Below are positions 1 to 57,837 of a DNA stretch of 57,837 nucleotides, one piece after another. The notes beneath the pieces were generated by a model that worked only from the letters and a program-made list of their open reading frames with translations, did not search any database and was not told where the DNA came from. This DNA comes from a virus. Taxonomy: Duplodnaviria; Caudoviricetes. The translations under genes were made by a program, and so were the position numbers. The DNA lies in IMG/VR virus record IMGVR_UViG_3300042923_000257, positions 1 through 57,837 of that record, one strand, 5' to 3'. Position 1 is the first letter of the stretch. Each line of letters starts with the position of its first letter.

Positions 1-22
1 GATCGAAGGAAGGCGCCCCCGG
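1..22. repeat. 22-bp direct repeat (copy 2 at 57751-57772); circular overlap of the assembled genome
   Basis: GATCGAAGGAAGGCGCCCCCGG is identical at 1-22 and 57751-57772. Confidence 0.9.
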
Positions 23-76
23 CGGGTCCTCGTCGCTCTTTCTAACGCATTACCCCATGTATGTGCGTGCGTGTGC

Positions 77-392
77 GAATGAATGAATAAACGCCGGCAG
101 GTGCCAGGCAATAACATCCGAGCATTCGGGCATAGCCCATTAGGAATGTGTGCATTCATTCATTAGAATGCGAATGCATGAGGGAATGAGGCTAGGTCGA
201 CTTGAGGTCGACCCCCTGTCGATGCCCTGTCGACTAGGTGTCCCTGTCGGGCCCGGTAGTCCGTGCCGGCCCCCTGTACGGCCGACTCCTGTGTACGTGG
301 CTCCCCTGTACCCCTTGACAGAGATACGGTGTGTGGGGTATACGCGTGCGCGCACGTTCCTATATACACAGCAGGGGCTAGGGCCCTGTACC
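77..392. repeat. Short-motif arrays (GAAT/ATTC tandem units; CCCTGT(C/A) iterations)
   Basis: gaatgaatgaat at ~77-88, cattcattcatt at ~153-165, and about six CCCTGTCG/CCCTGTAC copies between ~212 and 392; no credible ORF. Confidence 0.6.
315..344 (+). promoter_or_regulatory. Candidate housekeeping-sigma promoter
   Basis: TTGACA-18 nt-TATACG upstream of the early module; -10 imperfect. Confidence 0.4.
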
Positions 393-466
393 GGCCTAGG
401 GGCCGGCCCCCGTCGACGCCGGCACCACAGTGCCCCTGAACGAATGAAAGAAAGATGCGCTCCCAG

Positions 467-479
467 GTTGAATCGAGAC
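467..479 (+). promoter_or_regulatory. Repressor operator/stoperator site
   Basis: GTTGAATCGAGAC, genome-wide repeated motif. Confidence 0.8.
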
Positions 480-553
480 TGCCAACCGTGCTCTAATAGG
501 GGTGTGCCCGGAGGAACGGCACCCGACAGGGGGCCTAGTACGAAGGCAGCACT

Positions 554-580
554 CGTTCCACAGTCAACTGAACAGCGTGC
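554..580 (+). promoter_or_regulatory. rrn-leader/boxA-like element
   Basis: CGTTCCACAGTCAACTGAACAGCGTGC resembles the Streptomyces rrn leader CGTTCCTTGAGAACTCAACAGCGTGC (recalled, not searched). Confidence 0.5.
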
Positions 581-587
581 TAAGCAA

Positions 588-911
588 AGCAAGATCCTAT
601 AGGCGAGTAAGAGCCGGCTAGTAGGAAGAATGACGCGCCGTATACCGCGATAGTCCCTAGGGAGCTACGGGAGCTTTGATCTAGGGGTTTCAAAATGGGG
701 CAACCTGGCAGACACAGTCTGTCGCATGTCGAGAAGGTGTCGACATGGCGAACACCCGCCATCGCCTAACAGATCTTGCTCATACCCTAAGCGTCAGAAC
801 ATTCCCCGCGGCCCCTAAGGGGGCCGACATGAGAGGGTAGGGCCTACTAGCCGGCCCTAGTCCACAATGAAGGCTAGATGCACCACACAAGAGGGATGAC
901 GGCCCTAGGGT
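588..911 (+). ncRNA. Putative large structured leader RNA with two multi-stem domains
   Basis: Closing helices AGCAAGATC..TAGGCGA (588-606)/TCGCCTA..GATCTTGCT (762-780) and ACCCTAAG-CGTCA (784-796)/TGACG..CTAGGGT (897-911), each enclosing several hairpins. Confidence 0.5.
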
Positions 912-923
912 TGTAAACCTCAG

Positions 924-990
924 TAGGTATGCAGTAAGAGGGTAGCCGGTCCGCATCATGCCGGCCCGGGTGCCCACTTACCGTCGCCTA
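924..990 (+). repeat. Long hairpin element, copy 1
   Basis: TAGGTATGCAGTAAGAGGGTAGCCGG...CCGGGTGCCCACTTACCGTCGCCTA; homologous to 1131-1195. Confidence 0.7.
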
Positions 991-1004
991 CAACAGGAGG
1001 AATC

Positions 1005-1133
1005 ATGGAAGACAACACGGCTGAATGGGCACAGTCTCCCCTCACTGAATGGGAGCGTGACCTTCTGGCACTGGACATGTCGGACGTCCCTGTGAGGGAC
1101 ACTACGGCAGACGAGAACATTGCAGCACAGTAG
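1005..1133 (+). CDS. 42-aa acidic micro-protein (MEDNTAEWAQSPLTEWERDLL...)
   Basis: AGGAGG RBS at 995-1000, ATG..TAG; below the ORF-track cutoff. Confidence 0.7.
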   Translation: MEDNTAEWAQSPLTEWERDLLALDMSDVPVRDTTADENIAAQ

Positions 1134-1195
1134 GTAAGCGGTATCGGGTAGCCGGCCCACCCCGAGTGGTCCGGATGCCCTCTTACTGTCGCCTA
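1131..1195 (+). repeat. Long hairpin element, copy 2
   Basis: TAGGTAAGCGGTATCGGGTAGCCGG...CCGGATGCCCTCTTACTGTCGCCTA. Confidence 0.7.
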
Positions 1196-1196
1196 G

Positions 1197-1209
1197 GTTG
1201 AATCGAGAC
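1197..1209 (+). promoter_or_regulatory. Operator/stoperator site
   Basis: GTTGAATCGAGAC. Confidence 0.8.
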
Positions 1210-1214
1210 ACACA

Positions 1215-1493
1215 ATGCCCATTTGGATCACAGCCGTAGTCATGGCACTGGTCTACATCTCCGGAGTTCAGGCACTGAGCATGCCGGCCCGGAACATCAC
1301 GGAGCATCACTCTCAGGACAGCATCACGGATGCGGCTGAATGGGACGCATTCCACGCTGAGGCTTATGAGGAGTACGCCGCAGAGTTCACCGCACTCTAC
1401 AACGGATACGAGACCCGGTGGAGTAAGAACAACCGGCTCATGATCCGTAACGGGGACAGTGGTCCGTATAAGTTCGTCAAGCGTGCAGCCTGA
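1215..1493 (+). CDS. Hypothetical phage protein (start may be ATG 1281)
   Basis: ORF in the early operon; C-terminus ETRWSKNNRLMIR..YKFVK looks protein-like. Confidence 0.65.
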   Translation: MPIWITAVVMALVYISGVQALSMPARNITEHHSQDSITDAAEWDAFHAEAYEEYAAEFTALYNGYETRWSKNNRLMIRNGDSGPYKFVKRAA

Positions 1494-1506
1494 GGAGGAG
1501 AAAGCA

Positions 1507-1668
1507 ATGAGTGACGTCTACTGTTTTGAGGACGGACAACTCGTATACGGCAGGATCATTGCTACTGGTGGCCGACGAGGTGACCTTTACACCATTCAGT
1601 GGGATGACGGAATGCAGACGGATGAATGGAGCGACACTGAGGGCTCCTACTGGTGGTGGGCCGAGTGA
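1507..1668 (+). CDS. Hypothetical protein
   Basis: GAGGAG RBS, ATG 1507, overlaps next start (GTGA). Confidence 0.7.
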   Translation: MSDVYCFEDGQLVYGRIIATGGRRGDLYTIQWDDGMQTDEWSDTEGSYWWWAE

Positions 1669-1847
1669 ACGCGGAATTCATTGCATGGTTGGTCGGGACG
1701 GACGTCAGTGACGTAGTGGCCTACCGGGACGTAGCCGACTGGCCCACACATTGGGCCGCTAAGGCACAGCACCACATGCGGGCCCTTGGTATCGGGAGTG
1801 AGCACGAAGCACTTTCGGTGTTCCGCTCCCGTTACTACTACGGCTGA
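1665..1847 (+). CDS. Hypothetical protein
   Basis: Translationally coupled GTGA overlap. Confidence 0.6.
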   Translation: MNAEFIAWLVGTDVSDVVAYRDVADWPTHWAAKAQHHMRALGIGSEHEALSVFRSRYYYG

Positions 1848-1861
1848 CGCATACCCGCATA

Positions 1862-1874
1862 GTTGAATCGAGAC
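1862..1874 (+). promoter_or_regulatory. Operator/stoperator site followed by a GC hairpin
   Basis: GTTGAATCGAGAC then GGCCCCTGGA-T-TCCAGGGGCC. Confidence 0.8.
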
Positions 1875-1910
1875 TAGGCCCCTGGATTCCAGGGGCCGGC
1901 AGGAGCAAGC

Positions 1911-2231
1911 ATGAACGTGACACAGGTATTCGCAGAATTCTGGGCACTCTACTCCGGTAAGCGGGAAGTCCTGGGGCATGCACTCATTTCCCATGATCCG
2001 TATGACCAATTTGCCTGGTGCCAAGGGTGGCGTTTCGCTATTGCGGGTTACCTCACCTTCCAAAAGGGTGAGTCCGTTCCCGACTTCCGTCCGGCCCCTA
2101 GTGGTCCGGAAGACACGTATGAGTATGAGGAACTCCTGCACATCCGGCCGGATACTGACGCACTTTGGTACGCGTTCAACGTTCTGAGCCGGTACCGCGA
2201 ATGGCTCCGCATTGCAGGAAAGGACTACTGA
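1911..2231 (+). CDS. Hypothetical phage protein
   Basis: AGGAG RBS, 106-aa ORF. Confidence 0.75.
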   Translation: MNVTQVFAEFWALYSGKREVLGHALISHDPYDQFAWCQGWRFAIAGYLTFQKGESVPDFRPAPSGPEDTYEYEELLHIRPDTDALWYAFNVLSRYREWLRIAGKDY

Positions 2232-2393
2232 GTGAACGAACGCATGCTCGGAGTGTGTGGCATGGCCGGTACGGGTTGTTCACCAAAGTGCCGGCGTACC
2301 CACAAGCCTAAGCCTAAGAGGAGCAAGAGGGCCCAGCGCTCTTACGAAAAGGGCAAGTGGCGTAAGTCCATCAGTAAGTACCTGAGCCGTTAG
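2232..2393 (+). CDS. 53-aa very basic Cys/Lys/Arg-rich peptide
   Basis: GTG..TAG fills the gap exactly; ...CSPKCRRTHKPKPKRSKRAQRSYEKGKWRK. Confidence 0.55.
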   Translation: MNERMLGVCGMAGTGCSPKCRRTHKPKPKRSKRAQRSYEKGKWRKSISKYLSR

Positions 2394-2404
2394 GAGAGTG
2401 CATC

Positions 2405-2590
2405 ATGCCCGTTTCTCTGGTCAAGGATCTGCCTAAGTGGCAGTACTTCCACAACGACGGGGAGCCGGTACCGGAGCACATTCTGATGAGTCGCCGGTAT
2501 GACAACGGCGCCCGGATTTCACAGGAATGGGGGTACTACTTGCGCAACAACGACTTGTGTGAATTGCAGGAGTACTACCGACACGGCTGA
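2405..2590 (+). CDS. Hypothetical protein
   Basis: AGGAG RBS, 61 aa. Confidence 0.7.
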   Translation: MPVSLVKDLPKWQYFHNDGEPVPEHILMSRRYDNGARISQEWGYYLRNNDLCELQEYYRHG

Positions 2591-2681
2591 TTCGGTCGGG
2601 CGAATGGAGGTGGACAGACCCTTAGGGGTCTGTCTGCCGCATTGACCCTATCGGAACTAGCAGGAAGCAAGGGGTAAGGCA

Positions 2682-3092
2682 ATGAGCGAAACGCGTGAAC
2701 ACTGGACACTGTGGGTCTGCACGAATTGCATTATGCATCACGCAAACGGTGAGTGCGGAGACTGCCACAACCCGGACGGACATGAGGGGGGCGAACCCCT
2801 GAGCAAGGTGGATTACACCCGCTCCGCGGCCGGCATGTTTTCCGAAGAACATGACGACACTTGCATGCGTAAGTGCTCGTGCACTCAGGATGACGACTGT
2901 GAAGAGCACGGTGAAACGGACCCGGTAACGGGAGACTCCCGAGACTCACAGCACCATGACGCATCCGATCATGTCTGCCCGGATGACTACGAGTGCGACT
3001 GTGAGACGAGCACATTCAGCACGAGCACTTGCGACGGGTGTGGCAGTGAGTACCACGGTGAGCGGCACGCCATGACGGAATGGAGCAAGTGA
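2682..3092 (+). CDS. Cys/His/Asp-rich putative metal-binding protein
   Basis: CTNC, CGDC, CDGC and many His in 136 aa. Confidence 0.7.
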   Translation: MSETREHWTLWVCTNCIMHHANGECGDCHNPDGHEGGEPLSKVDYTRSAAGMFSEEHDDTCMRKCSCTQDDDCEEHGETDPVTGDSRDSQHHDASDHVCPDDYECDCETSTFSTSTCDGCGSEYHGERHAMTEWSK

Positions 3093-3094
3093 CC

Positions 3095-3301
3095 ATGGCT
3101 AGTGGATATGAGGGTGAGACCCTCTCCCTTCCGCACGTCAACTACCCGCATGAGCCGGGCCGGCTGTATGACTGCCCGGGTTGTGAATCCGAGTGCCATT
3201 GCTCGGAAGTCAAGCGACTGCAAGGGGAAACGCAGTGCATCTTCTGTGCATCCCTGGAGGCTCAATTCACCGATGCTGACTTTCTCGACACCGACCACTG
3301 A
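3095..3301 (+). CDS. Cys-rich small protein
   Basis: HVNYPHEPGRLYDCPGCESECHC..CIFC. Confidence 0.7.
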   Translation: MASGYEGETLSLPHVNYPHEPGRLYDCPGCESECHCSEVKRLQGETQCIFCASLEAQFTDADFLDTDH

Positions 3302-3323
3302 GCAACAGACAGGAGCATCACTC

Positions 3324-3587
3324 ATGCGTAAGTTCATCGCGTCTCTCGTCATCCTTCTGACCATGACTGCCGGTACCGCGGAAACGGCTACGGCCAAGCC
3401 CCTGAGCTACCGCCAGAAGGTGATTGCCGGTACGGCCGGCTACGGCCCCTGCAAGGCTATGCGAAAGACTGAGGCCGGCCGCATTGCCTATTGGGACATG
3501 GTGGCGGACAACACGGATGACGGTAAGCGTCGCTCCGTTAAGGCTCAGGTCTCGTACGTACGTCAGGGTTGCCGGAACGGAGTCTGA
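3324..3587 (+). CDS. Small secreted protein
   Basis: AGGAG RBS; signal peptide MRKFIASLVILLTMTAGTAETATA. Confidence 0.7.
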   Translation: MRKFIASLVILLTMTAGTAETATAKPLSYRQKVIAGTAGYGPCKAMRKTEAGRIAYWDMVADNTDDGKRRSVKAQVSYVRQGCRNGV

Positions 3588-3590
3588 ACA

Positions 3591-3785
3591 ATGCGCACTT
3601 TCGCCGCAGTAGTCGTGTCGGTCCTGCTGTCTGTCAGTGTCTCTGTGGGTATCACGCACAGCCTCATGCAGGAGCGGGCACAGCAGGAAGTCAACCGCAC
3701 CCGGGTCGACTCGTTCAATGACGGCTTTCTTGACGGATTGTGCCGTGACGGTATCGACGGCCGAGGCACTCTGTGCGTCAAGTAA
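3591..3785 (+). CDS. Small membrane-anchored protein
   Basis: N-terminal hydrophobic helix; DSFNDGFLDG. Confidence 0.65.
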   Translation: MRTFAAVVVSVLLSVSVSVGITHSLMQERAQQEVNRTRVDSFNDGFLDGLCRDGIDGRGTLCVK

Positions 3786-3798
3786 GTTCAATCGAGAC
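3786..3798 (+). promoter_or_regulatory. Operator variant
   Basis: GTTCAATCGAGAC (one mismatch), intergenic. Confidence 0.65.
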
Positions 3799-3811
3799 TA
3801 GGAGTAAGAGC

Positions 3812-4009
3812 ATGAGCCCCCGTATCGGAGTCCACTACTCGTCTTACGTTGCCGCAGAGGGAATGAAGTGTATTCCCTTCTGTGAGGAGACCCCCACACA
3901 TTGGGCATGCTCGGAGTTCCGCGGAGACAAGCATCACGCGTGCCAGGCACGGTGTGAGACGCACCGACAGACCGACGAGCCTCACACGACGTACAACACC
4001 ATTCAGTAA
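3812..4009 (+). CDS. Cys/His-rich small protein
   Basis: AGGAG RBS, ATG 3812. Confidence 0.65.
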   Translation: MSPRIGVHYSSYVAAEGMKCIPFCEETPTHWACSEFRGDKHHACQARCETHRQTDEPHTTYNTIQ

Positions 4010-4018
4010 CGCCGGCTA

Positions 4019-4031
4019 GTTGAATCGAGAC
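4019..4031 (+). promoter_or_regulatory. Operator/stoperator site followed by a GC hairpin
   Basis: GTTGAATCGAGAC then GGGGCCCGG-ACAA-CCGGGCCCC. Confidence 0.8.
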
Positions 4032-4080
4032 TACGGGGCCCGGACAACCGGGCCCCCTTCACTCAGCGGGAGGTAAGTCA

Positions 4081-4494
4081 ATGAGCGTGGAAGAACTTAA
4101 GGCATGGTCTGCGGAGCATGAGCGCACCGACGAAACCAGGTATGCCGTAGCTACCTACAGCTATGCGTGTACTGCCTATGTGCGGACTGCACTCCGTAGG
4201 GCCCTGGAATTCCAGCCGCGGGACAACGTGTGGTTCGGAACGGAATATGTGAACACTGCCCGCGGCATGGTCGACGGGCCCGGCATCCTGCCGGACGTTT
4301 CAGTCTGGCGCCTTACCAAGCTGGAACTCATGACCATTAGCCGTGCCCTTGAATGGCGCAGAGGTAAGCGCGCGGCCGGCAAGGTGGACGTCAACGTGTC
4401 TCCCTCCATTCTCCTGGAATGGGAGTCAATTGAGAATGAGGTAAGCCGAGTGCTGCGGGACGTCTGGCACTCCGAGGGAAAGTATTGGATGTGA
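4081..4494 (+). CDS. Hypothetical protein
   Basis: GGAGGT RBS, 137 aa. Confidence 0.75.
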   Translation: MSVEELKAWSAEHERTDETRYAVATYSYACTAYVRTALRRALEFQPRDNVWFGTEYVNTARGMVDGPGILPDVSVWRLTKLELMTISRALEWRRGKRAAGKVDVNVSPSILLEWESIENEVSRVLRDVWHSEGKYWM

Positions 4495-4498
4495 TCCT

Positions 4499-4738
4499 GT
4501 GAGCCTCACTAAGCGATTCCAGGAAGACGTAGACGACTTGACGCACCGTGCCGCTAAGGCGGCATGGCTCGAAACGTCAACGGAGCGCATGGCAGCAATC
4601 CGAATCGTATTCCAGGATGCTGGCACCGCGTCACTCATCTACAACGATCCCCCTACCATCACGGTTCTGTTCGTAAAGGCAATCTCGAAAGCCTTTATGG
4701 ACGCGCGTAGGGCAACCATCTATCGAGTAGCCGGTTAG
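4499..4738 (+). CDS. Hypothetical protein
   Basis: 79-aa ORF tiling the operon. Confidence 0.6.
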   Translation: MSLTKRFQEDVDDLTHRAAKAAWLETSTERMAAIRIVFQDAGTASLIYNDPPTITVLFVKAISKAFMDARRATIYRVAG

Positions 4739-4747
4739 GAGAATGTG

Positions 4748-4912
4748 ATGTCCCTTTTCATCATCGTTCGTTGGGGATGCTGTGCAGACTACCAATCCGC
4801 ATGGACAACCGAAGAAAGGGCAAACGAGGAATGCCGCGCTCTTAACGCGGAATACTTCCGTAATTACGGTAGGGAACCCTTCGAAGTAATCGCCTCCCAC
4901 CTCAACGCCTGA
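4748..4912 (+). CDS. Hypothetical 54-aa protein
   Basis: AGGAG RBS, ATG..TGA. Confidence 0.55.
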   Translation: MSLFIIVRWGCCADYQSAWTTEERANEECRALNAEYFRNYGREPFEVIASHLNA

Positions 4913-4984
4913 ATTCTCGTGTTCCTAGACAACCCCCATAACCGGGGGTTGTTTGGGTTCATGGATATTCAGAACGGAGGAGAC

Positions 4985-5167
4985 ATGCCAAGAGTAGTTA
5001 TCGAAGCATGCGCCGCATGTCATAAGAAGGATGGCACCGTACGAAAGTCAGATGTCGAGTTGACGCTTGACGGAAAGACTTGGTTCCTGTGTGACGAACA
5101 CGAGTCATCCCTAGCAATGCAATTCGTCAGTCTGTTGGGTGATCCCTGTGAAGAGGAGGATAAGTGA
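4985..5167 (+). CDS. Small Zn-binding protein, possibly an Lsr2 oligomerisation-like domain
   Basis: GGAGG RBS; CAAC...VELTLDGKTWFLCDEH. Confidence 0.6.
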   Translation: MPRVVIEACAACHKKDGTVRKSDVELTLDGKTWFLCDEHESSLAMQFVSLLGDPCEEEDK

Positions 5168-6486
5168 GTCTCGAAGCATTCGAGGGCATGAGGTACGGGC
5201 CCCTAGGCGACGCTGTAGCACTTGCGGAGCCTCATACCGAGGCGGACCCGGTGGGTATCTATGCCGCGGCGCTTGCCCTATGGTCATGTGCAATCAATGG
5301 CCATGTCTCAATGGACAACGGCCGGCCGGTGGTTGTCTGGACCGTGCTAACGGGTGGCAGTGCCATCGGCCGTAAGGGGACTGCACTGCGGGTTGCGCAG
5401 GGTCTCCTCACTCCTGCCATAGGTTCGTTCCTAGCGGCACGGACGGAAGGTGGGGTGAGTTCCGGTCCGTCCCTTACTCAACTCCTGTATGAAAAGCAAG
5501 AGGAGACAACGGGAACGGAAGGGGGCACCGACACACGACTTATCATCGTAGATGAGGAGTGGTCGGAAAACCTCAAGCGGACGAACCGGTGTCCTACGTT
5601 CTCATCCAAGCTTCGGTCCTGTTGGGACGGAGTGACTATCCGGCACACCACTACCAAAGTGAGCATGACGGTAGACGAGCCTAGGCTTGGATTCCATGCC
5701 CACATCACTCCGGGTGAGTGGTCGGAATACGTCAAGCCTCGGGATGCAAAGGGTGGAAGTTTCAACCGGCTCTTGCCTGTGTTGGTGGAAGGCTCTAAGG
5801 TTCTTCCGTACAACCACCGGCCACACATTCCTGAGGTGCCGGAACTTTCCGAGGCTTACGATTGGGCACGCCGCAGTCCGCGGCGTATGTCCCTGAGCAA
5901 GGATGCCGGCCGTAGGTTCGATGAACTCCGCGGTATGTTCCTTGCCAAGCTAGCGGACATGCCGGAACACTTGCGTTGCTACATTGAGCGCACTCCCGAG
6001 CAAATCATTCGTGTTGCGGCTGTCCTCACGGCTACCGAACAGAAGACTACGATCACCCGTGATGCTGTGAATGCGGCCTGGTCCTTTGTCCAGTACAGCA
6101 TGCGAAGTGTCGAGAAGTTGGTTCGGGACGACACTAAGGCAGTGTCCGGTAGGACCATGCGTAGCCTTCCGGAACTCATCAGGGAGATTCTAGACCGGTA
6201 TGAGGGGGAGGCAAGTGCCTCCCTCATGCTCCGGGCCCTTGGAATGCGTGCCACAGCAGCAAGCCTTAGGGCTGCTGTCGAATCCATGGATGACATAGAG
6301 GTTGTCAAGGGGCAGACAGCATCCGGGCGCGGTAGACGACCGGAGATTTACCGGCGTATCCAGCCGGCTGAATCCGCGGAGGAGACTCCCGAACCTGAGC
6401 CGGCTCCGGAGCCTGTTGTGTCCCTTCCTGAGCCTCAGGAGCCCGTTAGGGAACCTGAGCTAGCACTGTCCGGGAGTTGGCTGTGA
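5164..6486 (+). CDS. DUF3987/YfjI-family P-loop protein (replication-associated)
   Basis: PHTEADPVG, G-S..GRKGTA P-loop, SSG, IIVDEE, WDG, HITP.E, GG.FNR motifs; C-terminal wHTH-like GRR.E.Y. Confidence 0.75.
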   Translation: MSLEAFEGMRYGPLGDAVALAEPHTEADPVGIYAAALALWSCAINGHVSMDNGRPVVVWTVLTGGSAIGRKGTALRVAQGLLTPAIGSFLAARTEGGVSSGPSLTQLLYEKQEETTGTEGGTDTRLIIVDEEWSENLKRTNRCPTFSSKLRSCWDGVTIRHTTTKVSMTVDEPRLGFHAHITPGEWSEYVKPRDAKGGSFNRLLPVLVEGSKVLPYNHRPHIPEVPELSEAYDWARRSPRRMSLSKDAGRRFDELRGMFLAKLADMPEHLRCYIERTPEQIIRVAAVLTATEQKTTITRDAVNAAWSFVQYSMRSVEKLVRDDTKAVSGRTMRSLPELIREILDRYEGEASASLMLRALGMRATAASLRAAVESMDDIEVVKGQTASGRGRRPEIYRRIQPAESAEETPEPEPAPEPVVSLPEPQEPVREPELALSGSWL

Positions 6487-6597
6487 ATCCGGGAGACATG
6501 CCGCGGAGCAAGCCCTGTAGGTACGTACAGGGCCGTTATACCGGCCTAGTCCGTAAGTGGTCGGATGGTAAGTGGAAGACAGAAACGGGGAGAGAAC

Positions 6598-6777
6598 GTG
6601 CGAAGAATACCTGATGGTGTCTGGACCATAGTCCTGTCTATGTTCGCCATTTGGTGGGCCATTCTGGCGTTCACCGTGATGTTTCCTGTGGACGATTCAT
6701 GGTGGCTTGTTAGGTGGAGCCCTGTAGCGCTCATCCCATGGGCCATAGTCGACATAGTCAGAGAGTACCGACGCTAG
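6598..6777 (+). CDS. Small two-TM membrane protein
   Basis: GGGGAG RBS; two hydrophobic segments. Confidence 0.6.
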   Translation: MRRIPDGVWTIVLSMFAIWWAILAFTVMFPVDDSWWLVRWSPVALIPWAIVDIVREYRR

Positions 6778-6790
6778 CATCAGAAACGAG

Positions 6791-6824
6791 AAAAGGCCCC
6801 CGCCAAATGGCGGGGGCCTTTTTT
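6791..6824. terminator. Bidirectional intrinsic terminator
   Basis: AAAAGGCCCCCGCC-AAAT-GGCGGGGGCCTTTTTT between converging genes. Confidence 0.85.
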
Positions 6825-6919
6825 GTGTTTGTGCCTAAGGCACTCTCTCTCACCCGGATACCGTCTCCACGGAATCCAGTACAGGGGCCGGCCTAGTAGG
6901 GCCGGCTACAGGGGGGACG

Positions 6920-7123
6920 TCACTCATCGGGGGACGTCAGATAGGCACGGAGCGTCTTTGCATTCTCGACACGCTGAGCAAGTTCACCCGCGGACAGAGC
7001 AACGGCAGACAGCGTCACAGCAGACTGCCAGGGGAGTGTGTCCAGCACGGCAACGGCTACAGGAGCAACGGCAACGACCACACCAGAGAAACGGACTACG
7101 TGGCGGAGTACCCATTCTCTCAT
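6920..7123 (-). CDS. Small membrane protein (holin-like)
   Basis: Two hydrophobic helices and a charged C-terminus; same strand as, and downstream of, the endolysin. Confidence 0.6.
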   Translation of the reverse strand: MREWVLRHVVRFSGVVVAVAPVAVAVLDTLPWQSAVTLSAVALSAGELAQRVENAKTLRAYLTSPDE

Positions 7124-7448
7124 TCATTCACCCTTCACTACGGGCCCCGACGGACCATGCCGCGGAGCACTGGAATCAACCTACGGCCGGCAGGAGTGGT
7201 CCTAGCCGGCCCACATCTGAATACAGGGACGGGATAAAGGGCACGAGAATGCCCATTAATTCATTCATGCATTCATTAGCAGGAGGAAAGCGGGAGGCCC
7301 CTGGAAAGGGCCTGAATTTGAATAGGTGGAATTGAGGGGGAGGGTTAGCGGGAATCGACGTCACGAAATTTCCGTGAACTCCTGCCAGGAAAAACGGGTT
7401 TCGTTTGGCATCCGCTTCGAGTTGAAATCCACCCATATTTGAAACGCG

Positions 7449-7578
7449 GTAAGTGACTCGCGCGCGGGGGCGTGCGAGCGAGCAGGCGTGGCCGGGCCCG
7501 CGAGAGCGAACCCGACCGAACCTGGTCGGCCAACCTAGTGAGATTGGTCGAACGAAAAGGCCCGTAAGTGACTCGCGC
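7449..7578. repeat. 15-bp direct repeat GTAAGTGACTCGCGC (7449-7463, 7564-7578); third copy at 8976-8990
   Basis: Two exact copies; GTAAGCAACTCGCGC at 8976. Confidence 0.7.
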
Positions 7579-7582
7579 CGGC

Positions 7583-8650
7583 TTACGCCTTCGGCACCTT
7601 CAGTTGGTCCCAGGTCTGCTTACCGGGCCAACCGTCAGCAGCAGTGCCGCGGTGACCCTTCTTGAGCTGCCACTTCCGGTAGCTCTTGCGGTCAGCCTCG
7701 GTCCACTGAGGACCAGGACCAGAGCTGTAAGCGGAGCAACCCTCGGCAACCAGACGCTTGCCCATACGGGTGATGAGGTCAGATCGCGGAGCCTTCTTGA
7801 AGTACGCCTCACCCGGGTAGGGCTCGTACTCCACCTTGGCCGGGGGCTTGGAGGCAGTCTTCCCAGGAACCTTGAGCTTCTGCCCAGGCTTGATGACGTA
7901 AGGGGCCTTCAGGCTGTTGAGCTTGGCAAGCTCCTGCCAGTCGACCTTCAGCTTCCGGCCAATACCCGAGAGGGTGTCGCCGGCCAGGACCGTGTAGGTG
8001 GAGCCGGTGGGCTTGGGCTCAGCCGGCTTCTGCGGGGTCGTGGTGGTCTTACCCTTCAGGGCCTCTTCGAGGTCATCCCGGACAAGGTCCATGTCCATCA
8101 TCTTGCCGGGGGCGTAACCCGGGTCCCACTTACCGGGGGACCCCGACTCACCATGCCCGATCAGGCTGTACTTGTTCCACCCGTGGAAGTCGTGAACAGC
8201 AGCAGCAAGCTTGATCAGGGCCTTGTACTGGGCATCCGTCATCTTGTGGGAACCCGAGTACCAGATTTCAACGCCGTAGAAATGCCGGTTGAAGTCGGTG
8301 TTCGACTCGTTGTCGACAGGAGCCGGACGCTCGTCTATGACAGCGTCCAGGACGTCATCATCCCCAAGACCGGCATGGTTGGCACGACCCCAGCCGATGA
8401 GGTGGACAGTGCCGTCCTGGGCCAGGCCGAAGTGACAGAGCGGGCCAGGAAGCCCGGAGATGCCGTTGTAGAGAAGGGAACGCTGGTCCTTGGCATCACT
8501 ACCCGTGTGGTGGACCATGAAGCCGTGCATAGGGCCCCAAGGGCCCTTGTGGTTACGGTTGTGGGTCTCCCAACCCTGGTATTCCTTGTACGAGACTCCC
8601 CACTTCTTGAGCTGAGCAAGAATCTGAGTTGGAGTCATGGGAGTAGCCAT
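7583..8650 (-). CDS. Endolysin: N-acetylmuramoyl-L-alanine amidase + LysM + peptidoglycan-binding domain
   Basis: HHTG, GRANHAG, GVEI, GH.E..KWDP amidase motifs; YTVLAGDTLSGI LysM; ADGWPG..TW. Confidence 0.93.
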   Translation of the reverse strand: MATPMTPTQILAQLKKWGVSYKEYQGWETHNRNHKGPWGPMHGFMVHHTGSDAKDQRSLLYNGISGLPGPLCHFGLAQDGTVHLIGWGRANHAGLGDDDVLDAVIDERPAPVDNESNTDFNRHFYGVEIWYSGSHKMTDAQYKALIKLAAAVHDFHGWNKYSLIGHGESGSPGKWDPGYAPGKMMDMDLVRDDLEEALKGKTTTTPQKPAEPKPTGSTYTVLAGDTLSGIGRKLKVDWQELAKLNSLKAPYVIKPGQKLKVPGKTASKPPAKVEYEPYPGEAYFKKAPRSDLITRMGKRLVAEGCSAYSSGPGPQWTEADRKSYRKWQLKKGHRGTAADGWPGKQTWDQLKVPKA

Positions 8651-8919
8651 TAGAGCCCCCTCTGTATTCGAAGCTCTTCGAGCTTCTGTGGGTCAATGGT
8701 GGAGAGCAGGGAAACCAAGTTGCGGTTGTACTGCTCCAGATGTGTAAGCCGGTTCTTGATTTCTTCCAGCTCTCCGAAGAGGCGATCGGCGCGAGTCTTC
8801 TGGGCCTCGGCCTCTTCCTTCCAGATGCGGGCGGAGTTAGTTCGAATGCTTGCGGCCACGAGGGCAGCGGCGCCGGAAATGCCGGCTAGGGCCCCGCCAA
8901 GGTTTATGAGATCGAGCAA
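8650..8919 (-). CDS. Membrane protein, probable holin
   Basis: N-terminal TM plus coiled coil; coupled to the endolysin. Confidence 0.6.
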   Translation of the reverse strand: MLDLINLGGALAGISGAAALVAASIRTNSARIWKEEAEAQKTRADRLFGELEEIKNRLTHLEQYNRNLVSLLSTIDPQKLEELRIQRGL

Positions 8920-9041
8920 GGTTCCCCCTCATATGGAATCCGCACGAAGACGAAAACCACTGAGCGGGGATCTTCGTAAGCAACTCGCGCGGCTAAGTGG
9001 TCATGAGTGAGGGGCCGCCCCCGACAGGACGACCCCTTTGT

Positions 9042-9054
9042 GTCTCGTTTCAAC
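9042..9054 (-). promoter_or_regulatory. Operator/stoperator site
   Basis: Reverse complement is GTTGAAACGAGAC, just after the spike gene stop. Confidence 0.8.
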
Positions 9055-9059
9055 TTTGG

Positions 9060-11717
9060 TCACGCGCCAAGGTTGTTGGTCGGGGTTGTTCCCGCACCTG
9101 CGTACTCCAGAACGCCAACAGCCAGAGTGCCCTTGGTGATCAGGATGTTTCCGGTGATCATGTTGGGGCCGGCATCTCCCATGGCCTCTTCCCGAATGAG
9201 AGACCTCGTCCGGCCATCAGTCGGAGACGAGGTCAGGGTGTTGCCCTGAATGTTGTTGTTCTTCGAGCCGTACTCCAGGTGGATACCGGAGACCTGCCCA
9301 TTCAGGGTGCCTACCTCACCAGGACTGAAGATGGTGCAAGCCGAGACGATGTTGCCAGTAGCCGCAATGAAGACGGAATCTCCAGCAGTGCCATCGAAGT
9401 TGCATCCAACAATCTTGGTAGCACTACAGTCCTGAAGACGAACACCCTTGGTGTTGTTCGTTGCCCCACCGACGAAGTTGCACGAGTCGATGAACTGCGT
9501 TCCCGCCCGGTCAAGGATGCAAGTAGCGGTCTCAAGCCCTGTACCTCCGGAGCCTCCGAGGAACTCGAAGTCACAGCCGATGATCTGGTTCTCATCGCTG
9601 CTGTTCATCTGGATTCCACGGCCAGGCCCAGGAGAGGTCATGGACTCATCGAAGAGGCATCCGATCACCCGGTTGTTGTGGCCGAAGGCAGCATTGTTCA
9701 TGCCCCCCAGGTACAGGGCATCATCCCGGCATGCGATGAAGTGGACGTTGTCGAACCGGCAAGCCACTGCACCGGCACCGTAGAGACCACCAGAGGTGCC
9801 CGCGGTGCCCTGCTCCAGGCAGTTGCCGTCAATGGTGAGATCCCGAACCGTGATCCTGGTGTCCTCACCGGTCATGCGGAAGATGTAGCAGTTGCTGGCA
9901 CCCTTGAGCTTGACCCGTGCACCCCAACCAGAGCCGATAAGGGCGTAACCCTCACCAGCAGGCAGGACAACAGGAGTTGAGACGAGGAAGGTGCCGGTGG
10001 GGAAGTAGACGGTCGTCTTGTCGGCAGCAGCTTGGTTCACTGCGGCCTGGATAGCCGCGGTGTCGTCAGAGAGGCCGTCTCCTCGTGCACCGAAAGCCTT
10101 GACGTTGTGCCAGCCAAGGGCAGCATCTGAGGCGTCGATGACAACTCGGTCTTCGGCGTAATTGTTACCGGCCACTGTGGTGATCATGCCCAGGGTAACT
10201 CGGTTGTTGTTGCCTTCGTCGTACAGCCCCGCAGTCAGGCCGTGGAGGTAGGCGTTGTCGATCTGCACGTCCCGAGCACCGCCGATGCGGATGCCGTACT
10301 GGGGAGAGGTGTTGGCTGTACCACCATCGTCCGTGCCCACGTAGCAGGTGACCCCGTTGACGACCACAGGAGACTGATTGCCGAGCTTCAGGCCGGCGTA
10401 GCCACCACCACCAGGACCACCGTTACGGCCGTCTCTCCGGGTCATCAGAGCGTTGATGAGGATGGCACCGTTACCGGTGCTGTCCACCCGGACACCGTCC
10501 CAGGCGTTGCGGTCAGTCGAGCAATTGGACAGGGTCATGGAGCCCGAGCCGGGCCAGTTGCCCCAAGCTCCAGTGATGTGGAAGCCAAACTCACCGTTCC
10601 ACTCGGCCCGGCACTTCTCCACGATGGTGTTGGCACAGTTGACCAACTTGAAGCCACTGAACTTGGAGCCGATGACCTGGCAGTCCTCAAGGGTGAGGTC
10701 AGTGTTCCTCTCGAAGATCATGCCTGCGCCCTTGACGTTGTCCACCATCACGGAGTGGAGGCGCCAGGAGTACGGCCAATCACCGGCAGCGTTGGGGGCG
10801 GAAGTGATGCCGTCGTGGGAGACCTTGCGGATACAGACGTCCCGCATGACAACGTTCTGAACGTTGCCCTTGGCATAGATACCGTCAACGATCGGGCCGG
10901 TAGCCTTCGATCCGTCAAGCATCAGGTTGTAGAGGCGCTGTTCGCCGTTGATGGCAGGGTGAACTCCGTCGTTCTCCCCGACAATCCGGATCATAGCCCC
11001 TCCAGTGAAGGAGGGGAGGGCCTGGATATAGCAAGGGAAGTCGTTGTCCGTCATCCCAGGACCGACCATCAAGTTCGAGTGAGATCCCTGAAGGGTGATG
11101 CCCCGAGGAAGGTCAAGGGGCTGGGAGGTGCGGTACACGCCCTTGGGTAGGTGGACCACTCCACCGATGCCGGCTGCGTTGATCGCAGTCTGAAGAGCCG
11201 TGGTGTCATCTGCTATGCCATCACCAACGGCGCTGTAGGGAGCATCCTGCACGTTGATCCATACGGAGGAGCCCCCTCCTCCACCTCCACCAGATCCGGT
11301 GGGGAGTTGGGCCGTAGGAACCTTCCCGAACTCGTCCAGAGTGGCAATGCCGTTAGCGGCACCCTTCTGGGCGTTGACCTCCTCCAGGGCGTCAGCCTTG
11401 GAACCGTGGGGGTCTTCCGCTTCGATGTGTGCTGCGAAGTCGGTAGCGAGGTTGACCGGGGTCATGGCCACTCGGCCGGCTCCGAAGTCTGCGTAGAGCA
11501 GGGTGACACCGTCAGGGCCGTAGAAGTGCTGCACCATGCCCTGGGTGTCAGACACGAGGGAAGTGATGGGGTTACCAGACGCGTCCTGGAGGTCAAGTAT
11601 TTGAGCAGCCCCAACCGTAGGACCGTCGTAAACGGTGCCTACGGCGTCAGGGACTCGCACGCCTTCAACGTCCTCAGCAACATCAGCGGCTGAACCACCA
11701 AACAGATTTCTAGCCAT
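9060..11717 (-). CDS. Tail spike/fibre with two tandem pectate-lyase-like beta-helix domains
   Basis: NVQ..YSAVGDGIADDT.A.Q.AIN and NVKAFGARGDGLSDDTAAIQAA caps; beta-helix repeats. Confidence 0.85.
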   Translation of the reverse strand: MARNLFGGSAADVAEDVEGVRVPDAVGTVYDGPTVGAAQILDLQDASGNPITSLVSDTQGMVQHFYGPDGVTLLYADFGAGRVAMTPVNLATDFAAHIEAEDPHGSKADALEEVNAQKGAANGIATLDEFGKVPTAQLPTGSGGGGGGGSSVWINVQDAPYSAVGDGIADDTTALQTAINAAGIGGVVHLPKGVYRTSQPLDLPRGITLQGSHSNLMVGPGMTDNDFPCYIQALPSFTGGAMIRIVGENDGVHPAINGEQRLYNLMLDGSKATGPIVDGIYAKGNVQNVVMRDVCIRKVSHDGITSAPNAAGDWPYSWRLHSVMVDNVKGAGMIFERNTDLTLEDCQVIGSKFSGFKLVNCANTIVEKCRAEWNGEFGFHITGAWGNWPGSGSMTLSNCSTDRNAWDGVRVDSTGNGAILINALMTRRDGRNGGPGGGGYAGLKLGNQSPVVVNGVTCYVGTDDGGTANTSPQYGIRIGGARDVQIDNAYLHGLTAGLYDEGNNNRVTLGMITTVAGNNYAEDRVVIDASDAALGWHNVKAFGARGDGLSDDTAAIQAAVNQAAADKTTVYFPTGTFLVSTPVVLPAGEGYALIGSGWGARVKLKGASNCYIFRMTGEDTRITVRDLTIDGNCLEQGTAGTSGGLYGAGAVACRFDNVHFIACRDDALYLGGMNNAAFGHNNRVIGCLFDESMTSPGPGRGIQMNSSDENQIIGCDFEFLGGSGGTGLETATCILDRAGTQFIDSCNFVGGATNNTKGVRLQDCSATKIVGCNFDGTAGDSVFIAATGNIVSACTIFSPGEVGTLNGQVSGIHLEYGSKNNNIQGNTLTSSPTDGRTRSLIREEAMGDAGPNMITGNILITKGTLAVGVLEYAGAGTTPTNNLGA

Positions 11718-11728
11718 AGTTCCTCCGC

Positions 11729-12796
11729 TTAGTCAAAGTCGTTTGTCTCGTAGACTCCCGTGATGGTCAGCACCGACTTGGCAGGAATCGTCTTAAGACC
11801 GTCCAACCCCTCCTTGAGGGTGTTGAAGTTGGTGTAGTGCAGATAACAGTTGGTGTTTCCACCATTCTCGTTCTTGCCCACAATGTGGAGAAAGTTCGGG
11901 AAGCTGTTCCGCTTCTCCGGGTTGTCTAGGAACCCGTAGAGGATGGTGTTGGTGGCCTTGGAGGTCGGCACAGGGAGAGTGAAGCCTATGGACCATCCTC
12001 CCGAAGCGGCATTAACCGCTGAGGTGGAGGTGTTGGAGATCCTCATGGAGAAGTACACGAGGCCCGGAGCGATGTACCTCCAGTAGCCCTTGCGGTTGGC
12101 CGCAGAAGGCTTGTTGGTCACCGTGAAGAGGTCCGGGGTGTACTCGACTCGGGATCCGAGGTGACGGGTGACTGCCTGGCCGTCCCGGCCCATGAAGCCT
12201 TCAAACTGGGCTCCGTCCTGGTTGGTGTCCATGTCCAGGAAGAAGGTGCCGCGGGGCATCAGCGCCGCGCTGTTCCCCGAGTTGATCGGGTAGACCACAT
12301 GCTGAGGCTGGTCGAACGGCATACGGAGGTTGAGGCTCACGGTGGCGTTGTTCGCTCCCGCGTTGACCTCCCAAAGAGGCAGCTCCCACAGAGAGCCGAC
12401 CTGCCGGCGGGGCTGGGGGACGACCGGGCTCGCAGCCGGCGTTCCCTGGACGAGCTTGATGTTCGTTGATCCGGTGGACATGTTCGTCTGGACGACGATC
12501 AGATCCTTCCGCGGGTTGGCGGTCAGGTTGTCCGGCACCGTGACGGTGAGAGGGGCAGTGAGTTCGTAGTAGAAGCCCCCAACCCAAGCCTTGCCAGGCT
12601 GGATTACTACGTTGCGGTTGGTGTTCACCCCAGCAGAGAAGGGGAGCGCGGTGCTTGCATAAGTAGTTGCGGTGAGCTGGAAGTCCACTCGGTCCCCGCC
12701 CCACAGGCGGGCCATGGACTGCCACTGGACCTGGGAGAGGTTCTTACTTCCACCACCGGCTGAGTCATCCGCAAACGGGTAGCTGATTTCTGCCAT
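11729..12796 (-). CDS. Minor tail protein
   Basis: MAEISYPF..., V.PG.AWV.G..Y, NPR.D.IV motifs; position in tail cluster. Confidence 0.8.
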   Translation of the reverse strand: MAEISYPFADDSAGGGSKNLSQVQWQSMARLWGGDRVDFQLTATTYASTALPFSAGVNTNRNVVIQPGKAWVGGFYYELTAPLTVTVPDNLTANPRKDLIVVQTNMSTGSTNIKLVQGTPAASPVVPQPRRQVGSLWELPLWEVNAGANNATVSLNLRMPFDQPQHVVYPINSGNSAALMPRGTFFLDMDTNQDGAQFEGFMGRDGQAVTRHLGSRVEYTPDLFTVTNKPSAANRKGYWRYIAPGLVYFSMRISNTSTSAVNAASGGWSIGFTLPVPTSKATNTILYGFLDNPEKRNSFPNFLHIVGKNENGGNTNCYLHYTNFNTLKEGLDGLKTIPAKSVLTITGVYETNDFD

Positions 12797-12797
12797 T

Positions 12798-14189
12798 TCA
12801 CATCCTCGCTTCCAGTTTGCGCAGCTTCTCACGCATCTCAAATACGGACTTGTAGAGGTTCAGAGGGTCACCACTTCCTTGCTCCCCAATCTTCGGGGAG
12901 ACCGTTACGGCGTTTCCTCCGTCGTCAACGGTGATGTTCACTTCCCGGACCATGTCCACGTACTCGGCTCCGTCGATCTCCACGGTCACAAAGTCACCGA
13001 CGAAGTAGTCCCGACCGAACTTGGTCTGCGCAGTGTCAATGGGGTAGATCTGGAAGTTGCCGTTCTTCTCACCTTCCTTGAGGACGTCATCCGCGGCCTG
13101 CTCAATGACGTCTACGTAGTAGGCAATAGCTACCGGCTTGGCTTCTATGGTCTCGTACACCACAGCGTCATACTCGACGTCATGGTTGCCCTCAGGGTCA
13201 GCCTCAACGGCGTCCTCGTAAGCAGCCTTGGCCGCTGCAAGCTCTGGAGTCCATTCCTGCCCATCGGGGTTCGTCCCGATGTCTTCCCAGCCGTTGTCCA
13301 GCTTCTTGGTAACCAAGGTGGGCTGACCGTTCGAGGCAGTCTTGAGAGGGATGTCCCTGCGGTCCACGAACTGCTCAATCTGGAGGCCCCACTCAATTTC
13401 TGAGGCTGAGTCAATCTTCTGCCAGACGTAGCGTTCCTTGCCTTCGCCCTGGCAGGCGACGATGACCCGAGTCACCTTCGGAGCGGACAGGGTCCAGACG
13501 AACTCCCGGAGGTTGCCAAGTTCAGGAGAGAACCGGACCGACTTGGAGAGGTCCCGAGGCGTGTAGACGTCCAGGTCAATCGTCTTGGTGTTGGGGTTGT
13601 AGAGCAGTTGCCAACCGGTCTTCTTGGTACTGCACCACTCCATCAGCTTTTCCCCGATGACGTCGTACCTGAGAGTATCTGCCTTGAGGTCAGCGAACGG
13701 AGTAGGTGGAGTTCCTACATTGACGCCGGCTACCCGTCGATTGGCGATGGCAGAAGGCCCCAGAGCCTTGTCTATCTCGTTCCATACCAAGGTGTTCACG
13801 GCGCCTCTGGCCGCACGTACGTCCATCGGGCTTGACCACTGCTGAGAGACAGACTTGGAGGGGTCAGGGAAGGCAAGCCTGGAGAACGCAAGCTTGTTGT
13901 CTGTCTTCCCACCGACGAAGACCGATCCATCTGAGGAGTGCTGGACAGTGGTCCAGTACTTCTGGAAGTCCTCAATCTGCCCTGTCAGTAGAGGCTTCTC
14001 CACACCATCCTGGTAGATGGCTACCCCGCCACCTCGCTGAAGCAGCTCGGCTTGCGGAGTACCCGCCTTGACCAGGAGCTTCCAAGAGCCCTGGTCACAG
14101 AACTGGATTACCATGTCAAGCTGAATCCAAGTGTCAATCTCACCAATGCGGTTCAGATCCTTGTCCCGCACCTCAATTCTGTAGCCCAT
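12798..14189 (-). CDS. Minor tail protein (ReqiPepy6 Gp37-like hub)
   Basis: GQGEG.ER-like, EQFVDRRD, FGRDY.VGD.VTV motifs. Confidence 0.85.
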   Translation of the reverse strand: MGYRIEVRDKDLNRIGEIDTWIQLDMVIQFCDQGSWKLLVKAGTPQAELLQRGGGVAIYQDGVEKPLLTGQIEDFQKYWTTVQHSSDGSVFVGGKTDNKLAFSRLAFPDPSKSVSQQWSSPMDVRAARGAVNTLVWNEIDKALGPSAIANRRVAGVNVGTPPTPFADLKADTLRYDVIGEKLMEWCSTKKTGWQLLYNPNTKTIDLDVYTPRDLSKSVRFSPELGNLREFVWTLSAPKVTRVIVACQGEGKERYVWQKIDSASEIEWGLQIEQFVDRRDIPLKTASNGQPTLVTKKLDNGWEDIGTNPDGQEWTPELAAAKAAYEDAVEADPEGNHDVEYDAVVYETIEAKPVAIAYYVDVIEQAADDVLKEGEKNGNFQIYPIDTAQTKFGRDYFVGDFVTVEIDGAEYVDMVREVNITVDDGGNAVTVSPKIGEQGSGDPLNLYKSVFEMREKLRKLEARM

Positions 14190-14190
14190 A

Positions 14191-15180
14191 TCAGTAGCCC
14201 TCGTATCTCGGCTGGAATATCAGCCGTACCTTGGCTCCCGTAGCACCAGGAAGAATGTCGACGGTGCACGTTGAATCGCCTTCGGGGAGTGACCAGAGCT
14301 GAGGGTTGGCATCAAGGTCCGGCCAGTAGTTCGTTCCTTGGTCGTCCTTCAAGGACTTGTATCCGGGTCTCGTATCAACTGTGAGAGTACGGCCTGCGGG
14401 GACAACGTCAGAGCCGTCTCCAGGAGGAGTGACCCCGAAGGACTGCCCCTCAGGACTGACGAAGGTGAAGCCCTTGATGGGCCCTTCCAGCTCCCACCGC
14501 GGCCACGCTTCGACGTCTCCCGGATTGGAGACGTCGACTGAAGAGCCCGACACCATCCCTGCGTTCAGGCGCAGGGGATAGAACGCCTCGGTCGTGGAGA
14601 AGAACGCCTGCCCGCCACCGAACTCCCACTGAGCCACCTGGACATCGTCCGAGTAGAAGTAGGGGTCGTAGGCGACGAGTTGGATCCCGAACTTCTTCCA
14701 GGTGAAGCCGGACTGGTCCTGAGCCTCACTGCCCTCCATGCCGCTCTTGTAGTAGCACTTGAGGTAGCGGGGGACTCCGTCCCCTTCCACGAACTTCAGT
14801 ACACAGAACCCCTTCTTGGGGTTCAGGGATGTCACAAGCTTCTTTTGCAGAGCCTTCACGGTCTGTCTGTCAATGCCGTGTAGGTAGATCGGGAGCATGA
14901 CTTCCCGGGCAACTGCCCGAGCATCCCGGAAGATCCCCCCATCAAGATTGGGGCTGTCATCCGAGTGCAGTTCGAACGGAGGTGCATCCAACCCCGTAGC
15001 GCCGGGCATCATGAAGATGCCCGGCCACTTCGAGTTAGAGAAGTCAGTGAGGGGGATTTCCTCCCCCTCACCGTTCTTCCCTCGGATGGATACGTATGTC
15101 CGTCCCCAATGCACCGGCTGAGGGGGCTGGGGCCCTGTGGGCGTAGGCGTGATAACCCGCCTTAGCACCGGAATAGGCAT
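14191..15180 (-). CDS. Distal tail protein (Dit-like)
   Basis: Follows tape measure; A.DPYFY, NPGDVEAWP.W...GP. Confidence 0.85.
   Translation of the reverse strand: MPIPVLRRVITPTPTGPQPPQPVHWGRTYVSIRGKNGEGEEIPLTDFSNSKWPGIFMMPGATGLDAPPFELHSDDSPNLDGGIFRDARAVAREVMLPIYLHGIDRQTVKALQKKLVTSLNPKKGFCVLKFVEGDGVPRYLKCYYKSGMEGSEAQDQSGFTWKKFGIQLVAYDPYFYSDDVQVAQWEFGGGQAFFSTTEAFYPLRLNAGMVSGSSVDVSNPGDVEAWPRWELEGPIKGFTFVSPEGQSFGVTPPGDGSDVVPAGRTLTVDTRPGYKSLKDDQGTNYWPDLDANPQLWSLPEGDSTCTVDILPGATGAKVRLIFQPRYEGY
14367..14379 (-). promoter_or_regulatory. Intragenic operator/stoperator site
   Basis: Reverse complement is GTTGATACGAGAC. Confidence 0.65.
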
Positions 15181-15195
15181 ACGTCCACCTCTTTC

Positions 15196-18100
15196 TTAGA
15201 GTCGACTGCCGTACATGGCATCAATCCACTGGAAGCCTCGGAGAATTGCCTGAGGCGTGGTCTCGTGCTTGGCTTCCTGCACCGTCACGGAAATCGGCCG
15301 ACTGCCAACCGCAAGGAGGGCTTCCGTATCCTGGTTGTTGTAGACCCGCTGTCCGCCCTTACCGAAGTCGATAAGCTCCGGCCCCTTCTCGCCCACCAGG
15401 GCGAGGCCGGGAGACGCTGAAAGCGTCCCAGTGGCGTACGCCGCGGGGATGGAAGGCTTGAAGCCGTAGGTGTCAGTGAAGAGGCTGCTATTCCAACCTC
15501 GTGCACCAGGACCGACAATGACGCCAGCACCACCACGAGACTCCACATTGACCCCATTAAGGGTGCCCGCTGTGTGACCAACACCCTTATTCGTAATGCC
15601 AATCATGAACGGGGCCTTGAGCCCGCGGATCCATCCGGAAGGAGCCTTGCTACCGGAGAATGCCCCGGTAGCCCAGCGACGGTGAGGCTTCTCACCGCGG
15701 ATAACGGATTCGATGGCGCTCATAAACCCTGAGCAGTCCCATGAAGGGTTACCGTTTCCACCCCACTGATAGGGAAGGCCGTGCTGAGTACGAGCCCAGG
15801 TAAGGGCCCGGCCAGTGCCTGGCCCACCACTCTCAATGACCTTATCGAAGTCAGGCTTCTTTGCCGTCAGCTTGTCGTCCTCGGAGAAGTCGAAAAGCCC
15901 CTTCATGTTGGGAAGGGAGTCCTTCGCCGTGGAATAGATATCGCTGACAACCTGCTCGGCATAGTCCTTGGGGCTCTGCCAGATCTCCTTCAGACCCTGC
16001 ACCGTGCTGGTTACGCCGGCATAGGATTCCTTGGTCATCTCCCAGACACCTGACAGGGCGTCCTTGATGGTGCCGTACGGGTCGGATGCAAACGACGTTG
16101 CTGAGTTGAAGAACCCCGTGATGGTGTCCCAGATGTTGTCCAGTGAGTTGGTGATTATCTTGGTGATGGCACTCGGGGAGAACATGTGCTGGAGGAAGGT
16201 GTTTCCTCGCTCCACAATGTTTCCTGAGCCCTTCCAGACATCATCCCAGAAGTGCTCACCGGCAACCGGGGCAAGGGCACCACCGATGGTGCCCAGTACC
16301 TGGCTGGCTCCGTTGGACGGAAGCCTCCGCAGAAGCGTCCAGGCGTCCTTGGACATGAAGTTCCGGACAGTATCCAGACGAACGGAGGTGTCACCACCAA
16401 TGAAGTGACCACTGTCCGTACCAGAACCGATGATGCCCCTCTGGACGCCGCCCCCGAGAGGGCGAGACGAGGAATCCATGTCCATGGTGCGGGAAGCACC
16501 AATGACGTCGACACCGAGGTTGAAGCCTCGTGCGGTGTCGATGATTCCCTGAAGACCAAGCTTCTCGATGATGCCGCCGTTAGCGAACTGCATTGCATCC
16601 CGGACACCGTGAACGCCCTTGGTGCGGGCGATCTGGTTAAGCCTGTTGACTTCCTGCTCACCGACAGCAGCGGTGAACTCGGGGCGCATGACAGCCTCAC
16701 CACCGGACAGGTCCAGCGTGCCGGCCGTGGGGCTGAAGAACCGGTGGACGTCGACACCGGGCGTGTAGCCCGGAAGAACGCCACCCATGGCCTTCTTCTT
16801 TTTCTTGCCGCCCCCTCCGCCACCAGGCGCATGCGCGGAGATGTCATTCAGGGAGCTGTTGAGGTTGTCGGCCTTGCCGTCCGCCCCGTCCAGAGCATCC
16901 TTCAAGTCCTTGACAGCCGCAATGATGCTCTTCAGGCTTCGCCCGTTGAGTGTCGTAATCCGGCCGTTCACACCAGACTTGGTGGTACCAACCGTCTTGT
17001 AGACCTCATTGGCCGCGGAGTTGAGCTGATTGAACTGCTTGCGGACATTACCGAGTCCAGCTCGGTTCAGGTTGTTCACCCTGTCCCGGACTTCCTTGAC
17101 CTTGGTCTCCAAGCCAGCAGCCGTCTTGGTGGTGTCCCGGAACTGTTCCTGAAGGGAGTTCAGGTTCTTCCGGTTGAGGTCACTTACGGCAACCGCGGCG
17201 TTGTCCGTCTTGTTCTTCAGGTCAGCGACGGTGCCCTCAGCACCGTCGATCGTCACCTTCAGTTGGGTGAGCTTCTGGTCATTCAGGTTGCCGAAGGCAG
17301 CCTTAGAATCCCGGACCTTCTCCGTCAGGCTGCGCACCTTGTCCTGGAGGTCGGAGACCTCACCAGACACCTGATTGAGGTTCTGATTGTTGAGCTGGTT
17401 CACACCCTGGGTGGCCTGAGTTACCTGCTGATTGGCGTTCTGGGCAGCACCCTGGAGGGTGTTGTTCCCCGAGCCGGCGAACTGATCCACCAACTGACGG
17501 ATGGAGACACTGTTGACTTCCCGGATCTGACGCTGAAGGTCGGTAATCCCGTCCTCAGCCTGCCTGATGGCATCCTCGGTGTCCCGGATGGACTGACGGA
17601 GCTGGTTGGACCCAGAGTCTCGACCAGTGACCCGGTCACGAGCACGAGCAACAGGACCACGGATGTCCCCGCCACGAAGCTCAGTGCGACGCTCCCGGTA
17701 GCGGTTGGTCATCCGGTCACGGATGCTCCCTGCATCTCCGTCACCACTCATGCCGGCACGGACGGCAGATCCGACCTGGCGACCTGTACGGGTGACACCT
17801 CGAAGGCCCTTGAACATGCCTGCAAGAGGAGTCAGAGCAGCACCGAGGATCTTGTTGACCTTACCCAGGAGCTTCGTCCCGAGCCCGAGAGCGATGATGA
17901 AGGGAAGAGCAGCAGCAGCCATCTTCAGGAGGTTTGCGAAGACCTCCTTCACCTGAGGATGAGCGTTCAGCCAGTCCGAGAACCACTGAATCTGATCCAC
18001 GAACGTTCCGATGGAGGAGAAGAACGTCTTGAGGAGTTCGGTGACATTGTCCTTCTGGTCGCCACCGAGTTCCTGGACCTTCTGAAGAAGGCCACCCTCG

Positions 18101-19791
18101 TAAATGGTGTTTCCGTTCTTGTCCTTGCCCGAAGCCTTACCCATGATGGACTCACCAAGGCCGGTGTACCTGTACTCACCAGTCTTGGGGTCCTCTTCAG
18201 CGAAGAGAGACCCAAGCTCGTACTGAGCCCGCTCCTTGAGCTGGGAGATACGACCAGAGATGGTGGCGGAGGTCATCCGCTCACCGAATCCAGCAGAACC
18301 ACCCGCGGTGCTGTGGTCCTTCGAGTTGACGATGGGCTGACCCGTCTTCGGGTCGACCTTCGGCTTACCGTTCTTTCCCTTGACGAAGTAGTTCGGGTCC
18401 CAGCCCATGAGCAGGTTGTTAATCATGTCCTGGCCCGAGATGCCGCCACCCTTGGCGACGGGAGTACCAACCTGCTTCCAGAAGGCGCCGGCATTCTCGA
18501 AGCCGAACATCCGGGCAAGCTCACCGGCAGGAATACCAGTGGCTTGAACAAGCTGGTTGATGTTACGAGTCGGGGCCTTGTCCATGTCCATGATGCGGTC
18601 AACCGCATACATGGCCCGCTTGAACATCTCCGGGTCCAGGTTTCCGGCCCGAGCCATCGTGTCACCGATGGCCATGATGATGTCAGTGGTCTTACCAGCA
18701 GCCCGGTTAGCAGCCTCACCCTTGGTGGACTTCTTGTACCACTCCTTATCGTTACCAGCGATAGAACGAATAATCTTCATCTGGTATTCGTGCATCGTGT
18801 CGATGCTGAAAGGAGTGTTGATGGCGTATTCCTGGATCTGCCGCATTTCCTTGGCGGAAGTCTGCTTGGAGACACCCGCAGCGGAGAGACCCATCTGACC
18901 CAGGATTCGCATGTCCGCGGACTGCACACCGATGGTGGTGAGCATGGTGGAGACAGCACCAAGAGGCATCAGGAGATTGGTGGTGACGAGTCGGCCGGCC
19001 TCGGTGATGTTCGTACCGAGACGCTCAATGGCCTCACCCTGCCGGCGCCAACCGGTACGGAGGTTCGTCAGCCCCCGGCCTACAGCACGAGAGTGGTCCT
19101 CCATCTGACGCCGGTAGTCCAGGAGTTGAGCCCTGAGGCTCCGGACCTGGTCCCGGTGGGCATCCATCTGCCCCCGGAGGTCAGCCAGTCGAGCGGTACG
19201 AGCCTCAGCCAGGGTGCGACGAAGCTCCTCACGCATCTGCTGCTGGGCTCGACGGTAGGCAGCAGCCTCGTCCCGGGCTGCCTTCTCGGCAGCCTTGGTA
19301 CGCTCCCGGATCATCCGGAGGCGCTCACGCTCAGCCGTCTCCCACGATCTGGCCGTGTCCCGTGCTGCCTGCTGCTCTCCCCGGACCGTCGCCTGAAGGG
19401 CTCGACGGGTCTCGGCAGAGGTGTTCTGGAGGAGCTTGGCCTTCTTCTTCTCCAGCTCGGCAGCCTCACGGAACCTCTTGCCAGCTTCCTTGCCGTAGTC
19501 CCGGGTAATCTCCTGCTCGATGCGCTTCAGGACCTTCTTGGAGTCCTGAGCGCCCTTCTGAAGCTCCTTCTGAGCCTTCTGAGCGGCCTGGGCAACCTTC
19601 TTGGGGACATTGGCCAGGGAAGTGGAGATGCCGTCTGAAAGGGCCTTTCCAGCCTTCTTACCGGAGGCACCCATCTGCTTCTCAAGCTGAGCCCGGGTCT
19701 CCCTGAGCTGCTTCTGATTGATCTTCGGGAAGACGTCGATGTAGCCTGAGCCAACCTTTATGGGGCCGCGTCCGCTGCCAGTCGTAGCCAT
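15196..19791 (-). CDS. Tape measure protein with C-terminal NlpC/P60-like segment
   Basis: 1531 aa, helical; TPFS tape-measure motif; PYQWGG..DCSG..GHT; ALVGEKGPEL. Confidence 0.92.
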   Translation of the reverse strand: MATTGSGRGPIKVGSGYIDVFPKINQKQLRETRAQLEKQMGASGKKAGKALSDGISTSLANVPKKVAQAAQKAQKELQKGAQDSKKVLKRIEQEITRDYGKEAGKRFREAAELEKKKAKLLQNTSAETRRALQATVRGEQQAARDTARSWETAERERLRMIRERTKAAEKAARDEAAAYRRAQQQMREELRRTLAEARTARLADLRGQMDAHRDQVRSLRAQLLDYRRQMEDHSRAVGRGLTNLRTGWRRQGEAIERLGTNITEAGRLVTTNLLMPLGAVSTMLTTIGVQSADMRILGQMGLSAAGVSKQTSAKEMRQIQEYAINTPFSIDTMHEYQMKIIRSIAGNDKEWYKKSTKGEAANRAAGKTTDIIMAIGDTMARAGNLDPEMFKRAMYAVDRIMDMDKAPTRNINQLVQATGIPAGELARMFGFENAGAFWKQVGTPVAKGGGISGQDMINNLLMGWDPNYFVKGKNGKPKVDPKTGQPIVNSKDHSTAGGSAGFGERMTSATISGRISQLKERAQYELGSLFAEEDPKTGEYRYTGLGESIMGKASGKDKNGNTIYEGGLLQKVQELGGDQKDNVTELLKTFFSSIGTFVDQIQWFSDWLNAHPQVKEVFANLLKMAAAALPFIIALGLGTKLLGKVNKILGAALTPLAGMFKGLRGVTRTGRQVGSAVRAGMSGDGDAGSIRDRMTNRYRERRTELRGGDIRGPVARARDRVTGRDSGSNQLRQSIRDTEDAIRQAEDGITDLQRQIREVNSVSIRQLVDQFAGSGNNTLQGAAQNANQQVTQATQGVNQLNNQNLNQVSGEVSDLQDKVRSLTEKVRDSKAAFGNLNDQKLTQLKVTIDGAEGTVADLKNKTDNAAVAVSDLNRKNLNSLQEQFRDTTKTAAGLETKVKEVRDRVNNLNRAGLGNVRKQFNQLNSAANEVYKTVGTTKSGVNGRITTLNGRSLKSIIAAVKDLKDALDGADGKADNLNSSLNDISAHAPGGGGGGKKKKKAMGGVLPGYTPGVDVHRFFSPTAGTLDLSGGEAVMRPEFTAAVGEQEVNRLNQIARTKGVHGVRDAMQFANGGIIEKLGLQGIIDTARGFNLGVDVIGASRTMDMDSSSRPLGGGVQRGIIGSGTDSGHFIGGDTSVRLDTVRNFMSKDAWTLLRRLPSNGASQVLGTIGGALAPVAGEHFWDDVWKGSGNIVERGNTFLQHMFSPSAITKIITNSLDNIWDTITGFFNSATSFASDPYGTIKDALSGVWEMTKESYAGVTSTVQGLKEIWQSPKDYAEQVVSDIYSTAKDSLPNMKGLFDFSEDDKLTAKKPDFDKVIESGGPGTGRALTWARTQHGLPYQWGGNGNPSWDCSGFMSAIESVIRGEKPHRRWATGAFSGSKAPSGWIRGLKAPFMIGITNKGVGHTAGTLNGVNVESRGGAGVIVGPGARGWNSSLFTDTYGFKPSIPAAYATGTLSASPGLALVGEKGPELIDFGKGGQRVYNNQDTEALLAVGSRPISVTVQEAKHETTPQAILRGFQWIDAMYGSRL

Positions 19792-19799
19792 ACGGCCTC

Positions 19800-20216
19800 C
19801 TACAAGCTATTCATCCTGTTGAAGAACGCGGCCACTTCATGGCCAGACGCGAACTCCTCTGGTTTGGGCTTTTCCTCAACAGCCGGCAGGGGCTGTCCAG
19901 GCCGATGAATCGGTTCGGGCAAGGGGATCTCGGTGTCCTCAGACGAATTGGCCTGAATGAACAAGTAGTTGCTCAGTTCAAGGGCGTCAGAGATCCGGGC
20001 TGCTACATAGATGTCAGGACCCCACATAGTGGTTTCGTCCACGACCATGAGCAGGGTTGAACGACCCGGCTTCCGCATCAGGGATTTGACACAGACGTAG
20101 ATCTTGTGAAAAGGCAACCGCCCGCGCTTGAAGTCCTCCAGGTCCAGGTGAAAGAACTCTTGAAGGTCTGCTTCGAGTTCATCCCTGTGTTCCTGAAGTG
20201 CGCGGACGGTGGTCAT
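19800..20216 (-). CDS. Tail assembly chaperone, frameshift extension (GT-like)
   Basis: Between chaperone and tape measure; in the -1 frame after the slippery site. Confidence 0.8.
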   Translation of the reverse strand: MTTVRALQEHRDELEADLQEFFHLDLEDFKRGRLPFHKIYVCVKSLMRKPGRSTLLMVVDETTMWGPDIYVAARISDALELSNYLFIQANSSEDTEIPLPEPIHRPGQPLPAVEEKPKPEEFASGHEVAAFFNRMNSL

Positions 20217-20509
20217 CAGTTTCCCGGGTCGTTGTAACCGGCTGCCTTGACGACGAGGTCAGAGAAATTGGAGAAGTCCCGGATGGTCGGGCGAGTAGCC
20301 CGGAAGGTGACCCACTGATCGGGGCCAACGATTGCCTCAATGACGTCGAACTCCGACTCGGCCAGAGCGACTTCCATGGGAAGGTCCAGCGGGTCAGCAG
20401 GAACGGAGTACTCGGTACCCTTGTACTCAATGGTGTTGGTCTTCGGAGCCTCGGCCTCGGTCTCGGCCGGCTTCGGCTTGGCAGCCGCAGTCTTGCGCGG
20501 AGTAGTCAT
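20216..20509 (-). CDS. Tail assembly chaperone (G-like)
   Basis: Follows major tail gene; ends CCG GGA AAC TGA. Confidence 0.85.
   Translation of the reverse strand: MTTPRKTAAAKPKPAETEAEAPKTNTIEYKGTEYSVPADPLDLPMEVALAESEFDVIEAIVGPDQWVTFRATRPTIRDFSNFSDLVVKAAGYNDPGN
20219..20225 (-). other. Programmed -1 frameshift slippery site GGGAAAC
   Basis: X XXY YYZ heptamer just before the stop; -1 shift reads into LMTTVRAL. Confidence 0.8.
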
Positions 20510-20575
20510 AGGAATCTCCTGGAAACAATGAGTGAGTGAGAGAGAAGGTGCCGGGATTTAGACCTCCCGGCCAGG

Positions 20576-20588
20576 GTCTCGTTTCAAC
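20576..20588 (-). promoter_or_regulatory. Operator/stoperator site
   Basis: Reverse complement is GTTGAAACGAGAC, after the major tail stop. Confidence 0.8.
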
Positions 20589-20595
20589 TAAGAGA

Positions 20596-21192
20596 TCAGG
20601 GAGTGTCGCCCATGTTCTCCGTGGTCAGGACGTAGCCAAGGCTGCCGTCCGAGTCCATGGCGTCAATGGTGAGTTCGAACTGCTGGGCCTGAGTGCGCTG
20701 AAGGGTGATGGCACCCCGCTCAGCAACCATGGAGCGGCTCAGGACCGCACGCCACAGGTTCGTCTTGTACTTCCAGTCCACGACGATGGCGAATTCCTTC
20801 AGCTCGGGCAGAGAGCTGAGGTTCAGCTTGTACTCACCAGTCGGGGTGGGGGTCCCACCAACGTCCTCCATGACCTCTTCCCACTCGGCACCGAAGAAGG
20901 TCTCAGTGACCAGCTTCGAAGCCTCCAGGAGGGTGGCGGAGAGCTGGAAGGAAGCGGAGTCGACGTTGTAGAGGACCGGGGCCGCGGACTGCCAGGCCGG
21001 CAGAGGCGTGGTCGTGATGCTCGGGGTCATGGTGACACCGTTCTCCGACACATAGCCAAGAGCCTTGAAGCCGGCAGGCGGGGTAACCCCGTCACCAACG
21101 TCGGTCGGCAGGACCAGGCTGCCTCCGACAGGGGCAAGGTAGATCATTCCATCCGGAGCGAACCGGATCTTTTCAGCATTTCCAGAAGGCAT
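20596..21192 (-). CDS. Major tail protein
   Basis: F.ALGYVSENGV..., AWQS, position before chaperones. Confidence 0.88.
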   Translation of the reverse strand: MPSGNAEKIRFAPDGMIYLAPVGGSLVLPTDVGDGVTPPAGFKALGYVSENGVTMTPSITTTPLPAWQSAAPVLYNVDSASFQLSATLLEASKLVTETFFGAEWEEVMEDVGGTPTPTGEYKLNLSSLPELKEFAIVVDWKYKTNLWRAVLSRSMVAERGAITLQRTQAQQFELTIDAMDSDGSLGYVLTTENMGDTP

Positions 21193-21212
21193 ATGGGCTC
21201 CTTGGGGGCAAC

Positions 21213-21237
21213 AAAAAACGGCCCCTCAAGGGCCGTT
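21213..21237 (-). terminator. Intrinsic terminator-like hairpin
   Basis: AACGGCCC stem with a U-run on the minus strand. Confidence 0.6.
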
Positions 21238-21252
21238 GAACGTGTATGTGAT

Positions 21253-21645
21253 TCAGGCTGCTTGGTAGTACAGGGAGACTTCTCCGCAGTACACATGCTC
21301 TCGGGAGCTGGTATCCGGCTCGTAGTCAGGAAGGCTCTGGTCCCTGGAGTCCAGGAAGTAGAGATCCTTGTAGGTCACTCCGTTGCGGAGGCCCTCCAGG
21401 AGGTGATCCCTTACGAGGAAGGCAAGCTGAGCAGCCTGTTCCCTGTCTAGGGAGTAGACCTCGTAGGCAACGAATACTCGTTCCAGCTTGGAATCCCGCT
21501 CCACCCGGTAACCCCCGTCATGAGCCACGTAGATGGTGGTGTCCCCGACCTCCCGGGCACTCAGGTCCCCTGTGACACTGCCTGCCGGCAGATCCGGAAC
21601 CGACCGAAGGAACTGGACCACTGACGAGATGGGATCTAGGTTCAT
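21253..21645 (-). CDS. Tail terminator protein
   Basis: Size and position immediately before the major tail gene. Confidence 0.7.
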   Translation of the reverse strand: MNLDPISSVVQFLRSVPDLPAGSVTGDLSAREVGDTTIYVAHDGGYRVERDSKLERVFVAYEVYSLDREQAAQLAFLVRDHLLEGLRNGVTYKDLYFLDSRDQSLPDYEPDTSSREHVYCGEVSLYYQAA

Positions 21646-21995
21646 TCCACCCTCGCATTCAGAAGCGCTTCCCGGAGGAATCTCTTACCGGGATGCCGCT
21701 TGCCCTTCTTATCGGTCCAGCCGAGATCCTGAAGGAGCGTATGCCGGACTCGGTCATTGAGTTCGATGGTGACGTTCCCGTAGTAACCCTTGACGTCCTT
21801 CTCCACGAAGGCAGAGATGTTCTTCTTGATCTGGTTCCAGTTCGTCTTGGTGTTCTTCGCCCGGGGAGCTTCCCTGACGGCACCAATACGGATGTGCTCA
21901 GTCACCTCAGCTACCAAGGCGCCTGCTTCCAGGGTTGAGAGCATCTGGTTTTCCCAACCGCGGTGCATCGTTAGCTTGAACTCGCCCTCTCTCAT
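21642..21995 (-). CDS. Neck/tail completion protein (HK97 gp10-like)
   Basis: Coupled ATGA overlaps; G......HPG.RFLR.AL. Confidence 0.65.
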   Translation of the reverse strand: MREGEFKLTMHRGWENQMLSTLEAGALVAEVTEHIRIGAVREAPRAKNTKTNWNQIKKNISAFVEKDVKGYYGNVTIELNDRVRHTLLQDLGWTDKKGKRHPGKRFLREALLNARVE

Positions 21996-22321
21996 CCGTT
22001 CTTCGCCCTCCAAATGATCAGGTGGGTATGACGGGTGGAGCCGTAGGGCCAGAGGTCCGGAGGACCGTCGATCTCGTACCACAGACCGCGCCACTTGACT
22101 CGGTGCTGGTCGTCCAGGGCCTCGGTGTACGGCATGTAGACGTGACACCGCTCCTGAGCAAGGTCCCGCTCAGGGGACCTCATCTCGAAGTTGCGGTCAG
22201 GCTGGACACTGGCCCGGGACTGAAGGACCAGGACCGGATGGTCCCAGTCCTTCTTGACCGAGTAGGCACCCTCAACCTCGTCAGCGCTGTAGACCTCAAT
22301 GCGCTCGGTGTACTGGCTCAT
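21992..22321 (-). CDS. Head-to-tail stopper
   Basis: SVQP, RV.WRG..YEIDG.P..W motifs. Confidence 0.8.
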   Translation of the reverse strand: MSQYTERIEVYSADEVEGAYSVKKDWDHPVLVLQSRASVQPDRNFEMRSPERDLAQERCHVYMPYTEALDDQHRVKWRGLWYEIDGPPDLWPYGSTRHTHLIIWRAKNG

Positions 22322-22881
22322 CAGTCCGCCCTCCCAAGGGAGAGCGTCCCTACTGTGGACCGGAACCGGCGAAGGGCGTACTTGGCAGCCTCAGACAGGG
22401 TCTGCGGGCTGGCTGAGTCGTACTCAACCTCTCGCTCACCCGTGCGTTCCATGGACAGACCAGGAGTACGGGCCATCCACCGGATGACCTCGGCCGCGGC
22501 AGCCACCTTGAGGGCGGCCGGCAAGGGGCTGTAGCCCCATGAACCAGTGATAGTGACCAGGCCGGTCCAGCCGGCCTCCCGGTACAGGCTCATCTCATGG
22601 GAGTTGCGGGTGGCAACCTCCCAATCAGTCACAACCTGACCATCCACCTTGACCTCAGTGAAGATGAGATAGGGGAGTACCCGGCGGGGAAGCTGCAAGA
22701 GGCAGTCTCCGTAACCAACGACGGTGAAGTCCTGGTCAGTACGAGGCTCGAAGTCCACCCCGCAGTAGTCCTCTATGAGGACAGTGCAGTCCTGAATGAA
22801 TGCCTCAACCCGAGCCTGCTCATCGGGAGTGAGGGGCCACCCCAGACGGGTGGCCACCTCTTCAGCAGTGACAAAAGCCAC
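22321..22881 (-). CDS. Head-to-tail adaptor
   Basis: After capsid gene; FVT.EEV..RLG, VTITG.WGY..LP..LK. Confidence 0.8.
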   Translation of the reverse strand: MAFVTAEEVATRLGWPLTPDEQARVEAFIQDCTVLIEDYCGVDFEPRTDQDFTVVGYGDCLLQLPRRVLPYLIFTEVKVDGQVVTDWEVATRNSHEMSLYREAGWTGLVTITGSWGYSPLPAALKVAAAAEVIRWMARTPGLSMERTGEREVEYDSASPQTLSEAAKYALRRFRSTVGTLSLGRAD

Positions 22882-22914
22882 TAGTCATCCCTCCCTTCAA
22901 AGGGAAGGCGTCGA

Positions 22915-24000
22915 TCACGGAGTAGGCGCAACCTCGGTGATGTTGACCTTCAGGCCACGGACGAACTTCTCACCGATCAGCGTGCCGCGGACGTTGTAGT
23001 CCGGGTCTTCCTTGATGGTGGTGAAGCCGTACATGGTGTCCAGGCCGATCGTGTCCGCCTTCTTGCCGAAGTCGTAGTCGACCAGCATGCGGGTGGCGAT
23101 CCCATTCACGTTCTGGACCGAGCCGGCAACCGCACCCATCGGGATAGCCGGGGAGACGGAGGCCAGGAGGAACGCCGACTTGTGGAAGAAGTACATCTCC
23201 AGGTCGAACGAGTTGTGAACCACAACATCGAAGCCGTAGAAGGAACCGATGGTGGCCCGACGAAGGGCGTTGGTGTCACCGCTGTAGTCCACAGCCACGA
23301 ACTCGGGGTCCTTCAGAAGGATGGCCTCAACCTCGGGGCCGGCGATGACGTAGCGCTCCGAGTTCGGAACGTGGGCCTTGTTCAGGGCCATGCGGGCATC
23401 CACGAAGGCCACACGGAGGGCAAGAGCACGCTCCATGAGGTTCTCACGGGTACCGTCGTACGTCGGGATGGAGACCTCAACGTCACCACCGATGACCGCC
23501 TTCTGACCTGCGGTCAGGGCAGAACGGTTGATGTTCGCCTTGATCCACGCGGCAATGGTGTCATCGAAGTACTCGGCCATACCGCGGGTCAGCGGGGCGA
23601 GAACCTGGCCACCGAACTTCTTGAGGTCGAAAGCAACCTGCTCCATGCTCAGGGCAGTGGCGTTCTGGACCAGCGTGGTGAGCTGAACCGGGAACCGGGT
23701 CTCGTTCACGAAGCCGTTCGGAGGACGACGGTCCGTGGTCGGCAGCGGCCGGTCAGTGGCCGCGGCAAACACGTTCTTGTCACCCGTGATCGGGTTCTTG
23801 ATGATGTTGGAGACGCCAGTCTCCTGCACCTTGATCGAGCGGCTCGGGCGGTTGACGTTGATGACGTCACCGAGGCCACCGGTGAAGTTCAGCTCCGAGT
23901 AACGAGCCGGAATGGAACCAAGGGTGAGCTGACGGTCCAGCAGACCCAGAGCAGCAATGGTGACCTGCTTCGGGTCAAGATTAAAGTGATGATCGGGCAT
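22915..24000 (-). CDS. Major capsid protein (P22 coat-like)
   Basis: GD.INV.RP, VP...RY....P, ALRRATIG..YGF.V, D..YG motifs. Confidence 0.9.
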   Translation of the reverse strand: MPDHHFNLDPKQVTIAALGLLDRQLTLGSIPARYSELNFTGGLGDVINVNRPSRSIKVQETGVSNIIKNPITGDKNVFAAATDRPLPTTDRRPPNGFVNETRFPVQLTTLVQNATALSMEQVAFDLKKFGGQVLAPLTRGMAEYFDDTIAAWIKANINRSALTAGQKAVIGGDVEVSIPTYDGTRENLMERALALRVAFVDARMALNKAHVPNSERYVIAGPEVEAILLKDPEFVAVDYSGDTNALRRATIGSFYGFDVVVHNSFDLEMYFFHKSAFLLASVSPAIPMGAVAGSVQNVNGIATRMLVDYDFGKKADTIGLDTMYGFTTIKEDPDYNVRGTLIGEKFVRGLKVNITEVAPTP

Positions 24001-24020
24001 AGATCCTCCAAGAGGGCATG

Positions 24021-24046
24021 AAAAAAGCCCTCCGGAGGGGAGGGCT
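24021..24046 (-). terminator. Terminator-like hairpin between scaffold and capsid genes
   Basis: AGCCCTCC stem plus TTTTTT on the minus strand. Confidence 0.6.
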
Positions 24047-24065
24047 CACAGATTGGCTGTGGGGT

Positions 24066-24629
24066 TTAGAAGATGGACCCACCAGTGATGAGATCTGCAA
24101 GCTCATTGGGGTCCATCGTGGTGACCTCCGGGGCTCCACCGGACTGCTTGCCGGCGCCCTGAAGGCTCGGGAACTCTTCCTTGCTCTTGGGAAGAGACTC
24201 GACAAAGGACTTCACGGCCTCCTTGTTGGGCCGGCCATCCTCTCCGAGGAACTTGGAGACATTCAGGTACTCGGCAGGCGGAAGAGATACCCCCGCCGTA
24301 GCAGCCTGGAGAGCCATTTCGGCAGTCACCAGATCCGTACCAACCTCGCTGAGTGCGGACGTCCGGCCCTCAGCTCGTGCAGTCTCAATAGCCTTCTCGG
24401 CTTCGGTCATCTGAGCCTCACGGAGCTTCGTCAGCTCACCAGAGGCGTCTTCCCACTTCTTCTCGTTCTGCCGGGACAGAGACTTCCACTTGGTGGAGTT
24501 GTTGCGCTCCTCTTCCAGGAGGGCAAGAGCCTCTTCAAGAGTGGCAGGAGCCTTGGACTCCTGACCCTGGCCGTTGTTACCGGCCTGGTCGTTCTTGTTG
24601 TCGTCAGCAGGGGTGTTCTCTTCAGGCAT
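24066..24629 (-). CDS. Capsid scaffolding protein
   Basis: KWK.LSR.NE, coiled coil, position between portal and capsid. Confidence 0.85.
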   Translation of the reverse strand: MPEENTPADDNKNDQAGNNGQGQESKAPATLEEALALLEEERNNSTKWKSLSRQNEKKWEDASGELTKLREAQMTEAEKAIETARAEGRTSALSEVGTDLVTAEMALQAATAGVSLPPAEYLNVSKFLGEDGRPNKEAVKSFVESLPKSKEEFPSLQGAGKQSGGAPEVTTMDPNELADLITGGSIF

Positions 24630-24692
24630 GCGCTCATCCCATTTCGGTGTTGAGTCAGCCCACCATTTCGGTTGGCTGACGTGAGCTAGGTG

Positions 24693-26141
24693 TTACTTCT
24701 TCTCTCCAAGCTTCCGGGAGACGTTCCCGGAGTTGCCCTGAGGTGGCTTGGCTGCCATTTCGGCTGCCTTCTTGCCTCCCGCGGGGCCACCAGGCTCCTG
24801 AGCCTGGGGCCCAAGTTCCTGGACTTCCTTCGCTGCCTTGGCATCTTCCTTACGAAGCTCACGGAAGGCTGCTATCTCGGTAGCGGTGAAGCCGGCTCGC
24901 ATCCACAAGATTTCCTCGGGTACGTTGAGCTGCTTCAGCTTCAGCAAAGAGTCAATGTGCTGGGCCTCGGTCCGGTATTCCGGATCTGCCCAGACCGTTT
25001 CCATGGAGTACTCCTTCGCTCGCTTGTCCTTCTTGACAGCGAAGCAAAGCCGGATTACCTGCTCCCAGGCTTCTCCGAAGTACAACATTCGCTCCTTGAC
25101 CTTGGAGACAAGGCCGGCCTCGGCACTGATGATTGCCTCACCAGAAGGAGCGGTTCCCTGGTTCACCAGGAAGTAGTGACTCGGAGTACGAGACACAGAA
25201 CTGAGGTGCTGCACCAGGAGGTTGATCAGGTTCACATAGTTCTTCAGGTCCGCGGCCTGGAACTGACCGAATTCCACTTCCGGGTTCTCGGCCTGGAGGA
25301 GCTTGTCCAATCCCACGTCATACGGCATCTTGAGATTGCCGTTCTCATCCTCTTGGATTTCCAGACCGGTGACCCATCGCTGCGGCCAGGCAGCGAACTC
25401 GGAAGCCAGAAGGGCATCAGACGTAATCTTGTTGATGGCATCCTGGATTGGGATGACATTGGCAAGGTCTGAGTAGGGGTCACCATTGATTCGAGACCTG
25501 TTGTGGAACGGAACTACAGGCACGATCCCAAGAGGGTTGGGCTTACGCTGACCCTGCTCCCACTCGGTCTTCCCAAGGGGGACCTCGTAGACGTAATCCT
25601 CAGTCCAGAGAGTTACCCAGGTACGACCCCAGGAGTCCATGAAGAACCGTGCCGCGGCCTCCAGCTCCGTGCTGGAGCCGGGCTTGTACTGGACTGCCAT
25701 CTCCTCAGCGGAGACGGGGGTGATGACTGGCTCCCCGTCCTTGCCACCCCACACAACGACGTACGCGCGTCCCTGGACCATCGCGTCCAGGTGCACGGCG
25801 TTGGACAGAGCATCGAGCTGGTTACGCTGCCAGAACTTCTGAGCGTCCTCGTCCATCTTCCCCTTGCCGGGGAATCGGAAGCCCTCCACACGCATTCGCT
25901 CTGTAGCAGAGTCGATGATGAGCCCACAGAAGTTGTCTCTCCAGTCGTTGAAGAGATCCTTGAAGGCGGACTTGTATCGGGCCTGGGCAAACTTGAGCTT
26001 CTGCTGTTCGCCCTCGTAGTAGCTCGCGTACTTGAGGAAGTCAGCCCGGCCATTGGTGAGCTTCCCCTGAAGGAATGCCAACCAGTCAGTCTCGGTAGCC
26101 GGCGGACCAACGGAGGTATAGCCGCTGGGAGGGATAATCAT
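24693..26141 (-). CDS. Portal protein (SPP1 gp6-like)
   Basis: YYEGEQ, NPLG.VPVVPF.NR, A.PQRW.TG, PSGEA. Confidence 0.92.
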   Translation of the reverse strand: MIIPPSGYTSVGPPATETDWLAFLQGKLTNGRADFLKYASYYEGEQQKLKFAQARYKSAFKDLFNDWRDNFCGLIIDSATERMRVEGFRFPGKGKMDEDAQKFWQRNQLDALSNAVHLDAMVQGRAYVVVWGGKDGEPVITPVSAEEMAVQYKPGSSTELEAAARFFMDSWGRTWVTLWTEDYVYEVPLGKTEWEQGQRKPNPLGIVPVVPFHNRSRINGDPYSDLANVIPIQDAINKITSDALLASEFAAWPQRWVTGLEIQEDENGNLKMPYDVGLDKLLQAENPEVEFGQFQAADLKNYVNLINLLVQHLSSVSRTPSHYFLVNQGTAPSGEAIISAEAGLVSKVKERMLYFGEAWEQVIRLCFAVKKDKRAKEYSMETVWADPEYRTEAQHIDSLLKLKQLNVPEEILWMRAGFTATEIAAFRELRKEDAKAAKEVQELGPQAQEPGGPAGGKKAAEMAAKPPQGNSGNVSRKLGEKK

Positions 26142-26154
26142 GGGGCCTCCTGTT

Positions 26155-27741
26155 CTAGAACCCCACGACCCGACTCCTACGGCGCTTCATGCGCCCGTCG
26201 GCTATTGCGTCTGCTCTCGCCTCCAGGGCGAGAATTGCACACACCGCAAGGTCAATCTTCCTCTTCGATCGTGGGCTGTCCTTCTGAATGAGAATTCCGA
26301 CTTCACCACCAACCGTGACCTCACGAGTCACGGCATTGAGGACGTGACGAGTAAGACGCTCGTCCCCGTCGTGGCATATCTCTTTGGTCATCACCGCGGA
26401 GCGGAAACGCTCAGTGGCCTGCACCATGCGGGTTGGCTTGTTGGTCCAGAACTCGAAGACGTACTCCGTATCCCGGGTGGCAAACTGAATGGCCCACCTA
26501 CCAAGGGCCTCCTGGAAGTACGGAGGATCTCCGTAGAACCATTCGACCTTGTAGTCCCGAAAAGCCTTGTAGACCGCGGCCTCAACCGCGAGGGTGTCTA
26601 CTTCCCAATCGTCCCGAGCGTCTTTGGGACGCTCCCAGACGTCGATAACAAAGAGCTTCCCATCACTCAGCCGGCATCCAACCAGACCGGTAGCATCGCC
26701 GCGGATGGATCCATCGAACCCAATGGCGATCTGGTCACCCGGCTTGATGGGTTCGTAACTGGACGCAATGGCATCCCATTCGGACTTTGACATCCATCCG
26801 TCTGAAGACTCTGCGATCTGGTTGAAGTAGAATCGGCAGTAGGTTGAATCTGGAGTCGTCCGGTCGAAGAGAATTGTCTTCGTAAGTCCGTCAATGTCGG
26901 CCCAGGTGGCGTCTCCGTAGGCTTCAATGAGAGCCCGCTTGACGTGAGCTTCATCTCGAATCTGCTCAACTTCGATATCCCCCTCAAGGCAGTCATAGAG
27001 CCAGAATCCCTGAGCGACCATTTCGGACTCATGGATCCTCTGCGCAACGCTGTCCTCATTGGGGTTGTAAGCGTTGGTAGTGGTAACCCATCGACTTCCA
27101 GCCTTGGTGGTCTTCTCCACATTTCGCTTCAGGACCTGGTAGAAGTCAGGGCCACCGTTGGAACCAACCCAGTGGTGGACCTCGTCCATCACAACGAATG
27201 TCGGGCGGTTACCCTCATTGGTACGGCCGGCAGTCGCCTTGGGCTTGATGCTGCCGGGCTTGCCAGACTTGAACTGGACAATGCTCTTGGAGATCTCAAG
27301 TCCGTACTCCGCTTCCGCGGGGGACTCGGAGAGCATTCCTCGGATCATGTCCAAGGTCTGCTCGGTCTGGTCCAGTGCCGTTGCACCGATCTGCACAATG
27401 GGCAGAGGAACGGCCTTCCCGACCGGGAGGCCGAAAGCATCGAAGTGACTGAACCGGCAGGGCCCGAGGAACTCGGTGATAGCCAGGGCAGCCAGTAGAG
27501 GCGTCTTTCCCCAGCCCTTGGCACGTCTCAGCGTGCCCGCGGCGTACTTCCATGTCCCGTCAGGGTTGATGGCGTAGAACCACAGCACAAAGCGGAGTTG
27601 CTCGTCAGTGAACTGCCAGGGTTCACCGGCTCGTTCACCATCCGGCGTCACAACGTATTGCGTCGCCCAACGGATGATCTGGTAGCCAAGGGTTTCCTTG
27701 GGGGACGGAACGCCCGGAGGGAGATTTCCGGTCTGGGGCAT
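26155..27741 (-). CDS. terL: Terminase large subunit
   Basis: KGWGKTP Walker A, VVMDEVH Walker B, GFDGS...DATG nuclease, KIDLAV. Confidence 0.95.
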   Translation of the reverse strand: MPQTGNLPPGVPSPKETLGYQIIRWATQYVVTPDGERAGEPWQFTDEQLRFVLWFYAINPDGTWKYAAGTLRRAKGWGKTPLLAALAITEFLGPCRFSHFDAFGLPVGKAVPLPIVQIGATALDQTEQTLDMIRGMLSESPAEAEYGLEISKSIVQFKSGKPGSIKPKATAGRTNEGNRPTFVVMDEVHHWVGSNGGPDFYQVLKRNVEKTTKAGSRWVTTTNAYNPNEDSVAQRIHESEMVAQGFWLYDCLEGDIEVEQIRDEAHVKRALIEAYGDATWADIDGLTKTILFDRTTPDSTYCRFYFNQIAESSDGWMSKSEWDAIASSYEPIKPGDQIAIGFDGSIRGDATGLVGCRLSDGKLFVIDVWERPKDARDDWEVDTLAVEAAVYKAFRDYKVEWFYGDPPYFQEALGRWAIQFATRDTEYVFEFWTNKPTRMVQATERFRSAVMTKEICHDGDERLTRHVLNAVTREVTVGGEVGILIQKDSPRSKRKIDLAVCAILALEARADAIADGRMKRRRSRVVGF

Positions 27742-27755
27742 CCCGTATCACCCCC

Positions 27756-27989
27756 CTATTCTGTGTCAGTACGCGCCTCCCTGCGCCATGCGCGGAAGTT
27801 CTTCATGTAGACGGCTCCATAAGCGAATGCTGATACCAGGAATCCCCATTGCTGAGTACTCACTGCGTAGGCCAACCAAAGGCCCTGAGCACCGAGGCCA
27901 ACTGCCCAACCCCACTTGCTCTTTCGACCAGCGAGGTAGAGCCCGAAGACCCCAACGGCTGTCAGTAGATAGCTCCAGTAGGGGTTCAT
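27756..27989 (-). CDS. PnuC-like small membrane protein
   Basis: G.YLAG.K..WGW..G...Q.LW..YA...QWG; three TM helices. Confidence 0.6.
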   Translation of the reverse strand: MNPYWSYLLTAVGVFGLYLAGRKSKWGWAVGLGAQGLWLAYAVSTQQWGFLVSAFAYGAVYMKNFRAWRREARTDTE

Positions 27990-28414
27990 ACGGCCCTCAA
28001 TCGCTTGTACAGGTCGTCATCCATGTCAGGTACTGGAGAGCCCTCAGAGGGGCTCTCAGAGCCGTCCTCTGGCTTCTTCTCGAAGGACATGCGCAGTCGA
28101 GCGCGGTCCTCGTTGGTCGCCCCCCACTTCGCAACCCGCTGCCGGATCTCGCCGGCCAACTTGGTATCGCCTAGGTAGAGCTGGTCCACGAGGAGAGTTG
28201 TGATCTCCAGTTCAACCCAGTCGGTTTCCATCCACGTAGCCGACTGAGGAGACTCAGCCCAGGTCTTCCAGAAGCGCTTAGCGCTAGCAGTCTGGACGGG
28301 GAGAGTCTTGGGAAGAGGCCGGCCAGGCTGAGCCTTGGGGCTCAGCTCGACCTCATAGTCATGCTTGTTGCGCCTTACGGCGTTCTCCTTGGGAGCTGGT
28401 CCCCTACTGCCCAT
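27986..28414 (-). CDS. terS: Terminase small subunit
   Basis: GGAGG RBS; MGSRGPAPK..RRN, W...DW, E.RQR.AK.G.T..DR.RLR. Confidence 0.85.
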   Translation of the reverse strand: MGSRGPAPKENAVRRNKHDYEVELSPKAQPGRPLPKTLPVQTASAKRFWKTWAESPQSATWMETDWVELEITTLLVDQLYLGDTKLAGEIRQRVAKWGATNEDRARLRMSFEKKPEDGSESPSEGSPVPDMDDDLYKRLRAV

Positions 28415-28601
28415 TGGGAACCTCCTCCGCAGTGGTAGTGAAGTAGTAGTTCCGGGGAATGGTGTGGCCATAAGAAGCCAGGGTCATATCCCCTACAAGA
28501 CGGTTGATCCTGTCCTGAAGCTCCGCAAGGTCGATCACGTGCTCTTCAGCAATCTGTCCATCAGGGAGCACCTCAACGGAGTGCTCAGGGTGAGAACACA
28601 T
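28404..28601 (-). CDS. Hypothetical 65-aa protein
   Basis: ATG at a TGATG overlap; tiles the operon. Confidence 0.5.
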   Translation of the reverse strand: MCSHPEHSVEVLPDGQIAEEHVIDLAELQDRINRLVGDMTLASYGHTIPRNYYFTTTAEEVPNGQ

Positions 28602-28699
28602 CAGATAGCCCACCTTTGTGGCATCGCTTCCCAACAAAGAAGCGTGAAGCCAATCCAGGCAACGGCCACCATCTCTTCGGTGGTTAGGACTCGTGCCAT
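28601..28699 (-). CDS. 32-aa hydrophobic micro-protein
   Basis: TGATG overlaps at both ends. Confidence 0.4.
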   Translation of the reverse strand: MARVLTTEEMVAVAWIGFTLLCWEAMPQRWAI

Positions 28700-28860
28700 C
28701 AGAGACGAACCCCCGGTATCTGAATGCCCTCAGGAAGCTCGTAGAGGTCTCCAAGGTCGTCAAGCTCCTCCTGGACGGAGGAGCGCCAACCAGAGCGCTC
28801 CGCGGCCTTGGAGGGCCGCTTAACGTCCTCGTAGAGGTACTCGTCATCGAACTCGTGCAT
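28699..28860 (-). CDS. Hypothetical acidic 53-aa protein
   Basis: MHEFDDEYLYED..., coupled to the next gene. Confidence 0.5.
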   Translation of the reverse strand: MHEFDDEYLYEDVKRPSKAAERSGWRSSVQEELDDLGDLYELPEGIQIPGVRL

Positions 28861-29362
28861 CGGCTTCCATTTCCTTGAGCAGCTTCCAGAGGTCCCCGGG
28901 TGTGTAGTCACCCGGGAAGGTGTCAGGCCCGAACAGCTCGACGCCGGCACGGCGGTACGCCTCCACGACGAGCTGACTACAAATCAGATGGCCCGAGTCC
29001 CGCACGCGGTCTCGAATCAACCTCGAAGGCACGCCAAGGCGCTTCAGGGCGATCGACAGGTAGTCCAGGAAGGAGTACGGGGTACCAACTAGATCAAGGG
29101 CTTGCCACATGACCTCTTCCTGTTCCTCTTCCGTCAGAGGAACAAGTCCCGTGGACCACTTGACCACGGGCGAGGCGTCCTCCAGGCGGATCAGCTCGGC
29201 CCCGGAGGGCATGGCCTGAACGACCATGCCGTCACCCACGTAGACGAGAGCGTGTTGGACGGGAGCGAAGTCCCCAACGAACCATTGCCCGAAGGTGATG
29301 AAGGCGCCGGCCAGTCCCTTGATCTTGGTCAGGCCGAAGTCGCCTAGCTTGGGTTCGGTCAT
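28844..29362 (-). CDS. Permuted papain-like NlpC/P60 amidase/peptidase (YaeF/YiiX type)
   Basis: HALVYVGDG...VG.PYS...LICSQLV..AY...TPGDL, His before Cys. Confidence 0.8.
   Translation of the reverse strand: MTEPKLGDFGLTKIKGLAGAFITFGQWFVGDFAPVQHALVYVGDGMVVQAMPSGAELIRLEDASPVVKWSTGLVPLTEEEQEEVMWQALDLVGTPYSFLDYLSIALKRLGVPSRLIRDRVRDSGHLICSQLVVEAYRRAGVELFGPDTFPGDYTPGDLWKLLKEMEADARVR
29009..29021 (-). promoter_or_regulatory. Intragenic operator/stoperator site
   Basis: Reverse complement is GTTGATTCGAGAC. Confidence 0.75.
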
Positions 29363-29525
29363 CAGGTCTCCTCTCCAGTTCCTTGGCTATGTCCCGCAGG
29401 ATGCGGGGGAGTGCGGTGTCAACGATGTAGGGGTAGTGGATGCCTCCAGAGCCCAGCTCGGTGACCTCCCCGTCTCCGATCTGAACGAAGACCTTGACTG
29501 GGACCTCATACCGACTCCTGGGCAT
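29346..29525 (-). CDS. Hypothetical protein (MPRSRYEVPVKV...)
   Basis: GGAG RBS; fills the gap, but the frame stays open to 29232, so the boundary is uncertain. Confidence 0.3.
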
Positions 29526-29736
29526 CTGTGCTCCTAGCGATGGCAGCGTTTGCCCAGAACATAACCTCTTCCAACTTCGTGATGGCAAGGGCCTTCTCAC
29601 GGCCCTCAGGAAGGAGGTCGTTCAGATGGTCGGCAAGCTGCCGGCAGCCCTGCCGGGCTGAAGTGTGCTCGTCTCGCTTCTCCTGCCGGCTGGCAGCATG
29701 GAAGGCAAAGCGATGTTCGATGTCCTTGGGGTACAT
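29506..29736 (-). CDS. Acb2/Tad1-like helical-hairpin protein (putative immune-signal sponge)
   Basis: RF.FH...P.GREKALAITKLEE.MFWANAAIAR. Confidence 0.65.
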   Translation of the reverse strand: MYPKDIEHRFAFHAASRQEKRDEHTSARQGCRQLADHLNDLLPEGREKALAITKLEEVMFWANAAIARSTDAQESV

Positions 29737-29862
29737 GAGTCTCCTAGTCGGGTTCAGGGCACTGAGACCGGTGGCAACCGTGTCTCCAACAGAAGTTCGG
29801 ATCTCTCATCTCTTCTTCTGTAGCCACGCCAACCCCCCGTTGGATGAATGAAGTTGTGTCAG

Positions 29863-29942
29863 TGCGCCGCCTTGGAATCGAACCAAGCAAGCCTCAATTG
29901 GCCAGGGCTTTACAGGCCCCGTTGTGTCCCAGCACTCAACGC
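29863..29942 (-). tRNA. Degenerate tRNA-Tyr(GTA)-like gene
   Basis: Anticodon arm GGGGC-CTGTAAA-GCCCT, variable arm, T arm CTTGG-TTCGATT-CCAAG; short D arm and weak acceptor stem. Confidence 0.6.
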
Positions 29943-30100
29943 AAGACCTCGTCCACAAGGAACGAGGTGTGTTTCAAAAGCCCATCAGGGCCAACCGCCT
30001 CACGACGGGATGTCGGATGCCACGGGGGCTGCAATAGCTCTCTCCTGCATCCTCTGTGCTCTTCTCCCGAGGCAGCCTCAGGTGCCTGAAGCACAGCCGT

Positions 30101-30418
30101 TCAACCGAACTTCCTTGTTTTGGCCGCATGACACGGCCGGCACAAGGTGATCAAATTTTCCAACTCCCAGCTACCACCCCGGGCAACCGGGACCAGGTGG
30201 TCCACCTCAAGCTCGGATCTCTTTCCGCAGCGTTGACAGGCGAACCGATCCCGGGCCAGGACCCGGGCCCTGATGGAGGGCCAGTTTCCTGGGCGGTTCT
30301 GGTTCCTGGCAGATGTGTTCTGCCAGGGCTTCCGGGTTTGGTGCTCCCGGCACCGGCCATCCCGGAAGGTCTTGGTGGTGCAACCCTTGGCCAAGCAGAT
30401 CGAGTGTGCCCTTGGCAT
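30101..30418 (-). CDS. HNH endonuclease (terminase-associated)
   Basis: RD...CQRCG...EVDH..P...GG....NL..LC..CH..KT. Confidence 0.9.
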   Translation of the reverse strand: MPRAHSICLAKGCTTKTFRDGRCREHQTRKPWQNTSARNQNRPGNWPSIRARVLARDRFACQRCGKRSELEVDHLVPVARGGSWELENLITLCRPCHAAKTRKFG

Positions 30419-30494
30419 GCGTGGTTCCACCTCCAAGAAGTCTTCGGCCCAGGCTGGTTACTGATCTGGCAGCCTGGGCCAACTACCCCCTTGG

Positions 30495-30507
30495 ATCTCG
30501 AATCAAC
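30495..30507 (-). promoter_or_regulatory. Operator/stoperator site
   Basis: Reverse complement is GTTGATTCGAGAT, at the head of the late operon. Confidence 0.75.
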
Positions 30508-30523
30508 TAACCTGGAACTAAAA

Positions 30524-30723
30524 AGCCGTCCTCCAAGGGACGGCTACTTACTCAACAGGGAGATCAACAAGAAGGAAACTTATCGGGATCCTCTTTAAGG
30601 AGGATCCCTCTGTAGTACTTACCTTGTCGGGGCTCCTTAAGAGCCCCTCTATGTTTTATCTCTTATCTTCAGTCTAGCATGGTCTTCCAAACTGAGTCAA
30701 CTCGGTTCTTCAAGGAACCGAGT
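30524..30723. repeat. Four near-perfect hairpins with YYAA-containing loops
   Basis: 30524-30545, 30585-30608, 30629-30647 and 30700-30723 in an AT-rich spacer. Confidence 0.7.
30671..30700 (-). promoter_or_regulatory. Leftward HrdB-type promoter
   Basis: TTGACT-18 nt-TAGACT on the minus strand. Confidence 0.7.
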
Positions 30724-30754
30724 AACTAGTAAGTATTTTCTTTTCTCTCTTCAC

Positions 30755-30820
30755 TATAGACGTCGGTGTCACTAGCCCAGGGTTTGTGACACAGGATGTT
30801 GAAGTGAGACCCACATCACA
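30755..30820. promoter_or_regulatory. Tripartite conserved element, copy 1 (copy 2 at 57507-57572)
   Basis: TATAGAYGTCGGTGTCA..GTTTGWGACA..TGAGRCCCASATCACA. Confidence 0.7.
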
Positions 30821-30996
30821 GCCAAGGAAGGTGAGAGTTAGGTTAAGTGCGTTGGCCAAAGGTTACCGGCTGGTCTACGGTGACCAGCAACGTTGCTTCG
30901 AGACCCGAACGCAACGTGTGGGGCCTAAGGGGTAACTGAACAGGAACGCAAGACTCCGTATTGAAGTGAGACACACGTCACATGTTGAAACGAGAG
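30798..30996 (+). promoter_or_regulatory. Repressor promoter region with degenerate operators and Crp-like boxes
   Basis: TTGGCC-18-TACGGT (30852-30881); operator variants at 30798, 30892, 30960, 30984; TGAGA-N6-TCACA at 30805 and 30967. Confidence 0.6.
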
Positions 30997-31096
30997 ACTC
31001 TCAGAGCCGTTACTGACTATGGTGACCGAGTCACGAGGACTGCCGGCCTCGTGTCGAAAGGGCCACTGCATGTAACGCCGCCACGAAGGACATGAC

Positions 31097-31606
31097 ATGC
31101 CCACCAGCCTTCTTCCGCCTGATCATGAGCTTGCCAAGCTCTACCATCGTGACGTCTCGGACAGAGAGATCGCAGAGCGGTACGGAGTCACCGTTCAGGC
31201 CGTGAACAAGAGACTCTCTGCGATGGGCTTGTTCAGGAAGCCCATCTCCAAGCAGGTCAACGAGGCTCTCGCGGCACGGTGGACCATCTGGGCCCCGAAG
31301 GATGGGACCGGTCACCACAACCGGTACAGTGCCAAGGCTCTGAAGGTCTGGCTCCGGAGACAGCTCGGGGACGACACCCTGAGCAAGGCACAGTTGGACA
31401 TGGCTGACCGATGGGAGCGCCGGCTGAGGCGAGACAACCTCGTCCTCTGTTACGACCCCAACACGGAATCGGCGTGGTACTACCGGCCCCGGACACCCCA
31501 GGACGGGAAGCTGGTCATCGACTGGCCGAAGCACATCCCCTTCCCAAACGAGAGGTTTAAGAGGGCCCTGGAGCTGCCCGCGGAGGACGTGCGGCGGACG
31601 CTCTGA
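31097..31606 (+). CDS. Immunity repressor, L5 gp71/Bxb1 gp69-like
   Basis: N-terminal HTH SDREIAERYGVTVQAVN; C-terminal L.YDP....W.Y.PR...D..L.I; ~170 aa; matching stoperator array. Confidence 0.8.
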   Translation: MPTSLLPPDHELAKLYHRDVSDREIAERYGVTVQAVNKRLSAMGLFRKPISKQVNEALAARWTIWAPKDGTGHHNRYSAKALKVWLRRQLGDDTLSKAQLDMADRWERRLRRDNLVLCYDPNTESAWYYRPRTPQDGKLVIDWPKHIPFPNERFKRALELPAEDVRRTL

Positions 31607-31622
31607 GATCCAAGACACAGCG

Positions 31623-31649
31623 AGACCCCCTGTGACCAGGGGGTCTTTT
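31623..31649 (+). terminator. Intrinsic terminator after the repressor
   Basis: AGACCCCCTG-TGAC-CAGGGGGTCTTTT. Confidence 0.8.
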
Positions 31650-31703
31650 GTTTTGGTTAGGTAACCCTAATGGTTGTACTGGTGACTGTGTGGTCATGGT
31701 CAC

Positions 31704-31716
31704 GTTGATTCGAGAT
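31704..31716 (+). promoter_or_regulatory. Operator site
   Basis: GTTGATTCGAGAT. Confidence 0.75.
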
Positions 31717-31799
31717 GTCGTTGAGTGAAGAACCTGTGTACATTCCGTTGTGCAGGTGGACATGTTTAAAGTTCACCAACTGACGCGGGGAGGGCCTAG

Positions 31800-32129
31800 A
31801 TGCTCCGTTTGATCACGTCTCAGGAGGCGGAAGCCGACAAAGGGGACGTACTGGGGATGATCTACAGGGGCAAGATCCGGACAACCCGAACGTGGGTTGA
31901 GACGGATGCTCTCCTGATCACTGAGGTACTCGGTGAATCGTTTCGCTACTTCCTCCTGGTGCTGACGGACGAGGTCACCGAGGACGATGCGGACCAACTC
32001 CACAGATTGGCCAGGGAGTTGAGGAAGAACCTGTGCGACTGCGTTGTTGAACGAGAGAGAGTCGACAAGCAGCACAGCAGGTTCCCGGGTAGTAAGTATT
32101 TCGATCTTGTGACGGTGTATGGAGGATGA
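31800..32129 (+). CDS. Hypothetical protein
   Basis: GGAGG RBS, 109 aa. Confidence 0.7.
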   Translation: MLRLITSQEAEADKGDVLGMIYRGKIRTTRTWVETDALLITEVLGESFRYFLLVLTDEVTEDDADQLHRLARELRKNLCDCVVERERVDKQHSRFPGSKYFDLVTVYGG

Positions 32130-32143
32130 CAACCCCGCCGACT

Positions 32144-32175
32144 GGGGCCATGTCTCGGGAACATGGCCCCTTTTT
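32144..32175 (+). terminator. Intrinsic terminator
   Basis: GGGGCCATGT..ACATGGCCCCTTTTT. Confidence 0.75.
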
Positions 32176-32207
32176 CATGCCCTGTCACAGCTAGACCAGG
32201 AGGTCAC

Positions 32208-33044
32208 ATGAGCCGAGACATCACCACACAGCCGCGGTCTGTCTCCCAGACTGAGCAGTACGAGAAGTGCAGTTGGCAGTTCTATCTCCAGCGAGTTGAG
32301 CGGGTCGTCCCTCGGCCGGCCGCCTGGTCCTTCCAGGGCACGGCCTTCCACTCGGCCGCGGAGAAGTTCGAGAAGGAGTTCAGGGAGCCCACGGCAGAGG
32401 AGATGGTCCAGCTCTTCTCCGACCAGTACAGCGCCATGGTGAACAAGGCGATGGACCAGGAGCCGGATCTGAACCGGTGGATGACTGCCAACAAGAAGCC
32501 TGCCGGCCAGGACATCGAAGAGCGGTACGCCCTGGGGCAGAGTCAGGTAGCTCGGTATGTCGAGTGGTCCAACGAGAACGAACCTGAGATCTGGGTGGAT
32601 GGCGAGGGTTGGAACGGGGCGGACATCTCGGAGGCTCCGACCAACCCCAAGATGGGCCTGGAGCTGTACTTCAAGGTCGAGTTGGGAGGCGTGGTCGTCC
32701 GTGGCTACATTGATCAGCTTCCGTACGACGGAGGCCCTGGAACCGTGAGGGTTCGGGACCTGAAGACCGGAAGCACCAAGTCCGAGTTCCAGCTTCAGAC
32801 GTACAAAGTCGCCGTGGAGAAGCAGTTCGGTCTCACGGTCAACCGAGGGGACTGGTACTTCGGCAAGACTGGGGGCCTGTCCAAGGCTGTCGACCTCTCC
32901 GAGGTGACGGAGGAACAGGTAGCAGCTCGGTATGTGGAGATGGACCAGGGCGTGAAGCGGGGAGACTTCCCGGCGAAGCCGGGCTTCCACTGCAATTTCT
33001 GTGACGTGAGCCACGCTTGCACTTTCAAGCGGACTCGTAGTTGA
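32208..33044 (+). CDS. Cas4/RecB-like PD-(D/E)XK exonuclease
   Basis: RSVSQ..QYEKC, GTAFH, GYID, DLKTG, QL.TY, C.FCDV...C. Confidence 0.88.
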   Translation: MSRDITTQPRSVSQTEQYEKCSWQFYLQRVERVVPRPAAWSFQGTAFHSAAEKFEKEFREPTAEEMVQLFSDQYSAMVNKAMDQEPDLNRWMTANKKPAGQDIEERYALGQSQVARYVEWSNENEPEIWVDGEGWNGADISEAPTNPKMGLELYFKVELGGVVVRGYIDQLPYDGGPGTVRVRDLKTGSTKSEFQLQTYKVAVEKQFGLTVNRGDWYFGKTGGLSKAVDLSEVTEEQVAARYVEMDQGVKRGDFPAKPGFHCNFCDVSHACTFKRTRS

Positions 33045-33069
33045 ATCGAGACAGGAAGTCTGTCATACT
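33040..33069 (+). promoter_or_regulatory. Operator overlapping promoter -35
   Basis: GTTGAATCGAGAC; TTGAAT-17-CATACT; second site GTTGAGTCGAGAC at 33122. Confidence 0.8.
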
Positions 33070-33149
33070 GGAAGTAGGGAGCAGGGGCCCGAAGTCAGGG
33101 CCCCTTCCCTACGGTCCGTTAGTTGAGTCGAGACCCTGGAAGGGGAGTC

Positions 33150-33383
33150 GTGAAGCAGGTCAGCTACAGCGAGGAAGAGACTTACTACGTCGCCGGCCGA
33201 GACGTTGAGGACGCTCGGTACCGGGAGCGTACGGATGATGCAGCCTGCGCCACTCCTCAGGCTGCATGGGATGTCCTCTCGTATTGGGATCAGGAAGAAC
33301 ACGCTTCCGAGTTCGAGGTCTTCAAGTTCGTGACTACCGTTCAGGTCACCAAGGTTGACCCTCCCTACACCTCTCGGAGCTGA
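33150..33383 (+). CDS. Hypothetical protein
   Basis: GGGGAG RBS plus GTG. Confidence 0.65.
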   Translation: MKQVSYSEEETYYVAGRDVEDARYRERTDDAACATPQAAWDVLSYWDQEEHASEFEVFKFVTTVQVTKVDPPYTSRS

Positions 33384-33384
33384 C

Positions 33385-33582
33385 GTGAGTGCACGCGATG
33401 AGGCCCGCAAATGGATGATTGCGGGCAACCCTGATGAGCTGCTTGACAACTTTGCACACGAGCTTGCGGAGAAGCAGCGGGAATGGGCCAAGACTTTTGG
33501 TGAGACCCCGACACAGCAGGCCCTTCGGTCAATTATCAATGAGTCCGCTGACCTTATTGACCCGGAGGTCTCAGGTGTCTAG
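33385..33582 (+). CDS. Hypothetical protein (SAR..E/ADLIDP family)
   Basis: GGAG RBS; paralogous to 33575 and 34878. Confidence 0.7.
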   Translation: MSARDEARKWMIAGNPDELLDNFAHELAEKQREWAKTFGETPTQQALRSIINESADLIDPEVSGV

Positions 33583-33820
33583 CGCCAAGGAAACTCTGGT
33601 CTCGACTCTGGCGAACGCTCTGGCTGTGACCCGTGTTGGTCGGATGGACGCTCACCGTAAGGAAGCAGAGCGGCTGGTTGACGAGGCTCTGAAGGAGCAG
33701 GCTCTTCGCCTCTCAGACAGGGTCCTTGAAGAGGCTTGGCCTCACGAGCGGGACGAGCGAGAGAACGAACTGATTTACAAGATGGCTGACCTGATCAATC
33801 AGGAGGCCCAGAAGTGCTGA
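33575..33820 (+). CDS. Hypothetical protein (SAR..E/ADLIDP family)
   Basis: GGAGG RBS; MADLIN C-terminus. Confidence 0.65.
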   Translation: MSSAKETLVSTLANALAVTRVGRMDAHRKEAERLVDEALKEQALRLSDRVLEEAWPHERDERENELIYKMADLINQEAQKC

Positions 33821-33908
33821 TTGTTCTGACCGCGATCATCTCTCTGTCCGTTGGATTCGTCCTCGGCTTCCTGTCAAAGCCGGCTGAGACGCCTCTGAAG
33901 GAGGCTCA

Positions 33909-34295
33909 GTGAATAGCTGGCACCATGCCGTCTCCGCGGCACGGAAGTGGGGCGGTAGCCCCGAGGACTACCTTCCGATTGAGGAGTTCATTGACTCCTC
34001 CAAGAAGATCATTGGTGATGTACGACACCGGTCCTTGTACCACCACACCGAGGGTACTTGGCTTGTTCAGCGGATCTTCGGTGTGACCCTGGACATTCAG
34101 AAGGGCAAGCGGATTGTGAAGGTGCCGACTCGGCTCATTGCTGAGCGGCACATCATGGAAGACCTGGGTTGGCTGCCTTCGCCGGCCGACTACATCGACG
34201 GTATGCCGGTCAAGAAGTGGATGTCCGGTTCTCAGCGCAAGGAAGTTCCTCTGTCCACCCTTCTCCTCAACCAGCCTTCGGAGGCTTCAGCATGA
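33909..34295 (+). CDS. DUF6915-like protein
   Basis: HA.S.ARKWGG.PEDY..I..F.DSSK....D.RHR...HH..G, AE.H..EDLG. Confidence 0.75.
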   Translation: MNSWHHAVSAARKWGGSPEDYLPIEEFIDSSKKIIGDVRHRSLYHHTEGTWLVQRIFGVTLDIQKGKRIVKVPTRLIAERHIMEDLGWLPSPADYIDGMPVKKWMSGSQRKEVPLSTLLLNQPSEASA

Positions 34296-34801
34296 CGACT
34301 GACACCAACTTCCTCGGTATGCCTGTCTCTGGTGACATCACTGCCGGCTCGACTCGGGTCGAGCAGAAGCCTCTTGAGGAGCTTGCTCCGCTGTTCCAGG
34401 GCCTCCTTGATGATCCCACCATCGTTGAGTTCGGGTGGACGCAGTACACCCCCTACTTCAATGATGGGGAGCCCTGTGAGTTCAGCGTTAGCATCGTGTG
34501 GGTCAAGACCTCGGATGACGAGGTGGACGATGATGAGATCTCTGTCTATGACCTGAACGTTGACTACCACCCGAGCCTTGGCAAGGTGAAGAGCCACTGG
34601 GAGGGTGACTGGCCGAACCGTCAGCACGTGATTGACGGGTACGAGGGTCCGGACGAGGACCGGTACAACCGGTGTAAGGCCCTTTCTGGCGCTCTTCAGT
34701 CTGGGGCCTTCGATCACGTCCTGCTTGAGCACTTCGGGGATCACGCCTTCATCACCGTCCGTAAGGACGGCATCGAAGTTGAGTTCTACTCTCACGACTG
34801 A
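34292..34801 (+). CDS. Conserved phage protein (WTQYTPYFNDGEPC.F motif)
   Basis: GGAGG RBS, ATGA overlap, C-terminal FGDH...Y.HD. Confidence 0.75.
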   Translation: MTTDTNFLGMPVSGDITAGSTRVEQKPLEELAPLFQGLLDDPTIVEFGWTQYTPYFNDGEPCEFSVSIVWVKTSDDEVDDDEISVYDLNVDYHPSLGKVKSHWEGDWPNRQHVIDGYEGPDEDRYNRCKALSGALQSGAFDHVLLEHFGDHAFITVRKDGIEVEFYSHD

Positions 34802-34818
34802 TCTTCTCTGGCACTATG

Positions 34819-34848
34819 GTTGATTCGAGACGCTGAGTCGTGTAGGGT
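34819..34848 (+). promoter_or_regulatory. Operator overlapping promoter -35
   Basis: GTTGATTCGAGAC; TTGATT-17-TAGGGT. Confidence 0.75.
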
Positions 34849-34877
34849 CTCTCTTGTAGCCGAGAGAGGGAGTCGAA

Positions 34878-35078
34878 GTGAGTGCACGGGAAGAGCTGAT
34901 TGAGGCTCTGACGCAGGGCGTAGCTCATTCTTCGGAGTATGCCGGTCTTCTGATCGACAACCTCCTTGAGGAGGCCGTAACGAAGATCCGTGAAGACACT
35001 GCACAGTGGGATGGTTGGCCTGAGAAGCAGTCTGCTATGGGCTACGCAGCTAACCTAATCGACCCTTACGCCAAGTAA
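34878..35078 (+). CDS. Hypothetical protein (SAR..E/ADLIDP family)
   Basis: MSAREEL...AANLIDP. Confidence 0.7.
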   Translation: MSAREELIEALTQGVAHSSEYAGLLIDNLLEEAVTKIREDTAQWDGWPEKQSAMGYAANLIDPYAK

Positions 35079-35141
35079 GACCCCTGAACGCTTAGGGCCC
35101 CGAGACAACACCTCGGGGCCCTTTCGTATGTCTGGAAGAAG

Positions 35142-35981
35142 GTGAGTGTCATCTATAGCTTGGTCCAGAGTGCAAGGATCAAGGGCTCCGCAGGGGAGCC
35201 GATACCCAACCCGTCCAAGGCACTTCAGAAGCTGGACGTCGACTTCAGGCGAGGGGAACTCTCTCTCGTTGCTGCCGGCCCGGGTACGGGTAAGTCCCTC
35301 TGGTCCCTAAACCTCGCTCTCTACGGTTCACTGCCGGCCATGTACTGGTCCGCGGACTCGAACGCTGCTACGCAGCTCAGTCGAGCTACGGCCATGCTGA
35401 CCGGGGACAACGTCCGGGATGTCAAGAAGGCACTCCTGGAGGACAAGTTCCAGTCCTACGAACGAGTCCTCGGAGACAAGTGGTGGATCCGGTTCAGCTA
35501 CGAAGCCATGCCTACTCCGCAGGACATGGAAGCTGATCTGGCGATCTACTACGAGGTCTTCGGCTGCTTCCCTCATCTCTGTGTCGTGGACAACATCACC
35601 AACGTGGACACGGGCGGTGCCGGCGATGCCGAGTCCTTCACCTTCGGGCTGGAGGGTATGTGTGAGTACCTCAACGACATGGCTCGGGAGACCGAGGCTC
35701 ACGTCCAGGCCCTCCATCACGTCACTGGTGAGTACTCCGATGGCTTGAAACCCATTCCCTTGTCTGGGGTGAAGGGCAAGATCGGCCGTGTGCCGAGCTT
35801 GATCCTGACTATCCATCGGGAGCCGGACGAGCAGGGCATGAACCGGGTACTGAACATCTCACCTGTGAAGAACCGTGAAGGCTTCGCAGACGCCTCGGGC
35901 AACACCTTTGCCAAGCTGGAGCTTGACAGCGACACCCTTCGTCTGAAGGACCACGCTGACGCCACGGGTATCAACTTCTAG
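35142..35981 (+). CDS. DnaB-like helicase (RecA-fold ATPase only)
   Basis: AGPGTGKS Walker A, VVDNI Walker B, LHHV, VKNR.G. Confidence 0.85.
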   Translation: MSVIYSLVQSARIKGSAGEPIPNPSKALQKLDVDFRRGELSLVAAGPGTGKSLWSLNLALYGSLPAMYWSADSNAATQLSRATAMLTGDNVRDVKKALLEDKFQSYERVLGDKWWIRFSYEAMPTPQDMEADLAIYYEVFGCFPHLCVVDNITNVDTGGAGDAESFTFGLEGMCEYLNDMARETEAHVQALHHVTGEYSDGLKPIPLSGVKGKIGRVPSLILTIHREPDEQGMNRVLNISPVKNREGFADASGNTFAKLELDSDTLRLKDHADATGINF

Positions 35982-35992
35982 GAGGAGTAGGC

Positions 35993-36349
35993 ATGTTCGA
36001 ACAGGGCGACCGTGTGAAGAGCGAGTGGACGTCGAACCTGGGCAAGGTTCTCTACGGCCCCTTCGTCCCCGCGGCTGAGCATTACAAGGGGGAGGAGTCC
36101 TACCTTGTTGAGCTGCTGGAGGGCCAGAGGAAGGGGATGACGGGTATCTGGCCTACGAAGGTCATGAGTCGTGGCCCCAAGTTCGAGCTTGGTCAGAAGG
36201 TCACGTTCACCTACAGCCCTGTAAGTGAGGTCTTCGAGGTAGCAGCCGGCCCGTTCCCGGGTGACGAGGGGCAGCCTCTCTACGTCCTCAAGGACAAGGA
36301 CGGTGTCCACGACACCTCTTGGGAGAAGCACATGGTTCCGGTTGAGTGA
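35993..36349 (+). CDS. Hypothetical protein with two SH3/KOW-like repeats
   Basis: FEQGDRV..GPF and FELGQKV..GPF. Confidence 0.7.
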   Translation: MFEQGDRVKSEWTSNLGKVLYGPFVPAAEHYKGEESYLVELLEGQRKGMTGIWPTKVMSRGPKFELGQKVTFTYSPVSEVFEVAAGPFPGDEGQPLYVLKDKDGVHDTSWEKHMVPVE

Positions 36350-36380
36350 CCTAGATCACCCCTTCACATTTGCTTCGCAA

Positions 36381-36411
36381 GTTGATTCGAGACCTACACA
36401 GGGTGCACACT
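36381..36411 (+). promoter_or_regulatory. Operator overlapping promoter -35
   Basis: GTTGATTCGAGAC; TTGATT-18-CACACT. Confidence 0.7.
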
Positions 36412-36417
36412 GGAGAC

Positions 36418-36717
36418 ATGAAGACGAACAAGCGCACGAACCCCACAGGCTTCGGAATCCAGAGAGACATCACGGATGACGGAGCGGTCCTCTACCTCAG
36501 GATCACGAACCCCCGCCGGCTGAACACCAAGTCCCTCGGAGAGGTTCTCGTCCGCTACCTTCAAGGTGGATTCGAGACACTGATTCTCGATCAGGGTCCC
36601 TTCAAGCGACAGAAGATGAAGCTCGTTGAGTTCCTTGGCCGGCTCCAGGCCAGTTTCAACGAAGGACAGCTTCTTTTTTTCGAGCGTAAGTTGAATCGAG
36701 ACCGTGTCTCGTTCTAA
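36418..36717 (+). CDS. Hypothetical protein (operator at 36690-36702 in its 3' end)
   Basis: GGAG RBS plus ATG; GTTGAATCGAGAC at 36690. Confidence 0.6.
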   Translation: MKTNKRTNPTGFGIQRDITDDGAVLYLRITNPRRLNTKSLGEVLVRYLQGGFETLILDQGPFKRQKMKLVEFLGRLQASFNEGQLLFFERKLNRDRVSF

Positions 36718-37150
36718 GACACGGCAGTGTACGAAGTGCCTGAAGAACAGGGCACTGCGGTTCTTCACTCCGCGGGGTCGGGTCTGTGCCGACTGCCGGA
36801 AGAAGTCTCGGAGCAAGGCTTCTCACGAGAACCGAGTACAGGACACATACGGGTTGCTTCCGGGGGAGTACGACAAGCTCCTTGAGGCCCAAGGCGGCGT
36901 CTGTGCTATCTGCGGAGGAAGTCGACGCGGAAATCTGGACGTTGACCACGATCACACCACTGGGGCAGTTCGGGGCCTGCTGTGTGCAGCAGACAACCGC
37001 AAGGTTCTGAAGTACGCCAGGAATGACCCGGAACGACTTCGTAGGGCTGCGGCCTACTTGGAGGATCCGCCGGCTCCACGGTTCATCGGTATTCGCATCC
37101 ACAAGGAGAACAGGGGGCTTGGTGGAGGAGACATGGAAACCGATACCTGA
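36704..37150 (+). CDS. Recombination endonuclease VII
   Basis: YGL...EY..L...QGG.CAIC, VDHDH.TG.VRGLLC...N. Confidence 0.9.
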   Translation: MSRSKTRQCTKCLKNRALRFFTPRGRVCADCRKKSRSKASHENRVQDTYGLLPGEYDKLLEAQGGVCAICGGSRRGNLDVDHDHTTGAVRGLLCAADNRKVLKYARNDPERLRRAAAYLEDPPAPRFIGIRIHKENRGLGGGDMETDT

Positions 37151-37673
37151 TTACCCCGAGTATGAGTGCTCGACTCTTGGGCGGGTCAGGTCGTGGAAGC
37201 CAATAGGTACGAACCAATCATGCGAAGGCAAGCCTCGGGAGGAACCACTTCTCCTCTCTCCAGGAAGGACCCGCGGGGACTACCTATCCGTTGGTCTATG
37301 CAAGGAGGGATCAGCCAGGAGCTTCAGGGTCAACAGACTGGTGCTTCTTACCTTCGTTGGCGAACCACCAGAGGGTATGCAGGCTTGCCACAACAACGGA
37401 AACCGGCAGGACAACCGTCTGACTAATCTCCGATGGGATACCCCGCTCAACAACACGAGGGACAAGGTTTCTCACGGAACTCAGATGTACGGTCCTGACT
37501 TCAGTCAGTCCAAGCTGACCGCGGACATCGTTCGTGAGGCGCGCCGGCTGTACGTGCCCAAGCATCCCGAGTATGGGAATAACGCCCTGGCCAAACGGTA
37601 CGGGGTTTCTGCTCCAACCATGCATAAGGCAATCCAGGGAAAGACCTGGACGACTGTGAAGGACACTGACTGA
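37122..37673 (+). CDS. NUMOD4-HNH homing endonuclease
   Basis: E.WKPIPDY..YE.S..GRVRS (NUMOD4); ACHNNG...DN...NLRW.T...N; C-terminal HTH. Confidence 0.88.
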   Translation: MEETWKPIPDYPEYECSTLGRVRSWKPIGTNQSCEGKPREEPLLLSPGRTRGDYLSVGLCKEGSARSFRVNRLVLLTFVGEPPEGMQACHNNGNRQDNRLTNLRWDTPLNNTRDKVSHGTQMYGPDFSQSKLTADIVREARRLYVPKHPEYGNNALAKRYGVSAPTMHKAIQGKTWTTVKDTD

Positions 37674-37819
37674 TGGACACCATCGTCTCGAACTACCGCG
37701 AATACATGGGCACCGCTCACTTCATGAAGCAGCTTGAACGGGAGTACTTCTTCCCTGTTGAGGTCTACAAGGAGAACGAGGATGGCACGCGCGAACTGGT
37801 CCGGATCGACCCCGCCTAA
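37673..37819 (+). CDS. Hypothetical 48-aa protein
   Basis: TGATG coupling. Confidence 0.5.
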   Translation: MDTIVSNYREYMGTAHFMKQLEREYFFPVEVYKENEDGTRELVRIDPA

Positions 37820-38207
37820 GCCTCCTATCGCTGAGGTCTTCTCGGAGTTCTACCCGGAGGTCCGCCTTTCCTACGGGCCCGGATGGAACAGCACTTGGCA
37901 GAAGATCTTGTGTCCTCTCCATGCGGAGGACAGACCTAGTGCCTCGGTGAACATTGAGGCCAACCGTTGGAAGTGTCACGCCTGTGACGTCTCCGAGGAC
38001 TCATGGGCAATCATCATGCGGGAATTGGAGGTGAGTTTCCCTGAAGCGCTCGAATGGGCAAATGGCTGGAGCGGTGGAGGCGGCGAAGCTCTACCAGAGT
38101 CAGTACCAGGGGAGCCCAGCAGAGGAGTACCTGAGCGCCCGCGGTTTGGACGAGGGCGCAAGCAAGTGGCTCCCCGGGTACGTCGGTTCGGCCAGAACGG
38201 GCCATGA
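37782..38207 (+). CDS. DNA primase zinc-binding (CHC2) part
   Basis: CPLH.ED.PSASVN....WKCHAC. Confidence 0.8.
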   Translation: MARANWSGSTPPKPPIAEVFSEFYPEVRLSYGPGWNSTWQKILCPLHAEDRPSASVNIEANRWKCHACDVSEDSWAIIMRELEVSFPEALEWANGWSGGGGEALPESVPGEPSRGVPERPRFGRGRKQVAPRVRRFGQNGP

Positions 38208-38739
38208 GAAGTATCGGGATCACCTAGTCATCCCGTACCTTCGGCCGGCTGGTGGGCCTCACAAGGTAGCTACGGTCCGGTTCCGGTGCATCCGGGACGA
38301 GTGCGTGAAGGACTCAGACGGGTCGTACTTCTTCCAGAAGGGCATGAAGGAGCAGCACCAGGGACACGGGAAGTACCAGTCCCTGCCCGGTGACCATCCG
38401 CGGCTGTTCAACACCGAGGCACTGATTGTGCCCAGTCCCCATGTGGCTATCTCTGAGGGTGAGTTCTCGGGGTGGGCTGTCGAGCTGGACGGGATCCCCT
38501 CGGTGGCTGTCCAGGGTGTGAGTGCCTGGAAGGACCACTTCGATAGAGCCTTCGCCGGCTACGAGAAGGTCTTCATCCTCGGGGATGGAGACGAGGCTGG
38601 CAGGAAGATGACGGAGAAGTTGGCGGAACGCCTTCCCAACGGAGTTCCCATCGAACTCCCTTCGGGAGAAGACCCGGACTCACTTCGTCAGAAGCACGGT
38701 GACGGAGTCATTCGACAACTGCTAGGGCTGGAGGGCTGA
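38062..38739 (+). CDS. DNA primase TOPRIM part
   Basis: EYL..RG, IPYL, ISEGE, GDGDEAG, DPDS. Confidence 0.85.
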   Translation: MAGAVEAAKLYQSQYQGSPAEEYLSARGLDEGASKWLPGYVGSARTGHEKYRDHLVIPYLRPAGGPHKVATVRFRCIRDECVKDSDGSYFFQKGMKEQHQGHGKYQSLPGDHPRLFNTEALIVPSPHVAISEGEFSGWAVELDGIPSVAVQGVSAWKDHFDRAFAGYEKVFILGDGDEAGRKMTEKLAERLPNGVPIELPSGEDPDSLRQKHGDGVIRQLLGLEG

Positions 38740-38918
38740 TGGCTGACATGGGTGGTTGGAGCCTCACTGAGGCATACGCAAAGCCGGGGACCCTCTGTCT
38801 TCAGGCAGAGGAGGTGAGGGACCTGGACATTGTCTACAACGACAATCCGCTGACCCCTTCTCAGATGCGTGCTCTTGGGGAGCACCTGATCCGTGCGGCT
38901 AACGAGATGGAGGCCTGA
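38739..38918 (+). CDS. Hypothetical 59-aa protein
   Basis: TGATG coupling at both ends. Confidence 0.55.
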   Translation: MADMGGWSLTEAYAKPGTLCLQAEEVRDLDIVYNDNPLTPSQMRALGEHLIRAANEMEA

Positions 38919-39106
38919 TGTTCGAGGCAAGTGACTACGTTGAGACTGTTACGGACGACCGGATGAATGGTCTTTTCGGTGAGGTCGTCAGGGTCGGCTT
39001 TGACGAGCATGAGGGTGATTACGCGATCCTGATTCTGGACGAGGATCGAGAGTTTGGGCTGGAGACCTACTTCCTCTTTTCTGAGCTTCGGAAGGTGGAG
39101 GCATGA
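38918..39106 (+). CDS. Hypothetical SH3-like protein
   Basis: FEASDYVE...GEVV...ELRKV. Confidence 0.65.
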   Translation: MFEASDYVETVTDDRMNGLFGEVVRVGFDEHEGDYAILILDEDREFGLETYFLFSELRKVEA

Positions 39107-39711
39107 GCAAGTTCAAGGTTGGTGACAGTGTCGTGGTTGTTCGTGACAACCATCAGGGGCAGGGAAACTACGTCGGGGAGAGGGGGACCGTTCACCGTTT
39201 CGAGGAGTCCGAAGAGTATGACGTTGCTGTGCGGCTTGGTCCTCACCGCATCCGTAACTTCGATGAAGATGAGCTGGAGTTCGAGCACGTCTACGATGCC
39301 CCCTCTTCTCCTTACGTCAAAGTTGATTCGAGACTGACTGACTCTCGGTTCATCACCAAGGACTCCGGTGAGCGGGAGACCTATGCAAGTGGCATGGTCC
39401 GGGACGCTGATGGAGCGACGAAGGACAACTTCTTCCTCCTGGTTCACAAGGGCGTTCCGTATGAGGAGCAGTTCCTTACCCGGTTTGCTCAACTCCTGAC
39501 CCGAGGTGCGGAGAAGTACTCGAAGCGGAACTTCGAGCTTGCCAACTCGCCGGCAGAGCTGGAGCGGGCTCAGGAGAGCCTCTTCCGTCATCTCATGCAG
39601 TACCTCTGCGGGGATGAGACCGAGGATCACGCAATGGCCATCTGCTTCAACGTACTTCTTGCTGAACTGACCAAGTATCGGATGAAGCAGCTTGGAGGCA
39701 CTGTTGAGTAA
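39103..39711 (+). CDS. dATP/dGTP diphosphohydrolase (DUF5664) with N-terminal SH3-like module
   Basis: KDSG.R...SG.VRD, GAEKY..RN.E, S..RHL, EDH...I.FN; operator at 39322-39334 lies in the linker. Confidence 0.75.
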   Translation: MSKFKVGDSVVVVRDNHQGQGNYVGERGTVHRFEESEEYDVAVRLGPHRIRNFDEDELEFEHVYDAPSSPYVKVDSRLTDSRFITKDSGERETYASGMVRDADGATKDNFFLLVHKGVPYEEQFLTRFAQLLTRGAEKYSKRNFELANSPAELERAQESLFRHLMQYLCGDETEDHAMAICFNVLLAELTKYRMKQLGGTVE

Positions 39712-40375
39712 GCCGGTGATCGTGGACCTCTTCTGCTGTGCCGGCGGGGCTGGAATGGGCTACCACCGTGCAGGCTTCGAGGTGATCGGGGTGGATATCG
39801 TACCCCGTCCCAACTACCCATTCGAGTTCGTCAAGATGGACGCCATTGACGTACTCAAGGATATTGTCCGGGGCTATCAGAGGTGGATGGTAGGGATCCA
39901 CGCCTCTCCTCCTTGTCAGAAGGACTGCACTCTTACCAAGGGCACAAACGCCCATCTGGCAGACAAGTACGTAGACCTCTACGACCAAACCAAGGAACTC
40001 ATGGAGGCCACCGGCCTCCCTGGGGTCATCGAGAATCCGCGGGCCCAGAAGGACATGGTCCTCTGCGGTGAGATGTTCGGTCTCGGTGTCATTCGGCATC
40101 GGAACATCGAACTCGTCAACTGGTCGGCTCCTGCACCGAAGCACAAGACGCACCGAGGACGTGTCCGCGGATACCGCCACGGTGTTTGGTACGACGGTCC
40201 TTACATTGCCGCCTACGGAAAGGGCGGAGGTAAGGGCAACGTTCAGGAGATGCAGGAGGCAATGGGCATCGACTGGACGGACGTCCACGAGGAACTGACC
40301 GAGGCCATTCCGCCGGCCTACACCGAATACATAGGCCATCAGCTCATGGCCCATCTGAAAGGAAGTGGTTCATGA
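39704..40375 (+). CDS. DNA cytosine-C5 methyltransferase-like protein
   Basis: DLFCCAGG (motif I), SPPCQ (IV), IENP (VI), RHR..E, AIPPAYT. Confidence 0.85.
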   Translation: MSKPVIVDLFCCAGGAGMGYHRAGFEVIGVDIVPRPNYPFEFVKMDAIDVLKDIVRGYQRWMVGIHASPPCQKDCTLTKGTNAHLADKYVDLYDQTKELMEATGLPGVIENPRAQKDMVLCGEMFGLGVIRHRNIELVNWSAPAPKHKTHRGRVRGYRHGVWYDGPYIAAYGKGGGKGNVQEMQEAMGIDWTDVHEELTEAIPPAYTEYIGHQLMAHLKGSGS

Positions 40376-41112
40376 AGCTGCTTACGCTAGACATCGAGAC
40401 AAGTCCGAACTTGGCCCACGTCTGGGGCCTTTGGCAGCAGAACGTTGGGCTCAACCAGCTCCTTGAGTCCGGTGAGGTCATCTGCTTCGCAGCCAAGTGG
40501 TACGACTCGGAGAAGACCCAGTTCTTCTCTACCTTCCACAACGGCAAGACGGAGATGGTTGAGGCTGCACACGACCTCCTTGACCTGGCTGACGCTGTAA
40601 TCCACTTCAACGGGGCCCGGTTCGACATCCCTCACCTCAACCGGGAGTTCGCTGAGGCTGGGATGACCCCGCCCTCTCCCTACGCTCAGATCGACCTCCT
40701 GAAGGTCGTCAAGAAGCAGTTCCGGTTCCCGAGCAACAAGCTCGACTACGTCACCAAGGCTCTGGGGCTGGACCACAAGGTCCAGAACGGTGGTCATCAG
40801 CTCTGGGTTAAGTGCATGGCCGGCGACTTCCAGTCCTGGGAGGAGATGAAGAAGTACAACGTCCAGGACGTTGTGATCACTGAGCAGCTCTACGACCGGC
40901 TGCTTCCGTGGATCTCCTCTCACCCGGCCCATGGCCTTTACCAGGAGGGTGACGGAGACACCTGCACTAACTGCGGTGGCTCGAACCTGAAGAAGCGCGG
41001 GATTGCCTACACACAGGTCTCCGCCTTCCAGCAGTACCGGTGTGACGACTGCGGGAAGTGGATCCGCGGAAACAAGCGCCTGTCCGGTATCGAGATGCGA
41101 GGGGTGAAGTGA
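40372..41112 (+). CDS. RNase H-fold 3'-5' exonuclease with Zn ribbon
   Basis: DIETSP, NG..FD.P, YN.QDV, C..CG...C..CG. Confidence 0.85.
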   Translation: MKLLTLDIETSPNLAHVWGLWQQNVGLNQLLESGEVICFAAKWYDSEKTQFFSTFHNGKTEMVEAAHDLLDLADAVIHFNGARFDIPHLNREFAEAGMTPPSPYAQIDLLKVVKKQFRFPSNKLDYVTKALGLDHKVQNGGHQLWVKCMAGDFQSWEEMKKYNVQDVVITEQLYDRLLPWISSHPAHGLYQEGDGDTCTNCGGSNLKKRGIAYTQVSAFQQYRCDDCGKWIRGNKRLSGIEMRGVK

Positions 41113-41300
41113 TGAACGAGTCCGTTTGGCTTGAGCTGAAGGTGGACTTGGATGGGCTGGTCCACAACATGGAGGAACTTGACCGGGACACCCTCTTTGA
41201 GTTTGTGAAGCGTCTCGATGAGCGGGTGTCGGAGTGGGATTTCACTGTCAAACTCCGGGACTACTTCAACGGAATTGACTACTCGGAGGTGGACGGCTGA
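41112..41300 (+). CDS. Hypothetical protein
   Basis: Coupled ORF. Confidence 0.6.
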   Translation: MNESVWLELKVDLDGLVHNMEELDRDTLFEFVKRLDERVSEWDFTVKLRDYFNGIDYSEVDG

Positions 41301-41629
41301 TGGCTACTGCGCCGAAGTTCAAGTCCCGGGTCTTCACCCGGGATGAGCTTTCAGAGATGGGGGTCCCCTACGAGTGTGACCCTGAGAACGGTTATGCCGA
41401 AGAGCTTCATGACGCGCTGTATGACACCACTCGTTGGACCAACGTCTATGAGTTCGTATTTCGGGCCCCGGACGACGGTAAGGCATACCGCGTCTATTAC
41501 GAGGTTGGCGCGAGTGACAGTCAGGACGACGTAGATCCTTGGGACTACGAGGACAAGATTCGGGCTACTGAGGTCGAGCTTGTTGAGGTAGTCACCACGG
41601 AATGGAAGCCGGTGAAGGCTGATGACTAG
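41300..41629 (+). CDS. Hypothetical acidic protein
   Basis: 109 aa, coupled. Confidence 0.7.
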   Translation: MATAPKFKSRVFTRDELSEMGVPYECDPENGYAEELHDALYDTTRWTNVYEFVFRAPDDGKAYRVYYEVGASDSQDDVDPWDYEDKIRATEVELVEVVTTEWKPVKADD

Positions 41630-41837
41630 GTATGCCGTTCCTCTCCAGACATACGCAAGTACGGTGGTTTACGTCGAGACGGACGAGACAGACCCCAACA
41701 AGATTGCTTCCCTGGCGGAAGAGCAGGTGGAGGTAGGCAGTCTCTGCCATCAGTGTGCTTCGGACGTCGACCTTGGTGACGTGTGGGAAGTAGTGGAGTA
41801 CGACGGCAAGCCCGAGGTCTACAAGGAGGATGAGTGA
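41622..41837 (+). CDS. Hypothetical protein
   Basis: 71 aa, CHQC. Confidence 0.65.
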   Translation: MTRYAVPLQTYASTVVYVETDETDPNKIASLAEEQVEVGSLCHQCASDVDLGDVWEVVEYDGKPEVYKEDE

Positions 41838-42388
41838 GCACAGAGTTTGATTGGGAACCCATCATCGAAATCGCGGGCAAGGTTGCCTTCGAGGTCGCTG
41901 AGAAGTGGTCGGTCGTTGAGGCCGATGACGTCAAGCAGGAGATCATGGTTCATCTCCTGACCGAGCGTGAGCGACTGTCCGAGCACTTCGGAGACACGGA
42001 CTTCATTCGTAAGGTCTGCTGGGTTGCCGGCAAGCGGTTCGCAGCCAAGGAGCGCAACCACTACGACCTGATGGACGATCAGTACTTCTACACCCCGGAT
42101 GAGGTTCGTATCGCTCTCCGGTCCTTCATCTACTCAGATGAGGAGATCGGTCAGGTCATTGGCAAAAAGGATGACCTGACTCAGTGCCTGATCTCGGACA
42201 ACATTGTGACTGCCCGGGTGGATGCCGCCCGCGGCCTCCAGAAGGTGTCCAAGGGCTACCAGGAGGTCATTCAGCGGGTGTTCATCTATGGGCTGCCCCC
42301 GAAGGACGCCAACGAGCGTCGGGCCTCTTACAGGGCCGTTGACGCCCTTACTCAGGCCATGAACCGACTTGTTCGGACGGGACGATGA
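41834..42388 (+). CDS. Sigma-factor-like/HTH transcription regulator
   Basis: VEADDVKQEI, Y.Y..DEVR..L, C-terminal region-4-like helices; lies upstream of RNR as in related actinophages. Confidence 0.65.
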   Translation: MSTEFDWEPIIEIAGKVAFEVAEKWSVVEADDVKQEIMVHLLTERERLSEHFGDTDFIRKVCWVAGKRFAAKERNHYDLMDDQYFYTPDEVRIALRSFIYSDEEIGQVIGKKDDLTQCLISDNIVTARVDAARGLQKVSKGYQEVIQRVFIYGLPPKDANERRASYRAVDALTQAMNRLVRTGR

Positions 42389-42609
42389 TTGAGACTCGCC
42401 TTTCCCATCTTCTTTATGGAAGTTCCTACTTTGTCCGGGTCACCTTCGGTGGTGACCTGGAAGAGGTCAACCTCCGGTTCGGTAGTGACGACTGCCCTGA
42501 TGCTGACAACGACCTGAGCCTTGATGACCTCAACACGCTGATTTACATGCTGTCCGTGGCTCGGGGTGAGCTGGAGAGCAACCAGCCGACTAACAAGGAG
42601 ACTGAATGA
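42385..42609 (+). CDS. Hypothetical protein
   Basis: ATGA overlaps at both ends. Confidence 0.6.
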   Translation: MIETRLSHLLYGSSYFVRVTFGGDLEEVNLRFGSDDCPDADNDLSLDDLNTLIYMLSVARGELESNQPTNKETE

Positions 42610-44774
42610 CGGAGTTTCGTACTGATACGGCCAGGCAGGTCTTTCTTCGCACCTACAGCCGGACGAAGCCGAACGGCGCACAGGAATCGTGGGAAGAAAC
42701 TGTGTCTCGGGTTGTCGACGGCAACCTGAAGCTCGTTGACTCCCGGTACATCGAAGAGGGTGAGCGTGAAGACCTCATGGACCTGATCGGCAGCATGAAG
42801 GTGCTGCCGGCTGGTCGTCATCTGAAGTCGAGCGGGGTCAACAACTTTGCTCTGAACAATTGTTGGGCGGCCGGCTGGGATCCGGCCCGTCCTGAGGAGC
42901 ACTTCACCTTCACCCTCCTCCGCCTGGCCGAAGGCGGGGGAGTGGGCTCGAACTACTCGGCTCGGTTCTTCGAGGACTTCCCCGCGGTGCAGGTGCCGGT
43001 GAACGTCCACATCGTCTGTGACCCGGAGCATCCTGACTATCTGGACATGGTTGAGGCTGGTCTCATCTCGACTGAGTACAGCCACGATTGGGCCGGCGCG
43101 TATGCGGTGGAGGACTCACGAGAGGGCTGGGCTGAGGCCCTCGGGGATTTGATCCGTACGGCTCATGACCCGAAGACCCGGCACACTCAGCGGGTGTACG
43201 ACGTCTCTCGTGTCCGTTGCAAGGGCAGCCCACTGAAGACCTTCGGGGGTACTGCTTCAGGCCCTGAGCCCTTCGCAGAGATGATGTGGGAGGCCGGGCA
43301 GCTCCTGACTAAGGTCTTCTATCGCGATGGAATCGTTGATCCTGTCGGTACTGAGCACATCAATGGGCTTGACGCCATGCGGATTGACCATGCCATCGCC
43401 AAGGCGATCGTTGCTGGTGGTGTCCGTCGATCTGCTCGCATGTCGATCATGCGTTGGGATGACCCACTCATCTTCGAGTTCATCAACATCAAGGCTGAGG
43501 GAGGTCACTGGACCACCAACATCTCTGTTGAGGTGGACAACGCCTTCTTTGCTGCCTTGTACGAGGAGCCTGACACTCAAGTAGTCCAGGTGTTCGTAGA
43601 CTCTGAGGGGCGCTATGTCCAGGATGACGATGGAAGTAATCCCGGCTTCCTGGGCCTTTCGCTCAGTGAGGTGCGTCGTCCCGTGGCTAAGGGCGCTAAG
43701 GCTGCTCTTCAGGCGAAGAACGTCCTTTGTGCCATCGCTGAAGGCATGCTCCGGAACGGGGAGCCTGGTGTCTGGAACTCGGCTCTCACTGCGGAAGGGG
43801 AGGTGGACGGCACCTTCACCACCAACCCGTGTGGTGAGGCAACGCTGACTCCCTGGGAGCCGTGCAACCTGGGATCGGTCAACCTCGCTGCGTTCGCTGG
43901 CCATGATGGCAGCGTGGACTCAGCCGGCATCCGAAAGGCTCACCGTCTCCTCACTCGGTACCTGATCCGGGCGACGTTTGCTGACGTCGCTGACCCCAAG
44001 TCGGCCGAGGCGATTGCTCGTTACCGTCGTATTGGTGTGGGGCACCTCGGCTTCGCTGACTACCTCTACAAGCAGGGGATCCGCTACACGGAGGCTGATG
44101 GGGTCTACCCGGGCCGTGCTCTTCGTGGCTGGGCTCAGGTCGTGGACGAGGCAGCAGCCGAGTACGCGAACGAGCTGCGTATCCCGGTTCCGATCAAGAA
44201 GCGGGTGATTGCTCCGACTGGCACCATCAGCAAGTTGGCCGGCGTCTCTGGTGAGGCGACGCATGCTCCCTTCGCTGACTACTTCATCCGCAGGATTCGG
44301 TTCTCCACCGTGGACCCGAACGAGGTTGCTCAGGTGGAGGAGTACAAGCGCAAGGGGTACCGAACGGAGCCCTGCCAGTACGCAGACAACACCGTAGTGG
44401 TGGAGATCCCGACCAAGGATGCCCTTCTTGACGAGCTGGAGTTCCCGGAGTACTTCCAGCACGCTGGGGAGCTGACCATTCGGGACATGCTGAACGTTCA
44501 GCGGGTCTATCAGAAGTACTGGGCTGACCAGGCCGTGTCTTACACGGTCAACGTCGATCCGGAGAAGTACACCGCGGAGGAACTGGCCGGCGTCCTGGCT
44601 GAGTACCTCCCGGAGCTGAAGGGGACAACCGTGTTCCCGGAGATGTCCATGCCTCAGTCTCCCTACGAGCGCATCTCCTTCGAGGAGTACAAGGCTCGGG
44701 CTGCTGAGGTCGGCATTGAGGTCACTGACACCGGCTTCGATGAGGCATGCGCTTCAGGCGCATGCCCCGTGTGA
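42606..44774 (+). CDS. nrdJ: Class II (AdoCbl-dependent) ribonucleotide reductase
   Basis: RTYSR, PAGR.L, NNC, GGVRRSA, TNPCGE, CNL, APTGTIS, C-terminal CASGACP. Confidence 0.93.
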   Translation: MTEFRTDTARQVFLRTYSRTKPNGAQESWEETVSRVVDGNLKLVDSRYIEEGEREDLMDLIGSMKVLPAGRHLKSSGVNNFALNNCWAAGWDPARPEEHFTFTLLRLAEGGGVGSNYSARFFEDFPAVQVPVNVHIVCDPEHPDYLDMVEAGLISTEYSHDWAGAYAVEDSREGWAEALGDLIRTAHDPKTRHTQRVYDVSRVRCKGSPLKTFGGTASGPEPFAEMMWEAGQLLTKVFYRDGIVDPVGTEHINGLDAMRIDHAIAKAIVAGGVRRSARMSIMRWDDPLIFEFINIKAEGGHWTTNISVEVDNAFFAALYEEPDTQVVQVFVDSEGRYVQDDDGSNPGFLGLSLSEVRRPVAKGAKAALQAKNVLCAIAEGMLRNGEPGVWNSALTAEGEVDGTFTTNPCGEATLTPWEPCNLGSVNLAAFAGHDGSVDSAGIRKAHRLLTRYLIRATFADVADPKSAEAIARYRRIGVGHLGFADYLYKQGIRYTEADGVYPGRALRGWAQVVDEAAAEYANELRIPVPIKKRVIAPTGTISKLAGVSGEATHAPFADYFIRRIRFSTVDPNEVAQVEEYKRKGYRTEPCQYADNTVVVEIPTKDALLDELEFPEYFQHAGELTIRDMLNVQRVYQKYWADQAVSYTVNVDPEKYTAEELAGVLAEYLPELKGTTVFPEMSMPQSPYERISFEEYKARAAEVGIEVTDTGFDEACASGACPV

Positions 44775-44794
44775 CCCACAGCACTGCACTCTAG

Positions 44795-44824
44795 GTTGAA
44801 TCGAGACCACATGTTCGTCATACT
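44795..44824 (+). promoter_or_regulatory. Operator overlapping promoter -35
   Basis: GTTGAATCGAGAC; TTGAAT-17-CATACT; shares GTCATACTGGAAGTAGG with the 33040 promoter. Confidence 0.8.
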
Positions 44825-44841
44825 GGAAGTAGGAGGTAAGC

Positions 44842-45366
44842 GTGACTGACTTTGACCCCACCGACCCCTGGGGACAGAAGAGCCCCTGGGATGTTGCCCA
44901 GCCTGAGCCCCAGACTGCACCGGAGGTGCCTGTGACCAACCCGTCTGCTGCTGTTGTTGCCCCTAACCCCTTCAAGATTGGCCTGACCCTCAAGGCAGGC
45001 GCCGGCTATGACGCTGAGTGGATCACCCCGACCATCTACGGCGCCTCTGCTGACGAGGTTGCTTCCCGCACGGTGGAGCTGATCAACGCCCTGAAGCAGC
45101 ACGGTGTGATTGAGCTGACCGCTAAGGCCGCGGAGTTCACTCGGGGCCAGGCTGGTGCAGGCAAGCCGGCCGCCCCCGCGGCCAAGCCGACCTTCCAGAA
45201 TGGCCAGGTGCAGTACGGCAACCAGCCGGCTGCCTCGTCCGGTAGCTCGGACCGACCGGACAACGTCCCGGCCCACTTCACCTACAAGGAGGGGACCAAG
45301 AATGGGAAGACCTGGAAGGGTTGGTTCCCGCCCCGAGGTTCCAGTGAGGCCCCGATCTGGGTCTAA
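44842..45366 (+). CDS. Conserved actinophage protein (possible ssDNA-binding role)
   Basis: GGAGG RBS; TLK.G.GYDA.W; C-terminal YKEG...GK.WKGWF.P. Confidence 0.65.
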   Translation: MTDFDPTDPWGQKSPWDVAQPEPQTAPEVPVTNPSAAVVAPNPFKIGLTLKAGAGYDAEWITPTIYGASADEVASRTVELINALKQHGVIELTAKAAEFTRGQAGAGKPAAPAAKPTFQNGQVQYGNQPAASSGSSDRPDNVPAHFTYKEGTKNGKTWKGWFPPRGSSEAPIWV

Positions 45367-45381
45367 TTTCTTGCTCAGATA

Positions 45382-45411
45382 GTTGATTCGAGACTGGAAC
45401 TCCTCTAGTCT
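45382..45411 (+). promoter_or_regulatory. Operator overlapping promoter -35
   Basis: GTTGATTCGAGAC; TTGATT-17-TAGTCT. Confidence 0.75.
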
Positions 45412-45464
45412 TCAGGGGGCCGGTAATCCGGCCGGCCCCCTTTGCCCTTCGGCATTGGAGTCAT

Positions 45465-46037
45465 ATGGACGTGAAGGCTGCAAAGGTTCTCGTAGCGGGT
45501 GTGGGAACTGTTCTCGCCGGGAGCGTGGTTGCACACGGGTTACTGGAGATGAACGGCCCTGAGATCCGACACGTAAGTACCCCTGGCCCTACGGTTACTG
45601 AGACTCAGATTCAGATTCGGGATGGAAAGATCCCGGTTCCTGGTCCAACGGTGACTAAGAAGGTCGTTGAGACCAAGACAGTTCGTCCCAAGGTTCCCGA
45701 GCACGTCACCCGCTCCAACGAGCGGAAGAAGCCCAAGACTTCCTCGGTACCGCGGGCAGGCGCCAGGGCAGCAGCTCAGTCCATCTTCGGTTCGCAGTTC
45801 TCGTGCATCGACGCACTGATTACCCGAGAGTCCGGGTGGCGAGTGAACGCCACCAACCCTTCGTCTGGGGCCTACGGACTTCCCCAGGCTCTTCCCGGTT
45901 CCAAGATGGCGTCTGCCGGCGCCGACTGGCGAACCAACCCGGTTACGCAGCTCCGTTGGATGAAGTCGTACGTCGATGGTCGATACGGCGGGGCTTGTGG
46001 CGCCTGGAACTTTTGGCAGTCCCACCACTGGTACTGA
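45465..46037 (+). CDS. Secreted/anchored lytic transglycosylase (SLT); TTA codon at 45540
   Basis: N-terminal TM; RESGW...ATNPSSGAYGLPQALP..KM, NP.TQ..W...Y...RYG. Confidence 0.88.
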   Translation: MDVKAAKVLVAGVGTVLAGSVVAHGLLEMNGPEIRHVSTPGPTVTETQIQIRDGKIPVPGPTVTKKVVETKTVRPKVPEHVTRSNERKKPKTSSVPRAGARAAAQSIFGSQFSCIDALITRESGWRVNATNPSSGAYGLPQALPGSKMASAGADWRTNPVTQLRWMKSYVDGRYGGACGAWNFWQSHHWY

Positions 46038-46046
46038 GGAGACCTC

Positions 46047-46760
46047 TTGTTTGATAGCACCTTCCGGTCTGACATGACTGTGGACCTGATCAAGCATGCT
46101 GCGGAAGACACTGACGTTACCTTCGCTGCCCGGGTCTCGACTCAGGGTGGGGAGTCCCGGTTCAACGAGGCATCTGAGAAGGACGCCGGCCTCATCAACT
46201 ACCTGATGCGGGATCGACATGGTAGTCCCTTCGAGCACACGTCGATGACCTTCTACATCGAAGCTCCGATCTTCGTTGCTCGGGAGTTCTTCCGTCATCG
46301 GGTGGGCTGGTCCTACAACGAGGAGTCCGGTCGCTACAAGGAGCTTCAGCCGGTCTTCTACATCCCCGGCAAGGAACGCAACCTTGTCCAGGTTGGGAAG
46401 CCCGGTGCCTACACCTTCGAGCCGGGGACTGGCGATCAGTACGTCCTCATGACGTCGGACATGAGGCATGCCTACATAGAGGCGTACGAGTCCTACAAGC
46501 AGATGCTTAAGGACGGAATCGCCCGAGAAGTAGCCCGCATGGTCCTTCCTGTTGGTATCTACACCTCGTTCTACGCCACCTGTAACGCTCGGTCTCTTAT
46601 GCACTTCCTGGGTCTCCGAACCGCGGATCCCGAGAGCAGGTTTCCAAGCTTCCCTCAGCGCGAGATCGAGATGGTTGCTGAGGAGATGGAGAAGGTCTTC
46701 GCCGGCCTGATGCCGGTCACCTACGGAGCCTTCCAGAAGAACGGCAGGGTAGCCCCGTGA
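46047..46760 (+). CDS. thyX: FAD-dependent thymidylate synthase
   Basis: AARVS, H.SPFEH, RHR..SYNEESGRY, E.AR.VLP, N.RSL..FL.LR. Confidence 0.95.
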   Translation: MFDSTFRSDMTVDLIKHAAEDTDVTFAARVSTQGGESRFNEASEKDAGLINYLMRDRHGSPFEHTSMTFYIEAPIFVAREFFRHRVGWSYNEESGRYKELQPVFYIPGKERNLVQVGKPGAYTFEPGTGDQYVLMTSDMRHAYIEAYESYKQMLKDGIAREVARMVLPVGIYTSFYATCNARSLMHFLGLRTADPESRFPSFPQREIEMVAEEMEKVFAGLMPVTYGAFQKNGRVAP

Positions 46761-46840
46761 ACTGTCCGGGGCACTGCTTCATCTCCGTTTGGATCGCAGG
46801 CAAGTACGTCCTGAAGTGCATCAACTGTGAGGAGATCCGA

Positions 46841-47012
46841 TGAGTGAGCTGAAGCCCGGAGACAAGATCCGGATTCTTGAGGATCGGCTTGAGGATGCAA
46901 ATGTCGAAGCTGGAGATATTCTCACGGTGAATTGGGTTTATGCAGGTACGTTCACCGCCAATCGTTGGTATTTCGGCATGGAGTTCGAGGGCACGGGGTG
47001 GGAGCGCTATGA
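46841..47012 (+). CDS. Small SH3-like hypothetical protein
   Basis: MSELKPGDKIRIL; GAGGAG RBS; boundaries approximate. Confidence 0.5.
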
Positions 47013-47176
47013 GGCGTAATCGCAATGACGAGCTGGTTGTTGGGATCCTGATGGCCCTCATCCTGGTGGGCATCCTGAGTTTCGGAATCTGGTCCCGAGT
47101 CAGTGGACCTTGTTGGATGTGGAACTGGGCTCCTGCAAAGGACATCCCGGGTCGCTGCATTATGGGGGACAAGTGA
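47009..47176 (+). CDS. Small membrane protein
   Basis: Single TM helix; coupled. Confidence 0.6.
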   Translation: MRRNRNDELVVGILMALILVGILSFGIWSRVSGPCWMWNWAPAKDIPGRCIMGDK

Positions 47177-47358
47177 ACTACGCGGAAGAGTACGAACTTC
47201 GTTGGAAGGGTGCAGCAGGAGGCTGGAAGCTGCTTAACACCTTCGAAACCGAAACTGAAGCCGTTGAGGCGATGAATGAAGATGTCAGGGATGTATCCGG
47301 CTCCTGGCGGGTGGTTCGAGTCTCTGAAGTAACTGTGGCGAGTGTCGCCAAGGCGTAA
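47173..47358 (+). CDS. Hypothetical protein
   Basis: GTGA overlap. Confidence 0.55.
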   Translation: MNYAEEYELRWKGAAGGWKLLNTFETETEAVEAMNEDVRDVSGSWRVVRVSEVTVASVAKA

Positions 47359-47382
47359 GTCAACTCAACAGGGGAGGTCACT

Positions 47383-49392
47383 TTGAAGGTTCTCGAAGCT
47401 GATGTGCAGGGTCCGGTTCGGATCTATGTGGTTGAAACCGCGGGTGACCTCCCCGCCTTCTATTCCTTCGTAGAAGCTAACCAGGACTTCCTTGGGTTCG
47501 ACACTGAGACGACTGGTGGCTTCAACTGGTGGGATGCGCCAGACAACTACGGTTGCCGGCTGGCTCAGTTCGGTAACTGGGACACGGCCTTCATTCTCCC
47601 CGTTGAGTTCGGAGGTCCTTTTGTCCAGGCCATGAAGTGGGCACTGGACAAGGTCAAGCGCCTGTCGGCTCAGAATCGCGGGTTCGACTTCCACGTCATT
47701 GAGTCTTGCTTCGGTGTCGACCCCTTCCCCCTGATCCAGAAGACCTGGGACACCAAGATCCTCGCTCACCTCGTTGATGGACGGGCGGTCAAGGAAGGTG
47801 GCGTAGGACTCAAGCTCGAAGAGCTGGTCAAGCACTACGTTGACCCTGGCCTTGGGGCTCGGATCAAGGGCTCTATGAACGAGATTGCTCAGGACATGAA
47901 CCGGCAAAAGGAGGTCGTGGGCTTCAAGGCCCGGGACAAGGACAAGGTCACCCATGAGTTCCGGTTCTCGGACCGTCCAGGGCTGACCAAGGAGGAGCTG
48001 AAGGCCGAAGGCTACTCCTACATCCGGGAGTTCAAGGAAGGCATCTACGGCAAGGTCACCAAGGACAACGTGTGGGCGAAGGTGCCTCTCTTCCACGAGG
48101 GATACAACCTCTACGCCGGCATGGACCCGATCTTCGCGTATCGGCTGGTCAAGATCCTGTTCCCGCTCATCCCGCGGAAGTCTCTGGGATACGGCCTCAT
48201 CGGCTGGGAGCACCGACTTCACTGGATTACATACCAGATGGAGCGGACTGGTTACCTCGTTGATGAGGAGTACACCCGGCTTCGGATTGAGGAGCTGGTA
48301 GAGGAAGAGGAGAAGTGGAAGGCGGTTGCTGCTGAGTGGGGTGTGAGCCTAATCGGCTCTTCCGCTCAGATCATTGAGGCTCTGACCAAGCTCGGTTTCA
48401 AGCTGACCAAGAGAACGAAGCCGAGCAAGGAACACCCCAATGGGCAGATCTCGACTGATGACTCTGTTCTCCAGTCTATTGACCATCCTCTGACTGAGGC
48501 CATTCTCAAGGCCAAGAGTGCTTCCAAAAAGCGTTCTACGTGGTTCGAGGCGGCCTACAACAACCGGGACAGAGAAGGGCGCGTCCACCCGTCTATCAAC
48601 TCGCTACAGGCCCGTACAGGCCGCATGAGCATCACCGGAGCCATTGCAGCTCAGACCCTACCGTCTGGTACCGGCTATGTACGTCACTGCTTCTTGGCTG
48701 AGCCTGGGCATGTCTCGGCTACGGTCGACTTCAGTTCCATGGAGCTGATGTTCCTGGCCGCGGAGAGCGGCGATCGACGGATGCTCAAGGCGTATAAGGA
48801 AGGGGAAGACCTCCACAACATCACCGCGGCTGGTGCTTTTGGTCCTATGGGGTGGGATCCCACTAGTGGGGAGAATCACCCCAAGCGCAAGGCAGGTAAG
48901 GGCACCAACTATACCGTCTGTTTCGGAGGCGGCTGGAATGCCGTCTCTACTCAGTGGGACATCCCGGAAGAGGATGCCAAGAAGGCTGTCAAAGGCTTCT
49001 GGGACACCTTCCCGGCTACCAAGAAGCTCTCTAACAAGTTCAGTGACGAAGCTCGACAGAACGGCTTTATCTACACCGCAACTGGCCGACGGATCCTGAC
49101 TGACGAGAAGCGTCCATATGCCGGCATGAACTACCGGATTCAAGGAACTTGCCGGGACATTACGGTTCGGGCCCTGGTGGAGCTGGACAAGGCAGGTTTC
49201 ACACCCTTTATGCGTCTTCCGGTGCACGATGAAGTGGTCTTCAGCTTCCCCAAGGAGCGAGCGGTAGAGCTGGCAAAGAAGGCCGCACAGATCATGGCCT
49301 TTACGTACAAGGGTCTTACGATCCCCGCGGACTACGAAATTGGTGACAGGTCATGGGGCAGTTGCCTCGATAAGGAGGACTCGAAACACTGA
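47383..49392 (+). CDS. polA: DNA polymerase I (family A) with 3'-5' exonuclease
   Basis: DTETTG exo I, YAGMD exo III, TGRMS, DFS..EL (A), R...K..NY...FG (B), VHDE (C). Confidence 0.95.
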   Translation: MKVLEADVQGPVRIYVVETAGDLPAFYSFVEANQDFLGFDTETTGGFNWWDAPDNYGCRLAQFGNWDTAFILPVEFGGPFVQAMKWALDKVKRLSAQNRGFDFHVIESCFGVDPFPLIQKTWDTKILAHLVDGRAVKEGGVGLKLEELVKHYVDPGLGARIKGSMNEIAQDMNRQKEVVGFKARDKDKVTHEFRFSDRPGLTKEELKAEGYSYIREFKEGIYGKVTKDNVWAKVPLFHEGYNLYAGMDPIFAYRLVKILFPLIPRKSLGYGLIGWEHRLHWITYQMERTGYLVDEEYTRLRIEELVEEEEKWKAVAAEWGVSLIGSSAQIIEALTKLGFKLTKRTKPSKEHPNGQISTDDSVLQSIDHPLTEAILKAKSASKKRSTWFEAAYNNRDREGRVHPSINSLQARTGRMSITGAIAAQTLPSGTGYVRHCFLAEPGHVSATVDFSSMELMFLAAESGDRRMLKAYKEGEDLHNITAAGAFGPMGWDPTSGENHPKRKAGKGTNYTVCFGGGWNAVSTQWDIPEEDAKKAVKGFWDTFPATKKLSNKFSDEARQNGFIYTATGRRILTDEKRPYAGMNYRIQGTCRDITVRALVELDKAGFTPFMRLPVHDEVVFSFPKERAVELAKKAAQIMAFTYKGLTIPADYEIGDRSWGSCLDKEDSKH

Positions 49393-49725
49393 TGGCCAAG
49401 AAAAAGATTGCTCACGAAGTCAAGTATGAGCTGGTTGTTACTGAGTCAGAGCTGATGTTGATTCGCAGGGCGCTTCACCTGGTGAACAACTTCGGAGACG
49501 CGGAAGACTGGGATCCCGCTATCCAGCTCCTCAACGACCTCAGCGAGGAGGACTGATGGACGACTACACCACTGAGGAAATCTCCGTCCTCTTTGATGCT
49601 CTGGACGAGCACTTGGGCAAGCTTAAGCACTATCCGCAACAGTTCACGCCGGCTGAGGCGGATGCGCTCGAAGGGCTGCACGAGGCATTCCATCTGGAAG
49701 CCCAGTACCGGGGGATCATTTACTG

Positions 49726-49965
49726 ATGGACGAGGAAGAGTCCATAGTCATCACCCTCACTGACGAGGACATGGGAAGGGAGTACGCCCGTCTAATGGAC
49801 GGGCTTCCCTATGAGACTCCTGGACAGCTTCGGGACGCTGTGTTCAACGGGGGAGAGTTCTGTCACCCCAACTGCTTTGACTGGGATCACCCTCATGGGG
49901 ATGCCTGGCAAGGCATGCAGAACTGGCTATTTCTGATGGGCCTTGACTGGCGAGAGGTGAAGTGA
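49726..49965 (+). CDS. Hypothetical protein
   Basis: TGATG coupling. Confidence 0.6.
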   Translation: MDEEESIVITLTDEDMGREYARLMDGLPYETPGQLRDAVFNGGEFCHPNCFDWDHPHGDAWQGMQNWLFLMGLDWREVK

Positions 49966-50216
49966 TGGACAAGAACGAGGATAACTACAACAAGGAGTTC
50001 GAGGCTCTGACCGAGAACATGGAGTACGAGAAGCAGCTTGACGCCCTTGCACACCGTGCCCACCTCGCTCAGGTCATCTCTATGCACTCGGCTGAGATCT
50101 ACAAGGCTGCCCGTGAGGCCGGCCTTCCCCGGGACACCGCGGGACAGATGGCCCGGGACTACTTCCTGTTCGAGATCACGCCTTCCAGCATTTACATGAT
50201 TGAGGGGGAGGGATGA
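49962..50216 (+). CDS. Hypothetical protein
   Basis: GAGG RBS, overlap. Confidence 0.65.
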   Translation: MMDKNEDNYNKEFEALTENMEYEKQLDALAHRAHLAQVISMHSAEIYKAAREAGLPRDTAGQMARDYFLFEITPSSIYMIEGEG

Positions 50217-50355
50217 GCGAAGCCATGGAGAAGTACTGGAAGGCCAAGGCCGAAAGGCTTCAGGCTCAGATCGACCTCATTGGTAAGGCGTACTGCGAAG
50301 CGCCTACGGACCACGACTTTGCTGAGACGGTGTATCGAATCCTTGGGGGAGAAGA

Positions 50356-50583
50356 GTGAGCGACGACTACGAGTTCTGGCTTGTTGAGCAGTTCGTAGAC
50401 CTCGGCAACGAGTCCTTCTGGCACGAGAAGGCCAGTCTTCTTCGGAGGAAGTTCCAGAGTGAGGCGGGCATGCTGGAAAGCGCTCATCTCGTAGGTAAGC
50501 GAGACGTCACCAAGCACGGAGGCCGTTACCGGATTCGCGTTGTCCGTGAGGAGACGGTGTTCGACTCTGGGGAGGGCGAGTGA
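50356..50583 (+). CDS. Hypothetical protein
   Basis: GTGA overlaps. Confidence 0.6.
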   Translation: MSDDYEFWLVEQFVDLGNESFWHEKASLLRRKFQSEAGMLESAHLVGKRDVTKHGGRYRIRVVREETVFDSGEGE

Positions 50584-50963
50584 TTACCAAGCAAGAGGCC
50601 GCGGATCTCGAAGAGATCCGCCGGCTGCTGGACGAGGCGTATGACCACTACTTCGCCAACTCCGATGGCCACTGCAAGTCCTCTGAGGGACACATTGCCC
50701 TCAACTACTCGAACTACTTCGAGCGCAAGGACGGTGCAGGTCTCGAAGTCAAGTCGGTAGAGATCTACTCCTACGTCTTCGGTCCCAACCGAAACCACTT
50801 CTTCAAGTCCACTGCTGAGGCCCTGGAGGCTGTGAAGCAGTGGCATGAGAGGGAGATGCAGGAGGACTACTCGGACAATGAAGAGGTGTGGATCTCTGCA
50901 TCTGAGTCCATGCCGATCGGATGGGATCTGGACCCACAGCACGAATGGGTTCACTGGCAGTAG
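50580..50963 (+). CDS. Hypothetical protein
   Basis: 127 aa, GGAGG RBS. Confidence 0.7.
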   Translation: MITKQEAADLEEIRRLLDEAYDHYFANSDGHCKSSEGHIALNYSNYFERKDGAGLEVKSVEIYSYVFGPNRNHFFKSTAEALEAVKQWHEREMQEDYSDNEEVWISASESMPIGWDLDPQHEWVHWQ

Positions 50964-50971
50964 GAGGATTG

Positions 50972-51379
50972 GTGACCAATGTACGACCAGACTGGACGAC
51001 CTATTTCCTGGGAATCGCTGACGCGGTGGCAGCAAGAGGTGATTGTATCCGCTGCCGGGTTGGCGCCGTCCTCGTGGGACAGGATCTTCGGATTCGCTCC
51101 ACCGGCTACAACGGATCGTATCCGGGAGGGCCGTCTTGCAGCCGTGGTGAATGCCCGCGGTGTGCGTCTGAAGTCCCGTCCGGTTCGGGTTATGAGGACT
51201 GTATTGAAGTCCATGCCGAGGCAAACGCTCTCCTATACGCGTCCTGGGAGGATTGCCAGGGCTCAACGCTCTATGTGACCCGAAAGCCCTGTAAGGACTG
51301 CTCAAAGTTGATTCGAGCCTCAGGCGTTGTGAAGGTCGTCTGGGCTGACGGACTAGGGATTCACAAGGTGATCCTCTGA
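50972..51379 (+). CDS. dCMP deaminase
   Basis: RPDW..YF, VGAV.V, TGYNG, HAEANA, PCKDC. Confidence 0.92.
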   Translation: MTNVRPDWTTYFLGIADAVAARGDCIRCRVGAVLVGQDLRIRSTGYNGSYPGGPSCSRGECPRCASEVPSGSGYEDCIEVHAEANALLYASWEDCQGSTLYVTRKPCKDCSKLIRASGVVKVVWADGLGIHKVIL

Positions 51380-51834
51380 TGGTATTCACAGTCGTTGTGA
51401 CCGGTAGCCGGCACTTGGAAGACGAACAGAAGGTCTTTGACTACTTGAGTGACCTGAAAGCAGAGCTTGGGTACGAGCCTCTGTTTGTCCGTCACGGGGA
51501 CTGCCCTACTGGGGCAGACAGGTTTGCAAGTATTTGGTGCTCTGACTTCTATGGGCCCGAAGACGGGGTTTACGAGATCAAGCACCCCGCGGATTGGGAC
51601 AACTGTACTTCCAATTGCCTTCCTGGGCATCGGCGGCGTAAGCAGCCTGGTGACACGGTCTATCCGGGTCTACTAGAAACCTACTGCCCGAAGGCCGGCC
51701 CACGCCGAAACCGGGAGATGGCTCAGGCCGGCGCGGATCTCTGCTTGGCCTTCCCTCTCGGCAAGTCCTACGGGACTTGGAACTGTGTCAACGAGTGCAA
51801 GAAGGCAGGTATCCCGGTGAAGGTGATCGAGTGA
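51379..51834 (+). CDS. SLOG/DUF2493 (YspA-like) protein
   Basis: VTGSR, HG.CPTGAD, PADW, AGP.RN..M, LAFP...GT. Confidence 0.85.
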   Translation: MVFTVVVTGSRHLEDEQKVFDYLSDLKAELGYEPLFVRHGDCPTGADRFASIWCSDFYGPEDGVYEIKHPADWDNCTSNCLPGHRRRKQPGDTVYPGLLETYCPKAGPRRNREMAQAGADLCLAFPLGKSYGTWNCVNECKKAGIPVKVIE

Positions 51835-52109
51835 GGTTCGGAAGCCTGGAGTACTACCAGGAGAATGCGGACTACTGGCACAAGCAGTATCAGGAGGCTG
51901 ACCGCAGAGCCAATACCGCGGTAGCCGAAGCCAAGAAGTCCAAGGAACGGCTCCTCACCTCCATCCGGATGATGCAGACGGTCAAGGCTGAGCGGGACCA
52001 GTTTGAGGACATGCTTCACCGGATCGGCAAGCTCTACTCCTACGCCCGCGATGCCGATGAGTTCACTGAGCACGTCTACACGATTTTGGAGGATCGAAAC
52101 CGTGAATAG
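51831..52109 (+). CDS. Hypothetical coiled-coil protein
   Basis: GTGA overlap. Confidence 0.6.
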   Translation: MRFGSLEYYQENADYWHKQYQEADRRANTAVAEAKKSKERLLTSIRMMQTVKAERDQFEDMLHRIGKLYSYARDADEFTEHVYTILEDRNRE

Positions 52110-52416
52110 AAACGAACGAATTGAGTCGTACTACCAGCAGAGTGCCTGGGAGCTGGCAGAGCGGATCGTAGACCTCGAAGATTCCTTGGCTCTCTACAAG
52201 GCAAACCAGAAGATTCTCTCTGATGCGAACCTTCGGATTCAGAATCAGGGTCTTGACCCGGAGCGAGTTGAGTCGGCTCTTCGAATGTACGTAGCCGAGC
52301 TGGACTACGACATTCACAAGTACATCGAGTCCCCCGAGGACGGGGGACCGGACAGGTACCCGGAAGAGGCTGATTACTTCCTTCGGTGCTGGCACACGGC
52401 AGGGGAGGGTGTGTGA
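52102..52416 (+). CDS. Hypothetical protein
   Basis: GGAGG RBS plus GTG. Confidence 0.65.
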   Translation: MNRNERIESYYQQSAWELAERIVDLEDSLALYKANQKILSDANLRIQNQGLDPERVESALRMYVAELDYDIHKYIESPEDGGPDRYPEEADYFLRCWHTAGEGV

Positions 52417-52517
52417 CCCAAGAGGAGTGGCTTGAACTTTGGTTGCCTAAAGCCCCTGTGATTGCTGAAGAAACGCTAGACAAGATCCTGGACCTGTACG
52501 AACTCGAACGAGGCTAG
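52413..52517 (+). CDS. 34-aa micro-protein, candidate recombination directionality factor (paralogue of 54195)
   Basis: GGAGG RBS; MTQEEWLELWLPKAPVIAEETLDKILD. Confidence 0.55.
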   Translation: MTQEEWLELWLPKAPVIAEETLDKILDLYELERG

Positions 52518-52526
52518 ACAAGACTG

Positions 52527-52562
52527 AGCCCCCTCCTGGCGATTGCCGGGAGGGGGTTCTTT
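52527..52562. terminator. Terminator between the early arm and the integrase
   Basis: CCCCCTCCTGGC-GATT-GCCGGGAGGGGG-TTCTTT. Confidence 0.75.
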
Positions 52563-52568
52563 GTCGTC

Positions 52569-54065
52569 TCAGGCAGCCTCGGTGAAGACAGGCTCTACCC
52601 GGGCAGCATCGAAGTTGGCTCCCCGGCTCTTGGCCGGGTGGATCAGGACCGCGGTGAGCACCGACCTGACCACCTCGCGCTGACGCTCCAGAGACAGCCC
52701 CTGCCATCCCTTCCGGATGACGTCCTCTTGGACGGGAGCCTGAGTCTCTGCCAGATGTAGGGCCCTCTCAGCCTTCAGCCTGTCTCGGTCAGACTCCAGG
52801 TCTTCCAGGGTGGCTACGTAGATGCTGGCTCGGATCTCCCGCTTCTCCCACTTCTGCTGGAGATCCTTGATCTCCTGCTGAACCTCGTCAAGCTCTGCCT
52901 GTTTGGTCCACTCGGTGTCCTTCTTGACCTCCAGGCCGACCAGAGACCTTTCCACCGTGGCCCAGACGAGCTGACGGACCATCTTGTCTACTGGGGGACC
53001 AGTGATCTGCATACGCCCGCACTCGTCCGCCTGCCTCTTCTGGCAGGAGTAGGCGTAGGTGTCCGTCTTCTCGCCCTTCTGCCAGACCGGGGCCCCATGC
53101 ATCCGGGATCCACAACGGCCACACCGAGCGATGCCGGACAGGAGGTACTTCGTGGTGATGTCCGGCTTCGTCTTCTTCTGCCGACTGGCAATCTTGGCCA
53201 TGAGGGCTTCCCACTCGTCCACCGTGACGATGGGGGGCCAGTCACCCATGACGTAGTTGCCGTCCTTGTCCCTCATGGGCTCACCCTGGAACTTCAGGAT
53301 GCCGGCGTTACGGCAGCGCATGAGGACGCGACGGAAGTGCTCCCGGGAGAAGGGCTTACCCGTGCTGGGGTTGATGAGGTTCTCCTCAGCGAACCTCTCT
53401 AGGATTGTGGGGATGCGGTCACCTTGGATGAACCACTTGGTGCCACGGCGGATCATGTCCGCGGCCACGGGGTCCAGCTTCAGGCGGTCCTCAGGATCCC
53501 AGCCGAAGGCCGGCGTCCCTCCGTGGAACTCCCCCTTCTCCGCCATGCGCTTGGCCTCACGCCTGATCCGGCGTCTGGTGTCCTCAGAAGACTTGTTGGC
53601 GATGGAGACGAAGAGCCGAGCAGAGAAGCGGCCATCCGGGGTGTTCAGATCGAAGTTCTGGCCGGACAGGCCATCGAAGATCAGGTACCGGCCCTTCTCG
53701 TTGGCTCCCTCGTAGATGTCGATAGTTCGCTCAAGGTCCCGCGGTTGGCGGGTGTAGCGGTCGATGTCGTAGTAGAGGATGCCGTCCAGGGCCCCAGGCT
53801 TGGGGAGATCCTTCAGGAGCTGTTCGAAGCGCTTGCGCTTCACGCTCCGACTGAAGGCGGAGAGGTTGTTGTCCTCGTACCAGACGATCTCGCCGGGGGA
53901 GTAGCCGTGTCTCTCAGCAAGGGCTACGACGTCATCCTTCTGCTTCAGGACGCCCTTCCGTTCCCGCTCCTGGCCTTCCTCCTTGGTGATGTCTCCGTTC
54001 CTGACAGCACGTCGGATCTCGGCTAGGTCGGCATCGGAGATGCGCAGGTACCCTGCAATGGGCAC
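52569..54065 (-). CDS. int: Large serine integrase
   Basis: YLRIS catalytic motif, D...SA...R..FE.LL, DR..R, recombinase domain, LLSG...CG.CG Zn ribbon, coiled coil. Confidence 0.95.
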   Translation of the reverse strand: MPIAGYLRISDADLAEIRRAVRNGDITKEEGQERERKGVLKQKDDVVALAERHGYSPGEIVWYEDNNLSAFSRSVKRKRFEQLLKDLPKPGALDGILYYDIDRYTRQPRDLERTIDIYEGANEKGRYLIFDGLSGQNFDLNTPDGRFSARLFVSIANKSSEDTRRRIRREAKRMAEKGEFHGGTPAFGWDPEDRLKLDPVAADMIRRGTKWFIQGDRIPTILERFAEENLINPSTGKPFSREHFRRVLMRCRNAGILKFQGEPMRDKDGNYVMGDWPPIVTVDEWEALMAKIASRQKKTKPDITTKYLLSGIARCGRCGSRMHGAPVWQKGEKTDTYAYSCQKRQADECGRMQITGPPVDKMVRQLVWATVERSLVGLEVKKDTEWTKQAELDEVQQEIKDLQQKWEKREIRASIYVATLEDLESDRDRLKAERALHLAETQAPVQEDVIRKGWQGLSLERQREVVRSVLTAVLIHPAKSRGANFDAARVEPVFTEAA

Positions 54066-54120
54066 GACGAAAACCCCCCAGACACTGGTGACACGGTGGT
54101 CAGATCAGTGTAGCGGGGAG

Positions 54121-54170
54121 TACAGTGTTCTTGGAACTCTTGCATGTGCGGGGGTTCCAGGATCTCCGTA
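54121..54170. other. Predicted attP (50 bp, central TG at 54145-54146)
   Basis: Imperfect inverted repeat with 17/24 symmetric positions, ~55 bp upstream of int. Confidence 0.65.
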
Positions 54171-54194
54171 TACGAGCCGGGAGGCTGACCAGGC

Positions 54195-54308
54195 ATGATG
54201 ACAGCTAGTGAGTGGGTTGATCACTGGACGCAACAGGCTCCCCTCATCCCTCCGGACCGTCTGCGGGATCTGATCGACAGCATCGCAGAGGACGAGGAAG
54301 AGGAGTAG
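54195..54308 (+). CDS. 37-aa micro-protein (paralogue of 52413)
   Basis: GGAGG RBS; MMTASEWVDHWTQQAPLIPPDRLRDLID. Confidence 0.6.
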   Translation: MMTASEWVDHWTQQAPLIPPDRLRDLIDSIAEDEEEE

Positions 54309-54310
54309 CC

Positions 54311-54541
54311 ATGACGGCCCCGAAGCGCGTCACCAAGAACCTGTCCGTCATGAGGACGGACGACCTGGACCGGAACCTGAGGGTCATCCGGGAGACAGGG
54401 AAGGATCAGTCCGAGGCCACCAGGTGGGCTCTGTACGTGGTTGCCAACATCCTTCAGCACGCGTGGCACAACGGTCACGCGGAGCGGGGAGTCATCCCGG
54501 AGATGCGAGTCATCTTCCCCAAGGAGCCGGCTGAGCAGTAG
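54311..54541 (+). CDS. Small putative ribbon-helix-helix DNA-binding protein
   Basis: AGGAG RBS; NLSV..TDDLDRNL.......SEA.R.AL. Confidence 0.6.
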   Translation: MTAPKRVTKNLSVMRTDDLDRNLRVIRETGKDQSEATRWALYVVANILQHAWHNGHAERGVIPEMRVIFPKEPAEQ

Positions 54542-54658
54542 TCAGCACTCTGCGGAGCGTCTCACTGATCATGGATTAGGAGGAAGCCCGAACCATCGGG
54601 TAATGTTCAGGTCGTCGCAAGGAGCCCCGGTGGCAAGACGGGGCTCTGACGAACACCA

Positions 54659-54740
54659 GGCGGTGTGCCCGAGCGGCCAAAGGGAGCAGACTGTAAATCT
54701 GCCGGCTCAGCCTTCCCAGGTTCGAATCCTGGCGCCGCCA
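54659..54740 (+). tRNA. tRNA-Tyr(GTA)
   Basis: Canonical cloverleaf GGCGGTG...GCAGA-CTGTAAA-TCTGC...CCAGG-TTCGAAT-CCTGG-CGCCGCCA; -10 TAATGT at 54601. Confidence 0.95.
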
Positions 54741-54749
54741 CACTAGTAG

Positions 54750-54965
54750 GCCCCTCCCTTCGGGGAGGGGCTTTCTGCTGTCTGGGGACACGAAGAAGAA
54801 GCCCTCCCGGTCTGTTAGTCCGGGAGGGCTCTTCTTATGGGGAACCCTCAGCCTCAGCCCCCAGCCAGCCGGCTGGTAGCCCATACGAGGAGTCTGAGGG
54901 GCCGGCCCCACAAGTAAGAAGTCCCCTCTGGACTCAAAGGGTTTGTACACGCAGAGGGGGACTTC
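54750..54965. terminator. Three successive terminator-like hairpins
   Basis: 54750-54775 (TTCG loop), 54793-54836, 54918-54965. Confidence 0.7.
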
Positions 54966-55026
54966 CGTTGTCTCCTACGGCTTTGTATGGGTGAACCTCC
55001 CACCGTAGGAGACGCCTTGCAGTCTA

Positions 55027-55236
55027 CTAGACGAGGCTGCCCTTCTGCACGGCGCTGATGAAGCTGCCCCAGGCGGTGTCAGCGAAGACGACCGCGGGGC
55101 CGGCAGGGGCCTTGGAGTCCCGGACAGGCATAGCCGCGGGGATGGCTCCGTGAGCCACCTCAACACAGTCGTTACTTCCTCCGCTGTAGCTGGACTTGGT
55201 CCAGCCGTTCAGTGCGGATGCATTGTCGATGATCAT
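55027..55236 (-). CDS. DUF397 (BldB/Scr2-like) protein
   Basis: W.KSSYS....CVEVA....VRDSK...GP...F....W..F. Confidence 0.95.
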   Translation of the reverse strand: MIIDNASALNGWTKSSYSGGSNDCVEVAHGAIPAAMPVRDSKAPAGPAVVFADTAWGSFISAVQKGSLV

Positions 55237-56087
55237 TAGATCGCGTCCTTCAGTTGTTCAATGAGGTTGGCCGATTCATCGAGAGGCAAGGCCGCGGCAC
55301 GTAGATGCTCGTAGGCCGAGCCGTATCGACTTACTTCCGCAGGATCCTCCACATACAGAGCACTCGTCAGGGACTCAACCAGGACAACGTCCAGGTCTGC
55401 CGTCTCCGGGAAGCCGATGACAGCGAATGAGCCGCTCATCCCGACGTGCGGGGGAGCGTCCAGAGGCAGTACCTGTATCGAGACGTGCGGAAGCTCTTGT
55501 TTGTCCAGCAGCCATTGGAGCTGCTCCTTCATCATCCCGGGGTCGCTCTTCAGGTGAGGGTGAAGAGCTGCCTCATGGATGACTGCCCACAGCTCCAGAG
55601 GCTCCGGGCGGGATAGGACCGACTGACGAGCCCGGCGAACGTCTACCAGGGAGTTCACCTGTTCAGGCGTGGCAGTCATGTTGATTGCGCTGATGGTGGC
55701 GCGGGCGTAGGCCGCGGTCTGAAGCAGGCCCGGGATGAGCGTGGCTTGGTAGGTCCGCAGGTTGACTGCGTCATCCTCCAGGCTGATCAGGTCTTCGTAG
55801 GCCGGGGAGATGATGCCGCGGTAGGTCTGCCACCAGCCGCGCTTCTTACCGTCCCGGGCGAACATGTGGAGGGCATCCCGCTTCTCCGGGTCGGTGATCT
55901 CGTAGAGGTCCAGAAGAACATTGAGGTCAACCGGCCGGATCCCCAGCACGGCCTTCTCAACCCTGCTGACCTTGGACGGAGTTAGGTCTGTTTGGGCTGC
56001 TACGTCGTCCAGCTTCAGGCCCTTGGCTTCCCGGGCTGTCCGCAGCTCGGAGCCGAGTCGACGCGTCCGAACCGTGGGCTCTGCCAT
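55236..56087 (-). CDS. XRE-HTH + DUF5753 regulator (WhiJ/Scr1-like)
   Basis: RRLG.ELR..RE, GWWQ.Y, IPGLLQT..YARA, R..RQ..L, E.AL, IQV.P. Confidence 0.93.
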   Translation of the reverse strand: MAEPTVRTRRLGSELRTAREAKGLKLDDVAAQTDLTPSKVSRVEKAVLGIRPVDLNVLLDLYEITDPEKRDALHMFARDGKKRGWWQTYRGIISPAYEDLISLEDDAVNLRTYQATLIPGLLQTAAYARATISAINMTATPEQVNSLVDVRRARQSVLSRPEPLELWAVIHEAALHPHLKSDPGMMKEQLQWLLDKQELPHVSIQVLPLDAPPHVGMSGSFAVIGFPETADLDVVLVESLTSALYVEDPAEVSRYGSAYEHLRAAALPLDESANLIEQLKDAI

Positions 56088-56289
56088 GCGCACCCCCTTC
56101 TACCTGTCCATTCTTCGCCCAACTCTGGTGCGTGGCTACAGCTTTCCACAGTCGGCCAGACCATGCCCTGATCCGACTGCAATTTTGCTGAGTTGGTTCA
56201 ACGGGTTGCATCCGGGGTACGACTTTGGACACACTGTTAGTGCCAGTCCGCGTACAGTGGGTGATCACATGCAGGGATTAGGAGGCGCC

Positions 56290-56514
56290 GTGTCGCGTCC
56301 TGAAGCGAAGGATCTGCCAGCCGTAGGAACGGTCATGGTGGACACAGCTCGAAGCAAGCTCGGTGAGTTCCAGGGAGCCCAGGCCGGCCGGTACTACCTC
56401 CGACCGATCGGGGGAGGCCGTGAGTGGGACGTGGCGGAGAAGTGGGCCCGGGTTGCTACTCCCGGGGATCTCAGCAGCGAATGGTTGAACGCGACACAGG
56501 GTGGTAGTCGGTGA
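56290..56514 (+). CDS. Small Streptomyces-type protein divergent from XRE
   Basis: GGAGG RBS; D....GE......YLRP.GGG.EW. Confidence 0.7.
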   Translation: MSRPEAKDLPAVGTVMVDTARSKLGEFQGAQAGRYYLRPIGGGREWDVAEKWARVATPGDLSSEWLNATQGGSR

Positions 56515-56735
56515 CTACGTCCTCCCTGCCTTTGACTCTCAAGCCTTCTGGCCTTCCGGTTAAGCAGTTCATCGAGTGCACCAGGTGCCTGGACGCAAGC
56601 AGGGACGAGAGCGCTGTTGATGCCTGGGCTGCTGAACACCTGACGAAGCGTCCGGGGCACGACACCTTCCGGACCGTCAACACAGCCAGTTGGCGACTTG
56701 GGCCGAAAGAGCACACCACAAGCCCCACGACCTAG
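56511..56735 (+). CDS. Small Zn-binding protein often found beside XRE/DUF397 loci
   Basis: C..C...S.....WA..H....GH..FR. Confidence 0.7.
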   Translation: MTTSSLPLTLKPSGLPVKQFIECTRCLDASRDESAVDAWAAEHLTKRPGHDTFRTVNTASWRLGPKEHTTSPTT

Positions 56736-57064
56736 GCGCCCGTGCGTCTGAGTCGTGGAAGGGGGCAACGGGGGCCGGTTCCCAGCTAGGTTGGCCGAGG
56801 CCGGCCCCTGTTCGCCTCGTCAGATCGTCCCGGGGAAGCAGTCCTTCGCCCTGGGACAACCCCCGCCCGGTGCCGGCAGCCCGAGAGGGAAAGTATCGGG
56901 TGGGGGCCCGACTGTGACCGACTTTGACCGAGTCGGCAGGGGAGTAGAGGGGAGGGAACCATGGATAGCACTCTGGGAACCGTCTGCACTTGGCCGCCTG
57001 TGCCCAAGCCGGACGACGATCCGCCTACACCGCCACCGGATGATCTGACCAAGTAGGAGTTCCC

Positions 57065-57250
57065 ATGGCTGTCAGCCGCAATCGAGTGCCCACCCCTCGT
57101 GATCTAGCCGAGGATGAGTGGAGGATGGACACAGCCCGGGGGCGTCGATACTGCCGGGTGCACCCCCAGCAGCAGATGATCCCCCTCGCCGTGGGCGATG
57201 TGTGTCCTCTGCCTCATGGCGAGACCCACGAGAAGGCTGATAGCCGATAA
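57065..57250 (+). CDS. Hypothetical protein
   Basis: AGGAG RBS; C..H........CP..H. Confidence 0.6.
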   Translation: MAVSRNRVPTPRDLAEDEWRMDTARGRRYCRVHPQQQMIPLAVGDVCPLPHGETHEKADSR

Positions 57251-57262
57251 CTCCGGGGTGAT

Positions 57263-57310
57263 AAGAAGCCTCGTCCACTTCCCTCTAAAAGGGAGTGGGC
57301 GGGGCTTCTT
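57263..57310. terminator. Intrinsic terminator-like hairpin
   Basis: AAGAAGCCTCGTCCACTTCCCT/AGGGAGTGGGCGGGGCTTCTT. Confidence 0.7.
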
Positions 57311-57506
57311 CTATTTCCGGGGCTGAAACCCCTTAATTCATTCTTTCATGACCAGGCCGGCACTCCTGAGGTGCCGGCTACTCCTCTTTCATTCATTCTG
57401 CCGCACTCAGGGTGCGGCACTACCCCTGTCGCCCGCCCTCTACCCGGGCGGGCTCTATGGGTGACACTGAAGATCACTAAGGGGGGTATATTCTTTCACC
57501 CTACAA

Positions 57507-57572
57507 TATAGATGTCGGTGTCAATCGAAGCTGTTTGAGACAGAATCATGAAAAAATGAGGCCCAGATCACA
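57507..57572. promoter_or_regulatory. Tripartite conserved element, copy 2
   Basis: Same three blocks at nearly the same offsets as 30755-30820. Confidence 0.7.
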
Positions 57573-57750
57573 CAGTAGAGGGGCCTTGATTCATTCATTC
57601 TGACCTGCGAGAGGGAGTCAGGAGCTGTTTGGGGCTGAAAAGGGGCCTGAGAGCCCCTCAGAGGGCCTCTTAGGGGGCCTGTGGGGCGTTGGAGCGGCGT
57701 AGCCGAGTTAGGGCGTCAGAGAGCCTCTCAATCATTCCTAACCCGTACAC

Positions 57751-57837
57751 GATCGAAGGAAGGCGCCCCCGGGCTGTGTCCATCCTCCACTCATCCTCGG
57801 CTAGATCACGAGGGGTGGGCACTCGATTGCGGCTGAC
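57751..57837. other. Terminal overlap plus inverted duplication (likely assembly chimera)
   Basis: 57751-57772 equals 1-22; 57764-57837 is the exact reverse complement of 57071-57144. Confidence 0.8.

Follow-up and report, generated by a model that had tools for sequence, protein, structure and literature searches.

The window, that is, the whole 57,837-nt stretch of DNA analysed here, opens on what we read as the control region and the untranslated start of an early operon. The candidate first promoter of this operon, read from the sequence, is a sigma-70-like pair (TTGACA-18 nt-TATACG) at 317-346 on the + strand, an arrangement conserved in four related loci (L003, L004, L011, and L013). 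A strict consensus scan called no sigma-70 promoter in positions 1-2500 of the window; the 317-346 pair escaped it because the last base of its -10 hexamer is not a T. In phage Ibantik and in loci L005, L016, and L017, the TTGACA of the 14-bp repeat described below stands, by eye, 17 nt before a TAnnnT hexamer, a type of pair that the promoter scan did not call either, and in Lannister a TTGACA-17-TAGAGT promoter immediately precedes the rrn-like leader.

The 14-bp asymmetric repeat, GGTTGAATCGAGAC, is operator- or stoperator-like. Its first copy lies at 466-479 (+), and 17 copies are present in the 57.8-kb window when up to two mismatches are allowed, against 0.52 expected. They are oriented like the long ORFs around them, with 14 copies on the + strand in + gene blocks and 3 on the − strand in a − block, and their central dinucleotide varies among related phages. 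The second copy (1196-1209, +) ends 5 nt before the ATG of a 92-aa gene (1215-1493). Many copies of a single asymmetric site of 13-14 bp, oriented with transcription, are a mark of repressor-stoperator systems, and the window contains such copies. The copy at 466-479 would most likely be a binding site of the immunity repressor, silencing the early operon in the lysogen; a protein with HTH_31 and DUF5753 domains, encoded at 55236-56093 (−), is a candidate for this repressor, and a serine integrase gene at 52569-54065 (−) points to a temperate phage. The idea that the repeat provides a -35 box at every copy was dropped, as only the first copy has a correctly spaced -10-like hexamer, and this in some relatives only.

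Downstream of the first repeat copy, an earlier note on this DNA had proposed a long, structured, non-coding early leader extending from 480 to 1210. The absence of a credible ORF was borne out for 480-1004, where all the ORFs lying wholly inside the range are of 65 aa or less and where the indels that separate this phage from its closest relative, the IMG/VR contig L011, measure 9, 2, 5, 41, 1, and 2 nt, mostly non-multiples of three. Within the proposed range, 1005-1133 (+) is a real small early gene of 42 aa, with an AGGAGG ribosome-binding site (RBS) and a TAG stop codon that supplies the 5′ base of the hairpin element that follows; it is conserved in L004 (71% nucleotide identity) and as the C-terminal part of an ORF of L013. 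Conservation of the 92-aa protein extends to 11 IMG/VR loci, and Ibantik is its only match among phage records. A PHROGs search gave no family for four small ORFs, including the 42-aa gene and the ORFs 580-762(−) and 780-977(−).

Folding of the leader beats that of shuffled controls, and does so on one strand. The + strand of 480-1004 reaches -204.4 kcal/mol, compared with -184.9 ± 6.8 for the shuffles (z -2.85, none of 100 as good), and the − strand has a z-score of -0.64, with 27 of 100 shuffles as good. Taken module by module on the + strand, the z-scores are +0.36 for 498-594, which is without unusual stability, -1.43 for 624-749, -2.21 for 797-862, -2.65 for 888-924, -5.54 for 922-993 (0 of 200 shuffles as good), and -2.85 for 1129-1198. 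Together with the ORF list, this strand-specific folding supports the long structured leader of the earlier note. Given the asymmetry between strands and the many G-U pairs of the hairpin element described below, the leader probably acts as a + strand RNA. By analogy, it may also be the first RNA produced on infection and be controlled by a repressor, as the earlier note proposed.

The 5′ part of the leader (498-594, +) is, by its sequence, homologous to the leader of Streptomyces rrn operons. It consists of a GCCCGGAGG anchor, a variable boxB-like hairpin at 518-535 with a GACA loop of the GNRA type, the motif AAGGCAGC, and a boxA/boxC-like block at 554-580. An HMM built from 12 Streptomyces rrn leaders found it with nhmmer as its sole match in the 57.8-kb window (E 2.3e-6); the same HMM matched 8 of the 15 targets searched and 8 of 9 Ibantik-like leaders, and missed L004, even though this locus carries the motif. 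Twenty-one columns are invariant in an alignment of 19 sequences (11 phage and 8 rrn), and all 24 of the 24 phage and rrn sequences compared have a hairpin of at least four pairs, with differing stem sequences, in the interval that separates the two anchors. A 17-mer common to the Ibantik and L005 leaders occurs in at least 120 genome contigs, 78 of the 80 matches listed being actinobacterial by name, and in all 10 host loci checked the motif lies 109-212 nt upstream of the 16S gene, on the same strand. We take boxA and boxC to be the appropriate labels for this actinobacterial motif, and its 11-mer to be the one bound by NusA. The boxA-like half has diverged in this phage (CACAGTCAACT versus CTTGAGAACT in the host): CGTTCC and AACT.AACAGCGTGC are kept, and the middle of the block differs and is 1 nt longer than in the host. 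Ibantik-type relatives retain the other boxA-like half, and only AACT..A.AG.G is invariant in this part of the alignment; GCCCGGA is a further invariant block. When GenBank phages were searched with an rrn-leader query, 87 Streptomyces phage records were matched; in every one of them the match lies on the minus strand at the right end of the genome, and most of these regions carry no annotation. Lannister and Hydra carry the same leader, and in Ibantik a probably spurious gene call covers the rrn-like leader.

Further into the leader, 624-749 (+) is a structural copy of part of domain I of 23S rRNA, aligned to positions 47-179 of the Rfam LSU model, with hairpins at 634-649, 655-686, 697-706, 707-723, and 725-747 (helix numbers in 23S and 16S rRNA, and the names of the proteins that bind them, are those we take to be current). 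Against RF02541, whose gathering score is 50, cmscan gives 40.5 bits (E 4.9e-11 for 361 nt searched), which is under this threshold, and the match spans only 47-179 of the 2925 model positions; judged on this alignment, 624-749 is a copy of an LSU fragment and not an rRNA gene. The Rfam check proposed in the earlier note gave only chance matches (sR2, Esr41) with E ≤ 10 when positions 1-3000 were scanned, the rRNA matches coming out when 361 nt were searched alone, and positions 590-715 of L011 scored 36.9 bits alone after a 65-kb batch had given nothing. At the nucleotide level, nhmmer finds the module with an E-value of 4.4e-9, and blastn aligns it at 76-77% identity over 70-71 nt to 23S positions 66-135, on the same strand. 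The pairs of the LSU model are canonical in 35 of 37 cases here and in 34 of 37 in L011; helix 655-686 shows two compensatory changes relative to host 23S, and pair 727/745 shows one in a contig of metagenomic run X4. This is the best-conserved part of the leader in the comparison with L011, with two changes in 624-724 for an overall identity of 86%. The piece occurs in three close relatives only, namely this phage, the L011 contig, and the X4 contig.

A second conserved module (797-862, +) combines CATTCCCCG, a hairpin at 809-826, GAGAGGG, and a hairpin at 838-859, and its first part parallels, by eye, the ACCCCG, variable hairpin, and GAGG of the host rrn leader. The 809-826 hairpin differs from that of L011 by four fully compensatory pairs, pair 813/822 has changed in a compensatory manner in run X3, and Ibantik and L265 have another stem sequence; the module folds alike on both strands (z -2.35 on the − strand). 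It is followed by a copy of helix 16 of 16S rRNA at 891-921 (+), corresponding to positions 403-433 of the Rfam SSU model RF00177. Blastn gives 93.5% identity over 31 nt (29/31) with positions ~398-430 of Streptomyces 16S rRNA, on the same strand (E 9e-8), and nhmmer gives a 16S-like match at 858-940 (E 2.2e-6). The cmscan score is 12.5 bits (E 0.16), and the alignment to the model contains all the helix 16 pairs; the local hairpin is the one at 888-924 in the list of z-scores above. The 16S-like piece was found in this phage and in one short contig of run X2 (836-926, 6 differences); L011 and Ibantik lack it, and the X3 sequence skips it.

All the helices named in the earlier note exist in the sequence (588-606/762-780, 784-796/897-911, 655-686, 707-723, 725-747, and 809-826), as do TAGGCGA at 600 and TCGCCTA at 762, 984, and 1189. 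What did not hold is the architecture of two closed domains, the closing helices having been lost, deleted, or disrupted in L011, in Ibantik, and in two variants from metagenomes. Domain 1 (588-780, +) would be closed around the 23S-like module by helix 588-606/762-780, which has 9 + 7 pairs flanking a 3x3 internal loop and is part of the centroid fold; this helix is mostly lost in L011 through a 9-nt deletion, the changes of the X4 contig at 600, 775, and 780 all break closing pairs, and Ibantik and L005 carry a short hairpin, AGATC-aat-GATCT, at the site of Domain 1. The 3′ strand of the Domain 2 helix (784-796/897-911) is contained in the 16S-like piece, and the full-length minimum free energy fold lacks this closing helix, 891-921 folding locally instead. 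We, thus, dropped both long-range closures as a conserved architecture, neither helix being conserved in relatives. The alternative TAGGCGA/TCGCCTA pairings were dropped too: they are not conserved, L011 reading CAGGCCA in place of TAGGCGA, and the TCGCCTA copies at 984 and 1189 belong to the hairpin element, of which they form the conserved 3′ termini. Nor can the RNA be called unassignable to any family: its 5′ part is the rrn leader homologue, the interior of Domain 1 the 23S mimic, and part of Domain 2 the 16S helix 16. The boxA-like motif stands, and an antitermination role is the best-supported reading.

The twin hairpins described in the earlier note are real and related to each other, 922-993 and 1129-1198 being two copies of one covarying element on the + strand. 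The diverged copy at 922-993 ends the leader just before the first RBS (42.6 bits with covariance model R1, E 2.7e-9), and the canonical copy at 1129-1198 scores 70.9 bits; the model finds no other copy in the 57.8 kb, and its high-score matches are on the + strand only. The element is a stem of about 60 nt with conserved internal loops; it follows the stop codon of one gene, precedes the RBS of the next, and recurs along the early operon, within the first kilobases only. In the 23 aligned copies, 19 pairs are formed in 96.3% of cells and 10 pairs have changed on both sides, with a covariation of 0.529 versus 0.266 in shuffles (0 of 500 as good); one pair is UG in 21 of 23 copies, for which the opposite strand would give A-C. 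The 3′ arm is T-rich (CTCTTACTGT). A terminator scan called one copy in Ibantik and one in L017, each with a G+C-rich stem and a T-rich tail, and neither copy of this phage, whose T tracts are too weak; the elements could, instead of terminators, be processing or stability elements. By blastn against 120 rrn loci the element has no match, and model R1 detects no copy in the 3 rrn loci and the 2 Likavirus loci scanned.

Megablast found no DNA relatives, and blastn of the leader against 50,697 phage records matched only Ibantik, apart from a short GiJojo match outside the leader. An 18-mer of Domain 1 matched only the L011 contig in IMG/VR, a 20-mer had no match in metagenomes, and a third Domain 1 pattern retrieved the partial sequence L264, the unrelated L266, and L265, which is a full relative but lacks Domain 1. 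In a relative from the same sample, 579-832 is swapped for 270 other letters. A search for RNA runs containing the region listed none. Run X2, which is labelled metatranscriptomic and is probably DNA, so that it has no bearing on expression, provided three 151-nt contigs (836-926, 1192-1342, and 1398-1462).

The best explanation of these results is that ~480-1004 is the untranslated leader of an early, Pleft-like phage operon and is made of imitations of the host rrn operon. Homology and covariance matches identify three of them, namely the rrn leader, a part of 23S rRNA that keeps its fold, and a single hairpin of 16S rRNA; as far as sequence comparison goes, the untranslated start of the early operon of this Streptomyces-type phage is a set of copies of host rrn operon parts. 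Our main reading, to which we give a probability of about 65%, is that the leader is a nut-like site recruiting host Nus factors, so that the polymerase passes the untranslated leader and the hairpin elements. Once 498-594 is transcribed, host NusB/NusE, NusA, and NusG would gather on the emerging transcript in the way they do on pre-rRNA, perhaps joined by SuhB and S4, and the polymerase would become fast and termination-resistant, cross the ~500-nt untranslated stretch without termination by Rho, and then enter the early genes by reading past the terminator-like hairpin elements. S4 is a known rrn antitermination cofactor and presumably binds near helix 16. Passages of PMC2724277 describe boxA and boxC of rrn leaders as nucleating Nus complexes, and boxC as a specific NusA site in M. 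tuberculosis. The homology suggests that, to express its first genes, the phage makes use of the apparatus with which its host reads through rRNA operons. Possible contributions of the 23S-like and 16S-like modules are the binding of ribosomal proteins, stabilisation of the RNA, or a decoy function, and the copy of the rrn promoter-leader region could serve growth-rate control instead of antitermination. In a more tentative extension, the leader would be a "mini pre-rRNA" that not only recruits Nus factors but also binds, through its 23S and 16S copies, early-assembling ribosomal proteins or rRNA-assembly/processing factors; the bound proteins would either join a phage-specific complex of RNA polymerase and chaperones or be drawn away from host ribosome synthesis by the RNA as a decoy.

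One has to keep in mind that the main product of the region could be the RNA itself, an abundant, stable, trans-acting ncRNA that imitates pre-rRNA and damps host ribosome synthesis by titrating Nus factors, ribosomal proteins, or rRNA-assembly/processing factors, with most transcripts ending at 922-993. We hold this to be unlikely as the main function, and it is compatible with antitermination in cis. Its appeal comes from Cluster A mycobacteriophages (L5, D29, and StarStuff), in which, according to passages of PMC5712189, a right-end leader of ~500 nt without conserved ORF, 3′ of the early lytic promoter Pleft, yields an abundant, stable, processed, and host-toxic ncRNA, ~90% of the transcripts ending at its 3′ end; our leader matches it in genome position and size, and asymmetric repeated sites, here putatively those of a repressor, are common to both. 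The presence of three separate rrn imitations in one leader, the conservation of the 23S-like module in L011, and the very stable hairpin that closes the leader go in the same direction. However, blastn detected no sequence likeness to Cluster A phages, L5 and D29 included (Ibantik being the sole match), rrn likeness is not reported for the Pleft RNA in those passages of PMC5712189, and most relatives lack the 23S and 16S modules, which therefore cannot provide the leader's core function. As a mycobacterial rrn leader (L081) matched no phage by blastn, we do not claim the Cluster A Pleft RNAs as rrn mimics, and the idea does not carry over to this one group of relatives with RNA data. The same patchy distribution makes it possible, if doubtful, that 624-749 and 891-921 are neutral debris of illegitimate recombination with host rrn operons, for which the rrn-like leader would supply the homology; function would then be confined to the hairpin elements and the 5′ rrn-leader part. 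Indeed, the order of the pieces (leader, 23S, leader-like, 16S) is not collinear with an rrn operon, the 23S piece is limited to three close relatives and the 16S piece to this phage and one X2 contig, and the relative from the same sample has lost the region to other sequence; the 16S piece, 93.5% identical to the host and, thus, recent, is deleted in L011 and X3. Debris would hardly explain, however, why the 23S piece, although down to ~77% identity, keeps 35 of its 37 model pairs, why compensatory changes are found in 655-686 and at 727/745, or why this is the leader stretch most conserved in L011.

Two other readings appear very improbable to us. Small proteins could be encoded, for example by the 60-aa ORF 580-762(−), which is open here and, as 57 aa, in L011, and the corresponding region of Ibantik has two gene annotations of this kind (106 and 107), 107 being on that strand across the leader. 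This ORF overlies the 23S rRNA copy on the opposite strand, its RBS spacing is unusable, its ATG is destroyed in X4 (761 A>G) and replaced elsewhere by a TTG start in L011, and the differences from L011 are, by our reading, nearly all non-synonymous at both ends, with a middle part identical at all codon positions; neither it nor 780-977(−) belongs to a PHROG family, and most of the leader indels do not respect a reading frame. The hairpins could also act as DNA, in packaging, as a cos site, as a replication origin, or as protein sites, the region being less than 1.2 kb from the genome end and several hairpins being palindromic and folding equally on both strands, as 797-862 does. Against such a role stand the overall strand asymmetry of folding, the dominance of G-U pairs at several positions of the hairpin element, the restriction of high-score model matches to the + strand, and a homology that is to the transcribed RNA of rrn operons, in sense orientation.

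Among known systems, the host rrn leader shares direct homology with 498-594 and with 8 of 9 Ibantik-like leaders, and has the same order of parts: variable hairpin, AAGGAAGC block, boxA/boxC-like motif, short hairpin, and CCCCG with a variable hairpin. The phage leader differs from it in preceding protein-coding early genes and not 16S rRNA, in the divergence of half of its boxA-like block, and in the enlargement of the short hairpin after boxC by the 23S-like insert. In phage lambda, antitermination by imitation of host rRNA is textbook knowledge. Passages of PMC2724277 describe the lambda nut site as an early-transcript boxA related to that of host rrn, with a hairpin, through which Nus factors allow early terminators to be passed; here, the likeness to the host leader goes beyond boxA and covers at least ~100 nt, the host is Gram-positive with a high G+C content, and no N-like protein is so far evident in the phage. 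R4-like Streptomyces phages, for which parts of PMC10276819 describe a repressor-stoperator system, share the rrn-like leader. 

Leaders that imitate rRNA binding sites are also known from the autoregulation of ribosomal proteins, where they are short, belong to cellular ribosomal protein operons, and have little sequence identity with rRNA; the phage leader is likewise an mRNA leader carrying a structural imitation of rRNA, but its block is 126 nt long, has several helices, and reaches its 40.5 bits with the 23S model itself. As for the hairpin element, the early region of T7 has intercistronic RNase III hairpins, and these, like intrinsic terminators, resemble it in their position, after the stop codon of one gene and before the RBS of the next, and in being repeated; unlike in intrinsic terminators, the sequence of the outer stem is unusually conserved. 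Our searches of the open-access literature found neither an rrn-like leader nor an rRNA fragment reported for actinophages, nor antitermination by imitation of host rRNA in this group.

Here, the imitation of rrn operons reaches well beyond boxA, with ~100 nt of host leader copied and conserved at the right end of 87 Streptomyces phage genomes in GenBank, and the nut-like reading would explain, in concrete terms that can be tested, how early genes are expressed in the largest Streptomyces phage group. It may also help with the still enigmatic RNAs that are abundant at the right end of Cluster A mycobacteriophage genomes, and the "mini pre-rRNA", if true, would give the abundant Pleft RNAs of actinophages a testable function. 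We found no precedent in the open-access literature for a folded, diverged, and pair-preserving 23S copy in a phage mRNA leader; if functional, such a copy would represent a novel form of host mimicry. For Streptomyces engineering, both the hairpin element and the rrn-like leader may, in addition, be of use as expression parts.

Judged by its sequence, the 5′ part of the early leader is a homologue of the host rrn leader. A search of one genome per prokaryote species for the 17-mer block TTGAGAACTCAAYAGYG, common to the leaders of Streptomyces phage Ibantik and the IMG/VR contig L005, gave at least 120 matching contigs, with many of the matches at contig ends; 78 of the 80 listed are actinobacterial by name. 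In all ten loci examined with Rfam, the host motif precedes 16S rRNA by 109–212 nt on the same strand, and Streptomyces and phage leaders read side by side are alike over about 100 nt. An HMM built from 12 Streptomyces rrn leaders matches the window at 498–594 (E 2.3e-6), with no other match in the genome, and recovers eight of nine Ibantik-like leaders, missing that of contig L004. Across a 19-sequence alignment of phage and rrn leaders, GCCCGGA, AAG..AG, and AACT..A.AG.G are invariant; boxA and boxC are the names used here for this motif. A hairpin of at least four pairs stands between the first two anchors in 24 of 24 sequences (518–535 in the window), its stem sequences differing and its loop often of the GNRA type; the folding stability of 498–594 as a whole is not above that of shuffles (z +0.36). 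Further 3′, host and phage leaders run on in the same order, from a short hairpin through CCCCG and a variable hairpin to GAGG. The window's counterpart of that variable hairpin (809–826) differs from contig L011 by four fully compensatory pairs, has other stem sequences in Ibantik and the metagenome contig L265, and shows a compensatory 813/822 change in a metagenome variant.

A Streptomyces rrn leader query retrieved 87 Streptomyces phage records, namely Likavirus/R4-like phages (Lannister, Zemlya, Hydra, and Izzy among them) and Ibantik; all matches are on the minus strand, at most about 1 kb from the right genome end, and almost all are without an annotated feature. In Lannister, a TTGACA-17-TAGAGT promoter lies directly 5′ of the rrn-like leader. 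The 17-mer occurs in at least 120 IMG/VR contigs; a 16S 5′ end was found within 400 nt at none of 120 occurrences, and 39 of 119 IMG/VR loci with the 17-mer match the Streptomyces leader HMM. A mycobacterial rrn leader query gave no phage match. The 85-aa gene 107 annotated in Ibantik (record 55700–55957, positions 406–663 of our Ibantik locus) runs across the rrn-like leader in antisense and was probably called in error. A second boxC-like word, AACTCAACAGCGGG, is present in Lannister (400–420 of its locus) and Hydra (413–430). It lies some 200 nt 5′ of the main rrn-like leader and behind another promoter-like pair, an arrangement that would be analogous to the tandem promoters in host rrn operons.

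The 57,837-bp window is a complete virus record with Ibantik as its sole named DNA relative, the reverse-complemented right end of Ibantik being the counterpart of its left end. Early genes run rightward from ~480 to ~8.6 kb, and structural genes lie on the minus strand; since a serine integrase (52569–54065, minus) and an HTH_31/DUF5753 DNA-binding protein (55236–56093, minus) are encoded, the gene content points to a temperate phage. Protein- and pattern-based scans collected ten related early regions, from Ibantik, eight IMG/VR contigs (L003, L004, L005, L011, L013, L016, and L017, plus further copies of the same contigs), and L265. All related regions follow one plan: an upstream TTGAC(A/G)-18-TATACG pair, a conserved ATGAATGAAAGAAG block, a 14-bp repeat with a phage-specific central dinucleotide, an untranslated leader of 300–520 nt, and small genes with a ~60-nt hairpin element between each.

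The 14-bp word, GGTTGAATCGAGAC in the window, is an asymmetric repeat with 17 copies at two mismatches or fewer vs 0.5 expected (466–479, 1196–1209, 1861–1874, 4018–4031, 33039–33052, 36689–36702, 44794–44807, and ten more), all on the same strand as the local genes. The same pattern marks the repressor-stoperator systems of Cluster A mycobacteriophages and of R4-like Streptomyces phages described in PMC10276819. The central dinucleotide is AT in the window and L011, CA in Ibantik and L005, TT in L003 and L013, and AA in L004, with a repeat of the GACATGCGAC type in L016 and L017; such variation suggests that the immunity specificities of a repressor-stoperator system are diverging. Runs of GAATGA/CATTCA words (55–190 and 440–456, e.g., AATGAATGAATAAAC and CATTCATTCATTAGAATGCGAATGCATG, with ATGAAAGAAAG directly before the first repeat copy) are conserved close to the end of the genome in Ibantik, L004, and L265. 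Positions 205–312, separating the genome end from the upstream promoter-like pair, hold about eight CCCTGT(C/A)-like words in 100 nt, which may be protein binding sites.

The twin hairpins singled out in the earlier note proved to be real, as two copies (922–993 and 1129–1198) of one covarying element. The family's 23 copies, from 11 loci (the window plus its ten relatives), align as three stacked helices; of the cells over its 19 pairs, 96.3% are paired vs 82.5% in shuffles and 39–54% with the partner slid. Ten of the 19 pairs have changed on both sides, and the covariation score is 0.529 vs 0.266 in shuffles, with none of 500 shuffles as high. Because many positions are G-U, the element acts as plus-strand RNA. 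The preceding gene often uses the element's 5′ TAG as its stop codon, and an RBS or a 14-bp repeat copy comes after the 3′ end. With a covariance model, only these two copies are found in the window and 2 to 5 per full relative, always within the early operon's first kilobases; Likavirus and rrn loci gave no match. A T-rich arm follows the inner G+C-rich stem; in a terminator scan, two relatives' copies pass and the window's do not. Likavirus early genes are separated not by the Ibantik-type element but by tRNA-like pieces (2125–2170 of the Hydra locus, ~1225–1270 of the Lannister locus), with a T-arm GGTTCGAGTCC, an acceptor-like stem, and a weak mascRNA model match (E 0.32); RNase P/Z processing may take place at these pieces.

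All helices listed from inspection are present, and the leader is structured: the plus strand of 480–1004 beats 100 of 100 shuffles (z −2.85), the minus strand having z −0.64. The strongest module scores belong to the twin hairpins (−5.54 and −2.85), 888–924 (−2.65), and 797–862 (−2.21). The lack of a credible ORF after the first operator also held, ORFs wholly within 480–1004 being all at most 65 aa; 1005–1133 is a real 42-aa gene. The idea of two closed domains did not survive comparison: they are peculiar to the window, because the closing helices are not kept in relatives. Only ~7 possible pairs of the Domain 1 helix (588–606/762–780) are left in L011, and all three changes within it in a variant from metagenome run X4 break pairs. 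The 3′ strand of the Domain 2 helix (784–796/897–911) falls within a 16S helix copy, missing in L011 and Ibantik and skipped in run X3, and the full-length MFE replaces this helix by a local fold of 891–921.

Comparing 400–1300 with four Streptomyces rrn operons by blastn gave two unexpected sense-strand matches: 645–711 to 23S positions 66–135 (76–77% over 70–71 nt, E 2e-9 to 9e-8) and 891–921 to 16S positions ~398–430 (93.5% over 31 nt, E 9e-8). A whole-operon HMM matches 627–723 (E 4.4e-9) and 858–940 (E 2.2e-6), the rest of the genome being without match, and also detects the 23S piece in L011. With 600–960 only as input, the Rfam LSU model aligns 624–749 to its positions 47–179 with the structure kept (40.5 bits, E 4.9e-11; 36.9 bits for L011 590–715), and 35 of 37 model pairs are canonical. 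By homology, then, the interior of Domain 1 copies a set of 23S rRNA helices; the hairpins reported within it (655–686, 707–723, and 725–747) stand, as three of the five 23S hairpins of this block, and its closure is not conserved. The helix at 655–686 has two compensatory pairs relative to host 23S, and a metagenome variant a compensatory 727/745 change. The block occupies the loop of the hairpin after boxC, in place of the short hairpin AGATC-aat-GATCT of Ibantik and L005. The 16S piece (891–921) aligns with SSU model positions 403–433, the hairpin of helix 16. Antisense to the 23S-like module, a 60-aa ORF (580–762, minus) is still open in L011 (57 aa), with nearly all differences non-synonymous, and has lost its start codon in a metagenome variant.

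As for the 23S-like and 16S-like modules, they may be mimics with a function or debris left by recombination. Neither piece was found in any GenBank phage, and rRNA-body pieces were found in none of the 119 IMG/VR loci with the leader motif. Function is favoured for the 23S piece, because it is conserved and has compensatory changes; the 16S piece looks recent and dispensable. In a second, related phage from the probable source sample (run X1, record 2), 270 other letters replace 579–832, so cassette exchange seems to have a hot spot at the insert site after boxC.

The nearest studied analogue of this leader is the Pleft RNA from the right genome end in mycobacteriophages L5, D29, and StarStuff, which PMC5712189 describes as ~500 nt, abundant, stable, processed, and host-toxic, with ~90% of Pleft transcripts stopping at its 3′ end. 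Alongside the homologies, structures, and conservation observed for the leader parts, we infer by analogy an antitermination role for the rrn-leader copy. It would work as in pre-rRNA and as boxA does in lambda nut (PMC2724277), loading host Nus factors onto polymerase, which would then cross the long untranslated RNA and the hairpin elements.

Follow-up and report, generated by a model that had tools for sequence, protein, structure and literature searches.

The early operon of phage T7 carries RNase III hairpins (R0.3-R1.3, for example R1.1) that are intercistronic, extend over about two helical turns with an internal loop, and lie between a stop codon and the next ribosome-binding site at successive boundaries from the start of the operon. 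The PeSL cassettes of T4-type phages have reportedly been treated by Comeau et al. 2014. As set out in passages of Arbiol et al. 2010 (PMC2839356), the PeSL stem-loop repeats of these phages flank small non-essential ORFs in hyperplastic regions; the modules between such repeats are inserted, deleted and reordered among related phages. For actinobacteriophages, sections of Pope et al. 2011 (PMC3203893) describe the ESAS/SAS elements of Cluster K mycobacteriophages, in which a 13-nt asymmetric motif occurs in one orientation near gene starts and some of the motifs follow imperfect inverted repeats whose spacer varies. Integron attC sites, imperfect hairpins whose ends are conserved and whose centre varies, stand 3' of each promoterless ORF cassette; cassette order varies, and hybrid sites result from recombination within the hairpin.

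The locus analysed here, near the start of a phage record of 57,837 nucleotides (the window, meaning that whole stretch), recalls each of these systems. It shares with T7 all the traits just named, but its host is Streptomyces, whose RNase III is AbsB, its hairpins show no sequence likeness to the T7 sites, and their cleavage is predicted; they form a hypervariable array of 2-4 boundaries where those of T7 extend through the early operon, and in the lower stem they conserve sequence far beyond what RNase III requires. Unlike PeSL cassettes, they come with neither a sigma-70-like promoter nor a T-run (promoter-like sites in positions 1-4500 of the window numbered 0, against 1.8 expected from shuffles), they hold the stop codon of the upstream ORF within the hairpin, and they belong to phages of actinobacterial hosts, the present phage being probably temperate, since the window encodes a large serine recombinase (53529-53954, minus strand). 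This large serine integrase, the sole recombinase encoded, presumably serves prophage integration. The sequences of the present locus are unrelated to the GGGATAGGAGCCC given for ESAS/SAS in the relevant part of Pope et al.; the hairpins here have arms of ~25 nt, an internal loop and a covarying upper stem where ESAS have 17-bp inverted repeats, 4 of 21 adjoin a 13-mer, and they occupy one array whereas ESAS are genome-wide (PMC3203893). From attC sites they differ by a strand asymmetry that points to a sense-strand RNA structure and by the absence of sequence similarity; recombination at them is something we infer, and the whole 57.8-kb record gave no match to the integron-type tyrosine recombinase PF00589.

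At the gathering threshold, Rfam returned nothing but one tRNA for the whole window, and at E <= 10 the region 700-1400 gave one chance-level snoRNA match, on the other strand (1207-1260). Literature searches on Ibantik and on stem-loops, conserved repeats and stoperators of Streptomyces phages gave no description of these hairpins among the papers listed. The analysis yields a defined, covariation-supported RNA motif without an Rfam entry that marks where exchangeable micro-genes meet in several related Streptomyces phages, which are probably temperate.

A conserved family of sense-strand RNA hairpins

Two copies of the hairpin, c1 and c2, flank a 42-codon gene in the window. The features of the region are:

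887-905, plus strand: partial degenerate repeat of the c1 5' arm (AAGAGGGATGACGGCCC compared with AAGAGGGTAGCCGGTCC)
923-990, plus strand: core of hairpin c1 (CM match 919-994, 68.5 bits), a family member with a variant lower stem; 5' arm GCAGTAAGAGGG, 3' arm CCCACTTACCG
Within c1: upper stem GGGTAGCCGG/CCGGGTGCCC, common to c2
995-1000, plus strand: Shine-Dalgarno sequence (SD) AGGAGG of the 42-codon gene, 4 nt ahead of its ATG
1005-1133, plus strand: 42-codon gene for an acidic peptide, with homologues in G003 and L189 and a codon-position bias
1131-1195, plus strand: core of hairpin c2 (CM match 1126-1199, 82.3 bits, the best match), a consensus-type family member running from TAGGTAAGCGGTATCGGG through upper stem and loop to CCCTCTTACTGTCGCCTA
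1197-1209, plus strand: 13-nt motif GTTGAATCGAGAC, adjoining c2
1215-1493, plus strand: 92-codon gene with a hydrophobic N-terminus, the first conserved gene past the hairpin array in related phages

Direct repeats (921-936/1128-1143, 88%; 940-952/1146-1158, 92%; 963-990/1168-1195, 86%), CM matches and folding all bear out the starting observation of the sequence-only reading, that two homologous hairpins flank ORF 1005-1133. Folded alone as RNA, c1 reaches -38.3 kcal/mol (z -5.4; equalled by 0 of 200 shuffles) with a helix of 26 bp, and c2 -32.6 kcal/mol (z -2.7; 3 of 200) with 24 bp. Identical runs between the two are short, the longest only ~10 nt. The internal loop of c1 is a 1x1 A.A mismatch, not the usual 2x3 pyrimidine loop. 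As c1 is the same in a second, near-identical contig (X2), its variant arms are not an assembly error.

Both hairpins are copies of a conserved sense-strand RNA hairpin family of ~55-80 nt and 17-30 bp (median 21 bp over 20 copies). Its members have a 5-bp base, a small bulge, a 6-bp helix, a pyrimidine 2x3 internal loop (UC / UCU, seen in most copies) and an upper stem of ~10 bp; the lower stem and the pyrimidine loop are conserved in sequence, and the upper stem varies and covaries. With a CM built from five copies, 20 plus-strand copies were found at E <= 1e-5 in seven records, with three more in L189, so that eight related Streptomyces phage records carry 2-4 clustered copies each; phage Ibantik, with three of the hairpins, is the nearest named relative. 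Searches of whole records found 3, 4, 3, 3 and 3 copies, every cluster within less than 1.5 kb and none elsewhere, and in the whole 57.8-kb window c1 and c2 are the only family copies. The family is therefore restricted to a hypervariable array of tiny genes just 5' of the conserved 92-codon gene.

Across 20 copies, 97.7% of 398 cells are paired, compared with 82.8 +/- 1.1% after shuffling (0 of 500 shuffles reach the observed value) and 36-53% in slid controls, in an alignment that was fitted to the model structure and is biased towards it. Both sides of the pair have changed in 12 of 20 pairs, including all 9 of the upper stem, and in 15 of 20 copies the hairpin's own 3' half is its best partner among the 20. 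Judged by this covariation, what evolution conserves is the local fold. The cells hold 62 G-U pairs against 5 A.C; read as minus-strand RNA, only 83.4% would pair, and fold z-scores on that strand are weaker. The G-U excess, taken with the position of the hairpins between stop codon and SD, argues for selection on the sense-strand RNA.

Among named phages, the hairpins or the 92-aa gene were found only in Ibantik (two records); 21-nt matches in seven Arthrobacter phage records (E ~7) fall in nuclease genes and were taken as chance. A 16-mer from the consensus 3' arm occurs at six viral loci, of which L004 and L005 have no convincing hairpin, and at 17 loci in genome contigs, none actinobacterial by title and none CM-positive. 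A gapped pattern occurs in at least 117 stretches; among the matches listed (L011-L089, 79 loci; L090-L124, 35 loci), CM copies were present only in L030. Patterns specific to the c1 arms hit 17 viral and 24 metagenome loci with a single weak CM match, L164 (25.2 bits), which lies inside a membrane-protein ORF and was likewise taken as chance. Type-b and type-c arm patterns contributed L188 (no CM match) and L189 (three matches).

Cross-pairing between c1 and c2

The two hairpins of the window are complementary to each other as well as to themselves. An inverted pair, 932-952 and 1168-1188 (21 nt, 86% complementarity, separation 215 nt), joins the 5' arm of c1 to the 3' arm of c2. As the sequence-only reading had noticed, the 5' arm of c1 fits the 3' arm of c2 without mismatch and better than it fits its own partner: GCAGTAAGAGGGTA pairs at 14 of 14 positions with TGCCCTCTTACTGT of c2 (two G-U), compared with 12 of 14 with its own TGCCCACTTACCGT, where A.C and A.A mismatches remain. 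The converse fit that it proposed, of TACCGT in c1 to GCGGTA in the 5' arm of c2, is present at 6 of 6 positions (one G-U), and GCGGTA pairs equally at 6 of 6 with its own TACTGT (two G-U). Half-hairpin duplexes come to -29.0 and -25.3 kcal/mol in cis (sum -54.3) and to -36.5 and -30.1 in trans (sum -66.6), a trans advantage of 12.3 kcal/mol. For the RNA of 915-1205, the MFE structure is a nested fold of -124.6 kcal/mol, compared with -111.7 for the best structure with pair spans of at most 90 nt; the two mutually exclusive folds that the sequence-only reading postulated thus both exist in silico, and the nested one is predicted to be ~13 kcal/mol more stable than two local hairpins. It comprises 56 cross pairs at a mean equilibrium probability of 0.93, with local pairs dropping to ~0, and the prediction for this genome is that the nested form predominates at equilibrium. 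When a second c2 replaces c1 in silico, the nested gain falls from -11.1 to -1.7 kcal/mol.

That the nested duplex is a functional alternative fold, gating translation of the 42-codon gene or permitting excision of a mini-mRNA, is nevertheless very improbable in our judgement. In its favour stand the folding energies and pair probabilities, the trans gain of the half-hairpins, the loss of most of the gain on replacing c1 and the unchanged c1 of the near-identical contig. Against it speaks the lack of conservation. Of 16 pairs of neighbouring hairpins, that of the window alone refolds into a nested duplex, with 52 cross pairs in the MFE structure compared with 14 in G003, 0 in L189 and 0-12 in the other 13; the local hairpins have a mean equilibrium probability of 0.62-0.71 in the homologous contexts of G003 and L189, compared with 0.0 in the window. 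In relatives, the upper stems of neighbouring copies always differ and covary in cis. Moreover, the 5' arm of c1 prefers 12 of 19 foreign 3' arms over its own partner, five of them tying with c2, and is thus complementary to the family-consensus 3' arm in general, not to c2 specifically. Transcription finishes c1 (-38 kcal/mol) more than 130 nt ahead of c2, and with a refolding barrier of at most 18.5 kcal/mol by a direct-path estimate the local fold could persist as a kinetic trap; ribosomes translating the ORF would, in addition, open the inner helix.

Conservation of the cross-pairing in homologues was a check that the sequence-only reading had set itself, and the pairing is not conserved: it is peculiar to one genome, and the claim of a conserved RNA switch should be dropped. 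A designed switch or excision device is not supported, and covariation across the 20 copies backs the local hairpin. The swapped complementarity would instead be a by-product of homology, a common upper-stem allele and the variant bases of c1. In the window lineage alone both copies carry the same upper-stem allele, and c1 appears to fill the two weak spots of the family, the internal loop and a G-U position, with bases unlike those of c2. Because its bases differ at these spots, A.A and A.C remain in the cis stem, and in trans Watson-Crick pairs replace the two. In this lineage the predicted long-range duplex may still have a function of its own. A further resemblance, an AGTAAG 5' arm common to c1 and the hairpin upstream of the G003 homologue, was dropped once L189 was known, the letters being largely the GGTAAG base of the family. 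Of the earlier interpretation as a whole, part is supported; its analogy between the single hairpins and RNase III sites of the T7 type agrees with their anatomy of about two helical turns, a conserved internal loop and a place between stop codon and SD.

Boundary element, recombination joint and other readings

Each hairpin fills the gap from the stop codon of one small ORF to the next SD, the stop often falling in the 5' base. Thirteen of 21 copies have the stop of an upstream ORF of at least 25 codons among their first 14 nt, and in 12 of 21 an SD with its start begins no more than 5 nt from the 3' end of the hit. The TAG stop of the 42-codon gene (1131-1133) forms the first three bases of c2; no ORF of at least 25 codons ends in the 5' base of c1. 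The 15 segments between hairpins fall into ~10 types, and types change slot from genome to genome (G001_S1 = G002_S3; G001_S2 = G002_S1 = Iba_S1), showing that ORF modules between hairpins have been swapped and reordered among phages. In one Ibantik hairpin, hB, a 5' arm of type b faces a 3' arm of type a, and the mismatches fall precisely on the two pairs that define the types. At hairpin edges, contigs of relatives either join or part ways (877 to 1129; 879 to 1130, in another study; 1195 to 1269), in part an expected outcome, given that the hairpins are conserved islands within sequence that has diverged. One contig of depth 2.3 runs to 1158, continues for 11 other letters and resumes at 966, leading from a c2-like 5' arm through its own loop into a c1-like 3' arm and then the ORF.

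On balance we lean, at slightly better than even chances, towards gene-boundary RNA hairpins whose DNA doubles as recombination joints, with RNase III-type processing or 3'-end protection of the RNA. On the RNA, each hairpin would act locally as a gene-boundary element, most likely as a processing site at which the internal loop limits cleavage and a protective 3' hairpin remains; on the DNA, the conserved arms would provide short homologies at which ORF modules exchange. The hairpins offer about two turns of double-stranded RNA (17-30 bp) interrupted by an internal loop or bulge, and according to the relevant passages of PMC1540722 substrates of E. coli RNase III usually span two helical turns, with internal loops that limit cleavage to one strand and leave protective 3' hairpins. 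Since the phage has no RNase III gene of its own, cleavage would depend on the host enzyme. A search of sequencing runs listed seven, and no RNA run containing the sequence. Conservation of the lower stem and pyrimidine loop exceeds what RNase III needs, since that enzyme requires little sequence specificity, and could instead reflect a specific protein partner.

A different emphasis would make the hairpins primarily DNA recombination sites of a cassette array in the style of integron attC or T4 PeSLs, the swapped arms being a hybrid-site scar left when a cassette entered a hairpin that was already there. We consider this unlikely, although much of the exchange evidence is compatible with it: modules are reordered among genomes, Ibantik hB carries two arm types, the depth-2.3 contig leads from a 5' arm like that of c2 to a 3' arm like that of c1 and the ORF, and the unit of ORF plus 3' hairpin, with its embedded stop, conserved ends and variable centre, recalls ORF-attC cassettes. 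The hypothetical parental hairpins would be as stable as the cis hairpins of the family (-18.1 to -32.9 kcal/mol) or more so (c1-5'/c2-3' -36.5; c2-5'/c1-3' -30.1), and passages of PMC2839356 document PeSL-mediated shuffling and mini-circles in T4-type phages. However, no tyrosine recombinase accompanies the large serine integrase, the G-U excess over A.C (62 to 5) and the stop-to-SD placement favour selection on RNA, identical runs between c1 and c2 reach ~10 nt at most, both parental hairpins would have needed the same upper stem, and two point changes in the c1 3' arm explain the swap equally well. A bolder version, a phage-borne gene-cassette system in which units of tiny ORF plus hairpin are gained, lost and reordered through recombination inside the hairpins, possibly via circles, is put forward tentatively and is again unlikely; in it the swapped arms and Ibantik hB would be hybrid-site scars like attL/attR, and one element would serve both as DNA recombination site and as RNA processing or insulating hairpin. 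Distinctly unlikely, too, is a series of terminators or attenuators without U-tracts at the operon start, read through by antitermination. U-less terminators have reportedly been seen in the early region of phage phiC31, and strong GC-rich hairpins immediately after stop codons, 2-4 in series ahead of a long block of genes in the same orientation, would suit such a role in what is probably a temperate phage; PeSL stem-loops, according to part of PMC2839356, terminate effectively. Yet of a canonical intrinsic terminator the hairpin is present and the U-tract absent: no copy is followed by a T-run, and the 3' flanks in the window read ...CGCCTACAAC and ...CGCCTAGGTT. A terminator scan of 1-4500 gave two sites, both away from the hairpins; the stems, 21-30 bp long and interrupted by a conserved internal loop, go beyond what a terminator needs; and in the experiments described in part of PMC3993855 mycobacterial RNA polymerase did not terminate in vitro at hairpins without U-tracts. 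Binding sites for a specific phage or host protein, such as a translational regulator or antiterminator, akin to the Cluster K ESAS, would account for a conserved lower stem and pyrimidine loop beneath an upper stem free to vary, for the place just 5' of SDs and for the 13-mer beside 4 of 21 copies. A basic cysteine-rich small protein conserved downstream (2232-2393) would offer a candidate, and ESAS/SAS elements are described as of unknown function in part of PMC3203893. We nonetheless regard this as quite improbable: the partner is hypothetical, the small proteins lack family matches, the hairpins are confined to the array while the 13-mer is genome-wide, and in sequence they do not resemble SAS or ESAS.

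Should the hairpins serve as processing sites, as the preferred combination of boundary element and exchange joint supposes, they would show how these phages convert a polycistronic leader into separate, insulated mini-mRNAs. Should they act as recombination joints as well, the array would be an experimentally accessible actinophage parallel to T4 PeSLs or integron cassettes, and a way to study how orphan genes are acquired and shuffled by phages. Both ideas can be tested because the relative Ibantik is an isolated phage that grows on S. lividans.

The 42-codon gene and its surroundings

A homologue of the 42-codon gene lies at 982-1104 of G003/L010. Over 41 codons, 14 are identical, 17 differ synonymously and 10 non-synonymously, and differences per codon position number 10/6/24; by this comparison of codons the gene is real and under purifying selection. 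In L189, the end of an 87-aa ORF is 72% identical to the C-terminal 36 aa of the 42-aa protein, a relative reached only through the hairpin arm pattern and not through the protein search. The latter, run against viral contigs, returned G003 again (L125) and L126, where the match is a 29-residue stretch within a larger ORF and the hairpin is absent; metagenome and genome contigs gave no homologues. Neither Pfam nor PHROG families matched the small proteins of 1005-3089, the 42-aa protein included.

The 92-codon gene is the downstream anchor of the variable array, and the downstream segments are similar in 21 of 21 genome pairs. Ahead of it, the 13-nt motif GTTGAATCGAGAC has 26 matches in the genome at up to two mismatches, compared with 1.57 expected, mostly on the strand of gene direction. 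Four of 21 hairpin copies, c2 among them and c1 not, have a 13-mer no more than 25 nt downstream. A small, very basic, cysteine-rich protein is kept a few genes downstream, at 2232-2393 of the window and in homologues.

Upstream of c1, the degenerate repeat at 887-905 (889-905 compared with 936-952, a 76% direct repeat) sits in a stretch of 34-43 nt that is missing from the near-identical contig X2 and from Ibantik: X2 joins 886 to 921, and Ibantik runs from ...aaggctag directly into its first hairpin.

Twin hairpins around a 42-codon gene

The sequence-only reading had described twin hairpins with swapped complementarity around a micro-ORF (1005-1133), and all of these sequence features were confirmed in the window. 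The hairpins, c1 and c2, are as follows.

923-990 (core): hairpin c1, -38.3 kcal/mol, z -5.4
1131-1195 (core): hairpin c2, -32.6 kcal/mol, z -2.7

They are direct repeats in three blocks of 86-92% identity, and their outer arms form a 21-nt inverted repeat (86%). Read from the sequence, the 5' arm of c1 forms 14/14 pairs with the 3' arm of c2 versus 12/14 with its own partner. Summed over half-hairpin duplexes, pairing between the two hairpins (trans) reached -66.6 kcal/mol, compared with -54.3 kcal/mol for pairing within each hairpin (cis). The alternative folds that had been proposed are also present in silico: the minimum free energy (MFE) structure of RNA 915-1205 (291 nt) is the nested duplex (-124.6 kcal/mol), whereas the best fold with a pair span of at most 90 nt reached -111.7 kcal/mol. 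At equilibrium, this RNA has 56 cross pairs with a mean probability of 0.93 and local pairs at ∼0. Replacing c1 by a second c2 in silico lowered the long-range gain from -11.1 to -1.7 kcal/mol, indicating that the gain stems from the variant arms of c1. The c1/c2 observation is confirmed and is more than chance.

The 42-codon ORF is a real gene. A Shine-Dalgarno sequence (SD; AGGAGG) lies 4 nt upstream, and comparison with the homologue in the related record G003 (locus L010, 982-1104) revealed 17 synonymous versus 10 non-synonymous codon differences, with a third-position bias (10/6/24 differences per codon position). In the related locus L189 (reverse strand), an 87-aa ORF (291-551) ends in 36 residues that are 72% identical to the C-terminus of the 42-aa peptide. 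As the peptide sequence ends this longer ORF, the window micro-ORF may be a free-standing or truncated domain.

A family of local sense-strand hairpins

The nearest named relative of the window, Streptomyces phage Ibantik (DNA matching at ∼78% across a few hundred bases close to one end of the genome), has three c1/c2-like elements at the corresponding place. A covariance model built from these five copies (c1, c2 and three from Ibantik) matched 20 plus-strand copies in seven records (E <= 1e-5) and 3 further copies in L189. Five related whole records contained 3, 4, 3, 3 and 3 copies, which cluster within <1.5 kb in each and occur nowhere else in the roughly 57-kb genomes; a search of the whole window found c1 and c2 only. 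Rfam contains nothing comparable to the c1/c2 hairpins. The family consensus is TAGGTAAGCGGTATCGGG, a variable upper stem and loop, and CCCTCTTACTGTCGCCTA, with a uniform architecture of a 5-bp base, a small bulge, a 6-bp helix, a pyrimidine 2x3 internal loop and a ∼10-bp upper stem (17-30 base pairs in total, median 21).

Covariation strongly supports the local fold: 97.7% of 398 alignment cells were paired versus 82.8 ± 1.1% in shuffles (0/500 reached the observed value), with the caveat that the alignment had been fitted to the covariance model. Both sides had changed in 12 of the 20 pairs, among them all nine upper-stem pairs, and sliding the partners as a control reduced pairing to 36-53%. 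Because G-U occupies 62 cells and A.C only 5, the structure is much better on the sense strand than on the complement (97.7% versus 83.4% of cells paired), which points to an RNA co-transcribed with the genes. An upstream ORF of at least 25 codons stops within the first 14 nt of the hairpin in 13/21 copies, and stops inside the hairpin base use TAG, or the overlapping TAA, of TAGGTAAG; in 12/21, an SD followed by a start codon begins at most 5 nt from the 3' end of the match. What is conserved at these small-gene boundaries, and only within a variable array, is a local hairpin in the sense-strand RNA.

Cross-pairing was not conserved in homologues. Among 16 adjacent hairpin pairs from eight records, the MFE structure had 52 cross pairs in the window versus 0-14 in the other 15; the contexts with an ORF homologue had 14 (G003) and 0 (L189), and there the local hairpins had mean equilibrium probabilities of 0.62-0.71 versus 0.0 in the window. 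The alignment shows why: in every relative, the upper stems differ between neighbouring copies and each pairs in cis, whereas c1 and c2 share one allele (GGGTAGCCGG / CCGGRTGCCC, also found in the second Ibantik hairpin, hB). The own 3' half was the best among 20 partners for 15/20 copies, the exceptions including c1 (rank 7), c2 (rank 4) and hB (rank 7). The 5' lower arm of c1 pairs more strongly with 12/19 foreign 3' arms than with its own, and five consensus-type 3' arms, c2 included, tie at -25.2 kcal/mol; thus, it is complementary to the family consensus and not to c2 in particular. The two cis mismatches of c1 coincide with imperfections of the family helix: the A.A stands in place of the internal loop, and the A.C at a position that is G-U in 13/20 and A-U in 5/20 copies. 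c1 and c2 fill the same weak spots with different letters, such that their combination in trans removes the defects. Kinetics are predicted to favour the local fold, as c1 is fully transcribed >130 nt ahead of c2; a direct-path heuristic gave 18.5 kcal/mol as the upper bound of the refolding barrier.

Exchange of modules between hairpins

This previously uncatalogued hairpin family bounds shuffled micro-gene modules. Past the last hairpin, from the 92-aa gene (1215-1493; 54% protein identity to Ibantik) onward, sequences are similar in 21/21 genome pairs. The 15 inter-hairpin segments (slots S1 to S3, in order) fall into about ten unrelated types, and shared types occupy different slots, showing that modules are exchanged and reordered.

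Segment types shared between records (G001-G004, related phages)
G001 S1 = G002 S3
G001 S2 = G002 S1 = Ibantik S1
G002 S2 = G004 S2
window S1 = G003 S1

One hairpin has arms of mixed type. In Ibantik hB (1146-1212), the 5' arm (TAGATAAGAGG) and the 3' arm (ACTGTCGCCTA) belong to different lower-stem types, and the two type-defining pairs are exactly the ones that are mismatched, which makes a recombinant origin probable. A second, weaker outer-arm complementarity links the hB 5' arm to the 3' arm of the third Ibantik hairpin, hC (12 cross pairs). Between hB and hC lies a candidate 43-codon ORF (1225-1356; SD AAGGAG) with its TAG stop within the base of hC and no annotated CDS in the record.

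Contigs of relatives aligned to window 600-2600 are interrupted at the edges of hairpins. Two of them, each from a different study, jump from about 877-879 directly to 1129-1130, so that their first hairpin is consensus-like, and c1 and the ORF are absent; another departs at 1195. A near-identical contig has c1 unchanged and lacks 887-920, and in one contig of low depth a c2-like 5' arm is connected, via a loop specific to that contig, with a c1-like 3' arm. This pattern agrees with module exchange at hairpins, and is partly expected from conserved islands in diverged sequence.

Possible functions and neighbouring elements

We tentatively favour, while holding it to be somewhat short of probable, that the family hairpins serve as RNase III-type processing sites or in 3'-end protection at gene boundaries, because helix length and the conserved internal loop agree with described substrates: bacterial RNase III substrates are described as spanning about two helical turns, as the family helix does, with loops that limit cutting to a single strand so that a protective 3' hairpin remains (PMC1540722). 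The window record has no RNase III gene. At the RNA level T7 RNase III sites are the closest likeness, T7 early gene boundaries, already invoked in the sequence-only reading, having hairpins similarly placed between stop codon and next SD. At the DNA level it is the PeSL cassettes of T4-type phages (PMC2839356). Separately, a role as genuine sites of cassette recombination, in which the swapped arms would be the scar of an integration, is unlikely. Among actinophages, the element resembles the ESAS/SAS of Cluster K mycobacteriophages, described as asymmetric 13-bp repeats of which half follow an imperfect inverted repeat, with a function given there as not known (PMC3203893); the window also has a 13-mer, which abuts some hairpins. 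The window element belongs to none of the T7 site, PeSL, ESAS/SAS or integron families, being set apart by the lack of a U-tract, of sequence similarity, of an integron integrase and of any promoter-like site in 1-4500.

U-less terminators or attenuators are a doubtful reading: no family copy is followed by a T-run, which mycobacterial RNA polymerase is described as requiring in vitro (PMC3993855), and a scan of 1-4500 found no terminator at c1/c2. The strongly conserved lower-stem sequence would fit a specific protein partner, a candidate role we consider improbable. A conserved RNA switch or excision cassette, as had been suggested, is not supported, since the cross-pairing is not conserved in homologue contexts, and a nested switch functioning in this lineage has very little probability.

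The window is a complete virus record of 57,837 bases encoding a terminase, a family A DNA polymerase, a ribonucleotide reductase and a DUF3987 primase-like protein; no tyrosine recombinase was found in it.

52569-54065, minus strand: large serine recombinase (Resolvase domain, 48 bits), adjoining a tRNA-Tyr gene
54659-54741, plus strand: tRNA-Tyr gene beside the recombinase
29862-29947, minus strand: second tRNA-Tyr (GTA), on the opposite strand at 29.9 kb

With one large serine recombinase, and a relative classed as a provirus (G001), this is probably a temperate phage.

A 13-nt asymmetric motif, GTTGAWWCGAGAC, occurs in 26 copies in the window at <=2 mismatches versus 1.6 expected.

Example sites of the 13-mer
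467-479
1197-1209
1862-1874
4019-4031
33040-33052
36690-36702
44795-44807

It is chiefly intergenic, often after a stop codon, and its strand mostly tracks local gene direction (plus to about 4 kb, mostly minus from 9 to 30.5 kb, mostly plus beyond), with several variants grouped at the 30.5-31.7 kb strand switch. It abuts 4/21 hairpins, c2 and three others. The motif has the look of a stoperator or a start-associated repeat; Streptomyces phage R4 is described as having a repressor-stoperator system (PMC10276819). No SD precedes the conserved 92-codon gene at 1215; the 13-mer ends 5 nt ahead of its ATG, and the orthologues in L009 and G003 have SD AGGAG/AGGAA before the same ACACAA(A)TG. The stretch 1197-1217 looks like a deletion or recombination joint at the 13-mer, where the putatively lost modules would be those between the first hairpin and the 92-codon gene of G003.

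The start of the record (1-900) has no convincing gene over a long stretch, inverted GAATGAATGAAT / CATTCATTCATT runs at about 78-90 and 155-170, numerous CCCTGTCG / CCCTGTAC-like repeats at about 214-400 and one 13-mer at 467, and may be a genome end, origin or regulatory region. A few genes downstream of the array, 2232-2393 encodes a conserved, very basic, cysteine-rich small protein (53-64 aa; ..CPDGPGGRDCYCCGQPPGK..RKYLSR in relatives) with homologues in Ibantik, G001, G002 and L009. It matches no family in Pfam or PHROG; nucleic-acid binding is a candidate function, and a tie to the hairpins is speculation. The 13-mer at 1862 is followed by a non-family hairpin (GGCCCCTGGATTCCAGGGGCC; 1875-1897) and then by the SD of the gene at 1911.

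Follow-up and report, generated by a model that had tools for sequence, protein, structure and literature searches.

Paralogous microproteins on either side of a Streptomyces phage serine integrase and attP: a plausible directionality role within one integrase clade

Why would a phage keep two related microprotein genes, one at each side of its integrase gene and attachment site? The DNA analysed here (the window) is the complete 57,837-bp genome record of a Streptomyces phage (Duplodnaviria; Caudoviricetes); since it spans the whole record, attP is intact in it. An earlier note on this sequence proposed that two paralogous micro-ORFs flank the large serine integrase gene (int) and attP, and that they might act as two recombination directionality factors (RDFs), or as an RDF and its antagonist. 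RDFs are described as few, without a common fold and hard to find (PMC5311408; PMC12286644), and they are the bottleneck for the reversible use of serine integrases. Our analysis suggests that the products of the two genes, ORF A and ORF B, may well be small integrase-binding factors that help to decide between integration and excision.

The integrase locus and its microprotein genes

The features of the locus are the following:

52413..52517, plus strand: ORF A, a 34-aa acidic microprotein with a GTG start (A-type)
52526..52559, no strand: GC-rich hairpin with a 15-pair stem and a T-run, terminator-like, between the convergent ORF A and int
52569..54065, minus strand: int, large serine integrase of 498 aa (Pfam and PHROG matches)
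54121..54170, no strand: attP core, an imperfect inverted repeat with 24-nt arms (repeat search)
54195..54308, plus strand: ORF B, a microprotein of 37 aa and paralogue of A, very acidic and ending in an acidic C-terminal tail
54311..54541, plus strand: 76-aa ORF that starts 2 nt past the B stop (and overlaps it in relatives)

The integrase displayed the Pfam domains Resolvase (4.6e-12), Recombinase (2.9e-09) and Zn_ribbon_recom (3.8e-10), as well as a match to the integrase family phrog_95 (3.2e-73). The attP call made beside int was borne out by the imperfect inverted repeat, the arms of which (54121-54144 and 54147-54170) are separated by the two nucleotides TG (54145-54146). This centre and arm layout is kept in five phage genomes, and a prophage remnant (L011) retained the int-side arm up to the TG, after which host ung sequence follows. 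A second, imperfect inverted repeat just upstream of int (54075-54087 and 54106-54118) was considered as a terminator or RBS-sequestering hairpin and dropped as not significant, because 20 of 200 shuffled sequences fold equally well (-23.2 kcal/mol, z = -1.33). A scan for sigma-70-type promoters between 52300 and 54900 found none, including none for B.

ORF A is the final gene of the rightward early/replication arm, as the earlier note had placed it. The GTG of ORF A and the TGA that ends ORF 52003-52416 upstream overlap as GTGA, and the terminator-like hairpin follows the stop of ORF A. Copies that remain convergent with the 3′ end of int are called A-type here. ORF B is divergent from int; its first ATG lies 25 bp beyond the outer edge of the attP inverted repeat and about 48 nt from the crossover, and counted from the second ATG it is 36 aa long. 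Starts are coupled to neighbouring genes, and the GGAGG ribosome-binding sites claimed for both were found at 52404-52408 for A and at 54180-54184, 10 nt upstream, for B.

The paralogy of A and B is real. The ten identities counted over 27 ungapped positions were correct on recount by eye, and the Smith-Waterman score of the pair was 61, with a next best score of 37 among the 1038 stop-to-stop ORFs of 25-80 aa in the window. The two are reciprocal top matches within the window, and none of 20,000 shuffles of B reached their score (mean 22.2, sd 4.7). Both evolve under purifying selection: among close relatives dN/dS was 0.17-0.36 for A and 0.06-0.15 for B, compared to 0.13 for int. The comparison between the window B and that of phage Ibantik gave 0.70, a value from a divergent pair with few sites. 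The conservation could in principle reflect DNA or RNA elements rather than proteins, such as integrase sites flanking att, terminators or leaders, given that B begins so close to the crossover and that a terminator hairpin follows A. This is very improbable, as synonymous changes dominate (dN/dS 0.06-0.36), starts and stops are preserved while the DNA diverges, and a protein profile run on whole genomes recovered the copies at the expected places with E-values down to 1e-16. A leader-peptide or attenuation reading of the two Trp codons was rejected because A ends its operon and is followed by a terminator, and because B stands alone in 7 of 13 elements.

In the other 6 of those 13 elements, B is followed by a homologue of the 76-aa ORF, which is hence no constant partner of B. 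This ORF matched phrog_14620, of unknown function, and had no match in Pfam or by sequence in the PDB. Its AlphaFold model is of low confidence (pLDDT 56) and displays two helices; from its sequence pattern we would guess that the protein may be ribbon-helix-helix-like.

A previously undescribed microprotein family

A and B are members of a previously undescribed family of microproteins of roughly 32-43 residues. The family pattern starts with Met and [T/S], followed after two positions by [E/D]-W-[LIV], after two more by [W/Q/H/R], and after a further three by A-P, beyond which lies a second amphipathic stretch. Many A-type copies have Q, R or H instead of the second conserved Trp, so A may bind the integrase differently from B or not at all. 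The C-terminal tails also differ: 12 of 13 B copies have an acidic one, and those of the A copies are neutral or basic. The A/B pair has diverged to about 30% identity.

No family of Pfam-A or PHROGs v4 matched A or B at E <= 1, no relative of the peptide was found among PDB chains (best E 0.093), and the named relatives of A and B are all hypothetical proteins with no named function. When 31 peptides of the two types were placed in a tree, their labels clustered (2 changes; none of 500 shuffles was as low). With only 36 columns, 16 of the 28 forks are open, and the tree yields no order of duplication.

In an exhaustive profile search, 61 of the 67 matches at E <= 0.001 were at most 86 aa long. 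Three long matches (927, 1566 and 519 aa) comprised 6-9 short stretches each and look like repeat noise, and two others, P0058 (140 aa) and P0081 (307 aa), had a single match each, at one terminus. None of 8000 scored candidates of 77-2000 aa matched as a longer or fused form at E <= 0.01, which is weak evidence on such forms.

Linkage to one clade of integrases

A search for homologues beside other serine integrases, as the earlier note had suggested, revealed that A and B are inherited together with their own integrase clade and do not occur beside the unrelated integrases examined. In 5/5 related phage genomes or viral contigs the two copies flank int, and both are present in 8/8 Streptomyces prophages with integrases 45-50% identical to that of the window, which makes 13/13 elements at an integrase identity of at least 45%. 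A window-like terminase lies between the two copies in all five prophages tested for it. Among 25 loci with integrases of 37-41% identity, a motif search detected an A-type copy at the int 3′ end in 15, to which the profile search added three strong matches and one weak (15-19/25); neither method detected a micro-ORF at 6 of these loci. No second copy was found near int in the 7/7 genomes of this tier that were searched, hence the pair is not required by the whole integrase clade. The terminase of the window was not found in 5/5 genomes of the tier, and one locus (L112) carries metabolic-looking genes on its A side. Beside the 28-33% identical integrases of Yosif, Celia, Conan and PegLeg the profile gave no match (0/4), and a tblastn search of 50,697 phage records found A and B only in Ibantik.

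Genes that travel in a single mobile module are inherited together regardless of what they do. A and B might then be small phage genes with no connection to the integrase, such as regulators, exclusion factors or host-modulating peptides, that hitch-hike with the int/attP block, and small acidic helical peptides are common in the early regions of phages. We consider this unlikely: the upstream neighbour of A and the downstream neighbour of B vary, whereas the adjacency to int and attP is constant down to 37% integrase identity and across four attB specificities.

Integration sites and the context of ORF B

Integration was expected to place the two copies at opposite ends of the prophage, and this is what was observed in 8/8 prophages, where one copy is convergent with int and the second lies 50-69 kb away on the same strand. 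Integration exchanges all that lies upstream of B, whose start is about 50 nt from the crossover, and the altered upstream context proposed for the second copy was indeed found in the prophages.

What replaces this context depends on the attB type, of which there are at least four: ung, an inositol-monophosphatase-family gene, an aldehyde dehydrogenase gene and a small Cys-rich ORF. At the inositol-monophosphatase type (5 prophages), the truncated host gene points directly into B, and no terminator was seen. In the one remnant with the uracil-DNA-glycosylase (ung) site, which is the type nearest to the window, the host gene instead reads into int. Meanwhile, at the aldehyde-dehydrogenase and small Cys-rich-ORF sites, the 3′ part of the host gene lies antisense upstream of B, and the 5′ part reads into int (by eye). 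The host-driven control that had been suggested for the second copy is thus compatible with the inositol-monophosphatase type, and finds no support as a general rule, given that only one of four attB types has this arrangement.

These differences bear on the possibility that the pair consists of an RDF and an antagonist. Both peptides would bind the same site, and one of them, most likely A, would reorient the coiled coil of the integrase; B, with its acidic tail, would be a competitive blocker or would titrate A, either protecting integration after infection or stabilising the prophage. A common interface motif joined to systematically different tails is in line with such a division, as is the rewiring of the region upstream of B. 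That the host gene reads into B at the inositol-monophosphatase type would also suit a factor made in lysogens. Nevertheless, the host gene reads into B in a single attB type, and the two paralogous factors of the Int30 system are, according to Shin et al., both activators (PMC12286644). We consider an RDF-antagonist pair unlikely.

Predicted complex of ORF B with the integrase

Complex prediction was performed with B and residues 290-498 of Int, in three runs and with three controls. This was a check proposed in the earlier note, and it placed B at the junction between the second DNA-binding domain (DBD2) and the coiled coil. The predicted ipSAE values were 0.70, 0.68 and 0.68 (median 0.68), against 0.07 for the best of the controls, which consisted of unrelated 37-residue partners and an unrelated bait and scored 0.00-0.07. 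The mark of the prediction tool is reached by 58 of 80 solved complexes and by 2 of 110 mismatched pairs, figures that are approximate here as our own alignments were used. The runs had at least 82% of their contacts in common, with a partner pLDDT of at least 74. As no PDB chain is related in sequence to the peptide, the score owes nothing to a solved homologue on that side. The tool itself treats such a pass as support for binding rather than as its demonstration. Matches of this kind are to be read with the published error rate in mind, as a virtual pulldown reported in PMC12286644 included 4 false positives among 11 tested matches.

The predicted contacts of B fall in three segments of Int. 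The AlphaFold model of residues 290-498 is only moderately confident (mean pLDDT 65) and has its coiled-coil helices at 389-407 and 413-441; in it, residues 358-378 are the helix that leads into the coiled coil, 445-469 the stretch that follows it and 486-497 the last strand. This puts B, by prediction, on the second DNA-binding domain of the integrase at the point from which the coiled coil projects. Published work marks this point as a hotspot for RDF binding, known RDFs being described as binding at the DBD2/coiled-coil junction (PMC12286644; PMC11795197). On the peptide side, the invariant or near-invariant residues of the family (W7, W11, A15 and P16 of B) were all among the predicted contacts. 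On the integrase side, invariant residues were not enriched in the predicted interface (6/36 versus 32/209 overall, by our own count). The placement of B at the RDF hotspot, with its controls, and the conserved residues within the predicted interface make an RDF-type role plausible.

The same prediction bears on two of the alternatives. Structure models can dock amphipathic helices onto helical surfaces, which would leave room for hitch-hiking genes, yet the unrelated partners of equal length and the unrelated bait stayed at 0.00-0.07. A different possibility is that A and B are integrase-linked microproteins with no role in directionality, the true RDF being another, possibly moonlighting, phage protein. 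They could modulate the level, folding, oligomerisation or DNA binding of the integrase, or couple int to another partner, such as the 76-aa protein or some host factor. Indeed, neither the strict synteny nor the predicted binding tells what the binding does, larger moonlighting replication proteins are reported to serve as RDFs in phiC31, Bxb1 and TG1 (PMC11795197), larger RDFs linked to replication are known from Streptomyces phages (PMC11795197; PMC5311408), and the genome in the window has a full replication arm. We find this somewhat unlikely, considering that the predicted site is specifically the junction used by RDFs, and that A-type copies persist in 15-19/25 loci at 37-41% integrase identity, where none of five genomes gave a window-like terminase and metabolic-looking genes occupy the A side of L112.

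A model for the A/B family

We tentatively favour the explanation that the A/B family is a cofactor dedicated to a single clade of large serine integrases from Streptomyces, with an RDF-type mechanism, a reading that could well be right and that falls a little short of probable. In this mechanism, the Trp/Ala-Pro face of the peptide would pack on the DBD2 helices that flank the coiled-coil insertion and on the C-terminal strand. Once bound, the peptide would shift the coiled coil in favour of attL x attR synapsis and away from attP x attB. The ancestral partner would be the A-type copy, which always lies at the int 3′ end and presumably binds as predicted for B. Because A closes the early lytic operon in phages, it would be made on induction and trigger excision; its place at the end of the early arm would fit expression on induction or during lytic growth. 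B would be a duplicate that arose in the lineage of ~55-kb siphoviruses. It would most likely bind the same site and act while attP is whole, as is the case after excision or upon infection.

A more specific version of this model is a two-key latch built from one duplicated integrase-binding peptide of ~35 residues, in which the state of the att site gates which paralogue is present. A, expressed from the lytic operon inside the prophage, would fire excision. Since B starts so near the crossover, its 5′ region would be rebuilt only when attP re-forms, and B would be made only from an excised or incoming genome. Acting on the same DBD2/coiled-coil site, it would then block re-integration or time integration after infection. 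In our judgement such a latch is improbable.

Should A or B be an RDF, the family would provide a simple sequence signature together with ready natural variants of integrase, peptide and att site. A diverged pair of paralogues straddling attP would also be a tractable system in which to study the decision to excise versus the decision not to re-integrate.

The locus carries a warning for annotation as well. The B copy of Ibantik is absent from the GenBank annotation of that phage, and genes this small fall under the usual ORF cut-offs.

Comparison with known RDF systems

The closest parallel in layout is phage phiJoe, in which the proven RDF gp52 is encoded divergently from int with attP between them (PMC5311408). 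Like B, gp52 is a small Streptomyces phage protein with exactly the same gene arrangement, which we confirmed in the phiJoe genome and which leaves int and its factor at opposite prophage ends. Homologues of gp52 are reported in the same study only beside its cognate integrase clade. The systems differ otherwise: gp52 has 62 aa and, according to its authors, distant similarity to the phiRv1 RDF (PMC5311408), whereas A and B have 34-37. An hhalign comparison of gp52 with a 26-sequence alignment of the family (probability 0.4%, E 0.16, 14 columns) indicated that they are not homologous. Moreover, the phiJoe integrase is only 26% identical to that of the window, no micro-ORF is annotated in the interval from int to the convergent thyX gene, and the phage has no described paralogous pair. 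The Samy prophage differs from the window phage in its attB, which is a radical-SAM gene, and is phiC31-like (PMC12924846).

Other small RDFs, namely SprB of SPbeta, Rv1584c of phiRv1, ORF7 of TP901-1 and that of A118, are described as short proteins encoded within a few genes of int, for which binding to DBD2 close to the coiled-coil junction has been predicted or demonstrated (PMC12286644; PMC5311408). The small RDFs listed by Fogg et al. (2017, PMC5311408) have 58-110 aa. A and B lie below this range, and searches of Pfam, PHROG and PDB found no sequence relation to these proteins; if either is an RDF, it would be smaller than any in that range. The RDFs of phiC31 (gp3), TG1 and Bxb1 share with the role proposed for A and B their functional class and the target region on the integrase (PMC11795197; PMC5814800). 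Unlike A and B, they are described as having ~250 aa and a primary function linked to replication, and their genes lie far from int (PMC5311408; PMC11795197).

A precedent for pairing is found in the phage of Int30, where two sequence-similar functional RDFs serve one large serine integrase, a result that surprised its authors (PMC12286644, Shin et al. 2025). Compared to those factors, the A/B pair is conserved over 13 elements and flanks attP, and its members are only ~30% identical and carry different tails.

A conserved pair of microproteins beside a serine integrase

The window phage carries two small paralogous genes, ORF A and ORF B, on either side of its large serine integrase gene (int) and attP. 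These are real, conserved and previously undescribed microproteins tied to a clade of serine integrases. The features involved are the following:

26155-27741: terminase large subunit, leftward structural arm
Leftward structural arm: portal, major head protein, tape measure and minor tail proteins
Rightward early arm: ribonucleotide reductase and DNA polymerase
52413-52517 (+): ORF A, 34 aa; GTG start overlapping the stop of the upstream gene, strong terminator hairpin on its 3' side
52569-54065 (-): large serine integrase, 498 aa; Pfam Resolvase, Recombinase and Zn_ribbon_recom
54195-54308 (+): ORF B, 37 aa; start 25 bp past the outer edge of the attP inverted repeat

The earlier note had described two paralogous micro-ORFs flanking int/attP, and its figure of 10 identities over 27 ungapped positions was correct on recount. 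The pairing itself is equally sound: of 1038 small ORFs in the genome, A and B match each other best, with a score of 61 (runner-up 37), and none of 20,000 shuffles reached their score. Both ORFs are also found in two close IMG/VR relatives, in Streptomyces phage Ibantik and in an Ibantik-like contig, with starts, stops and coupling to neighbouring genes kept. In Ibantik (NC_073462.1), the A copy is annotated as the hypothetical protein gp6, and the B copy (1717-1824, minus strand, 35 aa) overlaps the start of gp4 and is unannotated in the GenBank record. Between close pairs, dN/dS was 0.17-0.36 for A, 0.06-0.15 for B and 0.13 for the integrase, and among four prophage B copies it was 0.17-0.35. 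For the distant pair of window and Ibantik, it was 0.11 for A and 0.70 for B.

The record is a complete genome of 57,837 bp from a siphovirus-like temperate phage, in which A is the terminal gene of the early arm and is followed by int on the opposite strand. Ibantik is the closest named phage (integrase 52.5% identical); the phage integrases that come after it reach no more than 33% identity. The genome has two tRNA-Tyr(GTA) genes that differ in sequence, one where the structural and early arms meet (29862-29947, -) and one just 3' of the operon formed by B and a 76-aa gene (54659-54741, +), the latter being absent from a close relative. The lysogeny-side region of the window encodes a DUF397 protein paired with an HTH_31+DUF5753 regulator (55027-56093, -; regulator matching phrog_9908), a combination typically seen on Streptomyces chromosomes and shared with that relative. 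A perfect inverted repeat with 74-nt arms (57071-57144 and 57764-57837), the second of which extends to the final base of the record, may be genuinely terminal or an artefact of fold-back during assembly.

Distribution across the integrase clade

Five Streptomyces chromosomes encode integrases 45-49% identical to that of the window in the integrase alignment. All five have a family member convergent with the 3' end of int, and a whole-genome profile search showed that each also has another copy, with a better score, on the same strand at a distance of 50-55 kb. Among 401 Streptomyces genomes, 37 had an integrase homologue at E <= 1e-80, and three more genomes from this sample (47-50% identity) held both copies, 53-69 kb apart. 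In five of five prophages tested, the stretch between the copies includes a terminase with 63-81% identity to that of the window; therefore, these are integrated relatives of the window phage with the paralogues at opposite prophage ends. Placement at opposite ends is what the earlier note expected of integration.

At 37-41% integrase identity, a motif search placed an A-type micro-ORF at the 3' end of int in 15 of 25 loci, in most of them convergent and 2-50 nt from the int stop. The profile added three strong matches and one weak match (19/25), and the six remaining loci showed no micro-ORF by either approach. No second copy near int was found in seven genomes of this tier, nor was the terminase of the window found in five of those seven. 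The A-type gene is thus a widespread partner of this clade of integrases, found in different mobile elements. B seems to be a duplicate restricted to the lineage of ~55-kb phages, although a tree of such short peptides does not establish which step came first.

Several loci deserve separate mention. In prophages of two genomes (L044 2970-3351 in G187, L045 1087-1490 in G047), the A-type micro-ORF and the int stop lie ~380-400 nt apart, the distance elsewhere being at most ~50 nt. At a locus of the 37-41% tier (L112, G392:C1:4456000-4475900, positions 14405-16001), int and its A-type gene adjoin dCTP-deaminase-like and phosphoribosyltransferase genes, and the element may be a small integrative island with nucleotide-depletion defence cargo. 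The same chromosome has a further family member (G392:C1:1135255-1135329; E 1.3e-6) 3.3 Mb from the integrase-linked copy.

Outside the clade, no family member was found beside the 28-33% identical integrases of Yosif, Celia, Conan and PegLeg, and in 50,697 phage records tblastn matched A and B only in Ibantik. Mycobacteriophage PegLeg (integrase 28% identical) carries a gene of 33 codons, annotated as gp133, that is convergent with the 3' end of int (L042 3964-4065) and gave no match to the family profile. Searching 5.8 billion proteins by word index returned 27 relatives of 32-52 aa, none with a Pfam domain or a name beyond 'hypothetical protein', and no longer form of the microprotein. A profile search run exhaustively over 1.84 billion representatives gave 67 matches, 61 of them of at most 86 aa. 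No relatives were found in Pfam, PHROG or PDB. The literature yielded no mention of the peptide family or of the integrase system of Ibantik, although supplementary tables might list similar predicted recombination directionality factors (RDFs).

Attachment sites and the context of ORF B

An imperfect inverted repeat of 24+2+24 nt, with TG (54145-54146) at its centre, has the anatomy of a serine-integrase attP. Five prophages of the inositol-monophosphatase type have a 12-bp common core on both sides. Their attB lies within a gene of the Inositol_P family, which is cut at profile position 217 of 271 and whose 5' part reads into B from ~50 nt upstream of its start. Upstream of B in G187 and G047 is the 3' part of a small Cys-rich ORF in antisense orientation, and in G190 the 3' end of an aldehyde dehydrogenase gene is placed likewise; in these two types the 5' part of the host gene reads into int (read by eye). 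The sole example for the window type is a prophage remnant (L011 3600-4700). Its int-side attP arm is preserved, and the first 62 integrase residues match those of the window at 82% identity before a transposase-like ORF cuts the gene off. A gene fragment for the N-terminal 76 residues of uracil-DNA glycosylase reads into int there, which suggests ung as the attB gene of window-type phages.

From these contexts, it follows that integration always replaces the sequence upstream of B, as the earlier note had proposed, and that only one of the four attB types points a host gene at B. Host-driven excision, the other part of that proposal, therefore does not generalise.

Predicted binding of B to the integrase and comparison with known RDFs

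The earlier note had read A and B as two RDFs, or as an RDF and an antagonist, and had suggested folding the peptides with the integrase. This was run for B, with a 9-row alignment for integrase residues 290-498 and one of 19 rows for B. The ipSAE values were 0.70, 0.68 and 0.68, versus 0.07, 0.00 and 0.01 for controls. Of 80 solved complexes, 58 reach the mark of the tool, as do 2 of 110 mismatched pairs, counts that are rough here because our own alignments were used. The runs shared at least 82% of contacts, with a partner pLDDT of at least 74. Predicted integrase contacts fall at 358-378, 445-469 and 486-497. An AlphaFold model covering residues 290-498 (mean pLDDT 65) has the coiled-coil helices at 389-407 and 413-441. 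The three contact segments correspond in it to the helix preceding the coiled coil, the stretch that follows it and the final strand. On the side of B, the contact list includes the invariant Trp, a second Trp and Ala-Pro. B is thus predicted at a site of the second DNA-binding domain flanking the coiled coil, within the common RDF-binding region as described by Shin et al. (PMC12286644) and Alsaleh et al. (PMC11795197). Passing the mark supports binding of B to the integrase but is not proof; 4 of 11 tested predictions were false positives in PMC12286644. We propose a possible RDF-type role as the best-supported reading of A and B.

Among known systems, the proven RDF of phiJoe, gp52, is described as divergent from int with attP in between, and as placed at the opposite end after integration (PMC5311408), as B is. 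It differs from the A/B family in being longer (62 aa) and not homologous, and the phiJoe integrase is only 26% identical to that of the window. A precedent for two similar functional RDFs in one phage is Int30, the single reported case, which came as a surprise to its authors (PMC12286644).
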